From the NCBI GenBank assembly GCA_964016885.1, contig OZ024740.1, positions 179,490,001-179,554,000 of the forward strand: a stretch of 64,000 nucleotides of DNA, written 5' to 3'. The notes under the pieces are model-generated. The model saw nothing but the letters and a program-made list of their open reading frames with translations. It was not told where the DNA came from and made no database searches. The stretch comes from Eledone cirrhosa (lineage: Eukaryota). This document shows, piece by piece, positions 1 through 64,000 of the stretch (the stretch's first letter is position 1; the number at the start of each line of letters is the position of its first letter). Both the position numbers and the translations under genes were made by a program.

Positions 1-419
1 CGGCAGGGATCAATTCGGATTAATTGTAGACAGTTGCTTCTCAGAGCACCATCTATAAAACGTATCTGAGGACTCTCTCTCCACGAGCCTCCCAGGAATA
101 CGCGGCGCAAAATAAGAACAAAACAGAAAAGAAGAGAAAACTTCATAATTGTTATAGACAAAGATCTCGATTAAGGAGATTCTTCTAGCATCTTATTAGG
201 TTATACCACGAAAGAGGTCTGTCAACTTCAATCTTCCGACGTCTGTTTATCATGCTATCAAACCTCATCTTTCCTAGGCCGGTACATTAATTTTGTCTTC
301 AAACGATGAATGGTGAACTTCACCTTGAGTGTTTTACACTCAGGACGTAGAGAACCGAAACAAATACCACAAACCATTACATCTGATGCTCTAATGGCTG
401 ATAATTTGATGTATAATAA

Positions 420-620
420 TTAATTACTTAGCCTTAGCAGATCCTGCATGAAGCAGCAACATCTCTCTAATGACCATGTTCAGTTGCATCTCGCAAGATT
501 TTATTCCAGTTCTTGTTGACGGGTTTGAGATTCCTGTTTATTGTCTGCCACCCGTTCATCCTTTTTCCTCCTCTTCTTCCCTTTTCCCTGGGGGTACCAA
601 TACAGGATCTGGTTAGTAAG
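420..620 (-). mobile_element. Degraded 3' end of an RTE-like LINE
   Basis: Minus strand reads ILYWYPQGKGKKRR then, after a frameshift, WQTINRNLKPVNKNWNKILRDA. This resembles the RTE C-terminal W.PQGKR.RGRP..TW region. It ends in a TAA/TTA-rich tail. Confidence 0.45.
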
Positions 621-1369
621 GCTTTCACTAGTAATTACAGTTCAATAGTATTCTGTGCTTTACCGACACTGTATGAGTCAACATCATGTTAATGACATAG
701 AGCCTGCTGGGCTGGAATACAGTGAATAGACTGTTGTAGAAATGGACAAATGTAGTTCTAATTGAAGTATATAAAATGAGAAACATTAAGCTGAATAATT
801 GTCAGTCCATTGATTTAACCTATCGCATGCAATCTTTGTCCGTTCAGTGAGACTTTCGTTAAAATTGTTTCTCTTCAAATACAGTTAATTAGTAGATACA
901 TTTCTACCATTAGTAAACATGCATGTTTTTCAAGGTAATAGCATATATGGATATTACTATTGACGTAGTATATTGTGCGGAATCTTTATACACATATTGA
1001 ATATCATTTAGCAGGTGCGTGTATCTATAATTAGAGGAGCGCGATTTAGATATAAATTCTTGCGTACTATAGATTCATTAATAAATCCCGGTTTGAAAGG
1101 ATGTAAGCAGACCTACTTAAAAGTTGATGTTATTTTAATGTAATATTAACAAAATTAGAAGCATGTAATACATGTAACACATCATTTAACTGATGCATTC
1201 TAAAATCTATTATGTACGTAAACGATGAAACAACATGATAAATGAAAGTTTAGTTCTCAAATGGTTTGATCAATATAAATTTAAGAACAATATTTAATGA
1301 TCAGAAAGTTTGGAACTTCTGCGTAAAATTGAAGATCTTTTATTTTATGAATTTTATGTATAGAAGTTT

Positions 1370-1600
1370 CAAATGGCTGAGACCAACAGAAAATAAGGAC
1401 GGAATGGAAGCAGTCGAGGATGAACGAGACAAAAAAACAACAACAAAAAAAACAACAAGAATAAAAAAATAACCTGGACGGACGTGATGAGAGTTGTTCT
1501 CAATTATCTTAAGCTCATAATGGAGATAACGCAGGTACACGAGAAGTAGGTAGACGCTGAATAGGCTACCAGTCAAGAAACGTGGACGTAAAATGATTAT
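1370..1600 (+). mobile_element. Degraded 3' end of an RTE-like LINE
   Basis: Reads EAVEDER...TWTDVMRVVLNYLKLIMEITQ and ends GGACGTAAAATGA, the same terminus as the SINE at 31046-31385. Confidence 0.4.
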
Positions 1601-2118
1601 ATATATATATAAATAAATAGTGTAAACAAAGTTTCATACACTTAATATGCATATGCTACCAATGGTTTCAGGCTCCATTCAGGCACCACTGTATAATGCT
1701 GGAGGCACTTTTAAACTGGCACTTCATTCAGGCACGTGGACAGAAATATGAAATAGGGAATTTGTTATCTCTAGGAAGATACTCCATCGTAAATTTGTGG
1801 ATGTTTATTTGAAGCAGGAGAGGTTGTTCTGGAGTGAAGTTTGTTTGTATACAAATTTATCAATTTCTAGGGCTATTCTGTCCACGGATTGTAACAATCA
1901 ATGACACTGCCATTCAATCGCTTACATATCGGTTCTTAAAGTTGGTGAACTGCCTCCTCTCTTATACAGTGGTGGCCGTGACTGGAAACCGAAATTATAT
2001 TGGTAGCACATACATATTAAGTGTATGATACTGTGTTTAAACTAAATAAGCTCTCTTCCAACAGATCGGACACTGTTTTTCTATATCTATATCTATATAT
2101 CTACGGATTTCTAGAAAA

Positions 2119-2233
<115 letters not shown>

Positions 2234-2612
2234 TGTATATATATATTTATTAAAATAACAGATTAAAGTTTAAGCAAAGAATCGCTGCTTTCACCCTTAA
2301 CGGGCTTCTGAAACTAACAAAGTCAATCTGTAAACTCAGAAGTGGATATTTCAAAAAACGTTGCAACCGGAGAAAGACAGGAAGACGATACTTTGGTTCG
2401 TAGAAACGCTCCCTGGCAAAGAACGGGTAAAAACGAATATAATACGTCATTAATAGGAGCGGTGAAAAACAATTACACGCAAAGACAGAACCACGTTTAT
2501 GGTTTATGGTATAGAAGAAGTCGTAGGATATTGTTCTCTTAGGTGGTTCAATGAACGGAGAAAACGAAGATAATACGTCCTCGGTTGAGCACTCTATTGA
2601 CTTATATTCATC

Positions 2613-4735
2613 ATGCAGAAACAACATCTGAATATTTCTGCAAAGAACATACCCGTACCAAGCAGGAAATCATACCTAAACTCCTGATACAGAAAACAGA
2701 CACGTTCATTAAAAGGTTGCGTTGGCGTGCCTTTTATTTCGATAATCCGCAAAAAGCTGACAACAAGCAAGATAAATTTGGGTTTAAAACCTATAATAAC
2801 CCTCCGTGTAACCCAGCATTGCTACCCTTTGAAAATGATGTCTTGGAACTCATACGGAGTATCAAATTTAGGAATAGGAGCAATTCCTTCCAGCAGGATC
2901 TGAAGAATAGAATTCGTTCTATTAAGGATTCTAATGCCGTGCACGTCCATTCCGACAAAACTGGCAACCTATATCAAGTGGAGCGCAGTACTTACCATCA
3001 ACTGCTACATAATGCTTTAACTAAGGATTACCGTAAAACTAATCGGTGCGTCATCAATGAAATCAACGATGCTGGTTTTAAAATCACCGCTGATCTTAAC
3101 ATCCTGGCCCGGCCCGAACCTCTGGACACTATTTCTCCCCACTTTACCCTGAAGGATCACAAATCCAATTTTCCGAACAACCCCTCTATTCGGCTTATTA
3201 ACCCTACGAAGAACGATTTAGGTAGACTTAGGAAAAGGATTCTTGATAGAATTATACCTGAAATTAGAAGTTTGGCCCCTCTTGCACTGTGGAACAATTC
3301 TTTCGCGGTGATTGATTGGTTCAACGGTATATGCAACAATGAACATTGCCGTTTTATCTAATTCGACATCAATAATTTTAACACCTCCATCACTTTACCA
3401 CTTCTCCTTAGAGCTATCAATTTCGCTAAAACACTCACAGTGGTTAAGGATTTCGAAGTTGATGTCATCATCAATGCCCGTAAGTCGGTGATTAATTTCG
3501 ACGACTCTATTTGGATTAAAAAAACCAATAGTACCCCATTCGACGTGAGTATGGGCGCCAGCGATTCTGCGGAGGTTACTGATCTTATCGGCCTTTTCCT
3601 TCTTTTCTCTATCAAAGACGAATTCCCCAACGCGGGCGGTGGTTTGTACCGTGATGATGGTCTTTTGACCATGACTAAGTACGGCCCTCGTGCTTGCGAC
3701 AGGTTCAGAAAAGAACTCACGGCCTTCTTTAAAGGCTTCAACCTCTCTATACAGGTTGAGGCCAACCTCTCGGTCGTTAATTACCTCGCCGTTACCCTCA
3801 ATTTATCGAATGGCTTTTATTACCCGTATAGAAAGCCGAATGATACGCTTAATTATATAAGTAAGCATTCCAACCATCTTGCCAGTATAACCAAGATCAT
3901 GGAAAGAAACGTTTCGTTGGGGCTTTCCCGTCTATCTACTAACGAGCATATTTTCAACGACCATTCCACTTATTACAATGAAGCTCTTGCTCGGAGTAGA
4001 TTTGTCGATAAGGTAGCATATACAGAGTGCGAGAATAGACTTAGAAGTAATAGATCCCGTCGCATTACATGGTATAACCCACCATATAATATGGAGGTGG
4101 CCACACCATTAGCTAAGATCTTTCTATCCCTTATTACGAAGAATTTTCCCCCTAAACATAAATAGAGTAAAACCTTTAATAGAAATACTATTAACATTTC
4201 TTACTCTACGACTCCTAACCTTGCACATAACATCATAACTTCAAATTTAGCTAAACTACCTAGACGTAGGAACACGTGCAACCCTGTAGTTAGTGCTAAC
4301 TGTAATTGTAGGAATCGGGCTGATTGCCCCCTATCCAGGAAATGTCTCTCTAGTAACATTGTCTACAAATGTAAGGTTGAAACACCCACGTCCCGTAGGG
4401 CCTACATAGGGTTAACCGCCAATAGATTCAAGCAGCGTCTTTAAATGCATACCCAGTCTTTTCGTTACCCTCTAAGAGAGGAATATGACGTCACTTTCAG
4501 CTTATATCTGGAGTCTAAATGACAACCACACCCAATATAAGTTACACTGGGAGATCCTAGCTTGAATCTAGATCGTATAACGGAAATAAAAGACCATGTG
4601 ACCTCTGCGCCGCTGAGGCCCTGGAAATACTCAACGCCACAGACCACATCTTAAACAAAAAATCTGAGGCAATTTCGACTTGTAAACATAAATTGCACAA
4701 AGCTCTCCTGTATTACAGCCCCACATTATACCCTA
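2613..4735 (+). pseudogene. PLE RT + GIY-YIG endonuclease, disrupted
   Basis: Starts MQKQHLNISAKNIPVPS, frameshifts into KLLIQKTDTFIKRLRWRA, then TLKDHK, IRLINP, FDVSMGASDSAE, GLYRDDGL, ITWYNPPY, CNCRNRADCPLSRKC, NIVY...AYIG. In-frame stops at 3359, 4163 and about 4442. Confidence 0.92.
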
Positions 4736-5665
4736 ACGGATTGTACGATCTATACGTGGATATTTTACGTGTTGATGTGGTAGCTAAATATATGTTATGT
4801 TTATACCATTACTTATTTGCATTGGTATGTATATATTACCTGTATGTTTTGTGAAGGTACGTATACTTTCTTCTACGTATATTTGATTGTATATGTTATA
4901 TGCGTATATCTTTATATATTCTGGTACATATGCTTTTGGTTATGTGTATACGGGAGTTTTGCGTCTGTGTGAGTATGCAGGTTCGTCCGTATGTTGTGTG
5001 TGTGTGTGTATGTGTACTTCATGTTTTGGTTGACGTTGTCTCCGAACATTTGTGTATTTACATGTAGGTATGTGTGTGCGCTTGTTATATACGTATTTAT
5101 TTATTTATTTATATACGTTTATTTAATTACTTATGTATTTGTATACACGCACACACACACACATATGTATATGTGCGTGGTTTTGTATATCTATGGCGAG
5201 TGTTTTCGCGTATGCTCGTGTATTTCGATGCGTGTATGTATTTATTTAATTTCAATTACTTCTGTATTGTATTTTATTTACTTTATTCTTAACTCTGAAG
5301 CGGAGAATCATTCTGTTTCCTAGTTAGAATTTTAGTCTACGACTTCAGCTATACCATTTACGTGGTTTTGTCTTTGCGTGCAATTGTTCTCCACGTTCCT
5401 CATATGATGTATTATCTTCGTTTTCTCGTTTCATTGCCAGAGAACGTCTCTATGAACCACCAAAGAGAACATTAGTCTACCACTTCTTTTATACCATAAA
5501 CGTAGTTCTGTCTTTGCGTGTAATTGTTTTTCACCGCTCCTATTAATGACGTATTATATTCGTTTTTTCCCGTTCTTTGCCAGGGAACGTTTCCACGAAC
5601 CCAAAATATCGAATTCCTGTCTTCCTCCGGTTGCAACGTTTTTTGAAATATCCACTTCTGCGTTT

Positions 5666-5740
5666 ACAGATTGACTTTGTTAGTCTCAGAAGATCCCGTT
5701 AAGGGTGAAAGCAGCGATTATTTGCTTAAACTTTAATCTA
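5666..5740 (+). ncRNA. Type I hammerhead-like ribozyme, atypical core (CAGAAGA)
   Basis: Core CAGAAGA 5687-5693, stem II CCC/GGG, GAAA 5707-5710, stem III AGCA/TGCT, predicted cleavage CUU at 5727, bipartite stem I. Confidence 0.6.
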
Positions 5741-5824
5741 TTTTAATAAATATTTGCTCTGCGGTTCTTATATATTTGATATATACTTATCCTTATCGAG
5801 CCCTCTTTGGATTTTAGTCTTCAA

Positions 5825-6245
<421 letters not shown>

Positions 6246-6342
6246 CAAAATTTATAAAACACACTTTGTATTTTATCTGATGAAAGCGTACCAATGCTTT
6301 TGGTACCCTTGAAATATATATTAATTTATAAAACACACTTTG

Positions 6343-6404
6343 TATTTTATCTGATGAAAGCGTACCAAGGTTTTTGGTATCCTTGAAATATATATAATAG
6401 AATA
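6343..6404 (+). ncRNA. Type I hammerhead ribozyme (pLTR of element 2)
   Basis: TATTTTAT-CTGATGA(6351)-stem II AAG.GTACCAA/TTGGTAT.CTT-GAAA(6385)-TATATA-TA^-ATAGAATA. Stem III is short and palindromic. An upstream partial copy has its core at 6277. Confidence 0.85.
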
Positions 6405-6597
6405 AATATGCTTTTATAAATATAGTTTCCATTTATTTAATATCATCGAATATTATACTCCAGAAAACTTGTCGAGTGCTCTGAATCAGTTATAAACATT
6501 TATATTTGTTGAATTACCAACAAATTGAATATCCTTTCTGCTTATAAATAGCTCCCTTTAATGTTGAGCACTTTAAAATATAACTGATTGCAAAATA

Positions 6598-9050
6598 ATG
6601 GAATTATTTAGGATTTCTTCTTCTCTAAAAGATGTACTCTTACCTAAAAATAAGGAATATCTAAAACAACTCATTGAGAAATCTGACTCCTTTATACGAA
6701 GACTTAGGTGGCGTGCCTTCCATTTCGTTAGAAAATCGGATGAAAAAAAAAAAAATCCAGTTACAACTTTGATCTTATCTTCAAATCTAAGAAGAATCCA
6801 CCTAGCAACAAACTATTAACTGAATTTGAAAATGAAGTAATATATTTTATACAAAACATTAAATTAAAAAAAAAAATGTATAGGCCAGGAATATCTTAAA
6901 GGCCTCAAAAATGATATAGACAATCTTGAAAAAACTAAGAAGATCCTCGTAAAATCTGATAAAACTAATAATTTATATGGAATGGAAAAGGACGAATATA
7001 ATAACCTTATATTGAAAGAACTCAGAAAAAACTACAAAATAACAACAAATGAAGATCTTTCAACGTTATTATTTCAGAGAAGCTTCTGAAATAATTCATA
7101 AATTAGGCATCCTAAATAGGACCGAACCCTTTATACCTAGAAAACCAAAAAATAACCTGAAAGACCACAAAAGAAAATTTGAAATAGAACTACCAGTCAG
7201 ACTCATAGCACCATCTAAATCAGACTTAGGCATAATTAGCAAACATATATTAGATATAATAGCGGTGGATTGGCAGTATCGGTAGAGGGTCGGACGCCAT
7301 GCTTTCCAGCATAGTTACGTCCCTTTACGATCTGAGTTCAAATCCCGCCGAGGTTGACTTTGCCTTTCATCCTTACGGGGTCGATAAAATAAAGTACCAG
7401 TAATGCACTGGGTAATTGCTGGCCTTGTGCCTAAAGTAGAAACATATATTAGATAGAATACCACAACATAAAGAAAAATCACACTTGAAACTAAGGAACG
7501 GTACTAATGAAATTATAGATTGGTTTAATAACATAAAATTAAAACATAACAAAAAATTCATTCAAATGGATATTGCAAATAACTACTCCTCTATTACTCC
7601 TAGCTTACTTAATAAGGCTCTTATCTACGCATCTAAACATACAGACCTCTCTAGTGATGAAATGAACATAATTCTAACGGCACGGAATACACTAACATAA
7701 TTCAATAATCATCTCTGGACAAGAGCCGACAGAAAAAACAATTTTGATATCACTATGAGATCATCTGACTCGGCGCAAATAACGGATCTTGATGGTTTAT
7801 TTATTAATAATGTACTGCATAGGAAAATGCCAGAGGTGACCGGTGGTTTATATCGTGACGATATGCTGCTTTTAATTGAAAACCATAGCAATTGTGAAAT
7901 TAATAGGAAAAGAAAATATATAATACAATTCTTCAATAACTACAACCTTAAGTTAGAAGTAGAGAATAACTACACAATCGTTAACTTCTTAGACGTAACC
8001 TTAAACCTTAGCACAGGTCTTTACTATCCTTTCCATAAAATTAACGAAAATCTAAATTACGTAAGTTTTAACTCTAATCATCCAAGAAGTATTAAAAACA
8101 CTATTGTCAATCATGTCCAACAACGGATTTCACGCATCTCTGGTAATAAAAATATTTTTGATGATAAGGCTGAATATTATAATGAAGCTTTAATTACAGC
8201 AGGATATTCGAATACAATTAAATACATTGATAACAATAACATGGCAAATCATGTATTAATTATAATAATAATAAACAATTTAACTTAAACACTAAACCAA
8301 ACCAAAATAACTAGAACTAGAAATATTATTTGGTACTCCCCCCCCCCCACATTATAATTAAGCGTTAAAACACCTTTAGCAAAGCTATTCTTTAAAACAC
8401 TAGATAAATGTTTTCCTAAAGCCCACAGATACCACTCTATTTTTAACAGGCATACTATAAAACTATCTTACTCTACTTCTATGAACATAGCACTATATAT
8501 AAATAGAATTAATAATAGAAACTTAAATTTAAACCCTAACCAAAATAACCAAAATAGCAATAATAATATTTCTAGCAATATCCAGTATAATAGTACCGTT
8601 CCGACAACAACAACTCCATAAAATGTAACTGTAGAATCAAATCAAACTGTCCTTTACAAAATAATTGTTTAGATAAAAACGTAGTTTATAAATGCACAGT
8701 TAAAACTAGAGATAAAATATTTAACTATGTTGGTGCCACTTCTACAAAATTTAAAGAACGCTGGAATAACCATAAACATACTTTTAAAAGATCTGATAAA
8801 AAATCTTCTAGTTCACTTTCACATCTTATATGGAACTTAAAAGGCAAGAATATAGACTATTCAATATCTTGGAAAACGATTTCGAAAGTACCTGCGTACT
8901 GGAATATGACTTTATCAAGATTCTGAAACTTGTGTATCAAAGAAATGTTTTATATAATTAACTGTCAAAACTCTATTAATCTAAGAACAGAGTTGTTTTC
9001 TTCTTGCAGACATAGCCAAAATTCCACGTTCAGAACTATGTTTGATTTAT
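6598..9050 (+). pseudogene. PLE RT + GIY-YIG endonuclease, disrupted and SINE-interrupted
   Basis: LIEKSDSFIRRLRWRA, NLKDHK, VRLIAPSKSDLG, FIQMDI, GLYRDDML, VNFLDVTLNL, IIWY, CNCRIKSNCPLQNNC, NVVY...NYVG in shifting frames. Confidence 0.9.
7262..7443 (+). mobile_element. tRNA-derived SINE with Meta-type central domain, inserted in element 2
   Basis: A box TGGCAGTATCGG, B box GAGTTCAAATCC, central GCCGAGGTTGACTTTGCCTTTCATCC...GGTCGATAAAATAAAGTACC. AAACATATATTAGATA is duplicated at 7241-7256 and 7440-7455 (TSD). Confidence 0.9.
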
Positions 9051-9207
9051 AATATTCCTATAATCCTTCAAAATATCCTATCCTCTTTAACAATTTAAAA
9101 TTATTAATATTTTTAATATTTTATTATTTCTAAATGCGAATATCTTTAATATTTCAATTACTTTTACCTTTCAGCAAAAAATTTATTTTAATATATATAT
9201 ATATATG

Positions 9208-9292
<85 letters not shown>

Positions 9293-10179
9293 AATTTTTT
9301 ATTTTTTATTTTTAATTCTTACATTATTATTTTGCTAATGACACCCTCTAAAGATATATTTTTTAGATGTAAATTGATAATCATTAGCTGACATTAGAAA
9401 AATTTATCCTCTTCATGACAGTTTCTCAGATAAGCACATTACGTATCTCCTCTTTTTTGATTTTCAAACATTCACACATCTTTCGACTAAAATAATTAAT
9501 CTCACACTAACTCTTCAAATGTATCGATTAACAAACAAAACTGGAGTTATCTTTCCTTTCTCAATCGTGTAAACTTATTATATACTTAACTTCGCTAAAT
9601 TAACAATATTATGAAAACATTTTCAATAATGAACAAAATATTCAAATCTATAAATTGTTCTCATCTCATAACTTGAAATACCTATTAATTTACATAAAAC
9701 ACAAGATCAACTTCCCTCGTAACTCATATTATAAACAACTAATAATTGTAAATTTTCTATATCTCTTTAATACATATGCAATTATTAATATATACAGATA
9801 TTTATACATATGACCTACTACAATATTGTAATAAGATAAATACTTACAAACATAATTATCCATATAAGTATATACATAATATAGGTAAATATACAAATTT
9901 GTTTCCCCAAATTAACGTAAGTATAAGGTCTTCTTTTCTTTTGCCTTTTTCTTTTTTTCTTTTTCTTCCTTTTCTTTCTTTCCTACTAATACAAACACAT
10001 ATCTAAATTCTCCATAGCGTCTAAAATAAGGTGTTTTCAAACGTATGCCTCAACCTCATTTACATATTCCTTTGCACACTCATCTTAACAATTTGAAAAA
10101 ATCTGTCTCTAAGTCCACTGGCCAAGGAAAACTTCAAACGTTAAGGTTGGCTATGTCAACATTGATAAAACACACTTTG

Positions 10180-10241
10180 TATTTTATCTGATGAAAGCGT
10201 ACCAAAGTTTTTGGTACCCTTGAAATATATATAATAGAATA
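10180..10241 (+). ncRNA. Type I hammerhead ribozyme (3' pLTR of element 2)
   Basis: CTGATGA at 10188, GAAA at 10222, same stems as 6343-6404. Confidence 0.85.
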
Positions 10242-10379
10242 AATATGGTTTTATAAACATAGTTTCCATTTATTTAATATCATTGAATATTATACTCCAG
10301 AAAAACTGTCGAGTGCTTTGAATCAGTTATAAACATTTATATTTGTTGAATTACCAACAAATTGAATATCCCTTCTGCT

Positions 10380-10415
<36 letters not shown>

Positions 10416-10426
10416 ATAATAATAAA

Positions 10427-10505
10427 ATTGACTTTGTTAGTTTCAGAAGATCCCGTTAAGGGTGAAAGCAGCGATTCTTTGCTTAAACTTTAATCTGTTA
10501 TTTTA

Positions 10506-10510
<5 letters not shown>
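10427..10510 (+). ncRNA. Solo element-1 terminus with CAGAAGA hammerhead variant
   Basis: AGTTT-CAGAAGA-TCCCGTTAAGGGT-GAAA-GCA...TGC-TT^-AAACT, between TA tracts. Confidence 0.65.
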
Positions 10511-10540
<30 letters not shown>

Positions 10541-10890
10541 AAAGAGGCGGGACACGTTGGTAGAGCTCTTGCGGTTTCAACAGCACTAGTTGAGGTTGCG
10601 GCGTTGAAATTATTAATAAGACCATTAATTATGGGAGTACTCTATGTATGTGGAAATGTATATATATATATGAATAGATATGCAAACTATTCCGTAAATT
10701 CATTTCCTGTTTTCTGCCCTTTCAAACATGTTGATTACGTGGGCACAAATCACACTATTGGTTAATTTCCAATTCTTAAATATATACTGATATTTAAATC
10801 AACTCTTAAAGATAAGCCACGGTATCTAATAAATTCATATTCAATTCTCGCAAATAAACACAATTTCCATATTTAAAAACAAATATATTG

Positions 10891-11047
<157 letters not shown>

Positions 11048-11321
11048 TTATTTATTTACTTATTTGTATTCATAAACACAGGCACACAACCACATTTACA
11101 CACAGAGTGTGGATATGTTAAGGTGTGTGCATGCTGAAGCTAACTCTGTAAGCGTGTAAGAGTGTAACATAGTAGTATTTACATACATATGACTACATAT
11201 ATGTACACAAACACATACATACATACATACACATGCATACATATAAACATATATACATAACTCCATAGATTAACTCATCTGAATATGCAAATATTCCTAT
11301 ACATTTATGTATGGATGTGTG

Positions 11322-11420
<99 letters not shown>

Positions 11421-11805
11421 ATATATGTTATCTCTTTTTGAGTTTACGTATTTATGTGTGTGTGCGCGGTTGCGTGTGTACGTTTGTTCATATATGTTAG
11501 AATATGAATATACTATTGGCTTTTATTATCTCTCCGATGATTTATTATTAGTCAGCCAAACATAGAAATAAAAATTATAGTAAAACCAGATAGTATGAAA
11601 AATGAAATTGATAGTTTGTGCCAACAATATGTGGGCTATAATTCTTGACCTGATGTCATAGAGCTGACATATAAGCGACCGTTTTAACGATGAATATCAA
11701 CTGTTAGATATTCTATAAAAGTTGATACTTCTTTTTTAAAGCATTCAAAATGATATAGATTATTCTATATTTCACATACACACAAGTGCGCGGGTATATA
11801 TATAT

Positions 11806-11857
<52 letters not shown>

Positions 11858-11884
11858 ATATATGTATATATGTATATATATATG

Positions 11885-11962
<78 letters not shown>

Positions 11963-12000
11963 TGTATATATATGTATATATGTATATATATATATATATG

Positions 12001-12597
12001 TACAACCTGTCTCATGGTCAGGTCATTGGCGACTAAACTGGCAACCCCACCAAGGTTTCTTGGTGAGGAGGGTGACTTTGGACATCCTGCAGGACTAAAA
12101 ACAAAACCTGTCAAAGGGCAAAGGAGCTCTTAAGAGTCAATGGCCATCCAAAATCACCGGGAGAGATGACCCCTTTAGCCTTAGTCAAGGCAGAATTCTA
12201 GGAGAAGGAAAACTCTGATATAACACCTGCAACCCTGATGGTATCCAATGATGTTGACTTGTTCTTCTTTTTGGTAAATAGCATCTTGGTTAAGAGAGTG
12301 GGACTGGCTTTGTGCAGTGCCTTTGCTCACTATAAAAGCTTCACGGCACAGGCATTGCTTTATATCTGGAGATCTCTCTGCACTTGTCCTCACATGGGCC
12401 CAGCACTATGTGTCAATAATTGTCCTACCATGGGCCTAGCACTATGTGTCAATAATTGTCACAGGTGTAGTGTTTGTACCAGAGGTTTCAAGTCGCTGGC
12501 TGGACTAAAAAGTCACACTCGTTCAGCGCTTCGGTAGGGGTTATCCTACATGGATGTAAAGTAGTGGCCGTACTCGAAAACGAGTTGGCAGCCACCA
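12001..12597 (+). mobile_element. Non-autonomous RTE-like derivative (5' UTR fused to C2H2 zinc-finger 3' end)
   Basis: RTE-type leader (CTAGGAGAAGGAAAACTCTGA) joined to [20 protein letters not shown] and a short tail. Embedded in (TA)n. The 5' part recurs at 61345-61715. Confidence 0.6.
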
Positions 12598-12707
12598 TAT
12601 ATATGTATATATGTATATATGTATATATATATGTATATATATATATATATGTATATATGTATATATATATGTACATATATATATATATATGTATATATGT
12701 ATATATG

Positions 12708-12796
<89 letters not shown>

Positions 12797-12799
12797 ATA

Positions 12800-12963
<164 letters not shown>

Positions 12964-12972
12964 CATAAATAT

Positions 12973-13175
12973 AAGATAGCTTAACGGTTCAAGTTTTCCT
13001 TGGATATCCAAGGAAAACTTGAACCATTAAGCTATCTTTCCTTGGTTATGTCAAATTTTATAAAACAAACTTTGTATTTTATCTGAGGAAAGCGTACCAA
13101 AGTTGTGGTACCCTTGAAATATATATAATAGAATAAATATGTGTTTATAAATATAGTTTCCATTTAATTAATATA
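12973..13175 (+). mobile_element. 5'-truncated element-2-family copy with inverted 5' segment and HHR
   Basis: Near-perfect palindrome 12973-13038 centred on GGATATCC, then pLTR with CTGAGGA...GAAA hammerhead at about 13073-13135. Confidence 0.8.
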
Positions 13176-13199
13176 ATTGTATATTTATATATATATATA

Positions 13200-13333
13200 T
13201 TGTTATACTTTGAGAGGGTCATGTTGCCAATAAGAAACACACGCACCAGTTGCTTCACTCCAATTTATTATAAATTACATTAAATTTCAACACACATTTT
13301 CAGATAAAGAATCTTGCTAAACAAATTCAGAAA

Positions 13334-13337
<4 letters not shown>
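13200..13337 (-). repeat. Dispersed repeat (probable PLE terminus)
   Basis: The same sequence recurs, rearranged and inverted, at 25915-26130. TA-flanked. Confidence 0.6.
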
Positions 13338-13382
<45 letters not shown>

Positions 13383-13880
13383 TAACTCATTTCATTTAGA
13401 ATTCGCCTGAATACATACATCTATGGTTTTGATTGTTACGGAATGCAACCACAAATACAACTTAATGAGACAACACCTTATGCCGTTAGGTTGTCATGCA
13501 ACATTTATCATTGAATATGGGCTATAGATAAGAGGATGGACGCATAGCATTTTTGTTCTTCCACAGCCCCGAATATAGACACATAGAAAGATAGATAGAC
13601 GGAGATAGAGATATATGTATATATATATATACATGCACAACCATGCACAGACATATGTGCAAATAGAAGTGCACACGTAAGCGTACACACCTATATGAAA
13701 AGGTAAATTTGTACGTAATATCAATAAAGTTAAATGGAACTTAAGACTTCAACTCAAACGTAGAACCATAATATATGATACGTATATCATAAACGAAACA
13801 TTTGTCTTTCGACTCATCTCAGTATTTAATCCGAAGAATCAGCTAGTCATAGATAATGTTTTATGGTGATTAGAACATCA

Positions 13881-14063
13881 TAATTGTTTCTACTTTAGGC
13901 ACAAGGCCAGCAATTACCCAGTGCATTACTGGTACTTTATTTTATCGACCCCGTAAGGATGAAAGGGAAAGTCAACCTCGGCGGGATTTGAACTCAGATC
14001 GTAAAGGGACGTAACTATGCTGGAAAGCATGGCGTCCGACCCTCTACCGATACTGCCAATCCA
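13881..14063 (-). mobile_element. Meta-type SINE
   Basis: Near-identical reverse complement of 7262-7443. Confidence 0.92.
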
Positions 14064-15231
14064 ATCATAATACACTATAATCAGATATTGGAGGGAGGCA
14101 GTTGTTTCCTGTATATTTTCTTTAATTTCGTTAATTTCGTTAATTATGTTAAAAGTATTTGAAAATTCCTTAATATATTAGCATACACGACAATATTTCT
14201 GCCGATGAGAGTGGTCATATTTACGTCTATGTTTTGGAAAACTAGTGTGTAGCAAAATCTTTAATTAAATATGAGTTTAGAAGTATATTAATCACTGTAA
14301 AATTTATTGAAAAATTTCATTTAATTATCGATAACTATCGCTATAGAAAAAGATATAACATTGATATTGCTGGAAGCAACTCAATTAGTTTATGACGGTT
14401 AAACGAAAGCTTTCGTAACTTTGGCTTTCATGCACATATAATGTTCAACTGATTATGTCTCTTGCATTGCTAGAATTCCTGAAAATGAAAACACAATAAA
14501 TGATGTTAGTTTTATCTATGTACTTTGAAAATTACCTACCGTTCTAATTATTCTAAAATTTATTTACGAAATCTTCAAGTAAATAGTACTTTCCATTTAA
14601 TGTTTATTGACAAATTGTTTACTAGAATACCAAATAACGTGTAAAGTACGTTTACATTTTGAATATTTTCCCACACTAGATCGTATATTTGTAACACATA
14701 TACGGAAAGTATAATTTAATTACTACTTGATATAACACAAATATTTTTTCCTTATATCATATTCCAAACACCTGATATTTAAACATTAATAAGCCTTATA
14801 CACACATATATCGACTTATGCATACACTTAAATTAGATGTATATTAAATGAAAAAGGATTTGTGTATGCCAGGACGCGACGCATATTGAAGATTTTTGAG
14901 TAATTATAACATTATTGTAAATAAATATATCATTTATAAATCAGAAGCTCCGTCCGTGAAAGTCTGAAGTGTAAACCCTTTCAACTATTCCAATATACAT
15001 AGGAAACCTATGTATATGTTCATGCAACATTTCAGGGATAACAGCAGATATGGTTCTGTGTATGTAGGAATGCATTTCAATGTATGTCACATAATTATAT
15101 AGAAACTAGTTAAAACGTTCAATCAAATTTACATTACATCGTACAACGTATTGCTAAATCATCACATTTTACAGTATTGTGTATGCAATTAAATAATTAA
15201 TATTTATTTTGCCAAGATGTAACGTATTATT

Positions 15232-16260
15232 GCGTTCCTAGGGTCCTGCCGTGGGAGGTTCTGCAGGAGTATGGGATCAATGGTTAGCTTAATGCAACCC
15301 TGATGTCTCTATATGAATGCGCAAGTATTTGCGTTCGGATGAATAGTACTAAATCGACGACATCCAATCTGGGAGTCAACCTCCACCAGGGTTGAGTACT
15401 GTCACCTCTCCTGTTCATTATTTTCATGAACTGGATTGACATGGAAGCGGTATCAAAACATGTAGGTGTAAAATCAGTCGGGTGGAACTTGCAGAGGACA
15501 TGGTGTTAGTTAACTCAACAGAAGATCTCCGGCTTACACTTGATATGTTTGATGCCGAGTGCTGCATGGCTGGAATGAAAGTCAATGCTGCAAAAGCTGT
15601 GACACCCGTCCTCACAAGGAAGCCTGCGCAGTCCACTCTACATGTAAATGGACTTCCACTGAAGCAATTTGAAAAGTTCGAGTATCTCGGGACCGAGTAT
15701 CACGGGTGATGGAAGGCAGGAGGCTGAATTAAAGTCAAGAATTGCAGGAGCTGGTGTAGTAATGCGCCAGCTTCATCATGCAGAAATCAGAAGAAAGGAG
15801 GTGGGTGTAAAACCAAACGCTATATGCAATTCAATATTCGCGCCAGCACTTTAACTGTGGTCATGAATCTTGGGTAATGACCAAAGTAATACGATCGCGA
15901 AAACACTCGCCGAAATGGGGTTCCTCCGAATGGTCTTTAGAGTAACATTACTCGATAGATTGCGTAGATCGCAGATCTGAGAGTCACTCCAAGGGGAGCC
16001 CCTACTTCTCTGAATTGAACGATCACAGCTCCGATAATATGGGAATGTGGTTAGAATGTCTCAGGAAAAAATCGTTGGACAGATTGTACGGCCAAAACCA
16101 AGCGGCAGGTCACCTAGGCGTCGATCCATGAGAAAGATGGATGGATAAAATTCCATGAGATTTGCTGGTTTCTCTTGGGTATACAGCCTGATCAGTTGGA
16201 TACGGTCGACTCTGACAGGACCCACATAAAGGAGTGTTCGAAATTCTGCCTTCATCTCAG
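15232..16260 (+). mobile_element. 5'-truncated RTE-clade LINE (RT and C-terminus, degraded)
   Basis: WEVLQEYGI, GVNLHQG*VLSPLLFII, LAEDMVL, EKFEYLG, GHESWVMT, LR*YGNVVRM. Followed by (GAA)n(CAA)n. Confidence 0.8.
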
Positions 16261-16354
16261 GAAGAAGACGAAGAAGAAGAAGAAGAAGAAGAAGAAGAAG
16301 AAGAAGAAGAAGAAGAAGAAGAAGAAGAAGAAGAAGAAGAAGAAGAAGAAGAAG

Positions 16355-16385
<31 letters not shown>

Positions 16386-16396
16386 CCAACAACAAC
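16260..16396. repeat. (GAA)n-(CAA)n microsatellite
   Basis: Direct reading. Confidence 0.98.
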
Positions 16397-16924
16397 GTAT
16401 ATTGAAAGGTCTTTCAGCTAATTTTAATGTGGACAAAACTATGATTTTAAGATTATAAACGTTAGATGTAAAAAGAAAATGGAGCGTGAAGTGTAACCAG
16501 TTTCCAATATGCAGAATAGCTAGCAATTAACAGGCTAATAGGAACAATACATAGGGACAATACAATGAAAACATAACAACAGCCCATAAATGGCAAACAT
16601 TATTGTAAGCAACGGAAGTGAAAGTGAGTAGCATAAAATAAGTGCATGAGTGAATGTGTTAAGAACTAAACAAACACAACATAGGTAATTAACTGGCGGC
16701 TTTTTGAATATTTTTCTGTAAATTCCGACCTGAGTTCGTTGTTTAAATGCAGGCATGATCTTGTAACTTCTAAGGGAGTCGTAGGTACACCGTATTGACA
16801 TAGAGTGATTTCAAGGCATTTAAAACCACGCACGTCCCATCCCCTCTCCAGGTCTGAACACAGCAGATTTCATCCAGAGAAGGCTAGATAGAGAGAGAAT
16901 GGGAATGAGAAAACGATATCGAGT

Positions 16925-17060
16925 AACAATCAGCTCCAATACTTGACTGGTACTTTTTTATGCACTTTGAATGGATGAAATTCAAAGGTGACCTCGGCGA
17001 GATTTGAATTCAGTGTACGGAACATTCTGTCCGATATTCTAACAACTCTATCATTTCGAC
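16925..17060 (-). mobile_element. Diverged Meta-type SINE
   Basis: CTGGTACTTTTTTAT...GGATGAAA...GACCTCGGCGAGATTTGAATTCAG. Confidence 0.7.
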
Positions 17061-17463
17061 CTTAGTTTGTTGTTTGCTACAACATTTTCTCTGGACAGAA
17101 GACTTTCGAATTTGTACATGTTTTGTCTCAGATGTATTTTCCGCATGTATCTTCTTATGCTGTGATTTGACAGTCTTCCCTGCAGCTTCCCAAGTAACTA
17201 ATCCATTCCTATTTATTGTATATCATGGAAAATATAGCGATGTCAACATGCGTTTTTCAACGTCGTAATATTGTCCATCGGGAAACTACTGACTTCGGAG
17301 AACTTGGATTTTTACCCCTACGTCCTTCTTCATTCCAGTCTTTGTTCCTCTTCCCTGAACGTTATATATATACATACATACACACAAACACGCACGCACA
17401 CCCTCACATGTATATCTATATCTATCTATCTCTCTATATATATATAAATATATTTATATATAC

Positions 17464-17528
<65 letters not shown>

Positions 17529-17541
17529 TATTTATATATAC

Positions 17542-17596
<55 letters not shown>

Positions 17597-17636
17597 AATA
17601 TATATATATATATACATACACATACATACACACACG

Positions 17637-17713
<77 letters not shown>

Positions 17714-17721
<8 letters not shown>

Positions 17722-17903
17722 TAAATGGAAGCTATCTTTATAAAACCAAATTTACTTTATTAATAAAATAAAATAAATATGGTTTTATAAAGATAGCTTC
17801 CATTTATTAATATTATACCTCAGAAGAAAATTGTTGAGTGCTTCTAATCGGTTATGAATAAAATTTGTTGAATAATCAACAAATTAAATAACCCATTGCT
17901 TAT
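17714..17903 (+). mobile_element. Element-2-related pLTR tail with inverted 5' segment
   Basis: 17714-17750 is the inverse of 17778-17815, followed by TTGTTGAGTGCTT and the AATTTGTTGA/TCAACAAATT hairpin seen in the element-2 pLTR. Confidence 0.7.
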
Positions 17904-18126
17904 ATATGTATATATATATATACGTATATATGTATATATATGTATATATGTATATATGTATATGTGTATGTATATATATACATATACATATATACAAACA
18001 CGCACATATATATATTTATATATATATATGTGCATATATATATATACATAAAAAAAATATATATATATAAGCAAATCAATGAATGAAGGAGTTACAAGGC
18101 GTTAAACTCTTACGATACTTATACTC

Positions 18127-18192
<66 letters not shown>

Positions 18193-18715
18193 ATATATAT
18201 ATATATATAAACATATATATACATATATCGAGAGCTTTTTCGTTCTGTGTGGTTTTTGTAAATTTTTGCAATAACTACACATGCTGAATTCACTGGCCAA
18301 AATAGGGGTTTCCTCCCCTTAGAATCTCACATGTGCTTTCACAACCTGGGAGATTCCGGCGAAAGAAGTACAAAAACCTGTTAAGAAAGAGATGCCTTGT
18401 TCGATCATTATACCAAAACCTTATATTTATAAGAAGACAATATTATTGATTTCGGTGTTGTATTCCATCTTCCCCGAGGGTCCGGATAACTATTTCAATC
18501 ATATCTCATATTGTTTGACCCGTTTAGCTTGTTCGCCTTTTTGGGGTATGGTGGCTATGGCTTCTTAACCATAGTCTCAGCGTGTATGACCATTTTAACT
18601 TATGTTTATAGCTCTGCTATCCTCATCATATGCAGGAGCGCTTGTCTGCACAATATTGAAGTTGTGTTTCGCTAATTTCTACCCGCCGAAATGCGATCCT
18701 CGCTAAATTTGTATT

Positions 18716-18758
<43 letters not shown>

Positions 18759-18886
18759 ATTATTGGTTGTGTCAAACGGTCCAATGAAATGTGTGTTAGC
18801 AATATTAAGTTCTCCACGCTTTTTGTATATCTCCAATTCCATTTATGGGAACAGCTAGATGATGTAAAACGGAGTATTTGTATTAA

Positions 18887-19232
18887 AATAAAGATCCGAA
18901 GGCATGGTATAAATTTCCAATCATTTTAATCACGACACATGTTTCAATAAGAGATAGATCGTTCGTGTAGCCATGATCGATTATCACTGAACTCGTCAGG
19001 TGAAAATGAATTTTCTCAAATCTATGATATGAGGCTGAAAATTAACGGTGTTCATTCACATGAGGGACTAAACTCTGTAAATGAACACCGTTAATTTTCT
19101 TATTCGTATCAAGTATTTTTCATCTGACGAGATCAGTGATAATCGATCATGGCTACACGATCGATCTATCTCTTATTGAAACATGTGTCGTGATTAAAAT
19201 GATTGGAAATTTATACCATGCCTTCGGATCTT

Positions 19233-19236
<4 letters not shown>
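18887..19236. repeat. 350-bp fold-back with a hammerhead in each arm
   Basis: The arms are reverse complements. Plus arm: CTGACGA 19124, long stem II, GAAA 19178, ACATGT palindromic stem III, GUC site at 19189. Mirror copy on the minus strand at about 18930-19005. Confidence 0.88.
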
Positions 19237-19307
<71 letters not shown>

Positions 19308-19316
19308 AAAAAAAGT

Positions 19317-19383
19317 AAGTCCTTCATCAGTGACCCTCCAACCGTCCCAGGCATTTCATCGCTTTAAGGGCCATATGCCTCAG
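19317..19383 (-). ncRNA. Permuted hammerhead, copy
   Basis: Reverse complement of 20548-20614. Confidence 0.8.
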
Positions 19384-20037
19384 GATGGTGCGAACAACGG
19401 CTAAAAAAAGTCGTTGGGACACGTAAATAAAGGAGACGTTAGGGTAACAAACAAAATGGTTTAAACAACGGAAAGTGAGAAGAAATAGACAAGTCCCAGA
19501 TCTCTATGAATATAAACTCGGTGAAATCGTGAACAAGAGACAAAAGACCATCAAACCTGGTTGAAATGTGAGCAAGGAAGGAATTTCGCACAGGTCTAAC
19601 GAGGGGGGGGGGGGGTGAAGAAGAAGAAGAAGAAGAAGAAGAAGAAGAAGAAGAAGAAGAAGAAGAAGAAGAAGGGGTCTGGTCTACGAATTCGGTAAAC
19701 ATAGGTTTTGTGAAGTCGCAGACGAAAGAGAGAGAGAGAAAAAAATTCCATATCAGCTTGACCAAGACCGCGCGAGAAAAGAATTACACACAGGTCAAAC
19801 TTGAAGGAGGAGGAGGAAAGAGGAGGAGGAGAGGTAGTGACAGAGAATGAGTGAGTGAAAGTTGAGGAGGAGGCTAACAGAGAGAGAGACTGCTAGAAAG
19901 GGTAAAAGGTACAAAGAACGAGAAAGGGTAAAAGGTACAAAGAACGAAACAGACGGGTGGCAGCAGAAGAAAAATTATGTGTAAATATGATAATAATGAT
20001 GGCTGCGCGTTGCAAATGGTGGTGCATATGAAAATGT

Positions 20038-20104
20038 AAGTCCTTCATCAGTGACCCTCCAACCGTCCCAGGCATTTCATCGCTTTAAGGGCCATATGCC
20101 TCAG
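20038..20104 (-). ncRNA. Permuted hammerhead, copy
   Basis: Reverse complement of 20548-20614. Confidence 0.8.
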
Positions 20105-20547
20105 GTTCGTGCGAACAACGGCTAAAAAAAGTCGTTGGGACACGTAAATAAACGGGACGTTAGGGTAACAAACAAAATGGTTTAAGCAACGGAAAGTGAG
20201 AAGAAATAGACAAGTCCCAGATCTCTATGAATATAAACTCGGTGAAATCGTGAACAAGAGACAAAAGACCATCAAACCTGGTTGAAATGTGAGCAAGGAA
20301 GGAATTTCGCACAGATCTAACGGGGGGGAGGAGAAAAAGTAGAAGAAGAAGAAGAAGAAGAAGAAGGTGAAGAAGAAGAAGAAGAAGAAGAAGAAGAAGA
20401 AGAAGAAGAAGAAGAAGAAGAAGAATGAGATCTGGGACTTGTCTATTTCTTCTCACTTTCTGTTGCTTAAACCATTTTGTTTGTTACCCTAACGTCCCCT
20501 TTATTTACGTGTCCCAACGACTTTTTTTAGCCGTTGTTCGCACCAAC

Positions 20548-20614
20548 CTGAGGCATATGGCCCTTAAAGCGATGAAATGCCTGGGACGGTTGGAGGGTCA
20601 CTGATGAAGGACTT
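20548..20614 (+). ncRNA. Hammerhead ribozyme with non-circularly permuted strand order
   Basis: AGGCAT-A^-TGGCCCTT-AAAGCGA-T-GAAA-TGCCT-GGGACGGTTG-GAGGGTCA-CTGATGA-A. Stem III 6 bp, stem I 8 bp, full core, A10.1-U11.1. Confidence 0.8.
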
Positions 20615-21280
20615 ACTTTTTCATATGCACCACCATTTGCAACGCGCAGCCATCATTATTATCATATTTACACATAATTTTTCTTCTGCTGCCACCCGTC
20701 TGTTTCGTTCTTTGTACCTTTTACTCTTTCTCGTTCTTTGTACCTTTTACCCTTTCTAGCAGTCTCTCTCTCTCTGTTAGCTTCCTCCTCAACTTTCACT
20801 CACTCATTCTCTGTCACTACCTCTCCTCCTCCTCTTTCCTCCTCCTCCTTCAAGTTTGACCTGTGTGTAGTTCTTTTCTCGCGCGGTCTTGGTCAAGCTG
20901 GTATGGAATTTTTTTCTCTCTCTCTCTTTCGTCTGCGACTTCACAAAACTTATGTTTACCGAATTCGTAGACCAGACCCCTTCTTCTTCTTCTTCTTCTT
21001 CTTCTTCTTCTTCTTCTTCTTCTTCTTCTTCTTCTTCTTCTTCTTCTTCACCCCCCCCCCCCCGTTAGACCTGTGCGAAATTCCTTCCTTGCTCACATTT
21101 CAACCAGGTTTGATGGTCTTTTGTCTCTTGTTCACGATTTCACCGAGTTTATATTCATAGAGATCTGGGACTTGTCTATTTCTTCTCACTTTCCGTTGCT
21201 TAAACCATTTTGTTTGTTACCCTAACGTCCCCTTTATTTACGTGTCCCAACGACTTTTTTTAGCCGTTGTTCGCACCAAC

Positions 21281-21347
21281 CTGAGGCATATGGCCCTTAA
21301 AGCGATGAAATGCCTGGGACGGTTGGAGGGTCACTGATGAAGGACTT
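21281..21347 (+). ncRNA. Permuted hammerhead, copy
   Basis: Identical to 20548-20614. Predicted cleavage after 21290. Confidence 0.8.
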
Positions 21348-21460
21348 ACTTTTTCATATGCACCACCATTTGCAACGCGCAGCCATCATTATTATCATAT
21401 ATATATATATATATATATATATAACTTATAAGAAGAAAGCAAGAACGCTGAGGAGTTTTC

Positions 21461-21521
21461 CTCATCAGTTGTCTACTGGGGGGTTCGGATATTTCTTCGC
21501 TTTAAGACAAGATATTTACCG
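21461..21521 (-). ncRNA. Second-family permuted hammerhead
   Basis: Minus strand: CGG-TAA-ATAT-C^-TTGTCT-TAAAGCGAA-GAAA-TAT-CCG-AACCCCCCAGT-AGACAA-CTGATGA-G. Confidence 0.7.
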
Positions 21522-22074
21522 CACAGAGTTTTCAATAACTGGGTAAATTATTAGGAAAACGGAGGAAGGAGGGTAGGAAAATAGAAAGGAAAAGGGAGAA
21601 AATAGAAAACAGAAAAAAAAACACAGCGAAAGAAAACAACAAACCGACCAATGTGCGAGAAATATGCGAGCAATTTAAGGTAACAAAATCCAAGACCACA
21701 GCGACAAGAGAACTTAAGTTCAAGAGCGTGTGGGCGAGAGAAAAGATACACGTCTGACCCCTGCGAGTTGTAAGTGAGAAAAGGACTACTAGAGGGTCAA
21801 GGCGGTGGAAACAATGAGGTGGCTGGCAGAGAGAGGATGAGTGAAGGTGAGAGGAAGAAAGGGAGAGGAAGAAAATGGGGTAAGAGTAGATAGTAACGAA
21901 ATAGTAGGTAGAAGGAGAGAGAAGACTGTTCACAGCGAAACATGATAAAATATATATAGAACAGGATTGGCTGTGTAGTTGCTAGTTAAGGTAGCTTAAA
22001 ATGGAGTGAGAATATGAAGAAATCAAGAATGGTGGGGCGGGGGGGGGGGGGGGTCATATATATATATATATAAA

Positions 22075-22310
22075 TAACCTAAGATTTATATGGTTCGTTG
22101 ATTACTCAATGAAGACAATTTTACAATAGATTAAAAGCACTCAACAAGAAAAAGTTTTCCTGGAGTTTTTATATTATTCAAAATATTAACAAATGAAAGA
22201 TATTCACAGAATCAAAATATATGCTTTATTATATATATTTCAAAGGTACTGTGTTTTTTCTTTTTCAGTACATCTTCATCAGATAAAATATATCTTCATC
22301 AGATATAAAT
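22075..22310 (-). mobile_element. Solo pLTR related to element 2, with type I HHR at 22222-22290
   Basis: TATTTTAT-CTGATGA-AGATGTACTG...CAGTACCTTT-GAAA-TATATA-TA^-ATAAAG, then CTCCAGGAAAA...TTGTTGAGTGCTT. Confidence 0.75.
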
Positions 22311-22329
22311 ATATATATATACACGAATA

Positions 22330-23510
22330 CGCATGTCGGCTTAAAAGTGTGTTAGGCTGATCAAGATAATCTCATGTAATGTGACCAAATTGAGATATTT
22401 TTCCATATAGTTCTTCTGGTTCACACATTCCTTCCGTCGGCATTGCAGTGCTTAGATTCCATTGATGGAAAGGCTTTATTCCTGATGTGTAAACGTGAAC
22501 AACAGCAGATATGACGTCATCATCACTGCGATACTTGTTCTCAGGCAAATATTTTTTCATGTTGGGCAACATGGTAGTCAGGAGAATAGGGAGGGTGATC
22601 AACCAGCTCAAAGCCACTGTCATCCACTGCAGGTGTTGAAACATCGTGCTGGTGCATTGTCCTGATGAAGCAAGATACCTTTCGTCAGTTTTCCTGGGCA
22701 TTTGTTCTTGATAGCCTTTCGTAAGTCACAGCATCCCGAAAAACTGAGGCCATCACCTTCCCTGCAGCCGAAACGACATTAGCTTTCTTTGGAGCAGGTG
22801 ACGAGAGATGTTTCCATTGCATGGATTGTCACTTTGTCCCTGGCTCAAAGTGATGAACCCATCACTCATCCTGGCTTAGGAAACGTTCAAGCAAACCAGC
22901 TTGATCTGCCTCAAACAACGTCAGATTTTCCTGTGATGTGATCAGCCTGGTGCACCTTTGATCAGTTGTCATGCGACGTGGCACACACAGAATATTAATC
23001 TTTATCATGCCACGTTCACATAACAGAATATTCTCAACTTACCCACGAGATATGGTAATAGCATTAACTATTTGTTTTACAGTCAATCACATGTCATCTG
23101 TCACATTGTGAGGAACACGATCAATGTTTTTCTCGTTGTGGCAGTTGCAGGAATTCGAAGCTTAAGTCACCTTCAAGACTCCCTCTTCCCCTCCTAAATT
23201 TAGCTGCCCAATTTTGTACTGTTGATAAAGCTGGAGCATTATACACTAATGTAGCAACCATGTCAAAACGAATGTCCTTATGGACTAAATCCTATTTCTG
23301 CCTTTACTTGAGAGAAACACGATGCCAAATGTTGTTTATCTTCAAGAGAAGTCACTACTTTTGAGTCTTCGTTGATCAGTTAGATGTCAGTTTACCTGAA
23401 GAAGAAATGCAGTTATAAATAAGAACAGTTGAAATTAATGCATTCAAGATTTTACAGCTCTAGCATCAATCCATCATAATCAGCCTATGAACGTTTTCGA
23501 ATATCGAATA
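22330..23510 (-). mobile_element. Degraded mariner DNA transposon
   Basis: Transposase motifs WVHHFEP, QSMQWKH, AGKVMASVF, LLHQDNAP, GFELVDHPPYSPD, PNMKK...SDDDVISAV. Imperfect TIRs containing TAGGCTGAT (about 22353) and ATCAGCCTA (about 23479). Confidence 0.88.
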
Positions 23511-23559
23511 TATATACGTATATATATATAAATATATAAATATATATATATATATAAAT

Positions 23560-23712
23560 ATATAAATATATAACGAAGTAAGTGTGGTAAGGAACCTGGT
23601 GGACCATAATGTACAAGAGTACTCGATACTTTGGGTTGTAGAGTGGGTAATAGGAAAATAGTCAGGACCCCGACGGCAGAGCTCAAGCCGTTTCGACGGC
23701 TTTTCTGGACCC
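23560..23712 (-). mobile_element. PLE-like terminus with partial hammerhead
   Basis: GTC-GAAA-CGGC...GCCG-TC (stem III plus GUC); no intact CTGANGA upstream. GAGTACTC at 23617. Confidence 0.45.
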
Positions 23713-24438
23713 TATATATGTAAATATATATATAAATACTTCGAAGTGACTGCGCGGGATCCCGAGAACAAATTACAGAAATCAGTTTTAATAGTAATGT
23801 CACTGATACAGGCACACACTAATATTTTTGAGAAGAAAATTCTGTAAATTCTGTGATGGGTATTTATTACCGTAGGTGACCAGTTTCTCTACGACTGTGT
23901 ATATAAACATTACAATAATCTTACGTGCCTCCTTAGTGTATTGTTGATTAAGCATCGTGCATATGTATTCCTTTTTACAATTTGGATTGTCTAATTCTAA
24001 AACATAACATATTCCGGATTGATTCTTTGAAACTAAAGGTTGATTACGTAATGAAAACATATGAATCCTATAGTCTAGACATACAGAATTTGAAAACGTT
24101 AAATTAGTAATTCTCGAATAAGTAATTCTGAGAAACGTACTAAGTATTTCACTGATAAATCAGTCATTGTTACAGAAACTGATCTATAATAGAAATGAAG
24201 TAGATATGTCGCCACTTTCTCTTGACAACGTCAAGCTAATGAAAGACAGCTGGCGATATATATCTATTAAATTAAGAAATTAATTTTCGTCGGGTTAGAG
24301 ATAGTTACAGATTTCAAACTATTAAGAATGACATATTTAAGAACATAATATATATTGAAAACAAGATTATAATATACGATGTTAAACAAAGCCTATGTCG
24401 CACTCGATAGTAAATTATGTATATACATATATATATAC

Positions 24439-24738
<300 letters not shown>

Positions 24739-25139
24739 CAAGGGATGTTGTCTGGGTGATTGGTAGTTACCACAATTCCGGTTTGTACATATTTTCTTAA
24801 TTTTTTCTTAAATTGAGACAAGCGAACCCAATTGTCTATAATTAGTATTATTTTCATCTTAGCGAATCAGGTCCCTTACGATTTGAACACATATATCTAT
24901 ATATCTGTGTTCGTTTTTCTTTTATATTCTATTATAATATACGGCTCAGAAATATCTCTTTCTTAGAGCTATTTTGTTGTCAGAGACTATTTTGAGTTCC
25001 TAACTCAATATATAACTTTAATATATATACCTTGAATATATATATATATATATATATATACGTACATATATAAGAAATAGGATTTCGCTTCAAGCTTAGC
25101 TTTATACAAATATGTATACAAATTTCGTATTTCTAAAGA

Positions 25140-25560
25140 AACACGCTTTTAGGAAGGCGTAGCTATGCAAACACCGGGGCTGACGCCCTGGGGGGTGTCC
25201 AGCACAAGCAAGGGAGACAACCGTCTATACATTTCAGGCTTGATAAGCCTTCTTTAGGACGGTCCCACCCACCGCTTGCGACTGGAAACATATTTTCATT
25301 AACATTGAAAGGAGTCTGATGAGCCGCAGATTTCAGAGACGGGTCAGATCGATACTGATAGAACCTTGAGCTGATCAGTGGCGAAACGCGCGTCACCATT
25401 CAACAAACGTAATGAAGGAGTGATCAATTGTCCTTTTTATCTTATTTCACTATAATACACTCTGTCTAGCTCTACACCTCGAAATTGAAGTGAAACTAAA
25501 CATCGAGTGCTCACCCGGGTAAACCTACAGTAACTCCAAATTACACTCCCTGGATCTACA
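25140..25560 (+). mobile_element. PLE 3' end; tail repeated inverted at 26155-26235
   Basis: Carries an HHR and TCGAGTGCTC; ends in (TA)n. Confidence 0.7.
25305..25403 (+). ncRNA. Type I hammerhead ribozyme
   Basis: CTGATGA 25316, stem II GCCGC/GTGGC with a long insert, GAAA 25383, self-complementary ACGCGCGT stem III, GUC cleavage at 25394. Confidence 0.88.
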
Positions 25561-25607
25561 GTATATATATATATATATTTATATATATTTATATATATAT
25601 ATATATA

Positions 25608-25743
25608 TTAAAATAACAGATTAGCGTTTAAGCAACATTCGCTGCTTTAACCCTTAACGGGATCTTCTGAAAGTGAAAAAAATCCAATGATTCTTTTTTG
25701 TTTCAGAAGATCCCGTTAAGCCTGAAAGCATCGATTCTTTGCT
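25608..25743. repeat. Mini fold-back of two element-1 termini
   Basis: CTTAACGGGATCTTCTGAAA (minus copy) and TTTCAGAAGATCCCGTTAAG (plus copy). Confidence 0.75.
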
Positions 25744-25768
25744 ATCTCTTATCTAAATACATATTTGC

Positions 25769-25876
<108 letters not shown>

Positions 25877-26251
25877 ACATACATATATATATGTATATAT
25901 ATATATATATATATTTCGTTTCTGAATTTGTTTAGCAAGATTCTTTATCTGAAATCGTGTGTTGAAACCGATATTGTTATACTTTGGGAGGGTCATGTTG
26001 CCAATAAGAAACACACAACCATAAATTTATAAATTTATAAATTTATTATAAATTATTATAATAAATTGAAGTGAAAGCAACTGGTGCGTGTGTTTCTTAT
26101 TGGCAACATGACCCTCCCAAAGTATAACAATATATATATATATATATATATATATCCAGGGAGTGTAACTTAGAGTTACTGTAGGTTCACCCGGGTGAGC
26201 ACACGATGTTTAGGTTAACTTCAGTTTCGAGGTGTATATATATATATATAT

Positions 26252-29200
26252 AGGGCGGGTAAAGTTCCCGAGATCCTTGGACAAGTTCTCTCCAGCGGTC
26301 TCTGTCCCTCATCATCGCCGCCATGTCCTGCGTCTCCAAGAGACCCGCGTATGTCCTTAGGTCATCAACATATGTCAACCTCAGTCTCCCTAATCCACTG
26401 TGTCCATGCAGGGGGCTCCCACAGGAGCACTGAGTGCAATGTCAACTCTGGATGTCGTTGAGCATCTAACCTCAGCCTCCTCTGTGCTACTCTCAAGCTG
26501 ACGTTTGGGATGCTCTCGTACAGCTCAGAGTTTTTTATCCTCAGTCTATACTGTTTAATGTTCACAGCCATCCTCAACATTCTCGTGTAGCACCCATCCA
26601 CCATCTGACTGAGTTTCTTGGTCAGTGTCCAAGTATCAGACCCGTACAGCAGCACATATCCCACTACAGCAACGAAGAGACGGATCATCAGGTCTTTATG
26701 AAGGTCCGACTTCCACACCGATCTCAAATTGTGGCATGCCACCCAGGCTTTGCTCTTCCTCTCGATCACATCCTCTTCTGTATTCCCAATCTTTGCTCTC
26801 GCTTACATTCATAATATTCTCTGGCTTCTTAATATTTTCTACCAGATACTTCGTCTTAATCTCATTCATTCTCAGCCCCACACTCATCGACACCGTCTCA
26901 ACCTCCTGCATCAACTCCTCTGTCTCCTTCCCTGTGTTTGTGACCAGAACTATGATGTCGGCAAATTCAGCATCCGATATCTTTTTTCGCCTTAACTCTC
27001 CTGCTCTGAGCCAGTGCTACAGTAAAGGCCGAGTGCTGGTGTTTCTTCAGCGCAAGTCGCATACAATGGTCCACTGCAATGATAAAAAGGTAGGTAGCCA
27101 ATGTCTCTCCCTGGAGCACTCCAGCCATTATCTCAAAGAACTCCGTCATCCCATCTGGTGTAATGTCTTGGGCTTTGGTGTTGGTGTAGAGCAGTGATAT
27201 CAGGTCCACTATCTTCTTGGGGATTCCACAAGCCTGTAAGATCTTCAGGCAGTGACGGTCCACATAATCAAAGGCCCTCCTAAAGTCAATGAAAACCATG
27301 ACTGCAGGAAGGCTCTTTGCTCTAGCTCCCTCTAATATCCTTTTCAGCATCAGGATGTGACTGATGGTTGATCCTCTCTCCCTGAAGCCGTTATTGTTGT
27401 CCCACAGCTTCTTTTCCACCTCAGGATGTATCCTGTTAAGAATCATCCTGTTGAGGGTCTTTGCCACAATTGACGTCAGTAAGATCTCCCTGTAATTTTT
27501 GTTGTCAGAGAGATCTCCCATCTTCGGTACTGGGACGATGTTACTGATCCTCTACTGATTCAGGCAACTACTTACTCCAGTGCCTGGTTACATAACCCCA
27601 GGATGATATCATCACACATTTTCATCACCTCTGATGCCAGACCATCTCCATAACCTTTGCTCTCCTTGATCTTCTTGGCTCTATGAAGCTCCTCTCTGGT
27701 GAAGGGTCCTGTCTCATTATTCAGTACCTCAAACATCCGCCTGATCTCCCCAGTGCTCTGGGCTATGGAAGGCGGCTCTCCCAGTAGGGTTCTAAAATGG
27801 TCCAGCCATTTCCTCTGCCTATCCTCGGGCCCTGTTCGCTGGATCTGACTCGAACACCTCTTCCTCCTTATGATCTCGTTGATGATCATCCAGCTCTCCT
27901 TACACACAGACGTGTCAACCGCTCCCTCCGCACTTCTGATCTTCTCTATCAGCGCCTCCTCTCTGGCCTCAGTGTTAGCGGTACAGAGTTCTTCACTCAT
28001 CACCTCCATATTCGTCTCCTCCGTATTATCAGCATAGAATTGGTTCTTGGCAGCTTTCAAATGTTCTCTGGCTGCACACACTTTTGGGTCTGCAGAGCTG
28101 ACGTGATTTCTCTTCTTCGCTCTCCTCTGCACCAGGCCTTCACTTGCTTCCGCCACTGCATTGGCGAAGTACCCGTATCTCCTCGTCACACCCTCCTCAG
28201 TCCCTCCAAACCTTCTCTCCTCTGCCTCTCTACACAGAGCACTGAGCCTGTTCCTCACTTCTACTGTGAACCTCTCCTGTAGCTTATCATCTTCATTGAA
28301 AGCTCCCCAATCATAAATTGCTCTCCGAAGTGTTGCCTTGTTCTTTCTTAAGCTCACCTGGACCTCACTCATAACAAGCCGGTGGTCACTGCACAGTGTA
28401 CTGAAATAGTTGTATGGTTCTGTGTTCAGGACACTATACCGTCACTTTTTCCTCACCAGAATGAAATCAATCTGGGACTTGGACAGGTGCATATCTGAGA
28501 TGTAGGTCCACATCTTCCCTGGATTCTTCCTAAACCTTATGTTGGTTACCATCAATTTCACCTTCAGCGAGGTGTCTATCAGTAGTCTTCCATTTCGGTT
28601 GGTGTTGTTATGGAAGTAAGGATATTCACTGCCCTCCTTACTCAGATGTCCCCCAGAACAAGCAGGATGTTGTGTGCTTTTGTGGTGTTGACAGATCTAC
28701 ACACCTATTCATGGAACTCATGGGCACTCACGGCACTGTATCCTTCGGTTGGACTATAGGCTGAGATGACTGTCAGTCTTGGGTTTCCATTGAATATCAC
28801 CCTCAACACTCGCGGGGAGACAGGTATGATTTCCCTCACCAAGAGATTGGTTTTTGCACTGAAAACAAAACCCACTCCTCCTATTGCAGCATTCGTCGTG
28901 TTCCTCATTGCTGATGTGGTGATGATCTGACTCCTCTTCACAATCATCACTCTCGTCACGGGCTCATCGTGTAGGATCCTATGTTCTTGGATCGCAAGTA
29001 TCTGCATACCACTCTCCTCCAACATATTACCCAACTGCTCTCTCTTCTCCAGCGTCCGAACAGTCCTCACATTCAGCGTGCCAATTTGAATGGCTTTTCT
29101 GCAGGACAAAACTGGATTCTATATATTTGTCCCAGAGACAGCTGATTCCCCATTCACTGGCCCTCCATGTGGCTCTAAACTAGCCGTTAAATCGAATCTC

Positions 29201-29413
29201 CATGGATCTTTTCAGTGGCTGATAATAATTTACTGGCGCCAGTCGAATAAGGTAATTATTTAACCCATAAATGGGGCCCTAACAGGTACTACTACTCCGG
29301 GCCAGAGCAGACCTGGAAGTGATAACAACTAAGGGGTAACTCCACATTCCCCACAGCTCCTGAACTCCCGAACTGGAGCTTGCCACTGGATGTAGTTTAA
29401 TGTCATCCCCGGG

Positions 29414-29416
<3 letters not shown>
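26252..29416 (-). mobile_element. Full-length but disrupted RTE-clade LINE (APE endonuclease + RT)
   Basis: IGTLNVRT, LAIQEHR, GGVGF, ISAYSPT, QIDFIL, SDHRL (APE); NYREI, NGFRE, VFIDFRRAFD, GVLQGETLATYLF, EFAD, LLYGSDTWTLT (RT and C-terminus). (TA)n at both ends. Confidence 0.93.
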
Positions 29417-29488
<72 letters not shown>

Positions 29489-30220
29489 CATGTTAAGCTG
29501 GAGAGAATATATATATATATATTTTTTTTTGTGTGACAGTTCATCGCCAACAATTACGAGATCCAACCACGAGACAGATACCACTAAGTGCATATCTAGA
29601 CATTTGCGCAAGTAATAAGACACTCAAATTCCAAGTCTTCCCATTTTACCTTTGCACTAACAATACAACATAACAAATACGAATAAATAAGGAAAATATT
29701 TATTCAAAAATATAGACCAGCATTATATATGGTTTAATATACATTATGTCAACACCATAACATGCTAACCATCCAAACAGACACATACATATACACACAC
29801 ATAACACCCATCATACACACACCGTATCCCCCCCCCCACACACAACTCGCTCCCCCATTTCGACTAATAGAATCACTTTCCTACACACAAAATATATATA
29901 TTCTCTCGATCTTAACATACTAACCATTCTCCCACACCCACATACACACACACACATAACACCCAAACACACACACAACTCCCTCTCCCATTTCTACTAA
30001 TACAATCATCTTCCTACACACACACACACACACAACCACACACATAAACATACATATCTCTATTTTCTTTATTTCAAGAGAAAGTCTGAATTCTGACACC
30101 CCAGCGAACCAGCCATATTCACTGAACCAGAACAATTCTCACCATCCAATTTCTCTTGACCATTATCTTTTGTTTGGTACAAAATTCTCTAGAAGACGAC
30201 AAAACAAATTCCCAAATGCG

Positions 30221-30490
30221 GGCGCGAAATTTAATGAACTTGTTCACGTGACAGTCATAATTTCATTTATAACCAATCAAATTACATTTTAAAAAAAGCC
30301 TTCGTGGGCAACTTTTTTTAAAGTAAAAAGACATTCAAACACAAACTGGCGCGAAAGCTGATGTGCTTATTCACGTGACTGCATCAACCAACCAAACTTC
30401 ACTCATATATGAAAAAACAAACTGATCCTTTGTTTGAAGAACTTTGTAACGGGAACTGGCGTGAAATGTATTATTCATCAACCAATCAAA
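30221..30490 (+). promoter_or_regulatory. Three repeated E2F-like / E-box / CCAAT modules
   Basis: GGCGCGAAA 30221 and 30348 (GGCGTGAAA 30458); TCACGTGA 30244 and 30371; CCAATCA 30273 and 30482. Function inferred from motif match only. Confidence 0.45.
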
Positions 30491-30601
30491 TTACTTCCCT
30501 AAAAACCTGGCATCTTGAGCCACTTTTTTTCGATATAAAACAAGTAACATTCAAAGACCAACCAGATGTGAGAAAACCACAGACCCTCCATCTCAACACT
30601 A

Positions 30602-30638
30602 CTTTTGAAAAGCAGAAGAAATGCGAAACCGGTAAAGG
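30602..30638 (+). ncRNA. Compact type I hammerhead, U3-A8 core variant
   Basis: CTT-TTGAAAA-GCA(gaagaaa)TGC-GAAA-CCGG-TA^-AAG, with palindromic ACCGGT stem III. Confidence 0.7.
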
Positions 30639-30747
30639 AACCAAATAAATATATATATTTAAAAAAAAAAAGACTCCAGTTGCATTTTCGATTTCATCTT
30701 TTTTCCTTATATATATATATATTTCTTTTTTAATACATATACATAGT

Positions 30748-30915
30748 TGTAATAAACAACATAAGATAATTATTTCATTTACCAGTGGTTTGTTGAAAGC
30801 CGATATTTTGCCTGTTTTCAGTCGTCAGAATGAATAAAAAACAGAATAAATATGGATTTAAAACAAAAATATTTAAGAAATATGAAATGGAGGCTGAGAA
30901 ACAAACGGACGAAAT
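30748..30915 (-). repeat. pLTR copy of the element-3 family (HHR with GAAA>CAAA)
   Basis: Direct repeat of 38147-38326. Confidence 0.8.
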
Positions 30916-31039
30916 AGAAGAGTAGAAAAAATATATAAATATATAGAAAAACAATAAATATCCAGAATGTAAGCAGACACACTAAACCACGCACATATAC
31001 TTAAAAGGTACAAAGACATATACTTTATCACATAAGCGT

Positions 31040-31385
31040 ATTAGCGTTTAGTGGTTAGAGCATTGGCCTTGCAATCGAAAGGTTGTGAGTTCAATTTTCA
31101 GACCGGGTGATGTGTTGTTTCCTTGAGCAAGACACTTTATTTCACATTGCTCCAGTTTACTCAGCTGTAGAAATGAGATGATAGGGACTGGTTTCCCTAT
31201 CATTCCACTGCAAAGTGGACGTCTAGGCGCCACGGCAAAAAAGCACCCAGCACTCACTGTAAATGAGGTTGGTGTTAGGAAGGGTATCCAGCTGTAGAAA
31301 TCAAGCCAGAATCAGTTCCCGTCCCACCCTTGCAAGCAGGGAAAAGCGGACGTAAAATGAAATGATGATGATGAAATGATGATAC
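31040..31385 (+). mobile_element. tRNA-derived CORE-type SINE with RTE-like tail
   Basis: TAGTGGTTAGAGC A box, GAGTTCAATT B box, CORE-like TCCTTGAGCAAGACACTT...CAGCTGTAGAAATG, tail GCGGACGTAAAATGA(TGA)n. Confidence 0.8.
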
Positions 31386-32107
31386 ATATACATGAAGTAA
31401 AAGATAAATAAATGAATAAGAACAAAACATATACAAAGTCAAAAACAAAAGGGAGACATGTTGACAGCGGTAAGTGTGTGGCGGTGGAAGGAGGGGGGAA
31501 TAAATACAACTTAAAAACAAAACATATACAAGGGATGTGCATATACAAAAAAATATACATAAACATACACAGACACACACACATATATATATATATATAT
31601 ACATAGAACCTCATACACACGTATAAAAACACACACACATATGCATGTGTATATATAGATATATATACATAAAAATATAAAATGAACATACGTACACACA
31701 CACATACACATGCTTGCAAAAATAAATATACATAAACACAACCACACACATACATACATATATTTTAAAACATGCATACAACCATATTTCACACACATCC
31801 ACATACATACACATAAATGTCTACAATAAAGAGCATAGGTTCATAACCTACGTACATACACAAACAAATGCGTGCGCTCGCATACGCACGTAATAGAATC
31901 AACACACGCATACAAAAAACCATACATAAATCCTTACACGCAAAAAAAATTACAATAATCCATAATTACAAAAGTATATATACAGCTGCATACACACACA
32001 TATACGTAACCACATACATATAACCATATAAATATAATGAACATATACAAACACACATATATATAAACACAAACACACATATATATATACACGTATATAT
32101 ATATACA

Positions 32108-32164
<57 letters not shown>

Positions 32165-32284
32165 GTTTGTATATGTTTATTATATGTATGGGGTTACGTA
32201 TATGTGTGTGTATGCGGCTGTATATATACTTTTGTAATTATGGGTTATTATAATTTTTAAATTAAATATATATATATATATATA

Positions 32285-32814
32285 GTTAAAAGAATAGAGG
32301 TGTAACACACAAGTTATTATATATTGGTAAAAGAATAGAAAATGCTGACAAATCGTTCACAGTGAAAAATAGTTTAATTAGGAATAAATGAGAATTAGTA
32401 ATTGTATTGCTTAGTATTCAGTTTTGGTTTTAAGTTTTACCGGTTGCGCATTTCTAAATGCTTTTCAAAAATAATTTTGAGATAGAGCGTCCGTGATGTT
32501 TGCTCTGATCTCATTAGTTTTGGGAATTATACCTGTTTTTATGTTAAAAAAGTGGCTCCAGCGCTATTAAAATTGGTGTTTGCGCCAATTCGTGTTGCAA
32601 AAATTCTTGTGATCAAAACAATTTTGATTGGTCGGTAGAGGTCATGTGAATGTAAAAAATTGATTTTGCGCCAAGACTGAGAAATGACTCTTTCACAACA
32701 AATATGTGTGTGTGTGTGTGTGTAGTAGTAGTAAAGTGGTCGTTGTTGTGATAATGGTTAGCAGGGATGTGTGCGCGAACCGCAGCCTGTTGACAGTTCA
32801 AATGCCTATTAAGA

Positions 32815-32898
<84 letters not shown>

Positions 32899-33139
32899 GC
32901 AGAGTAATTCGTGGTAGAGGGATGGTCAGTAGGAATGTGGCTGTAAGTGAGTGGGGGATATTTTAACATGTTAAAAGATATTTTTCAGCTCTTGTGTTAT
33001 ACGGAGAAGTGTGTGTGTGTGTGTGTATGTAGAAGAGTAATTCGTGGTAGAGGGATGGTCAGTAGGAATGTGTCTGTAAGTGAGTGGGGTATATTTTAAC
33101 AAGTTAAAATATATTTTTCAGCTCTTGTCTTATACGGAG

Positions 33140-33177
<38 letters not shown>

Positions 33178-33365
33178 GTGTAAGTCTCTTTGTATGTTAA
33201 TGTACGCGTGTGTATGTGTGTGTGTATATATATGTGTGTGTGTGTGTGTGGGTGTGGGTGGACCTGTATTTTTTTCCTGGTAAGATGGTGTACATTATTC
33301 GATATTTTCAGTAAAATCGATTCTCTCAATAGAACATCAAAAACCTTAACAATAAAAGGTGTGAA
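32285..33365 (-). mobile_element. PLE 3' UTR related to 29730-30650
   Basis: Same HHR (32420-32470, GAAA>GCAA) and the GGCGCAAAA/TCACATGA/CCAATCA module. Internal duplication 32890-33025 / 33025-33165. Confidence 0.65.
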
Positions 33366-33399
33366 ATGATATTCACTATATATATATATATACATATAT

Positions 33400-33441
<42 letters not shown>

Positions 33442-34098
33442 TGTGTTGCACCATAGAACATGTGTGTTTACGTATGTCATTGTGTTTATATGTAGGTAGA
33501 GATGTGTGCTGATGTAGGTATTTATGTTGACGTGTGTATGTTGTGGGTTCGTCTTAGGGAGAAGTGTTTAGACCGGGTCCGTATTTGTTAATTATATATA
33601 TATATATATATAAAGGAAAAGAATGTTTCTCATTGTTGAATATAAGTCACCAATTCGGTGGAGGTATATTTCGAGAGTTGTAAGGTTGCCACGAGGAACC
33701 AGGTTTGGTAGAAAGATATGATAGGAATATCGACAACGACTTTAGCTTGTTTTTACATTCTTTATTAACCAAGGTTAAGAAGTGAATTAGGCTGGCATGC
33801 CAAGAGAAATGAAACAAATAAATTAAGATTACAAGAGAAAATACGGGCGACTGGCTGAAGGCGTTTGGCCAGGCTCGTAGGTAATGTTTTGTCGTTACAT
33901 ATTGTTTGTGCTTACGGAGCAAAAGAACAAGCGTGTTTTACCTTAGCATGGTCCCGCTGCGAGTGATAGCGTCCTCAAATCATTGCGGGCTATTTCTCTC
34001 TCAGAACGCGTAGGGATACATCCTCTTCTACTGGCGCTGATTGGCTGAGCTGAGCCAAATCACGACAGAGAATGTATGTGAGCCCGCGGACTGTAGAT

Positions 34099-34738
<640 letters not shown>

Positions 34739-34755
34739 TATACATATATACATAT

Positions 34756-34816
<61 letters not shown>

Positions 34817-34833
34817 TATACATATATACATAT

Positions 34834-35076
<243 letters not shown>

Positions 35077-35079
35077 CAT

Positions 35080-35164
<85 letters not shown>

Positions 35165-35166
<2 letters not shown>

Positions 35167-35290
35167 CGTGTGGCTGAGTGGTTAGAGAATTGGATTCGCA
35201 ATCGTAAGATTGTGAGTTCGTTCACTGGATCAGGCGATGCGTTATGTCCTTGAGCAAGACACTTTATTTCACGTTGCTCCTTCTACCTGG
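35165..35290 (+). mobile_element. Truncated CORE-type SINE
   Basis: Same head and core as 31040-31150. Confidence 0.75.
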
Positions 35291-35889
35291 AGTTGCGACC
35301 GATAGATAGTATTAGCAATTGGAAAGACCAACGGAAACATTGTTCCCTCGGTCCGATTTGATGAAAGTCGATCGTTCCATATACACACATACACATACGG
35401 ACACACGCACATACACACACATAAAAAAAATCGAAATACTATAAATGAATATACACATGAGCTTGTCTGCATAAGCGCCCGCACACAACCCTGGTAAGTA
35501 AAATAAAAGACCTAATGGATAAGTAAGGACAAAAGGGGAGTAAAACTTAAATAAAATAAAAAAACACAATTATTAAGAACAGGTATGGGAAAAAAGTGTT
35601 GTTAAAGGTTTGTGATGAGATCTAGATAAGAGTATCTGGTTAAAAAGTGAACTGAGTAAAGTATAAATGTGGTGGGTGTGTGTGTGTAAAAGGTAAGGTA
35701 GAAGGCATGGGGCGGGGGGGATTATACGTCACTGAACATTTTTTTTTTTAATAAAAAAAATATAAAAAGGTATATAGAAGATGATAAGGGAGAGAAAGTA
35801 TATATGGTTAGAAAGTATGAGTTCATAAGATTCGTGGAGAGTGGAAGGCGTGATGAGTAAAGAAGAAGCTCATGGTGGTTGAGTAATCG

Positions 35890-37961
35890 TAGGAAACTTA
35901 ATCCAGTTAAAAAGTAGATGCGATTTCAGATGCGAACAACATCTGAAATCTCGGTCTTAGAATTGAGGCAAGTGGAAGGGGCATTCAAGTTTTGGATAAT
36001 TCTAAATTTTTCCGTAGTGCACAAAGAACATTTCTTTGTGCCCCTTTGGTATTCGCTTGAATGGTCTAAAATAGACCAATCAATAGTATACGGAATGTTT
36101 TTGTCTTTAAATTCCCACACTTTATTTGCCAGCGCCGTTGCTGTTCTTTTATCAGGGTGTCTGAAAGAAGCGACAAGTGCATAATATCTGATTTTGAATC
36201 TGTCCTGAGTCATGCTAACATATCGTTCACACCTGGCTGACTGGTTTTTAATCATCGGTGTCAATTTGGCCTCATACACAATGGATTTGGTATTACATTT
36301 ACCCTGTAATGGGCATTCTTCCGGCTTCCTGCAACTACATCTCGGATCCACTCTCGTACGATTATAGTTGGTAATTTTAGTCTTCATTGATGGGCAGCAA
36401 GAGTAACTGATTTTGACTATGATTAGGGGAAAAATGTTTGTCTAGGAGGTCGAGGAATTTTCTTCCTACGTTAGTTTTAACAGTTAGAGAGAAGGGGGTG
36501 TAAACCAAATAATTTTTCTTTTCCTATTTTTGTGTTTAGTGTTAGAGAGAGGAGTAGGCAAATATTTAATATGTTCGGTGAAACCGCTGTTACGGACGGC
36601 TTTATTATAATAAGGGGCGCCTTTGTTAAAAATGTCTATAGACGAAGATAGGGTAGACATCCTACGGCTAATGTTAGGAATAAGATTTATAAAAACTATA
36701 GGCTGATGGCAAGACTCTTTATGTATATATCTTAAATTCTCGTTCGGTTTATAAGGTTTAAAAGAGGCAGTAAGTAGATCAAGATTAATATCAAGAAAGT
36801 TAGTATTAGTAAGATTCGTATCTATAGTAATTTTAAGGTTTATTAATTAAATCTTTACGGAATTTATCAAGGTATGGCCGTTGGTGGTATGAGAAACTGC
36901 CAAGCCATCGTCTCGGTATAAACCGATATTATGGCACGGAAATTTCTCTTTAAGGGTGTGAAGGAGGAATGATCATACTAAGTCACACACATCAGCACTA
37001 TCATATGAGCCCATCACAACATCAAAAGAGTTTTCAGGGCTTGATTTTTTTGCCCAAATACGTTCATTAGCAAAGAGTAGTGTTTTCCTAGCATGAAAGA
37101 TAACGTCTTCTAATTTAGAAATATTAATGAAAAGTCTTGCAAATCTAAGGCTATTATTAATAAGGATTCAGTGATAGAGGGATAAAAATCAACAATATCA
37201 AATTGGGTAAATCTACACTTTTTAAATTGGGTAAATCTACATTTTTACCTTGTATAATATTAAACCAAGAAATAACAGAGGATGTATTTAACCATTGTAA
37301 TACGTCAGTCATAATTCTTATTTGAAGTATTATTTTTCTTAAGATTTTTTTACTCGCAAGGCCAACTTCAGATTTAGCAGGGTTAATTAGTCTACAGCTA
37401 GGTCGATTAGTAAAGTCTGATTTATGGTCTTTAAAGTTAATATATTATTTACGTTTAGCTAGGCTTTCAATCCGGTTATCTATTTTTAAAATACTAACTA
37501 GGTCTTTAGCTTCATTGTTAATGGTATTGTAGGTATTAATGTTAGCTATTCGATATTTGGCGGTAACGCTATCAGTTAAACGTTGGTTATACGAAATATT
37601 ATTTACTTCAAAGAGATTTTTAGTTTTATCAGAGAAAACGAAAGTGTTTGTAGAGTGTTTAACATTAGAAATATCGTTAGAGAGTTTTGATTGAAAGTTA
37701 TTGTTGTACTTACGGTATTTAGTTTCACTAATTAAGATCTATTTCGAAGTTGGCCATGTCTTTAACTCTAGGTGGGTATTTGTGGGATTTAATGTCAAAG
37801 AAGTCATTGGAATCAGCACAGAATTTTCCGTCGTAAATCATGGCCTTCCATCTCATTCTTTTAATGACTTGTTCAATTTTATCGATAAGCATTTTGGTGT
37901 AGGTTGTGTTGGAACGAGTAGGTATATTTTTGATAGAATAATCCAATTCATAAACGTCCAT
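35890..37961 (-). pseudogene. PLE RT + GIY-YIG endonuclease, disrupted
   Basis: MDVYELDYSIKNIP...IKRMRWKA, CRLINPAKSEVG, QFDIVDFYP, FDVVMGSYDSADVCDL, GLYRDDGL, CSCRKPEECPLQGKC, SIVY, KKCSLCTTEK. Confidence 0.92.
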
Positions 37962-38169
37962 GGTGTATGTTGGTTAATTTCCTGAAACTGTAGAGTGCTC
38001 AACTTATCGGACTGGAAGATGCCAATCATATACGTAATATAAAATATGCTTCGATCATTCCGGTTGGAGCTGTATAAATGAAGTAATTCTGTCGGAAAGG
38101 TACAGGAAAAAAGAGTGCTCTATTTAGGCTACAGAGCTTATTAGTTATGTAATAAACAACATAAGATAA

Positions 38170-38237
38170 TTATTTCATTTACCAGTGGTTTCTTGTAAGC
38201 AGATATTTTATCTATTTTCAGTCGTCAGAATGAATAA
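38170..38237 (-). ncRNA. Type I hammerhead ribozyme
   Basis: TTATTCATT-CTGACGA-stem II-GAAA-CCACTGG-TA^-AATGAAATAA. The first stem II pair is C.A. Confidence 0.7.
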
Positions 38238-38327
38238 ATAGCATGGGTTTTTTTTATTAAATATGGATTTGAAAACAAAAATATTTAAGAAATATGAAAG
38301 TGAGTCTGAGAAACAAACGGACGAAAA

Positions 38328-38400
<73 letters not shown>

Positions 38401-38779
38401 CGTGCGTGTGTGTGTGTATAAATAATATATATATATAAATATATATATGATCAAATATTCTATGACAGATGCAAATAAATTTTACATATTAATACATACA
38501 ATTATGATGGCAAATAAGGGAATTTAGAATTAAGCCTGTATGGGCTATATAACATTAGATGTCTTATCAAAAAGGTGTACCTAGAAGTAGATGAATATAT
38601 CTGAATATATAGAGACTGAGGTAATAAATCAGTAGTCACGGACACATATGTATCACAGTGATAATAACTCTAGATAGATATGTGATGTTGTTTGCTTTAT
38701 TTCTAAACATCAATTTTATTCGTTTTTCTTTATGCGGTATGGGTGAATTTCTACGTTATTTGGTAGAAATGGAGAAGTA

Positions 38780-38872
<93 letters not shown>

Positions 38873-39392
38873 GTGTGTGTGTTGTGCGTGTGTGTGTCTG
38901 GATTGATTGCTAGCATACTAGATATTAAAATATTAAAATATATTTAAGTATATTTAGCTGTGGTCTCTATTTTCGAAAAAAATATTTTATTTATTTATTC
39001 CTGTTTGGTCTGTGGTATTGTCAGATGAGACGAGAGATTGTCTGGGTAAAGTTAAATTCGGAAGAATTGGAAGCCGGGCGTCTTCTTGGCTCCAAAAAAT
39101 TCCAAATTTCCACTGAGTGGTATCTTTATTGTGGTAGGGTCTCGTAATTGTCGGTGATGAATTTTCATTCTGCTTCTGAGGGTGAGTTTAGTTTGCCACA
39201 TTTTCTGAAAATTGGTGTTGGGTTTGTAGTGCATAATTTGGCACTGGTGAGTGATGTTTTTAGTGATTTAGGTTGTCTTTTGCTTTTGATTATTCTAAGT
39301 TTGGGTCTTGGGTCTTGTTTCAATAGTGGGATACGATAATGATGTATGCTTCTGTATCTCTAGCGTTGTGTGTAACGATATATGATAGATTA

Positions 39393-41369
39393 CACCGTGT
39401 AACATATTTTTTTGTTCCCCGGTTCTAAGTGTCATTTCATGGTTTGTTTCCCATTATTATAAAAAAACACTGTATGATCTGAATTCAAATCCCGCCGAGG
39501 TTAACTTTGCCTTTCATCCTTCCGGGGTCGATAAAATAAAGTACCAGTAATGCACTGGGTAATTGCTTGCCTTGTGCCAAAAGTAGAAACAATTATTATA
39601 AAAAAACACTATTATTTAATCAGAAGTTTGCGTTTGTGGTCAGGAGTTTGATATTTCCAAATTTTCATATTTTTCAAGAAAAACACATTTTTTTTTAAAT
39701 TTATCAGTTCATATAATTAAATCAACAGAGTATATATTTATTTTATTACACCAGCTTATCAAAAGCAAACAAGTAAAAATAAATAACACTTATAAAGCAA
39801 CTTATACACGTCAGAAATGACTGGATTTCCTGGATTTGCGGTCGTAGTCCAGGTTGCATTCCCGCACTAGCCCCAGATATAGTCCCCCATCACCTTTTCA
39901 TTGTAGTGGCCCTTGTACCTCCGCTTTCTCTCTCTTTTACATCTTGGTGGAATCGTTCGCCTTGTTCTTCTGATTAGGCGCCCATATTGTCTTTGAATGT
40001 TTCCAGGTGAGCGTCCAGCATATGGAGTTTAAGCGACATCCTGCATCCCATGGCACCAAAAGCCTTTATCAGATCCTGCACCAGTTGCTGGTAATTTTCA
40101 GCTCTGTAGTTACAAAGAAAGCCCTTAACAACTGCCTTGAAACAGTTCCATGCTGTTCTCTCAATCCTTTTGAGCTTATTGGAGAACTCGGTAGACTCAA
40201 CACCTTCGTTAGCTGAGGTCCAACAAAAATTCCACCTTTGATTTTGGCCTCAGATAACTTGGGGAAGAACTCAAAAAGGTACTTAAAAGCGGCTGATACT
40301 TGGTTGAGAGCTTTCACAAACTGCTTCATCAACCCCAACTTAATGTGCAGTGGCGGTATGAGCACAATCCTGGGATCAACCAGTGGCTCCCACATGACGT
40401 TCCGGGTCCCAACTACAAATTCTGCTCGCTGCTCCCAGTTCTTTCTTTTCTAGTTGTCAGATGTGGCTCTGCTGTCCCAAAGGCAGAGGAAGCATTGGAA
40501 TTTGATAAAGCCTCATTGGAGTCCAAGCAGGAAAGCCACCATCTTGACGTCTCCAATGATTTCCCAATTGTACTGGTTGTATTGCAGAGCTTCCAAGAGA
40601 ACTTTGACAATGTAGTGGTCTTCCTTCAGGCAGACTGAATGAGCTAGGGGCAGTGTCGGGGAGTTGTTTCCATTGTGGTGGAGCTGTCTATAAATAGCCT
40701 TGGGCACAAACGACACCCCAATAATGTCAAACAGTCCAGGCACATCATGGCAGAAGCAGAGGCCATCCCTAAGAGTGTAAAAGCCTGAGAATGGTTAGCA
40801 TCGACTTCTCTGACTTGTCACCTGCACTTCCTCCTTGACCAAGTTCCACTGCTTCATCCTGCAGACGAATAGCTCTGCATTGGACTTGGTCAGACCCATA
40901 TCCCTGACCAAGTCATTGACTTCTTTTTGGTTTGGGAAGTGAGGAACTTTTTCTGGTACCTCAGGCAGGTAATCCAAGTCCTCAGCATCCATCTCTTCCT
41001 CTTTATCAGAATATTTGTCTTTAAATAATATAAAATAATACTAATCATACTAATGAAAATGCAGTTTTTAACAATTTTATATTTTATTGCACTTTTATAA
41101 TTTTCTGTAGGTATTACTCTATATTTTATAATTTTAATTTAACCTGAAACATATATAAAAAAAAATCATTTAACATAAGCAAATTAAACTTACATACAAC
41201 GTAAAATACAGCATACAAATAATTCTAGTGAATAGCTTAGAATTTTTACAAACCCAAAATTTTAACTGTTTAATAGCACTTTTTTAAAATTTATTTGGGA
41301 CCTAAGCAACACAAAAAAGTGATTACAAGCCAAGAACAGAGAAAAAAAAAATGTTTTTGTTACGCGTTG
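39393..41369 (-). mobile_element. Chapaev3-like (CMC superfamily) DNA transposon, internally degraded
   Basis: Termini CACCGTGTAACA / TGTTACGCGTTG, TTA on both flanks. Transposase motifs FPNQKEVNDLVRDMGL, IIGDVKMV, PPLHIKLGLMKQFVKAL, EEQGERFHQD, MGDYIW. Family assignment is from recalled motifs. Confidence 0.8.
39474..39591 (+). mobile_element. 5'-truncated Meta-type SINE inside the DNA transposon
   Basis: Same family as 7262. 19-bp duplication ATTATTATAAAAAAACACT at 39453-39471 and 39592-39610. Confidence 0.9.
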
Positions 41370-42353
41370 TTATTTGACGTATCTTCAGATTGTTTTGATT
41401 TTCGTAATTCTTGGATGTCTATTGCTTTGGCCGTTTCTATTCCATTATCTCTTAGTAACGAGGAGTACTCTCTTTCGAGCAGAATTTTCTTTAATCCTTG
41501 GAATCTTTTATTTTGTGTTTCATAATTTGAAACGATTATACATATACATAAAACCTGCATAGAATTAACGTGAATATTACCATTAATAATATAATTCATA
41601 TTGTTGGTTTATATATATACGGGTATATGGATTAAGAATGAAACTAAAAATTTCAAGCGAGCAATTATATGAGGCAAGTATATAATAAATCGTTAATATA
41701 TTTAAAAGGAAAACATTGTTAATCATATTTAAAATGTCTTTGTGATTAAATAATTGGATGTCAGCTGTACATCTGCTGAATTTTGAGAAATAATTCTTTT
41801 CATTTAAGTGATATATATGTTATAAGTATTAATTATTTAACAGAATATAATATAAGTGGCACATTATTAGATGCTTTGATAAATGAATCTAAATTATTAA
41901 TCATTATTCCGAATCACTGAATTATGCTTCAAATTATATTTCTATACGTTGTAATATTATTTATAGGCATGCGCATGATTGGAAGTAAATTCAGAGTTAA
42001 AATACGGCTAAATAATGGCTATGGGAGGATATATATAAAATAAACAAATTATGTTGCGATACCATAACGTTGTAACGATTAAAGCTTTCGGCCTTGATTT
42101 ATCGTTTATTTTTTTGTCTCTTAATACTCGTGTATATGTGTAATATGCGCACTATACGTTTAATATAAAATTGTTACAAATACCGTCTAAGTTTTACTTA
42201 GTAATAAGGGAGAGACAATAAAGTAATGAAAAATAAGGAGAATTATTGTAGAGAATGGAAGATGATAGGTGTAACATACTCACGTATATACATACTATAC
42301 ACATCTACGTGTGTATATATATATACATATACACACACACGCACATATGAACA

Positions 42354-42392
<39 letters not shown>

Positions 42393-42394
42393 AT

Positions 42395-42433
<39 letters not shown>

Positions 42434-42499
42434 CACACATAAAGGGAGAGAGAGAGGGGGGAAATAGATAGTTCGATATACATATTCACAAACACACCT

Positions 42500-43490
42500 T
42501 TACTACTGCTAGTGATGGTAAGGAAAAAATCACAGTCACGACCGAATGCATTATTCATTGGGTCATAATAGGGGTGGAGTGGGGAAAACACTGTGGGAAA
42601 AGGGGAAAAGGTGGAGACTTGGTCGAATTATAGAATTTATCCATTATACCGTTTGGGAAACAGAACTAATTCGTAGGCTTTATACGTTGCGTTGGTTATC
42701 TGTTCGAACTTTGGACAGCATTCGAAGAGTCAGTTCAGGATAAGACACTTAGCTAATAATATATCATAGCTCTCTGTGATACATAAACCACAGTTATTAT
42801 ACCCACCAGTGTATGAGCGCCTCTCCTGGAGGATTTTTCCATTTAAGGTTGAAGCAAATGAACTCCTTCCTGAGCTTCCATACATAGATGGCCAGTGCAT
42901 CTTTGTTGGCTTTGTCCGATCATCTAAACGAGTGGGTGTGGGCGTACTACCGGGCCTTGAAATTATTAGACGTCATGCCGATGCATGTTTTTTTGGTGTT
43001 ACTAGATATGACATCACATTTGGATACGATGTCGTCCATCAAACATTTGCTTTTTAGTAGGCACGTGTCCTTGTTTGGGCAGTTGATTAGTGCCCCATAA
43101 CGAACGTAGGTTTCGGAAGTTATGGACTTATTAACTTTTTAGATGTTTATGTTGCCTATGTTCCTAGCAGAATTGTTGAGAAGTGTAAATCTAATAGTGT
43201 TCCTGTAAAGGAGTGTACATTATAGGTTTTGTGTGGGAAAGTGCTTATTTAATAACTTGAAGATAATCCTAGCTACTGGTGACACAGCTCTGTTACAGTG
43301 GGTGTAGGTACCAGATTATTTAACTGTGCCACTTTCGGTTAAGGGGTCTGGATGTGCTGTTATGTAGGTGATCTTGTCCTTAGAACCACTACCAGATAGG
43401 ACTACATTATAGTAGGGTGTGGATGTTCTGGAGATTCTTCGTTGGCTGAAAGACTCGGAGCACCAAGCGATACGTGAGTGCTGAAATTCA
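42500..43490 (-). mobile_element. 5'-truncated, degraded Naiad-type PLE (GIY-YIG region)
   Basis: TPYYN...SG, IIWY, KLLNKHFP, CPNKDTCLLKSKCLMDDIV.KC, CIGMTSNNFKAR, LAIYVWKL. Confidence 0.8.
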
Positions 43491-45149
43491 TATGTATAAT
43501 TCTGACTGAGTGAGCATGTGTACGTGTAATGAAGTATATAAATATTCAACTTTGAAACATGAAACTATAGGAATTAGAAAACTAAAGATATAAATATACT
43601 TTAGTATAGTGATCTAAATAGCTATTGCATACTCCTATTCTGCGATCTTTAAACTACAGTTATATGAAAACTATTTACAGTAGAAATAAATATGTCTACA
43701 ATGTTACTACTCCTAATAGTATTATTTATTTAAACATTACTGATGTTTTACTCGAGATTCGGTTTGCTAAAGTATACTTAATACAAAAAAAAAATAATAT
43801 ATATATATATATACATTCTACAGCTATTTTCGTTTCAAATAACGTAAGGTAATGCTAATGGCGCACACACACAGAGACACACACACATCAGCCCCACACA
43901 TAGACATATATCCATACACATACACACATATACTCAGACATAATTATACACTCGCGTACACACATATAAACACACACACGCATATATACTCACACACATA
44001 CATACACATCATTCTTCCTCTCTTTCTCTCTATATACATGTATGTACATAGTAGCTCACATAGTGATAACACACATAAACACACATATAGTATTGCTGTT
44101 CATTTTTTCAAAGAATAAAGTTAAATCTATAAATAATTATTTAGCGGCATTACCGAAATAAATCTGTGATTTCAATGACTTGTGTCAAATGTGTTGCTAA
44201 CCTTCAGATCCCTTTAATTCTTTGTTGTTGCGTATTTCGCATATTGATTTCACAGCACATGTCATTCGGCTATGTACAACAATAAAAGATAAAAGAACAC
44301 AACATATAAGGCACGAAACATTAAAAGTGCTAGAGATTTATCTCAATAAAAACAAAAAAAAACAAACAAGAAATACTCTAGGCCTTTGATATTTATTTAT
44401 TCTTCTCAGCTATAAAGTTCGGTTTTCAAAAAAGCTATTTCAAACATTTTGTGACCTAATTTCCGTTATTTTTTTCTTGCTCTCGAAAATTCTTAATATG
44501 ATTTGACCTTTTAATACATGGGTGTATATTTATTTCAGACACCTTTTCAATATACACTACAATTTTAGCATCAAAACATATCCATAATGTTTGGCTGCGG
44601 CAATTCCGATAGCTGACACTATAATCATGGCTGTACAGATACACACATATATGTGGCACACACATACACATACATGTAGCACCATTCTCCCTCTCACTAT
44701 CTCTATCTCAATCTCACACACATATTCACAAATATATACGATTGGCTAAAACAACACTGCAAAATATACCCGCTGGCCTTGTCAAAAGTCCACCATATAA
44801 CTGGTGTTATTCAGTCGAGGAAAGATTTGTGTAGTCCATGAGAGTTAAGGAAAACAACAAAATAAAAAAGATATTTGCGGCGTATCTGGGGAGCCAATAT
44901 TCCTGTGGGAATAATGTATTTCAATATGTAATATCAGACGTGTCTCGTGTTTCCTATTCACAGAAATAGCAAGCATGTGAATTGTTAGGGGTGTAGCAGT
45001 AATGGAGCATAAGTCACCAGGAACACAGGTACATTTTAAGAAAAGATACATTTCCATTATATAATATTTTAACACCTATACCACGAATATTTCCGGGTGT
45101 AAATCTCTCTATGCCGAAAGCTATCAATAGATAATATTTAATAGCATAG

Positions 45150-45283
45150 ATACGTCCCTTTACGATCTGAGTTCAAATCCCGCGGAGGTTGACTTTGCCT
45201 TTCATCCTTACGGGGTCGATAAAATAAAGTACCAGTAATGCACTAGGTAATTGCTGGCCGTGTGCCTAAAGTAGAAACAATTA
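45150..45283 (+). mobile_element. 5'-truncated Meta-type SINE
   Basis: Matches 7316-7443. Confidence 0.9.
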
Positions 45284-46350
45284 TTTAATAGCTTTACATA
45301 ATGCAACAAGCATTACAGAAACCTTCTACGTAAAATCCTATAACGTAAAATGTTAAAGCCTGCATACACCTGTTCTTCTAGATTGATGTGAAGGCAATTG
45401 CCGATTAAAAAAGTAAATAAATAAGAAATGCAGTCTGCCTTTGATATTTTAAAAGTAATTTGGGAAATATTAAGAATTTGCCAACATCCGATCGACAAAT
45501 CCATGATGACATATTGGTGCTGAATATAGGCAGAAATGCCTGTAATAGTGCATAATCAGTCAGGCTACTGGTACCGTCTAGCCCAGCACAACCTGCTCCT
45601 GGTCGAGTGGTCTGTGAATAAATCGATTCCCACACCAGACACTGGTCATGTGAGGAAGGTAAGTGGAAGCCCAAGTACAGAAAATAAAAATTATTAAAAG
45701 AGCGGATGAACTCTTTAGAGCCAACTGTCATCGACTCCAACTATAGATTAAATATCCTCAGCAACCAGCTATTGGCCAAGCGTGGTGAGAATGCCCCCCC
45801 CCCTTCCTGACATGACTAAAAGCAAACAGAAACCGGTGGAGTGGAACCAGAGACGAATCCTCCAACAAACGTGAGAAGGAAACTGAATTGGATTGGATTG
45901 GATTGGAGTGTGTTGCATGGAATTATTTCAAGTGACGAGAATCCCTTTAATATTTCATTTAAAAACAGTCGTTACCTTAGTATCTATAATGGTGGTATCC
46001 GAATGACATAAGATAAAAAATGAATAAATAAGATAAACACAAAGCTGAATCCTAATTTGAATTCTGAAAATATTTAAGAATGAGTTTTTGCCAAGTCAAG
46101 TATTTCACAAGTTATTGACTTTTTCCGATAAAGTATCAGATCAAACAGTTTCCGAATATCAGCAGGAAGTCATGTAACTCTTTGTTGCAATATATCTTAA
46201 AAGTGAGTGTAACACAGACTGTCTGCATAGATAATAGTAATGACTTCTTACGTCTGAGGCCCAGATTCATATTTTCTTAAGTGGTAAGGCATTCTAAGGA
46301 GAGGTGGACAGCAGGTCTTCAGAGGAGAAACCCCTCAAGCAAGGCCCTGT

Positions 46351-46620
46351 AAAAAGAAAAAAAGAAAAAAAGAAAAAAAGAAAAAAAGGAAAAAAAGAAA
46401 AAAAAAGAAAAAAAGAAAAGAAAAAAAGAAAAAAAGAAAAAAAGAAAAAAAGAAAAAAAGAAAAAAAGAAAAACAGAAAAAAAGAAAAAAAAGAAAAAAA
46501 GAAAAAAAGAAAAAAAGAAAAAAAGAAAAAAAGAAAAAAAGAAAAAAAGAAAAAAAGAAAAAAAGAAAAAAAACAAAAAAACAAAAAAACAAAAACCAAA
46601 ACAAAAAAAAACAATAAAAT
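46351..46620. repeat. A-rich (AAAAAAG)n low-complexity tract
   Basis: Direct reading. Confidence 0.95.
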
Positions 46621-47433
46621 ATTTTATTCTCACTATTACAGATTTTAAAAAATCATTCTGTGGTATATTCCTTCCTGTTCGTTAAGGGATCTATATTTAT
46701 ATTAGCTATTCCATTTGTTTCAATATATTTCCTAATTATCTGTGTACTTCGTTTTGAAACCAAATTTATTTCTTAATCATTTTAGAAAGTTATATTTAAC
46801 TTTTACTTGTAGCAGTTACTTTAATAACAAAATATTCTGTCTCTCCGTCCCCTAAGTATCTATCAGTTTTCTTCATATTGTGTGTATAGTAGTTTTTATT
46901 AATTTAAATATAATCAACAACTATATATTTCGTCACCTATTCTTCAACATAATTTGCAACTATTCGGCATGTGTATTAAGTTATCCCCTTCTGTAGTTTG
47001 CCAAGCATTCCTGCCGTTTGATTTTGGTATATATACATGGCCCACTGATAATTATTGACCATATTTATCTGACGATAGTAAATGTCCAAATTCTCCTTAT
47101 CCCTGCTTTAAATTCTACTATTATATTGTGACTAACACTTTTTGTATATTATGATACACGCGCGACTGATTGGAGCTTATTTTTATTGTGCATATCAAAC
47201 GTTCTTGCTCACATCTGATACGTATTCTGAAAAACAATCTAGAATCGTAGCCAGATTCATTCCTGATTAGAATATTGTTTGGCTAAATATAACACCAATT
47301 TAATTATTATATATCTTATTTATGTGACATGCTAGTTATTATCTTTGATAGCTAATACTGATACACGTCTGCCTACAAATTCAAATGATATTACTCCACT
47401 AGATGTCTTGAAACCTTATTAACCCTATTATAC

Positions 47434-47502
47434 CTGCTGTGGGTGAGGTGGAGTTTGTTGGACTCTCAGAGCTTTCTTGTCGTTGTTTTTCTTGCATAAC
47501 TT
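47434..47502 (-). CDS. Candidate 69-nt host exon
   Basis: Acceptor TCTGCTTCCTTTCAG, donor CAG|GTATAA, open frame VMQEKQRQESSESPTNSTSPTA. No recognisable homology. Confidence 0.3.
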
Positions 47503-48397
47503 CTGAAAGGAAGCAGATTTGTTGCTAAAGTTTGGTGACTTTCCCTAGAATTCAGCCTGTTAAATACGCACCTAATTAAGTTTAAAAACAATTACACCGA
47601 TGACCAGAAAATGGCAGGAGTTGAAAGGGGGTATAATATTTATTATTACAAAATTTAATTATACTGTCTTTGTAACAAAACAATATCATCAAACATCATT
47701 ACAAATCTAATATATGTGGTTTGAGTTGCATAGCAAATGTTGCTATGGCAACCATATCGTTTTCATGGCAACCATATGGTTTCAACGGCAGCTATTTATT
47801 ATCCATTTTGCAAAATGTTTGACATTGTTTTGTTATTGTTTCATCATTAGCAAACATGGCAAACTGAACATACATGACAGCATCTATAACTTTGAACACT
47901 ATAAATGTGGTAAATTCTAATGCATTTTCGTACAACTGACTTCCTCATCAGTAACATCATGACGTCAGCAACATTTCTTTAGTGCAGAAATGTTCGGCTA
48001 TCAATGTTTTATTGGCATACCGTCAGAAACAAATCCAGGAAGAGTGGGTTTTCAGAGCTCCTCCCCTAGGCTTACTGAGCCCCTAAAACGCCCAGGTTTT
48101 ATTTATTTGTTTATCTCCAATTATTATGAATATTTAATCCGATATTTTAGTTCAAGTCATCTGAAATGTTATCGTCGTGTATTTTTCGTATTTCTGTTAT
48201 AAACCTAGATCGAATGTATTCACCTTATTGTAATCGCTAGTGGGGGCATACATGTGAATGATCAAGATGTTGTAAGACTTAACTTATAGGTGTATTTATT
48301 GTGTGTATGCTGTTGGAAATATGTGTGGAATATATGGCGTAATATAATTTTATGCATAGACAAACGGCTAACTATTTGTACTCCTACATTTGAAAAC

Positions 48398-48687
48398 CAG
48401 TCGTGTGCAACCTGCGGCCCGAGAAGCTTTGTGAATGGCTCGCCTAAGACACCTAAGGGAAATCTTTCTGATTTTTTACCCCAACGTTTGAGTTCTAATT
48501 TATCTTTCTATGATTTTTACGATCGATGAAAATAACGTGTACGAATTCTGAAGTATCAAATCAAAATAACTTGAGTTACCACCCTTTTTTGTTAATATGG
48601 GCACGAATGTAAATTAGCGCTGCGGCCCGCCTTATAATGAGCCATATCTCATGCAGCGTGCTTCTCAAAAAAGGTTGCTCATGCTTG
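48398..48687. mobile_element. hAT (Charlie-like) MITE
   Basis: Termini CAGTCGTGTGCAACCT / AGGTTGCTCATGCTTG, subterminal TGCGGCCCG motifs, imperfect 8-bp flanks TTGAAAAC/TTTTAAAC. Confidence 0.65.
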
Positions 48688-50209
48688 TTTTAAACCATAT
48701 TTTATGCATATTCTCTGTAATAGTCTAAGCATATTTTGTTTTTTCAGCAATACTATAATATTTCATGCCCATGTCAGATTTCTCAGGGTTTGGTTGTTTA
48801 CCATTTTATAATGAAATCTGTTTCTAAATAACGAATATTAAGTTTGCATGTGGTGTCATTATGTTAGGCCCCGGCCTATCAGATTTGCTATTTTTCAATA
48901 GGTGGACAACGAGATGGTCTGTTCATTAGCTTTCGTTTGAGAAATTTCTTCACACCCAATACCATGCCACACATGGGTATAAACTGACCTGATATGAGTT
49001 TCTGGTTTAAAGGTGATTGTTTTGGAAAAGTAAATCATAAACAGAACATAATATATAGTTGGTATTTTGTTGCACCTATAATGGACAATGTAAACCAGTT
49101 AAATTAAATAAAATGTGAGATAGAACAGTATAGAACACAGTAAATATCACTGTATAAAATAAGCATTACAAAGATAATAGCTTTAGACACCGCTGACTGA
49201 TTTTAATACAACTTTTTACAACTTGTCATACAACTCAGGAATCAAATAACTAAATTTGGTAGGAATAAAACTCATTTCTGACAAGAGCGTTTCCCAAAGC
49301 AAGATTCAATGAGAAACATTTAAAGACAATTTATTATTGTCACACATACTGCTTCTCTTGCGTTAGACGTTTTTTAAACATTTCCTTCTTTTCTTCATTC
49401 GTGCATTCGTTTTTGTTTTATTTTACACTTTACCAGTCTAGATTTCATTACATACTTTCTCTTGCTGGTAATATCTTCAGTATAATACTAGCATAGTAAA
49501 TACAACCACAACAATAGTAATATTTACTTTGGTTACAAAGTTTAAATATTTCTGTGCAGTGTATGAATAATTTGGCTAACATAATAATTTCTCTGCTCAT
49601 AATGCTTTTGACATTCCTGAAATATGATAGCAAACGATCGAGACCAAACCTGAAAATTACATTCCTGCCAACGACAATCTGATTTCAACGTTTATTACAT
49701 TTTGTTTTCTTTTTTGTAACAAAGAAAAATTCAGGTTGTGTTTTCCTTGGTTTATTTCAACAGTTTTCCAGCCGCTGTCTTAAAAGTGACAATGAAATGA
49801 TATGCATCCGTCCGATTCAATAGCCTGACATCCAAATTGTATTATATGTTCAGAATTCAATGTTTTTTGCTGGACATATAACATATCGCATATGAAATCG
49901 GAAAATACATAATGCTAGAAAATAATGATTCATTTCTTCCTTGAAGAATGTAAAATGAAAGTTCGGTAAATAGTATACTTTTCATGAGATAAAATATGGA
50001 AAAAGTTTTCACGATATCAAAGGTGTCGGGTTCTCTCTTGAAAATGTAATTTACATATGTTTTCTTGCTTATTATATATAGATATTTTCTATGATCTTTT
50101 GAGATTATGAGCTAATGATATATCCACCATCTGTATAATAGACAAGTATCTGTTCAATTTTACATTATTATACATAAGGCACTAATTCTAGCATTCTCTG
50201 TGTATACTG

Positions 50210-50575
50210 ATTAATATTCAGAGCCATTCTCAGCATTCTTGTGTAGCACCCATCCACCATCTGAGTGAGTCTCTTCGTCAGTGTCATAGTCTCAGACCCG
50301 TAGATCAGTATAGACTCCACTGTAGCGACGCAGAGACGCATCTTCATGTCTTTACTATGTCAGACTTCAACACCTGTAGCACGCTGCCCAGGTTTTGCTC
50401 TTCCTCTCAACCACATCACCTTCTGTGTTCCCAAATCTTTGCTCCCACCTACATTCATAATCTTCTCTGGCTGCTTAATGTTCTCTACCAGATACTTCGT
50501 CTTACTCTCATTCATTTTCAGCCCCACATTCATCGACACAGTCTCCGCATCCTACTTCAACTCCTCTACCTCCAT
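50210..50575 (-). mobile_element. Internal fragment of the RTE family at 26252-29416
   Basis: Aligns by eye to 26555-26930. Confidence 0.85.
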
Positions 50576-50722
50576 ATATACTTATAGTAAAGGGTTAACC
50601 GAAAGAAAATGAGAAGCTCGGGCTTCCATAACTGCAAAATGTACATTGCGGACTTTAATAAACCAAAACCAAATGAATATTACCTTGGATTTATATATAT
50701 ATATATATGTACACACACACAC

Positions 50723-50808
<86 letters not shown>

Positions 50809-52066
50809 CTATATGGAGAGGGAGGGAGAGGGATATATTTATATAGATTTAAACACTCTCATATGCAGCCCAGTTCTGGTAAAGAAAATCTCCAGAACCC
50901 ATTTTCGTCTAGAAATTCTCACTTATCGATTGAATTCGTATTGAGAAGACTATACATCATATGGTAAGATAAAAATGATTGACTATCGTAACTTTTTTTT
51001 CCTGGTAACACAGGGTTTGATATTATTGCTTCGGGGCGGATGCGTATTTCTATTCGCTACGTAAGTAATTACATCACGATCAAATGGAAACATCTATATT
51101 CATGGCATTCGCGTATTTGATATATTTACTTTAACAGAAGCTTTGCAATTATGACGAATGTACTGACCAAAATATTTCGTAAGACTTCAATCGACTGATA
51201 ATCGAGAACTTCAGAATACTTGTCTGCCAAAGCAACAAAAATAACCCGGAAATGGCATTCTTATTTTTGAGTCTTGTTATTACGAATTTCGTCTTGAATT
51301 TTTTTCTTTCGTATCACATCCATATTTAACAAACTTATGATTTATTCACATGTTTTTTTCTTCTCTATTCAGAAAATTGTACTATTATTAACAATAAGAT
51401 GATTTGCATTATTATGTTAAATAATCTGACATCTAACGTCTCTTATGTTCTTAAAACATTGTTTACTAGTGAACAAAATTAGAAAACATATAATGCTTAA
51501 ATAATTTTTATATTTTCTCGCGCAAATATCAAAGTTAGATGAATTCTACGAGGGCAACCGCGAGCTAAATAATCTGTTAAAAGTATTTATGAGGATAACA
51601 AACCTGTAACCATCTCATATGTATGTTTAACCTACAAATATTCATTTATTAATTTTATAAAAAGGATTATACAGTAATGCTCGCATCGTGATCATTATAT
51701 TAATCTGTATCAAAAAGTGTAATTAATTCATTTATTAAGGTTATAAGAAGGATTAGACGGTAATGCTCTCAACGTGCTCATAACATTGACCTTTATTAAA
51801 AGTGTAATTGTGTAGCCTTAAATAGCACACATAAAATACAAATTTGAGTCTTTTATTTTCTGATGAACACACAAAATGATGCCTAGATATAGGTTTGATA
51901 TAATTTAAACCTCATCAGTAAAGTATAATCATCTAATTTAAATACCCCAACTGTTCTAATTCCATACATTAAACGCACTCGAGTAAATTTAATTACACAA
52001 TGTGTTATAATAATGAAAATTATACTGCTAAAAAATGTGGAATATCTGTATAAATGAAACAATTAC

Positions 52067-52135
52067 AGAATTATCTTCACAAACCAAGGCGAGAAGACTG
52101 CGTAACCGATGAGTTTCAGTATGACTGAGAGAGGC
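52067..52135 (-). CDS. Candidate 69-nt host exon
   Basis: Acceptor CATTTCCAG, donor GTAATT, open phase-0 frame ASLSHTETHRLRSLLALVCEDNS. Confidence 0.2.
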
Positions 52136-52692
52136 CTGGAAATGTTATGCTGTATGGTAATGTTTCCTCTAAGTATTATATTTTCTGGTAAATTAAAAGG
52201 CGATTTTTTGAAATAATTCACATTTTCATTAATAATCGTTAACGAGCAATACGAGATTGTTATTTCTCTATCGAAATTCAATTTATTTATATTATTTATT
52301 TGTTATTTTATTTTTTTATATCATCTATCAAAATTATTTAAATACATGTCACCGAGTTACTGAAGGTATTTCGCTTCATTATTCTTTTAATATTTATGAA
52401 AATGTTTCATAAATTATATTCTTTCGGCGCACATCGCTATATATGTAAAAGCAGTCAACTAAAAATCTTGCTTCTCTAATGATAACTATTATGAGTAGAT
52501 TATACCCAGTCATCCGGTTCCCACTCAGAAGTATCGGATTTCCATCAAAAATGAACGTTGAAATGTCTATTTATTTAGCTCAAAATTCTTTTCAGAATCC
52601 CCAGAATCTACAAAAGCCCGTCACTACGCTGTCATAGAAATACACACACACACACACACACACATACAAACAACCAGAACAATAACTATATG

Positions 52693-52753
<61 letters not shown>

Positions 52754-52859
52754 AGTGGATTGGACAAATGACCTGGTCTTACTATGAAGTCGGTGTCGCG
52801 TTGAAGACTTTTTTGAAATTTATCTATCACACAGGTACCCACTCTTTCAACTAAAACAA

Positions 52860-53382
52860 CAGTTGTTGTTGCTGAGAGAAAAATAGAATGTGTGTGTGTG
52901 TGAATGATAGGGAGTTATTGAAATATGTCAATTTGCTATTATGGCGGCACTTTAAACTATCTATCTATCTTTCACACACCCATTCTCTCTCTCACTGTAT
53001 TTCTCTCTCAACATCAACAACTTCCACAAGAAGCGAAAGGGGAAGAATGAAACGTTATTATTGTTGCAAGAGTAATTCAGTGAGAGAGCTGGGAGAAAGA
53101 GGAAGAGAGAGGAGGAGTCCTTGAAAGTTAGAGAGAGAGAGGTAGAAAATATCGTGTTTAGATACTTGCACTTGAAAGTCTTTTTTTTTAAGTCTGTCGT
53201 CATCACTCTCTTTCTGCCGTCATAAACGATCTACCTCTCTTTCACACAAACACATACACTACCTCTCATTGTGCTTTTCTCTCAACAACAGAGACGTTTC
53301 ACTCCTCCCCATTTTCCCTCCTTTTACGTACATATTGTGATGGACAGACAGACGGATATTGGCCTGCCTTTTAGAATATAGA
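52860..53382 (-). mobile_element. Helitron-like non-autonomous fragment
   Basis: 5' end A|TCTATATTCTAAAA...GTCTGTCTGTC resembles that of 58662-59320. The 3' end was not located. Confidence 0.4.
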
Positions 53383-53512
53383 TTTTCTTTTTTAACCAGC
53401 GGCAATATTTTGGAAAATTAAGATTACATTTTTGTAGTTCATTGCATTCATCAAGCCATGTTTGAATTAACTATATCCAGGCGCTTTGCATTCTTCACTA
53501 ATTTAACACAGT

Positions 53513-53588
<76 letters not shown>

Positions 53589-53741
53589 TATATATTATAT
53601 ATATATATATTTTTTTTTTTTATATACACTCGGCTGTGCAATGTGTGCTGAACTGGGTTCTCTCTGGTTTCTTTCGACTTACTGAACTTTCTGCACATAT
53701 ATACATATATATACATGAACATGAATAAATATATATATATA

Positions 53742-53978
53742 TCAGGGGTGGTGGAAGTATTTATGAATTGGGGGGGGGGGGGGTGCTAATTTGGATAATT
53801 AAGCTATAGTGATTAGTTTAGGTCTTTGCACTCTAAAATGGTCAGAAAACATCGATATGTGATAAACATAACGTGTATATAAATTGTAGCGCATAACAAA
53901 ATAGATGTGTGTCTTGGTTGTTTGGGTAGATATTATAATTAATGGAGGGGAACATCCATCCTAGTCCCACCGTCACTG
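53742..53978. mobile_element. Possible hAT-like MITE
   Basis: Imperfect TIR CAGGGGTGGTGGA / TCCCACCGTCACTG. Confidence 0.4.
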
Positions 53979-54097
53979 TTGTATATATATATAGATTAAA
54001 AAAATGTTGCTTCTCAGGGTTTAATAAATCGAGCTTCTTCGCATTTGGTAAGAATCTCCCAATTTATTCATCTCATATATATACACAGATTTTGACC

Positions 54098-54297
54098 NNN
54101 NNNNNNNNNNNNNNNNNNNNNNNNNNNNNNNNNNNNNNNNNNNNNNNNNNNNNNNNNNNNNNNNNNNNNNNNNNNNNNNNNNNNNNNNNNNNNNNNNNNN
54201 NNNNNNNNNNNNNNNNNNNNNNNNNNNNNNNNNNNNNNNNNNNNNNNNNNNNNNNNNNNNNNNNNNNNNNNNNNNNNNNNNNNNNNNNNNNNNNNNN
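54098..54297. other. Assembly gap (200 N) followed by (GA)n
   Basis: Direct reading. Confidence 1.
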
Positions 54298-54356
54298 GAA
54301 GAATGAGAGAGGAGGAGGAGATAGAGAGAGAGAGAGAGAGAGAGAGACGAGAGAGA

Positions 54357-54399
<43 letters not shown>

Positions 54400-54403
<4 letters not shown>

Positions 54404-55820
54404 TAGCCTTTACAACTGAGAAAAAAATAGATATTGCCTCACAGAGAGAAATTAAAAAGCCGTTGGAAGATAATAGATAATTTAAAAGAATTTGAAATTA
54501 AAAGTTAATGAGGTTTATGCATAAAGAGAAAAAGGAATTAAGACTAATATTAAATTAAGGTTTGTATATTGAAGGGTTTAATAATATGTGCGAGGAAAAG
54601 AAATTATTAATATGTATTATTAAAATAAAAATATTAATGTTATTAAGGATATAATATGAAAAGAAGGAGAAGAATGAATGAGTTATGAATTCAGAGGAAT
54701 TAGTTAGGGTTTAACTTTGTTTTTATGTATTGTAATATGTAAAAGTCAAGCGAGTATGAAAGGAAGGATAAGATAAGAGAAATTTAAGGAAGAAAAAATC
54801 TGACGTCAAAAAAATTTATGTTTACAAAGGACTACTAAAGGTAATACTATAATGTATTAAAAAAATAATAATTTTTACGGCCAATGATATGAGGAAAGAT
54901 GGAAGAATGGATAATGTTGTGGTGAGTAATGTTATTAAGGATGTAATATGAAAAGAAGGAGAAGAATGAATGAGTTATGAATTAAGAGGAATTAGTTAGG
55001 GTTTAAGTTTGTTTTTATGTAATGTAATATGTGTACGTAAATAGTTTGTTTAAAATGAGCGCGGAAGGAAAGGAGAAAAGAATGTTTAAGGAAGAAAATA
55101 TCTAACATCCAAAAATATATATGTTTACGAAATATTTTCTAATGGTAACAATATAATATATTAAAAGAAATTAGTTAGGGTTTAAGTTTGTTTTTATGTA
55201 TTGTAATATGTAAAAGTCAAGCGAGCATGAAAGGAAGGATAGGATAAGAGAAATTTAAGGGAGAAAAAATCTAACGTAAAAGAAATTTATGTTTACGAAG
55301 GACTACTAAAGGTAATACTATAATGTATTAAACAAATAATAATTTTTATGGCCAATGATATGAGGAAAGATGGAAGAATGGATAATGTTGTGGTGAGTAA
55401 TAATAAGAACTGAGAAGTAGCTAGGAAAAAAAGGTACAAATTAGAGGTTAGAAATTAAAAAGAAAAGAGGAAGAAAGGAACATGATAAAGAGGAATGATA
55501 TAGAATGGGTAAATTGTATAATATAATATATAATAAATAATATTGAAATAAGGTAGAAAGATAGGTATATTTTTAAAAGATATATAAGCCTTAGAGAAAA
55601 AGGATTTTAAACTAGTAAGGTATTAGATATTAGCTGTATACTTTATGGAATGTTCTGTGGAATTTATGCAAGCAAAGAGAAAATAAATCCGTGCGTCTAT
55701 TTATTATAGAATTGAAATTAGATATAATGGTAAATTTCTCAGCTAGCCAAAGATTACATCTTTTGATCTTATATTATTTATACTCCAGTCCGGCAAACTG
55801 TAGAGTGCTACTTATCTGAT
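54400..55820 (-). mobile_element. Internally deleted Naiad-type PLE
   Basis: Leader motif GATAAGT-AGCACTCTACAGTTT (as in element 3) lies about 30 nt before KRCNLWLAEKFTII...NRRTDLFSLCLHK (extreme C-terminus). Long UTR with tandem duplications at 54635-55400. Confidence 0.65.
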
Positions 55821-55879
55821 AATTGCATTGCTTTATTGTGCTACAATAAAACTCACCTCCTACACACATATATATATAT

Positions 55880-56594
55880 ATATATATGAATGTATATATA
55901 GTGTATTTTGCAATACACTGTATGCTTAATTAAAAGCATTTCGAAGGCCTTACGCTATTGCTTTAGAGTAGTGACAGTCTCACTTACTTTAAATTTTCCG
56001 CAAACAGGGGAGATAAAGCTGACAGAGCTCTGTTTCGTACTTTTTGGTACTTATCAAAGCTAAGTACTCCACCTGTTTGCTGAAAATCATGAATGTTTGA
56101 TTCTTATAGAATTCTAGTATTAATCAGGACATGATTATAAAGAGCGGTTGCCGGTCAAGCAGAAATTAAACATTAGAATTGGTGCTCTGAAATAGCGATA
56201 TATATATGAATGTATATATAGTGTATTTTACAATACACCGTATGCTTAATTAAAAGCATTTCGAGCACCAATTCTAATTTTCAATTCCTGCTTGACCGAT
56301 AACCAATCTGTATAATCAGTTCCTGATTATTACTAGAATTCTATAAGAATCAAACATTCTTAATTTTCAGCAAACAGGTGGAGTACTTCGCTTTGATAAG
56401 TACCAAAAAGTCCGAAACAGATCTCTGTGAGCTTTATCTCCCCTGTTTGCTGAAAATTTAAAGTAAGTGAGACTGTCACTACTCTAAAGCAATAGCGTAA
56501 GGTCTTCGAAATGCTGTTAATTAAGCATACAGTGTATTGCAAAATACACTATATATACATTCATATATATATCGCTATTTCAGAGCACCAATTC

Positions 56595-56600
<6 letters not shown>
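55880..56600. mobile_element. 320-bp HHR-bearing unit in partial tandem and inverted array (retrozyme-like)
   Basis: Period 320 in both arms (55888/56208; 56265/56585). Inversion at about 56263. TA flanks. Confidence 0.85.
56017..56061 (-). ncRNA. Type I hammerhead, U3-A8 core variant
   Basis: AGCT-TTGATAA-GTAC(caaaaa)GTAC-GAAA-CAGAGCTCTG-TC^-AGCT. The mirror copy at 56390-56432 has GUG at the cleavage site. Confidence 0.85.
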
Positions 56601-56632
<32 letters not shown>

Positions 56633-56794
56633 GTTACAGTATCGTGAGAGAGAATAGAGAGAGGAAATGTTATAGAAAGAGACGATACAGATAATTAATT
56701 TCCATAAGCAGGGGTATTCGTACTCGATGCTTGTACAAACAGGATTAAATATTAGAAGCGTTAATATTTAGTGCGCGAATTTAAGCAGAGCAAT

Positions 56795-57361
56795 TATAAT
56801 CGAAGAAATTGATGAAAGAGAAGCAAGCCATTAAAATAGATTTATAAGAAGCACTTACACATGTTACGCCCAAGTTGAGTTCCTCAGATGCTTACAAGAA
56901 AATATAGTTAAATGTTTGTTTGTGAACAAAGGGGAATAATTCGGGTGCTATTTGAAATTATCTGCTAAATTACATTCCACTATTACAGAATAATTATTTA
57001 TTCCCCTACTTCTAGTGCTAATTTAATTATGCTTTGTCAAGCCAATTTAAAGAGGCACAGTTAAGGAATGAGTGTGATGAATAAATAAATATTTTATAAT
57101 AGTGGAATGTAATTTAGGAGATAATTCCAAATAGCACCGGAATTACTCCGCTTTGTTCACAAACATAAGCATTTAACTTTGTAACACCGAGATATGAATT
57201 TCGATGTTAAAATCGTACTCATACCCATTCAGGGTTCTTTATTAAATCCTTTATTTTCTTGTAAGCCTCCTAGGAGCCCAACTTGGGCGTAACATGTTTT
57301 AAGAGCTTCTTATAAATATATTTTAACGGCTTGCTTCTCTTTCATCAATTTTTTCGATTAT
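56795..57361. repeat. Fold-back with hammerhead-like motif (GTAA instead of GAAA)
   Basis: 56795-57003 is the inverse of 57077-57361 (with an insert). Minus 56849-56893: AAGCAT-CTGAGGA-ACTCA/TGGGC-GTAA-CATGTG-TA-AGTGCTT. Confidence 0.75.
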
Positions 57362-57827
57362 ATATATATATATATGGAAAAAGTGAAATTTCATTTCTCA
57401 CTCATAGTACGGCTGATACTTAAATATAAGTATGTATAGGTAGATACATATATGTATACAGACGCACACTAGTATGTATATACATACATACATGCACACA
57501 TATATGTATGTACGTATGGGTTTACCGAACATTTATTATAATACTCGGTTTGTTTTAAACAAACAGCCCGAATTAGTAGCCGTACAGTGTTCAGCAACCA
57601 TCGTGATCCTTTTGTTCAAATCTGACTAAGGAACGATGAATTAGTTTCTAGCTTATCAGCATCGCATACCTTCCTGATTTAACGTTTGAAAGTAAATGCT
57701 TTACTTATGCATATTAACGGCTGAACAGCCTAATTTGCATATCGAGTGAGTTAGTCGGCCGGGTCTACCGAAAATGATAAATGGAAAAAAAATTAAATTT
57801 CATTTCTCACTTATATATATATAAATA

Positions 57828-57885
<58 letters not shown>

Positions 57886-57888
<3 letters not shown>

Positions 57889-58301
57889 CGGGTAAAATTC
57901 CCGAGATCCATGGGCGAGTTCTTTCCAGCGGTCTCTGTCCCTCATTATCGCTGGCATGTCGTGCGTCTCCAACAGACCAGTGTCTGTCCTTAGGGCATCA
58001 ACATACGTTAACCTTGGTCTCCCTCTTCCAGTGTGTCCATGTAGGGGCTCCCACAGTAGCACTGAGTGCAATGTCAACTTTGGATGTCGGTGAGAATGTC
58101 CAGCTAAGCTCAATCTCCTCTGTGCCACTCTTGAGATGACTTTTGGGGGGCTCCCGTACAGCTCTAAGTTTTTCATCCTCACTGTATACTGTTTAATGTT
58201 CAGAGCCATCCTCAGCATTCTCGTGTAGCACCCATCCACCATCTGAGTGAGTTTCTTGGTCAGTGTTCAAGTCTCAGAACCGTACAGCAGCACAGACTCC
58301 A
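57886..58301 (-). mobile_element. 3' fragment of the RTE family at 26252
   Basis: DGCYTRMLRMALN...GHTGRGRPRLTYVD; same 3' end CCCGCCC followed by (TA)n. Confidence 0.9.
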
Positions 58302-58661
58302 CTTGGCTATTTGTGAGCTTCGTTATTCTAAACCTTCACTTGCTCACTCACATGATCTCAAGTCTTGTCTGATGATCTTGTGTGTAACCATATGAGAGTC
58401 CATAGCAAAATGGCTTAGCGATAATAAATGAATATTTAAACTCTACTTCGGTATTGAGTTTTCATGCTTACCACCTTCAAAAATTTACGTACTCCCAGGT
58501 CTTGAATAATCTTCCCTAACCCAGGCTTATTGATCCGTCAAATCTTTTCTACCACCCACGGTTTGTATTATATTTTGCTAATCTATTTCCAGCGAAATAT
58601 TATTATTAGTGATTCATATTTATACGGCAGCTGATGAATCTAATGATAATTTTATTTTATA

Positions 58662-59320
58662 CTAGCAGTAAAGCCCGGCGTTGCTCGGGGTCGCTCAGTA
58701 GCTGTGTTAAAGTTACAATGTTAAGTTTCTTTTTTGGCTTAAAGTCTGTCTGCACGACTGTCTGTCTGCACGCCTAACGAAATTTACAGATACATATATT
58801 TTAAATAAACTTATATAATTTTTGCTTTTTTTTACGAAATATTTGCTTGTTTTACGTAGTCTTTAAATAAACTTGTTTTCAAGTAAAAATATTGTTTTAA
58901 AAGGCTTTTAAATGGAAATGAAGCAAAACGGAAGCTTAGTGTTCGAACTGATGAATTTTGCAGGTCAAAATTTTGCTGGCTCGACAACTGTTCGTGTATT
59001 GTGTTAATGTCATTTTAAACGCTGAGAAAGCCAGCGTAATTCTTTTAATTTTTGCACGCAGAAAATGTAAACAGAACGTAAGACGCTCAATGTAAACAGA
59101 ACAAAGGGAAATAACTCGTCACTTACGCTCAAAAATCGATACATTAGATTCGATTTCGTCACATAGGGTGGGTCAATTTGAAATATTTTTTTTCGATGTC
59201 TTCGCTAGGGCTCAATGTACAAGTATAGCAATTTCGGTGCAATTCCGTCAGAGATTCTAAGAGGAGATGTGTGCCAAAAATCGATAGACAGACAGACAAC
59301 CACAGCTTTATATATATAGA
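58662..59320 (-). mobile_element. Non-autonomous Helitron
   Basis: 5' TC (TCTATATATATAAAG...GTCTGTCTGTC), 3' hairpin CCCGAGC-AAC-GCCGGG then CTAG. Inserted between A and T. Confidence 0.85.
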
Positions 59321-59414
59321 TTAAAAACATTATATATGACAAAAGGACATTACAATAAATCCCATATTTACGAAGGTACACTATATAATTACTAATTTCC
59401 CAAGCCACCATCAT

Positions 59415-59598
59415 ATTGGCCGCATCGGTAGAGCGTCAGACACCATGCTTTACAGCATAGAGTTAGGGCCATTTACGTTCTGAGTTTAAATCCCGCCGAG
59501 GTTAACTTTACCTTTCATCCTTACGTGGTCGATAAAATAAAGTACCAGTAATGCTCTGGAATAATTGCTGGCCTTTGGCCAAAAATAGAAACAATTAT
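59415..59598 (+). mobile_element. Meta-type SINE
   Basis: Same family as 7262-7443. Confidence 0.88.
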
Positions 59599-59639
59599 TA
59601 CCACGCCTTCTAATATTTGGGACCCGATAGTGCAATCAA

Positions 59640-60510
59640 ACCCTTCTCCTCTCTATGCCTGTCACACAAATATCTCTTAAATCCCCCTCTCTGTATCTAC
59701 AAGAACCACACTCTACCACTCTCTATATCTACCACTACACCGCCTCTCTTATCCCACTCTTAACATCAAAAACTAATACACTTTCTCACTCTCTATAAAT
59801 ATCTTGACTTATCTCTCCCAATCCCCCAATACATATCAATCAACCCTAAAATCTCCCGCACTCTATATCTTCTATACGGCACTCTCCCATCATCCATCTT
59901 TCTATATCTACAACGAGCAAATCCCCCTTCTCTATATTTACTACACGGTACTCTCTTCCAATCCTCGTCTATATTAACACCAAATTCTCCCCCTCTCTAT
60001 ATCTAATACACGGAACTCTCTTCCAATACACCTTTCTATAACAATAAACTTTCCCCTCTCTATATCAATTAAAACCAAACTCTCCCCCTCTATATATCTA
60101 TTACACGGAACTCTCTTCCAATATCTATCTCTACATCAACAAACATCAATCTCTCCACCTCACTACATCCGCAACCATACAACACTCTATCCGAATCCCC
60201 TTTTCTATATCAATTAACACCAAACTCTGCTAACAATCCTCATTATATCAATTACCACCAAACTATCCCCCTCTCTAAATCAATTACTACCAAAATACGC
60301 CCCTCTCTATATCAACCATACAACAATCTCTCTCATTCCCTGTCACCCCATTCATAACAACCAAACACTCCCCCTCTCTATATCTATAAATACATATCTA
60401 TTAATCCTCTCTATTTATCAGCACCAAACTCTCCCTCTCTCTACATCAACCAGACAACATACTCTCCCAGTCCCCCTCTCAACATCAAGTAATACCAAAC
60501 TCTCCCGTCT
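59640..60510. repeat. Degenerate C/T/A-rich minisatellite (about 33-bp unit)
   Basis: Recurring CACCAAACTCTCCCCCTCTCTATATCAATTA. Confidence 0.75.
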
Positions 60511-61304
60511 CCTAGGTTCTCAACCCATTTCGGCCAAACGCACCCTTTTGTCACTCGAAATCACGAAACGCCACCCTACATAATATTTCCATTTTTCAAT
60601 ATACTACTGATTTTGATATCAGTAGATTACTGGGCCAAATCAAGTTACGTTAGAATCTTAAAAGAAATCTTTAAAAAGTACTCGTACGAATTAAATACAA
60701 ATAGTTTCAGTCCAAAACAAAAGCTAATTATATATTTCAAATTATACATTTTTGAAAAATAGACGTGAATGTTTTCAAAGACTTCATCTCAGTGGAAAAA
60801 GCTTTTTTTTAAATTCTATATTTCACTGTCATGTTAGCTGTTGAAATATTTTGAGTGGATAGACAATTCTACAATTCAAACTGTAAAGTCAAAATACAAA
60901 AGATGCAAAATATGAAGAATTTTTTACCTTTCTCTAGAATCACAAACTCAAGGGAAAACTATTACCTTACAAAATAAAATACATCCATCACAAACTTAGT
61001 TGCAAATAATGAATTGAGATGCTTGGTAACAATGACCCAATAATATCTGTATCCCTTATATATATATACATATATATATATACATAGATAGATACACACA
61101 CATACACGCTCGCACACACATACACACACACACACACACATGCACACACACATACAAACACACACACAAAATTATGTGTGTGTGTGTCTTGTTTTTGGTA
61201 CCGAAATAATTTTGTCTCCAATTTTTATTGCTAGGTCAAAGGCCACTCCTCTTTTCAACAACGTCAAATAACAACGCCATAAAGATATATATATATATAT
61301 TATG

Positions 61305-61715
61305 TCGTGTCACTCTTGAGTTGTACTGGGAACATGTAAACCAGTACAACCGGTAACTCCACCAAGTTTACTTGGTGAGGAGGGTGATTTTAGACACCCT
61401 GCAGGACAAAAACAAAACCTGACGAAAAGCGGAAGAACTCATAAGAGTTAACGGCCATCAGAGATACACAAGTACCGCGCGGTTGAACCAATGGGAGTGA
61501 AGGACCCCTAGCCTTTGTCAGGGCATTCTTCTAAGAGAAGGCAACTCAGTAAACTGGGATAGGATAACTATAAAACCTGCGGCTCAGTAGATACCGATGA
61601 TGTTGATCTTTTCTTCTTTTCGGGTTATATCTACTGTCGCTCAGAGAGTGGGAATGGCTCTAGTGCACAGTCTTTCCTCACTTTAAAAAATATCTTCACT
61701 CACAAGCATTGCACG
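61305..61715 (+). mobile_element. RTE-like 5' leader, second copy
   Basis: Homologous to 12040-12360. Confidence 0.65.
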
Positions 61716-61725
61716 ATAGAATTAA

Positions 61726-62118
61726 TTAATTGTTTCAACTTTTGGCACAAGGCCAGCAATTACCCAGTACATTACTGGTACTTTATTTTATCGACCCCGT
61801 AAGGATGAAAGGCAAAGTTAACCTTGGCGGGATTTGAACTCAGATTGTAAAGGGATGTAACTCTTTGCGTCAAAGCATGGCGTCCGACCCTCTACTGATA
61901 CTGCCAATCCAGAATTAATTAATAATTATTAATAATTGTTTCTACTTTAGGCACAAGGCCAGCAATTACCCAGTGCATTACTGGTACTTTATTTTATCGA
62001 CCCCGTAAGGATGAAAGGCAAAGTCAACCTCGGCGGGATTTGAACTCAGTTCGTAAAGCGACGTAACTATGCTGGAAAGCATGGCGTCCGACCCCCTGCC
62101 GATACTGCCAATCCACCG
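61726..62118 (-). mobile_element. Two adjacent Meta-type SINEs (61726-61910, 61930-62118)
   Basis: Both are reverse complements of the 7262 family. Confidence 0.9.
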
Positions 62119-62493
62119 TCCATAATTATTAATAATGGTATATCGTGCAATGGCCATATTCGATAACGAGGGGGCAGCCATCAACGGACAACAAAAGACA
62201 CGTACCGTTCCTCTCCAACAGATAACTCCCCCCCCCCCGGAAAACCCCCAGTTAATGGATGCGAATCCAAAATATAGGGACAATTAAATCACTCCCAAGG
62301 TAATTCTATCTCGTGTTATTATTTTTATTTTTTACGCTCTTTCCTACATTCTTCTACACACTATATATCTCATTCTACATTCCTTTACATCTCTCTCTTC
62401 ACCACCGGATTATGTTACGCGAAAATTTAGCCATCTGCATTGTTAAGGCTTCCAAAATGCCTAAAAAATATATATATATATATATATATTTAT

Positions 62494-63130
62494 AAATGGA
62501 TGTTTAGTAAAATCGAAGTTCTGGCTGCGGTCAAGCTAACGATATACAATTAGGAATGTGCAGCAAAGCACTCGATAAGGTTGTGTCACATTAGAGTCAC
62601 GTTAGACAGCTTGACAAATTGAAAACTGCGGCCGGTAAGCCTAGCCACAAAATACTAAAGTAACGAAAATACCAATCTGGTTAGATAAGAGATGTGGACA
62701 ATCTCGAACGATAATATGCAATAAGTCCGATAGGTTTCTATGAAAACGATATCAACAATCCAGCTTGCGCAATACGTAAGTTTGTGGTATTCGATGATCG
62801 AACTGTGGACCTATGTTATCAATAGGTATCCGTTCTATGTCTCACACCGGTGTGACATGTAGCAGTCAACTCCTCCCGATGGCAGAAGTCAATGTTTCAC
62901 TATCCCATGTTTTTTCCAACAAGGGAAGTAACCCCCGCTTTTTGCCGGGCAAATTCAAAGTGTGAACAAAGGAATTAATTCCGTTCTACAATCAGAAAAA
63001 GAAGCTCTCGGCTAGACGTTATTAAACAAAGATAAATTATTAACCAATCAAATAGAATTGTCAAATTAAATTAATTAATTATTATGTCTAGGAGATAATA
63101 ATAGAAATGGAAGTTTAGTAAAATCGAAGT
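62494..63130 (-). repeat. TA-flanked ~611-bp unit with terminal direct repeat (probable PLE terminus)
   Basis: AAATGGA.GTTTAGTAAAATCGAAGT at 62494 and 63105; TCGAGTGCTT on the minus strand at 62566-62575. No clear HHR. Confidence 0.5.
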
Positions 63131-63157
63131 GTTGGTATATATATATATATATATATA

Positions 63158-63270
<113 letters not shown>

Positions 63271-63554
63271 CTACATACATATATACATACATACCTTTAC
63301 GTATGTATATAGCTATACATTTATATATTTGTATATATGCATGCATTTACATTTAAGGATGTTGACTTGATTTATGTTTTTTTGGTAAGGAGAGAATTTT
63401 GCCTCCAGATTTTATTACCTAGTTAGATTAACTACCATAGCTTTTCGACCTCATCGCACGGCCTGTGTGTGTGTATGTATATGTATGTATGCATGTATGT
63501 ATGTATGTATATATGTATATATGTTATCTCTTTCTCTTAATTTCGAGTATATTT

Positions 63555-64000
63555 TTGAGCGGCCATCTTTCTGGTGGCAAGGTTGTAAAAGAAAAGAAAT
63601 TGTCAGAAATAAAAGAAAATAAATTGAGATGACATTCTTTCGCAGCTGGCAACAATGTGGCTTACATCTTCGATCTTTGTTTTATATACCCTGCATTTAT
63701 TGTCAACTGATGGCCCTCATCTTTTGTGCAGCAGATATTTGGTAGGGAGTTATTGTTCCTGTATTGCATAGAGATATCCCTGTCGGAACTCCATGCCAGG
63801 CTTTTTGAGTGGTTTATTCCCTCTATGGTCTGTGCTTTACGTCTGAAGTATCCATGCACAACTTTTTCTGTAAATTGGTCAATTTTTTCATCTTGTTTGA
63901 ACATTGGATAGGATCTTCAGATTTCTCTGGGTGAGAGATTTATATCAGGCTTTATTCCATATCTCTCCTCCGGATCAGTGGCTATCCTAATGATATTCTT
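63555..64000 (-). mobile_element. Degraded non-LTR retrotransposon fragment (R4/NeSL-like post-RT region)
   Basis: EKVVHGYFRR...INHSKSLAWS resembles the K.MHG.F...ID...S..W region that precedes the zinc knuckle. Confidence 0.4.

Follow-up and report, generated by a model that had tools for sequence, protein, structure and literature searches.

The stretch of DNA analysed here, referred to as the window, comprises 64,000 nucleotides from Eledone cirrhosa. Positions 19305 to 21409 are occupied by a single insertion of a non-coding retroelement of about 720 bp, arranged as two arrays back to back. The minus-strand array (19305-20425) contains a full unit (19305-20025) and a 5'-truncated unit (20026-20425), and the plus-strand array (20427-21409) contains a 5'-truncated unit (20427-20676) followed by a full unit (20677-21409), the full units being 721 or 733 bp long. 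The outer (3') ends of both arrays pass into (TA)n; judging from the array-end positions, the 3' tail and (AT)n target on the plus strand lie at 21348-21423. The sole open frame of more than 120 codons in the unit is of low complexity, and no tRNA head was found in the ∼720-bp unit. An inverted repeat with 123-nt arms, 97% complementary, adjoins the insertion at positions 18884-19239.

A preliminary description of this DNA had reported a complete hammerhead ribozyme with scrambled strand order, in four identical copies of 67 nt located at 20548-20614 and 21281-21347 on the plus strand and at 20038-20104 and 19317-19383 on the minus strand. All its letters and coordinates were found in the sequence as described, and the four copies are indeed identical, although they are not independent because they are units of one young repeat. 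A 39-nt core gave four matches in the window and none in 100 shuffles. The predicted ribozyme is longer than those 67 nt, forming a unit of 102 nt that spans positions 20511 to 20612 approximately (copy 1, plus strand). Copy 2 (21244-21345, plus strand) is identical to it, and copies 3 (20040-20141) and 4 (19319-19420), both on the minus strand, each differ from copy 1 by one change, located in the helix named P0 below.

All the letters of the hammerhead core (C3-U4-G5-A6-N7-G8-A9, G12-A13-A14, A15.1-U16.1, and H17) are present in the motif. On the plus strand, U11.1 and G12-A13-A14-A15.1 are read at 20573-20577, and C3-U4-G5-A6-U7-G8-A9 plus A20608 at 20601-20608. By analogy with the hammerhead core, cleavage is predicted between 20557 (H17) and 20558 in copy 1, after 21290 in copy 2, and at 20095/20094 and 19374/19373 in the minus-strand copies, the predicted cuts being 733 nt apart for copies 1 and 2 and 721 nt apart for copies 3 and 4. 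Among relatives, H17 is A, C, or U. Of 83 copies, 60 could form a pair at position 11.1, either Watson-Crick or wobble, with the base after CUGAnGA and 23 with the leader base, and 21 have a suitable partner in neither. The window family has U/A at this position rather than the common C/G.

The letters thus confirm a full hammerhead core in the non-circularly permuted order cleavage > GAAA > CUGAUGA. The cyclic order CUGAnGA > GAAA > cleavage site of types I, II, and III is not the order of this motif, which follows instead the block order S > G > C of type SGC. This is the arrangement published by Eckert et al. in 2023 (PMC10085705), and the preliminary description was therefore correct in stating that natural non-circular permutations had been reported. 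The proposal that the fold is pseudoknotted was likewise supported. Standard descriptors do miss it, Rfam giving no matches at gathering scores over the whole window, and the motif also fails the published SGC search patterns. The latter, as given in the parts covered, demand CGAAA, CUGAUGAG or CUGAUGAUG, with the stem II strand right behind; that is, C before GAAA and G or UG after CUGAUGA (PMC10085705). The search of Eckert et al. included RefSeq 85 (PMC10085705), and failure on these patterns may explain why the fold is absent from the report of that search.

To describe the fold, an alignment (A1) of 34 cluster representatives with a median identity of 64% was used. It derives from 209 anchored hits, reduced to 140 distinct ones, to 88 with the U-H in register, to 83, and finally to 34 clusters; five rows were dropped beforehand as (TA)n-truncated, and families with different spacing lie outside A1. 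Conservation of the core and of the bulge GA in this alignment is by construction, because most patterns demanded those letters, and only the protein-anchored and literature cases described below are free of that bias. Pairings, on the other hand, proved to be conserved over the genomic copies, as 82% of 888 cells were paired compared with 37 to 47% in six slid controls. Two-sided changes were found in 24 of the 27 model pairs. None of 500 shuffles scored as high as the model, although these controls are inflated by copy kinship. In an unguided ranking of 2,775 column pairs, 10 of 22 model pairs fell within the top 38, and pair 20554-20579 ranked first; some non-pairing columns linked by descent also reached the top.

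The three helices around the core (I, II, and III) all covary, with stem II split over two strands. Stem III pairs 20552-20556, ending in U16.1, with 20577-20581 (90% paired), and stem I pairs 20558-20563 with 20595-20600 (91% paired, with two-sided change in six of six pairs). These helices had been given as 6 and 8 bp, respectively. Their 5-bp and 6-bp portions stand, and we restrict the stems to them because the additional pairs (20551-20582 in stem III and the seventh pair of stem I) are each kept in only 12 of the 34 divergent copies; the last U-G of the claimed 8-bp stem I is near-constant, but its G also belongs to P0. A conserved 5-nt linker, UUAAW (20564-20568), leads from stem I to stem II and is similar in the LINE copies described below.

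Judged from sequence comparison, the motif has a genuine stem II that was overlooked in the preliminary description, where a 1-bp stem II and a 7-nt crossover had been proposed. Four of those seven nucleotides (20569-20572) pair with a leader strand at 20538-20541 (79 to 84% paired), and the pair 20538-20572 shows two-sided change in 12 of 32 rows. Thus, the stem II strand does not lie directly behind CUGAnGA, as it would in an intact block C, but in the 5' leader. Four of 34 rows show a swap from U-A to A-U at position 11.1. Nor does the crossover appear to replace the usual loop I-loop II contact, since a separate clamp helix, P0, adjoins strands of both stems I and II. This helix joins 20543-20548 to 20588-20593 (87% paired over five pairs and 76% at the sixth) and covaries, with up to 12 two-sided changes per pair. 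The bases behind A20608 are engaged elsewhere; 20609-20612 pair with 20511-20514 in a closing helix that is paired in 78% of 131 cells and shows two-sided change in four of four pairs, although it is weaker against its nearest slides (the next best reached 68%). Between both leader strands lies a variable 5-bp hairpin (20516-20535), 63% paired in A1 and missing from one family, in which four pairs have a pair probability of 0.94. Single-sequence folding of the motif was unremarkable (z = 0.0), and energy folding, with a program unable to form pseudoknots, favored a competing fold for stems I and II.

The strand opposite the foot of stem III, 20582-20587, consists of a 3-nt bulge, G, A, and one further base, and faces a short strand at 20549-20551 recognized by its letter pattern. 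In the kink-turn consensus, two helices flank a 3-nt bulge with G.A and A.G pairs after it. A bulge plus GA, facing a short strand whose last base is A, would fit this consensus, and we therefore refer to the loop as kink-turn-like. Bulge and GA were also present in copies found by searches that did not demand them. In the small families the bulge partner is A in 80% of cases, and the second partner is G in 30% or U in 46%. GA-GA occurs in the window and in three metagenome contigs introduced below (L237, L331, and L286), one LINE family has AA, and the bulge GA is absent from a squid Naiad consensus.

Taken together, six helices covary, and the fold would correspond to the published SGC ring with a different opening, placed within block C. 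Stems I, II, and III would meet at the usual core, and stem III (5 bp) would continue through the kink-turn-like loop into P0. Bending at this loop could return the strand from the stem III base to the stem I and stem II tips, where the far ends of these two stems and of P0 would form a second three-way junction in place of the usual loop I-loop II contact. The RNA ends would then exit via the helix inserted right behind CUGAUGA-N.

Type SGC (HRIMA-1 and SGC variants), in the parts of the source covered, shares with the window motif the order cleavage site > GAAA > CUGAnGA with a full core, a short stem I-stem II linker, a clamp helix on stems I and II, and a monomeric pseudoknotted fold (PMC10085705). 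The published RNAs, which have the same core connectivity, cleave in vitro at 0.007 to 0.19 per minute (PMC10085705). However, published SGC motifs start at stem III and carry the stem II and clamp strands behind CUGAnGA (PMC10085705), whereas in the window motif these strands lie at the 5' end, joined to stem III via the kink-turn-like loop, and the ends exit through an extra helix after CUGAnGA-N. Eckert et al. assume that CUGAnGA is inseparable from its stem II strand (PMC10085705); the window motif indicates, against that assumption, that the two are separable. Type CSG, represented by two metagenome sequences (PMC10085705), has the same cyclic block order with the ring opened elsewhere, but its block C is intact and it lacks the kink-turn arm. 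According to the parts of the paper covered, the published SGC types do not come from genomes of known organisms (PMC10085705).

The small element is abundant. A 34-nt core gave 960 exact matches in genome G000 (3.0 Gb) compared with none for the reversed pattern; among the matches listed, some stood alone, others formed small clusters, and one run reached about 20 units (G000:C1:132609150-132621786); in this run, units at ∼630-bp spacing are followed by an inverted copy. The window family is young, its 40 best copies being 99 to 100% alike over 201 nt. The preliminary description had proposed to search genomes with a descriptor of this strand order, and such a search, with patterns excluding the window family, revealed many sister families in G000 (1,888 matches versus 49 for the reversed pattern). 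In a second organism, dealt with in a separate study (contigs), a sister-family version shows paired changes at 20554/20579 and 20563/20595. A six-copy family matched by the first pattern (L031 and kin) was rejected as a chance match that sits inside an RT frame.

Units of the small element span about 360 to 730 bp, and most arrays contain two or more copies of the motif. In 30 loci (L001-L030), picked with a query crossing a unit boundary, the 3' ends were fixed and the 5' ends variable. Arrays ended 14 to 16 nt behind CUGAUGA in 8 of the 27 distinct ends and 52 to 69 nt behind it in the other 19, in all cases at (TA)n. This pair of 3' ends, separated by ∼45 nt, is reminiscent of the Penelope "tail" described in the parts of PMC11167929 covered. 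When 5'-truncated copies were inspected by eye, the 5' part was replaced within a 5-nt window at the cut site in 39 copies, ten bases downstream in 37, and six bases upstream in 9. The corresponding numbers of junctions exactly at the first base were 16, 8, and 2, under a rule set post hoc; with two control windows only, and with AT microhomology to the target as a confounder, these counts lean towards the cut site but do not clearly point to it. Five truncated copies have a C between the AT-rich flank and the base after the predicted cut, reflecting either untemplated addition or a C17 subfamily. In addition, five fold-back copies (L098, L109, L129, L069, and L094) carry overlapping motifs on opposite strands, resulting in near-palindromes.

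The same fold was found outside this element. A blind scan of metagenome contigs, with a pattern of unpaired letters only, returned at least 119 stretches, and 110 distinct hits among the matches listed could be scored. All 21 predicted pairs were present at fixed offsets in L237 and L331, and 18 of 21 in L286; the remaining 107 listed hits had 3 to 14. The motifs of L237 and L286 sit behind the end of a restriction-like-endonuclease ORF, and the proteins related to L286 bear an RT; many of them carry names from fish, one a name from amphioxus. A search of G000 with the L237 protein, which is blind to RNA, gave 45 matches among 150 scored of 14,383 candidates. The complete fold was present just behind the stop codon in six of the eight best LINE loci and was damaged in the other two, the catalytic core being kept in six of eight copies. 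These fold-bearing LINEs, which we take to be HERO-like, have other letters than the small element, a 5-bp stem II closed by G-C, and a closing helix and a hairpin of 8 bp each. Eighteen further protein matches comprised seven to eight members of a second family with a decayed fold, one partial case, and nine without the fold. Eight restriction-like-endonuclease loci of other families, presumably R4-like, and L373 lack the motif. In a short endonuclease tree, five of six motif-bearing fragments stood apart from three motif-less families, while L237 lay near the latter.

HERO-like LINEs and the small element thus share the fold, and in some LINE copies the 3' end lies next to (TA)n, as it does in the small element, but their letters and tails differ, and no body shared between the LINEs and the 720-bp unit was found. 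The HERO-like copies examined are 87 to 96% alike and older than the window family. In one of eight loci, examined with limited flanks, a 5'-truncated LINE copy and a full-length one were joined head to tail, the latter running out in (TA)n. This partial tandem (L355, L379, and L359; G000:C2:317449089-317455888) has two predicted ribozymes 3.6 kb apart and no spacer, the same anatomy as that of the small element. Some HERO families target microsatellites, according to the portion of PMC4640811 covered.

Naiads, a second kind of retrotransposon, gave similar results. In the parts of Craig et al. 2021 covered (PMC8557442), no canonical hammerhead is reported for these elements, core and half-core cases are flagged, and the fold described here is not mentioned. 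The last 300 to 400 nt of 41 Naiad consensus sequences in its supplement were read by eye. Two consensus 3' ends, both from octopus, carry the whole fold, and one of these had been flagged "HHR_half_core" (PMC8557442). In a squid consensus the clamp and stems I and III are present but the GA is missing, and six nematode consensus 3' ends have the CSG order with a long clamp helix; neither fold was noticed by eye in the other 32 of 41. Bivalve and hemichordate Naiads display a different conserved 3'-end motif without CUGAnGA, common to about nine families, which could be another structured RNA. In the parts of PMC8557442 covered, Naiads resemble the small element in their partial tandems, inverted 5'-truncated copies, optional tail, and (TA)n target, a Penelope-like anatomy with a microsatellite target that the window element displays without the Naiad ORF.

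Searches of G000 turned up no intact Naiad. Neither of the two matches to a short Naiad RT pattern was intact, and two protein searches with the endonuclease domain gave no clear N-terminal-endonuclease protein. The GIY-YIG matches in G000 (30 loci, and 20 long-frame stretches among 150 scored) belonged in every case to Penelope elements with a C-terminal endonuclease, whose stop codon is not followed by the fold. Seven of these elements (L174, L175, L177, L170, L173, L096, and L181) have canonical-order cores behind the stop codon, and therefore both strand orders coexist in G000. No autonomous element with the body or tail of the small element was found in G000. Two candidate partners were rejected: a 5.2-kb motif-bearing tandem, with no ORF inside the unit, and the L191 family, with no RT frame joined to the motif in ten copies. 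Some letters that flank the core in the L191 family recur in octopus Naiad 3' ends.

Our preferred reading, to which we assign a probability of roughly 70%, is that each unit of this non-coding retroelement carries one predicted SGC-order hammerhead, which likely folds within one unit and likely cuts tandem transcripts to unit-length RNAs, which would then be circularized and copied into (TA)n by a borrowed RT. The ribozyme unit would fold alone, and a transcript over two units would be cut twice, after 20557 and its equivalent, giving a 733-nt monomer. A ligase, probably of the host, would then close the monomer into a circle, which is the route suggested for animal retrozymes in the parts of PMC7229834 covered. 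The RT would be primed at the (TA)n target, start 14 to 16 or 52 to 69 nt behind the core, and run more than once round the circle, and such copying from two start sites would produce arrays exactly like those observed, with a fixed 3' end, a variable 5' end, and in many cases two or more units. A HERO-like LINE or a Naiad Penelope-like element probably supplies the enzyme, because both bear the same fold at their 3' ends. The Penelope-like anatomy and the octopus consensus sequences point to a Naiad, and the fold in LINEs of G000 together with one partial tandem points to a HERO-like partner.

Non-LTR retrozymes, in the parts of the sources covered (Cervera and de la Pena 2020, PMC7229834; Li et al. 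2026, 10.64898/2026.07.22.740005), are likewise non-coding tandems with one hammerhead per unit, non-autonomous, and with a proposed circular RNA stage. Their hammerheads are of type I in canonical order and were found with type I patterns, whereas the window element has the permuted fold and thus differs from them in the type of its hammerhead.

An alternative that we regard as unlikely is that the fold is real but serves mainly as a structure for 3' recognition or priming by the RT, cleavage being slow, a mere nick in paired RNA, or dispensable. The distance of the motif from the 3' end is at most about 100 to 150 nt in small elements, LINEs, and Naiads alike, and the cut fragments would remain joined by about 19 predicted bp in stem III, P0, stem II, and the closing helix. 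Furthermore, hammerhead mutations did not stop insertion by one Penelope protein in vitro, as described in the parts of PMC11167929 covered. However, the catalytic letters and the U-H triplet are kept in LINE and Naiad copies that were found without asking for them, while the helix letters differ throughout; this disfavors a binding site, which alone would not need catalytic letters.

The preliminary description had suggested that the CUGAUGA strand could come from the neighboring unit, making a dimer or multimer necessary for cleavage. Most arrays do hold two or more copies, minimal Penelope hammerheads have been proposed to act as dimers (PMC4209133, parts covered), and covariation is blind to whether pairs form within a molecule or by strand swapping between two. 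But every helix can close, and covaries, inside a single 102-nt unit, the long stem III is no palindrome, and the full fold persists in LINE copies that have one motif in the stretch examined, all of which makes the need for a neighboring unit improbable. We consider it just as improbable that the window family is a decayed, inactive descendant of a ribozyme working only in the LINE or Naiad versions. Such decay would agree with the stem II of the LINE, Naiad, and two metagenome versions, which has 5 to 6 bp and is G-C closed beside the core, compared with 4 bp plus an A-U from another strand in the window family and no pair there in one large sister family. Against it, the window family is young and numerous, and its sister families keep compensatory changes in every helix, pointing to selection inside the small families. 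A coincidental grouping of short motifs, multiplied by a repeat, would agree with the four copies being a single repeat and with a count of 1,888 versus 49 that reflects copy number, but covariation, the blind metagenome hits, and the fold in protein-anchored LINEs have already refuted it in practice.

The preferred reading, a ribozyme acting within the unit, would place non-circular hammerhead permutations, hitherto known from uncultured RNAs and metagenome contigs without host or role, in animal retroelements, where they are predicted in thousands of copies. The same design stands at the 3' end of two unrelated kinds of retrotransposon, offers a structure for the "half core" signals unexplained in Naiads, possibly answers the question of the partial-tandem insertion of some retroelements, and adds a predicted natural kink-turn-braced hammerhead. 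What appears to be new is not the strand order, which had been described before, but the splitting of block C, the kink-turn-like arm, and the occurrence in retroelements. Full-text searches, covering few subscription journals and no Repbase Reports, found no paper that locates an SGC or CSG hammerhead in an animal genome, a Naiad, or a HERO element, nor any on a ribozyme in HERO elements; no natural kink-turn-braced hammerhead was found by title and start of abstract. A wider proposal, which we hold tentatively and with slightly more doubt than belief, is that hammerheads of the SGC/CSG ring are a regular ribozyme at the 3' end of animal retrotransposons, present in fish and invertebrate HERO-like LINEs, in Naiads, and in their non-autonomous derivatives by the thousands, which no descriptor has picked up. 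The split-block form with its kink-turn clamp would then be a fourth opening of the ring, possibly switched by a kink-turn-binding protein, and even a LINE would have a circular RNA stage, explaining the partial tandems.

The window contains other repeats. Four canonical-order minimal type I hammerhead-like motifs, with a long stem II and TATA at stem III, lie at positions 6277, 6351, 10188, and 13083 of the plus strand and are probably ends of Penelope-like elements. Broken Penelope-like frames with RT and endonuclease, presumably of the Hydra-like clade, were found at 2555-4165 and 7701-8288 on the plus strand and at 35926-36846 on the minus strand; a Pfam search of the first two pieces gave no significant hit. 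A broken LINE with endonuclease- and RT-like frames, which we take to be RTE-like, occupies 26365-29118 and 57811-58266 on the minus strand.

What the first reader, a model, noticed from the sequence alone, without database searches (positions are those of the whole stretch)
21461..21521. A second, sequence-distinct element has the same permuted hammerhead, with different stems and a shared UAAAGCGA linker
Seen on the minus strand: CGG-UAA-AUAU-C^-UUGUCU-UAAAGCGAA-GAAA-UAU-CCG-AACCCCCCAGU-AGACAA-CUGAUGA-G. Stem I (UUGUCU/AGACAA) and stem III (AUAU/AUAU plus CGG/CCG) differ in sequence from the first family yet still pair. Strand order, linker lengths and the UAAAGCGA crossover are retained. 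The surrounding DNA (21420-22030) shows no similarity to the 730-bp unit that I can see. This covariation-like pattern points to a selected ribozyme subclass with a conserved tertiary linker (inference). Weakness: positions 10.1/11.1 are G.A in this copy.
Basis: partly seen in the sequence, partly recalled or inferred. Interest (0 to 1): 0.86.

Follow-up and report, generated by a model that had tools for sequence, protein, structure and literature searches.

The report
Core-opened hammerhead ribozyme in Naiad retroelements
This stretch is a decayed copy of a predicted self-cutting hammerhead RNA that occurs thousands of times in this animal genome in a strand order I could not find described, and the same layout sits at the tail of Naiad jumping genes, a group reported to lack ordinary hammerheads; cutting is untested.

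Summary
The motif is real. It lies near the 3' end of a ~565-nt non-coding Penelope-type repeat (family B) that inserts into (TA)n. The A/B motif pattern has 9,347 genome hits against 1 control.

The order cleavage site–GAAA–CUGAUGA is Eckert 2023's non-circular S-G-C order, but this is not their type SGC. The 'UAAAGCG linker' is UAA plus the 3' strand of stem II, whose partner lies upstream. The tail after CUGAUGA pairs with the 5' leader (P4) beside a hairpin (P0), giving a predicted four-way junction in the A9/10.1 gap. Stem III continues through a kink-turn sequence into a further helix. These helices hold across families A, B and C, with two-sided changes between families.

By eye, 9 published Naiad consensuses end in this layout and 5 records in type CSG, although Naiads were reported to lack canonical hammerheads.

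This copy keeps the core but has lost stem II (2/6 pairs) and the kink-turn GA, so it is probably dead. No cleavage or RNA data exist, and no autonomous partner was found here.

The parts
21425..22056 (-). Family-B element, about one unit of a ~565-nt non-coding repeat; ribozyme near its 3' end
   Evidence: 1,863 candidates, 40 scored, 81-86% identity; alignment; tandem period 543-579 nt in 11 of 13 spacings; head-to-tail joints 22029->21452 in contigs
21455..21560 (-). Whole predicted ribozyme module (decayed copy)
21554..21560 (-). P4 5' strand GUUUUCC; pairs 7/7 with the tail after the core
   Evidence: duplex -9.5 kcal/mol
21533..21553 (-). Hairpin P0, 8 pairs (2 G.U in this copy), directly 5' of stem II
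   Evidence: two-sided changes in family A
21527..21532 (-). Stem II 5' strand (family AACGCU; here AAAACU, 2/6 paired)
21520..21526 (-). P3b 5' strand (5/6 paired around a bulged C)
21517..21519 (-). Non-bulged strand of the predicted kink-turn (3n-2n-1n = G,U,A)
   Evidence: k-turn definition in PMC5061560 passages
21511..21516 (-). Stem III 3' strand and C17; predicted cleavage 3' of 21511
21505..21510 (-). Stem I 5' strand UUGUCU (6/6)
21496..21504 (-).
21488..21495 (-). G12-A13-A14-A15.1 and stem III 5' strand
21482..21487 (-). Bulged strand of the predicted kink-turn; G1b/A2b are replaced by A,C in this copy
   Evidence: most contigs laid carry GA here (places 21483 and 21484)
21469..21481 (-). 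P3b 3' strand (21481-21476) and stem I 3' strand (21474-21469)
21462..21468 (-). Core CUGAUGA (C3-A9), intact
21455..21461 (-). P4 3' strand GGAAAAC
21397..21423 (.). (TA)n tract shared by the 3' ends of the B copy and the neighbouring A insertion
22056..22072 (.). (TA)n tract at the 5' end of the B copy
19310..21396 (.). Family-A insertion (733-nt unit): minus-strand tandem part 19310-20405 and inverted plus-strand part 20427-21396, both ending in (TA)n
21244..21345 (+). Family-A ribozyme, intact, same layout; predicted cut after 21290
20511..20612 (+). Family-A ribozyme; predicted cut after 20557
20040..20141 (-). Family-A ribozyme; predicted cut after 20095
19319..19420 (-). Family-A ribozyme; predicted cut after 19374

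Best explanation
The stretch is a decayed copy of a ~105-nt hammerhead-core RNA module, predicted to self-cleave, carried at the 3' end of a non-coding Penelope-type repeat that is likely a non-autonomous Naiad derivative. Shown by sequence and covariation: the order is P4a - hairpin P0 - stem II 5' strand - P3b - (3x6 loop) - stem III - H17^ - stem I - UAA - stem II 3' strand - GAAA - stem III' - P3b' - stem I' - CUGAnGA - P4b. The chain enters and leaves through an extra helix between A9 and 10.1. Inferred: stem II stacks on A9.G12 as in any hammerhead, P0 stacks on P4, and the kink-turn bends stem III back so that P3b reaches the far ends of stems I and II, replacing the usual loop I-loop II contact. 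Inferred: transcripts through tandem units cut once per unit. The 5' product stays paired to the 3' product by four helices, which would hold the ends together for ligation or hand-over to the reverse transcriptase. A PLE RT/endonuclease in trans then copies the RNA into (TA)n, giving tandem and inverted 5'-truncated insertions. This particular copy likely no longer cuts.
For: Cross-family pair counts on 41 copies: stem I 91%, stem III 95%, P3b 90% of cells paired, with two-sided changes in 7/7, 3/5 and 5/6 pairs; slid controls 34-45%. Stem II with the upstream strand 65% (inner three pairs 80-100%) against 41% with the tail. In an independent set of 29 family-C copies upstream stem II is 83-97% paired at all six positions, while the tail pairs at only three of six in either register. 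P0>=7/8 together with P4 4/4: A2 55/74, A1 16/18, B 47/79, C 3/5, against 28/1480, 6/360, 5/1580 and 3/100 with shuffled leaders. P0 has two two-sided changes within family A. Kink-turn A1n, G1b and A2b are kept in 173-176 of 176 copies while the bulge varies. 3' ends fall in (TA)n within 140 nt of the core in 60/86 A, 26/36 B and 11/14 C copies. By eye in the Craig 2021 consensus file, the same layout with different sequence closes Naiads of corals, a box jellyfish, an acanthocephalan, a clam shrimp and cephalopods. Their upstream stem II is 6/6 in 8 of these 9 (e.g. GACACC, GGCCCC, GACGCC, GGCUCC with their complements). Eckert's S-G-C and C-S-G ribozymes of the same cyclic order cleave in vitro.
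Against: No cleavage data. Eckert found no insertion above two nucleotides between CUGAnGA and its adjacent stems in known alignments, so a four-way junction there has no tested precedent. Pair 10.1-11.1 is not Watson-Crick in A (U.U, C.U) or B-TG (A.G), and is missing in B-TA; a U.U start is tolerated in a natural hammerhead. P4 is often cut to 3 pairs in B (4/4 in 49 of 79). The ribozyme is no better conserved than the rest of the B unit (0.94 vs 0.93), and only 4 of the 30 nearest B copies pass all criteria. Covariation comes from few independent events (three or four families), and many loci were fetched by patterns that contain core letters. Naiad RT remnants in this genome are all short or broken (80 hits, longest open frame 223 aa), showed no ribozyme in the flanks fetched and no credible similarity to A, B or C units. 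The Naiad readings are by eye, not computed. The distance from the kink-turn to the tips of stems I and II was not modelled.
Confidence: 0.72

Rival explanations
1. It is an ordinary type-SGC hammerhead with a one- or two-pair stem II between the tail after CUGAUGA and the bases before GAAA, and UAAAGCG is a tertiary linker.
For: The block order is S-G-C. A-U (family A), G.U (B-TT) or two G-C pairs (C, after one skipped base) can form next to the core. Natural stems II of one or two pairs exist.
Against: The tail pairs better with the leader (P4, 4-7 pairs). The linker changes together with the upstream strand across families. UAAAGCG is exact in 1 of 29 C copies. In Naiads such as Plae, EuTe and Acropora the tail cannot pair with the strand before GAAA (by eye).
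Confidence: 0.06
2. The helices are right but the active unit is a domain-swapped dimer, or is built from two adjacent tandem copies, so the odd order within one copy is not the order in the catalytic fold.
For: Units occur in tandem. PLE hammerhead variants that cleave as dimers are known (title seen in a reference list; content recalled). Closing three arms between two junctions in one chain is geometrically demanding.
Against: Eckert's monomeric S-G-C RNAs with directly connected helix ends cleave. The kink-turn offers an intramolecular route. Autonomous Naiad consensuses carry one module per 3' end.
Confidence: 0.1
3. The module is a hammerhead-derived structural signal (RT or host-protein binding site at the element's 3' end) that no longer needs to cut.
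For: 5' junctions of truncated copies do not pile up cleanly at the cleavage site. The kink-turn is a typical L7Ae-family protein site. The first pair of stem II is non-standard in A and B.
Against: CUGAnGA, GAAA, A15.1-U16.1 and a non-G at 17 are kept across families whose stems have turned over and across phyla (by eye).
Confidence: 0.12

Closest known systems
Type-SGC and type-CSG hammerheads (Eckert, Friedrich, Weinberg, Weinberg 2023, PMC10085705; main text parts 1-6 of 8 and supplement passages read)
   Same: Non-circular cyclic order S-G-C; 3-nt joiner from stem I to stem II; an extra helix at the far ends of stems I and II (here P3b).
   Different: Their block C is unbroken (stem II 5' strand follows CUGAnGA). 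Here it is opened at A9/10.1 by P4 and P0, and P3b joins stem III through a kink-turn sequence. Their motifs came from metatranscriptomes or metagenomes, none from genomes of known organisms except one GCS candidate; here there are thousands of copies in an animal genome.
Naiad clade of Penelope-like elements (Craig et al. 2021, PMC8557442; passages, supplement parts 1, 12, 19, 25 and searched passages)
   Same: (TA)n targeting, tandem and inverted 5'-truncated insertions, structured 3' end. The same core-opened layout is visible in 9 of their consensuses.
   Different: They report no canonical hammerhead and flag only 'HHR_core' or 'HHR_half_core'. Families A, B and C encode no protein and match no autonomous Naiad that I found in this genome.
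Non-LTR retrozymes of animals (Cervera and de la Pena 2020, PMC7229834, passages; Li, Clavereau, Pollet 2026 preprint 10.64898/2026.07.22.740005, part 1 and passages)
   Same: Non-coding tandem units with one hammerhead per unit, probably mobilised by PLEs.
   Different: Those carry canonical or minimal type I hammerheads in 150-450-bp units and were shown to make circular RNA. These units are 545-740 nt, carry a permuted ribozyme, and expression is unknown.
Kink-turns, standard and Kt-23-like (Huang and Lilley 2016, PMC5061560, passages)
   Same: 3-nt bulge followed by G.A and A.G in A and most B-TA copies; U at 2n in B-TT, B-TG and C, as in T. thermophilus Kt-23.
   Different: Sequence match only; one search listed no paper on a kink-turn inside a retrotransposon hammerhead.

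Membership tests
Hammerhead ribozyme | CUGAnGA and GAAA core, A15.1-U16.1, non-G at 17 | tested here: met
   Window copy intact; core intact in 19 of the 30 nearest B copies
Hammerhead ribozyme | Stems I and III flanking the cleavage site, with covariation | tested here: met
   91% and 95% paired, two-sided changes in 7/7 and 3/5 pairs
Hammerhead ribozyme | Stem II ending next to G12 | tested here: met
   Met in the families through the upstream strand; broken in the window copy (2/6)
Hammerhead ribozyme | Match to an Rfam hammerhead model (types I-III) | tested here: not met
   No hammerhead family among the 150 of 167 window matches listed or the 5 local matches
Hammerhead ribozyme | Site-specific self-cleavage | not testable with these tools
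   No assay; junction analysis inconclusive
Type-SGC hammerhead (Eckert 2023) | Block order S, G, C | tested here: met
Type-SGC hammerhead (Eckert 2023) | Unbroken block C: stem II 5' strand directly after CUGAnGA | tested here: not met
   Tail pairs with the leader and stem II's partner is upstream
Type-SGC hammerhead (Eckert 2023) | Helix joining the far ends of stems I and II | tested here: met
   P3b, 90% paired, 5/6 pairs with two-sided changes; the equivalence is my mapping
Non-LTR retrozyme | Non-coding tandem units with one ribozyme each | tested here: met
Non-LTR retrozyme | Type I hammerhead | tested here: not met
   Order is S-G-C with an opened core
Non-LTR retrozyme | Expressed as linear and circular monomers | not testable with these tools
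   No usable RNA run
Non-autonomous Naiad PLE | (TA)n targets; tandem plus inverted 5'-truncated insertions | tested here: met
   also fits Neptune-type PLEs, so not specific
Non-autonomous Naiad PLE | 3'-end structure shared with autonomous Naiads | tested here: met
   By eye only; two genome sites match the Octopus Naiad ribozyme motif
Non-autonomous Naiad PLE | Sequence similarity to an autonomous Naiad in the same genome | tested here: inconclusive
   Only broken remnants of one Naiad lineage found, with no link to A, B or C; searches were narrow
Kink-turn | 3-nt bulge, G1b.A1n and A2b with G (or U) at 2n between two helices | tested here: met
   lost in the window copy
Kink-turn | Kinked fold and L7Ae-family binding | not testable with these tools
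   No RNA 3D or binding tool

The most novel reading that the evidence does not exclude
Naiad retroelements are not ribozyme-free. Many carry non-circularly permuted hammerheads, either type CSG (nematodes) or a new core-opened form with a four-way junction between A9 and 10.1 (cnidarians, an acanthocephalan, a crustacean, cephalopods), the cephalopod form braced by a kink-turn. This form self-cleaves, and with about ten thousand copies in one animal genome it is a major hammerhead class that standard searches cannot see.
Probability: 0.65. Interest if true: 0.92.

Novelty: new variant of a known kind. Interest (0 to 1): 0.85.

Why it matters
It would add a hammerhead layout outside the six-permutation scheme, which assumes block C cannot be interrupted. 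It would move non-circular permutations from environmental RNA into animal genomes at high copy number. It offers an answer to the stated puzzle of why Naiads thrive without hammerheads, and it makes the role of ribozymes in Penelope-like retrotransposition testable in that clade. A kink-turn in a natural self-cleaving RNA suggests control by a host protein. The 105-nt module can be assayed in a week.

Tried and rejected
Rfam: no hammerhead match listed.

Outside collections: 58 viral-contig hits and 33 metagenome hits. Two of 58, one identical sequence, passed a stem I/III test; none of 33 looked like a family (best 9 of 10 pairs in one). Treated as chance. Prokaryote genomes were not scanned.

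Expression: no RNA holder listed. The one run laid was contigs of unknown kind, used only for variant letters and tandem joints.

Autonomous partner: GIY-YIG search gave C-terminal-endonuclease PLEs, some with intact frames of 844-1096 aa; no core-opened ribozyme was seen as their own terminus. A Naiad motif search gave one decayed copy of 3 hits. Its relatives (80 hits) had no ribozyme in the flanks fetched. A second motif gave 0 hits. An RT fragment between two A ribozymes (L061, L062) proved to be a nested Penelope-type piece with canonical minimal hammerheads.

Rejected pairings: CGG/CCG; AAAG with a downstream CUUU (spacing differs between families); a pistol reading of UUAAAGCG (recalled resemblance, dropped because the full hammerhead core and stems are present). 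Single-sequence folding z-scores were uninformative (0.24 to -0.93), as expected for pseudoknots. 5' junction mapping showed no clean peak at the cleavage site.

Literature: ten searches listed no paper describing a permuted hammerhead in Naiads or a helix insertion at A9/10.1. The library lacks most subscription papers. Eckert's supplementary figures and alignments were seen only as searched passages, and bioRxiv supplements are closed, so a prior mention there is not excluded.

Full report
Observation. Four copies of a related motif lie in the neighbouring 733-nt repeat. A descriptor for core plus stems I and III finds 6 sites in the window and 0.015 per shuffled window (200 shuffles). The genome is 3.0 Gb. 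The pattern UAAAGCG-NN-GAAA-N15-35-CUGAUGA has 9,347 matches against 1 for the reversed control. A 31-letter family-B pattern has 304 exact matches against 0. Rfam lists no hammerhead here.

The carrier. Window 21425-22056 is about one unit of a dispersed repeat, family B: 1,863 candidates, 40 scored, 81-86% identical to this copy. It forms head-to-tail repeats of 543-579 nt in 11 of 13 spacings measured (joints also in contigs) and inverted truncated pieces. It has no credible reading frame. Its similarity to family A is limited to 16-26 nt inside the ribozyme. A third family, C, has about 1,600 candidates, and two sites form a fourth, D. 3' ends run into (TA)n within 140 nt of the core in 60 of 86 A, 26 of 36 B and 11 of 14 C copies. 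In the window the B copy and the younger A insertion meet tail to tail in one (TA)n tract. This is the insertion pattern described for Penelope-like elements, with (TA)n typical of Naiads.

The fold. The order cleavage site, GAAA, CUGAUGA is the non-circular S-G-C order of Eckert et al. 2023. On 41 hand-picked copies from A, B and C whose helices could be parsed, stems I and III and an outer helix P3b are 91%, 95% and 90% paired, with two-sided changes in 7 of 7, 3 of 5 and 5 of 6 pairs; slid structures give 34-45%. These changes reflect a few family-level events, not 41 independent ones. Stem II is where this RNA departs from type SGC. The six bases before GAAA pair with a strand upstream of P3b (65% of cells; inner three pairs 80-100%), not with the tail after CUGAUGA (41%). 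The partner changes with the linker: UCGC/GCGA in A, AACGCU/AGCGUU in B-TT, GGCGCG/UGCGCC in C. In 29 family-C copies chosen by DNA similarity all six pairs are 83-97% kept, and UAAAGCG itself is exact in only 1. Within B, copies with A at 11.1 have one A fewer upstream (16 of 16 parsed), and copies with U or G mostly keep it (11 of 13 parsed; 17 of 46 were unparsed).

The tail pairs instead with the 5' leader (P4), and a hairpin (P0) fills the space between P4 and stem II. Both are present in 55 of 74 A2, 16 of 18 A1, 47 of 79 B and 3 of 5 C copies, against 0.3-3% with shuffled leaders; the single D copy tested did not pass (copies with TA repeats in the leader were dropped first). On 25 family-A copies the six-helix model is 93.5% paired and P0 has two two-sided changes. 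In C, P4 has 7 pairs and P0 11. The predicted result is a four-way junction in the A9/10.1 gap, through which the chain enters and leaves. Eckert's scheme assumes that gap takes at most two nucleotides. Between stem III and P3b lies a 3x6 loop matching a kink-turn. A1n, G1b and A2b are kept in 174, 172 and 176 of 176 copies while the bulge varies; 2n is G in A and most B-TA copies and U in B-TT, B-TG and C, both known forms. Some of those loci were fetched with patterns that demanded core letters or the GA, which inflates these counts.

This copy. The core, stem I (6/6), P4 (7/7) and P0 (8/8 with two G.U) are intact. Stem II is 2/6, stem III 4/5, P3b 5/6, the kink-turn GA is replaced and one U before the joiner is missing. 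Contigs of a public run show the family letters at these places. Only 4 of the 30 nearest copies pass every criterion, and the module is no more conserved than the rest of the unit (0.94 vs 0.93). That is what neutral decay after insertion predicts, with selection acting only on source copies (inference).

The Naiad link. Craig et al. 2021 report that Naiads lack canonical hammerheads and mark some as 'HHR_core' or 'HHR_half_core'. I read their consensus file around all 23 CTGACGA and 59 of 62 CTGATGA places, the ends of six records, and parts 12, 19 and 25 of 59. By eye, the core-opened layout with P4, P0 and upstream stem II closes 9 of the 54 Naiad families: three Acropora, the record before Naiad_Plae (Morbakka by file order), Plae, EuTe, Obim, Ovul and, less perfectly, Esco. 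Stem II is 6/6 and starts with G-C in the first eight. The two Octopus consensuses also have the kink-turn sequence, and family D here matches their motif. Five more records (Hpol, Nbra-2, Nbra-3 and two unassigned) hold clean type-CSG hammerheads. Ppla, Skow-1 and the incomplete Adux and Dcar showed none. This is neither a census nor a computed result. Against the link: in this genome I found only broken Naiad remnants (80 hits) with no ribozyme in the flanks fetched and no credible match to A, B or C, while C-terminal-endonuclease PLEs with intact frames are present. The enzyme that moved the young A family is therefore unidentified. A cephalopod host is an inference from the family-D match.

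Mechanism. Shown: sequence, copy number, helices and insertion pattern. Inferred from hammerhead chemistry and from the cleavage shown for S-G-C and C-S-G RNAs: a cut 3' of H17, once per unit, possible only after the core at the 3' end has been transcribed. The 5' product would stay held by P4, stem II, P3b and stem III, favouring ligation to circles as in non-LTR retrozymes or delivery to a PLE reverse transcriptase. 5' junctions of truncated copies give no clean signal of cleavage. I put 0.72 on this reading, 0.12 on a non-cutting signal, 0.10 on a swapped dimer and 0.06 on plain type SGC.

Novelty. It works like a hammerhead and shares the cyclic order of types SGC and CSG, but fails the unbroken-block-C test for type SGC and the type I test for retrozymes. 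Ten literature searches listed no description of it. Unchecked notes from this scan mention permuted hammerheads in other Penelope-like elements, a core-opened one in phages and twister-like motifs in clam Naiads; I tested none of them. Verdict: a new variant of a known kind, interest 0.85. The family and its layout are the finding; this copy is probably a dead witness.

Noticed in passing
window 6249-6395 (also 10156-10232, 13051-13126): Repeat with CUGAUGA, a hairpin and GAAA followed by UAUAUAU: looks like a canonical minimal PLE hammerhead.
   Followed up: no
window 29533-29734: Fragment 84% identical at protein level to part of an intact C-terminal-endonuclease PLE frame (L092).
   Followed up: no
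window 18875-19249 and 55901-56549: Long imperfect palindromes (376 and 650 nt), MITE-like or inverted PLE pieces.
   Followed up: no
window 7263-7456, 13877-14063, 39470-39599, 45143-45291, 59415-59600, 61721-62118: A ~185-nt dispersed repeat with at least seven copies, SINE-like.
   Followed up: no
window 58631 (+): One further match to the core/stem I/stem III descriptor without an upstream stem II.
   Followed up: no
L061 2260-4870, L062: A 5'-truncated Penelope-type element with two canonical minimal hammerheads nested inside a family-A array; its CUGAUGA-AGGAC start equals family A's core and tail.
   Followed up: partly
L091, L092, L093: Intact PLE frames of 938, 844 and 1096 aa with RT before the endonuclease; candidates for the trans-acting enzyme.
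   Followed up: partly
L273, L274: Family D: two old sites with the Octopus-Naiad form of the ribozyme; no Naiad frame beside them.
   Followed up: partly
L381: A 95-nt tandem array made of the 3' half of the family-C ribozyme.
   Followed up: no
family B, directly after P4: A poly-C tract of very variable length that often shortens P4 to three pairs.
   Followed up: partly
family B, P0 3' strand: It can also pair with the end of stem I plus the first core bases, a possible off-state fold.
   Followed up: no
L124, L146 (viral contigs): One identical sequence passes the stem I/III test in S-G-C order; probably chance.
   Followed up: no
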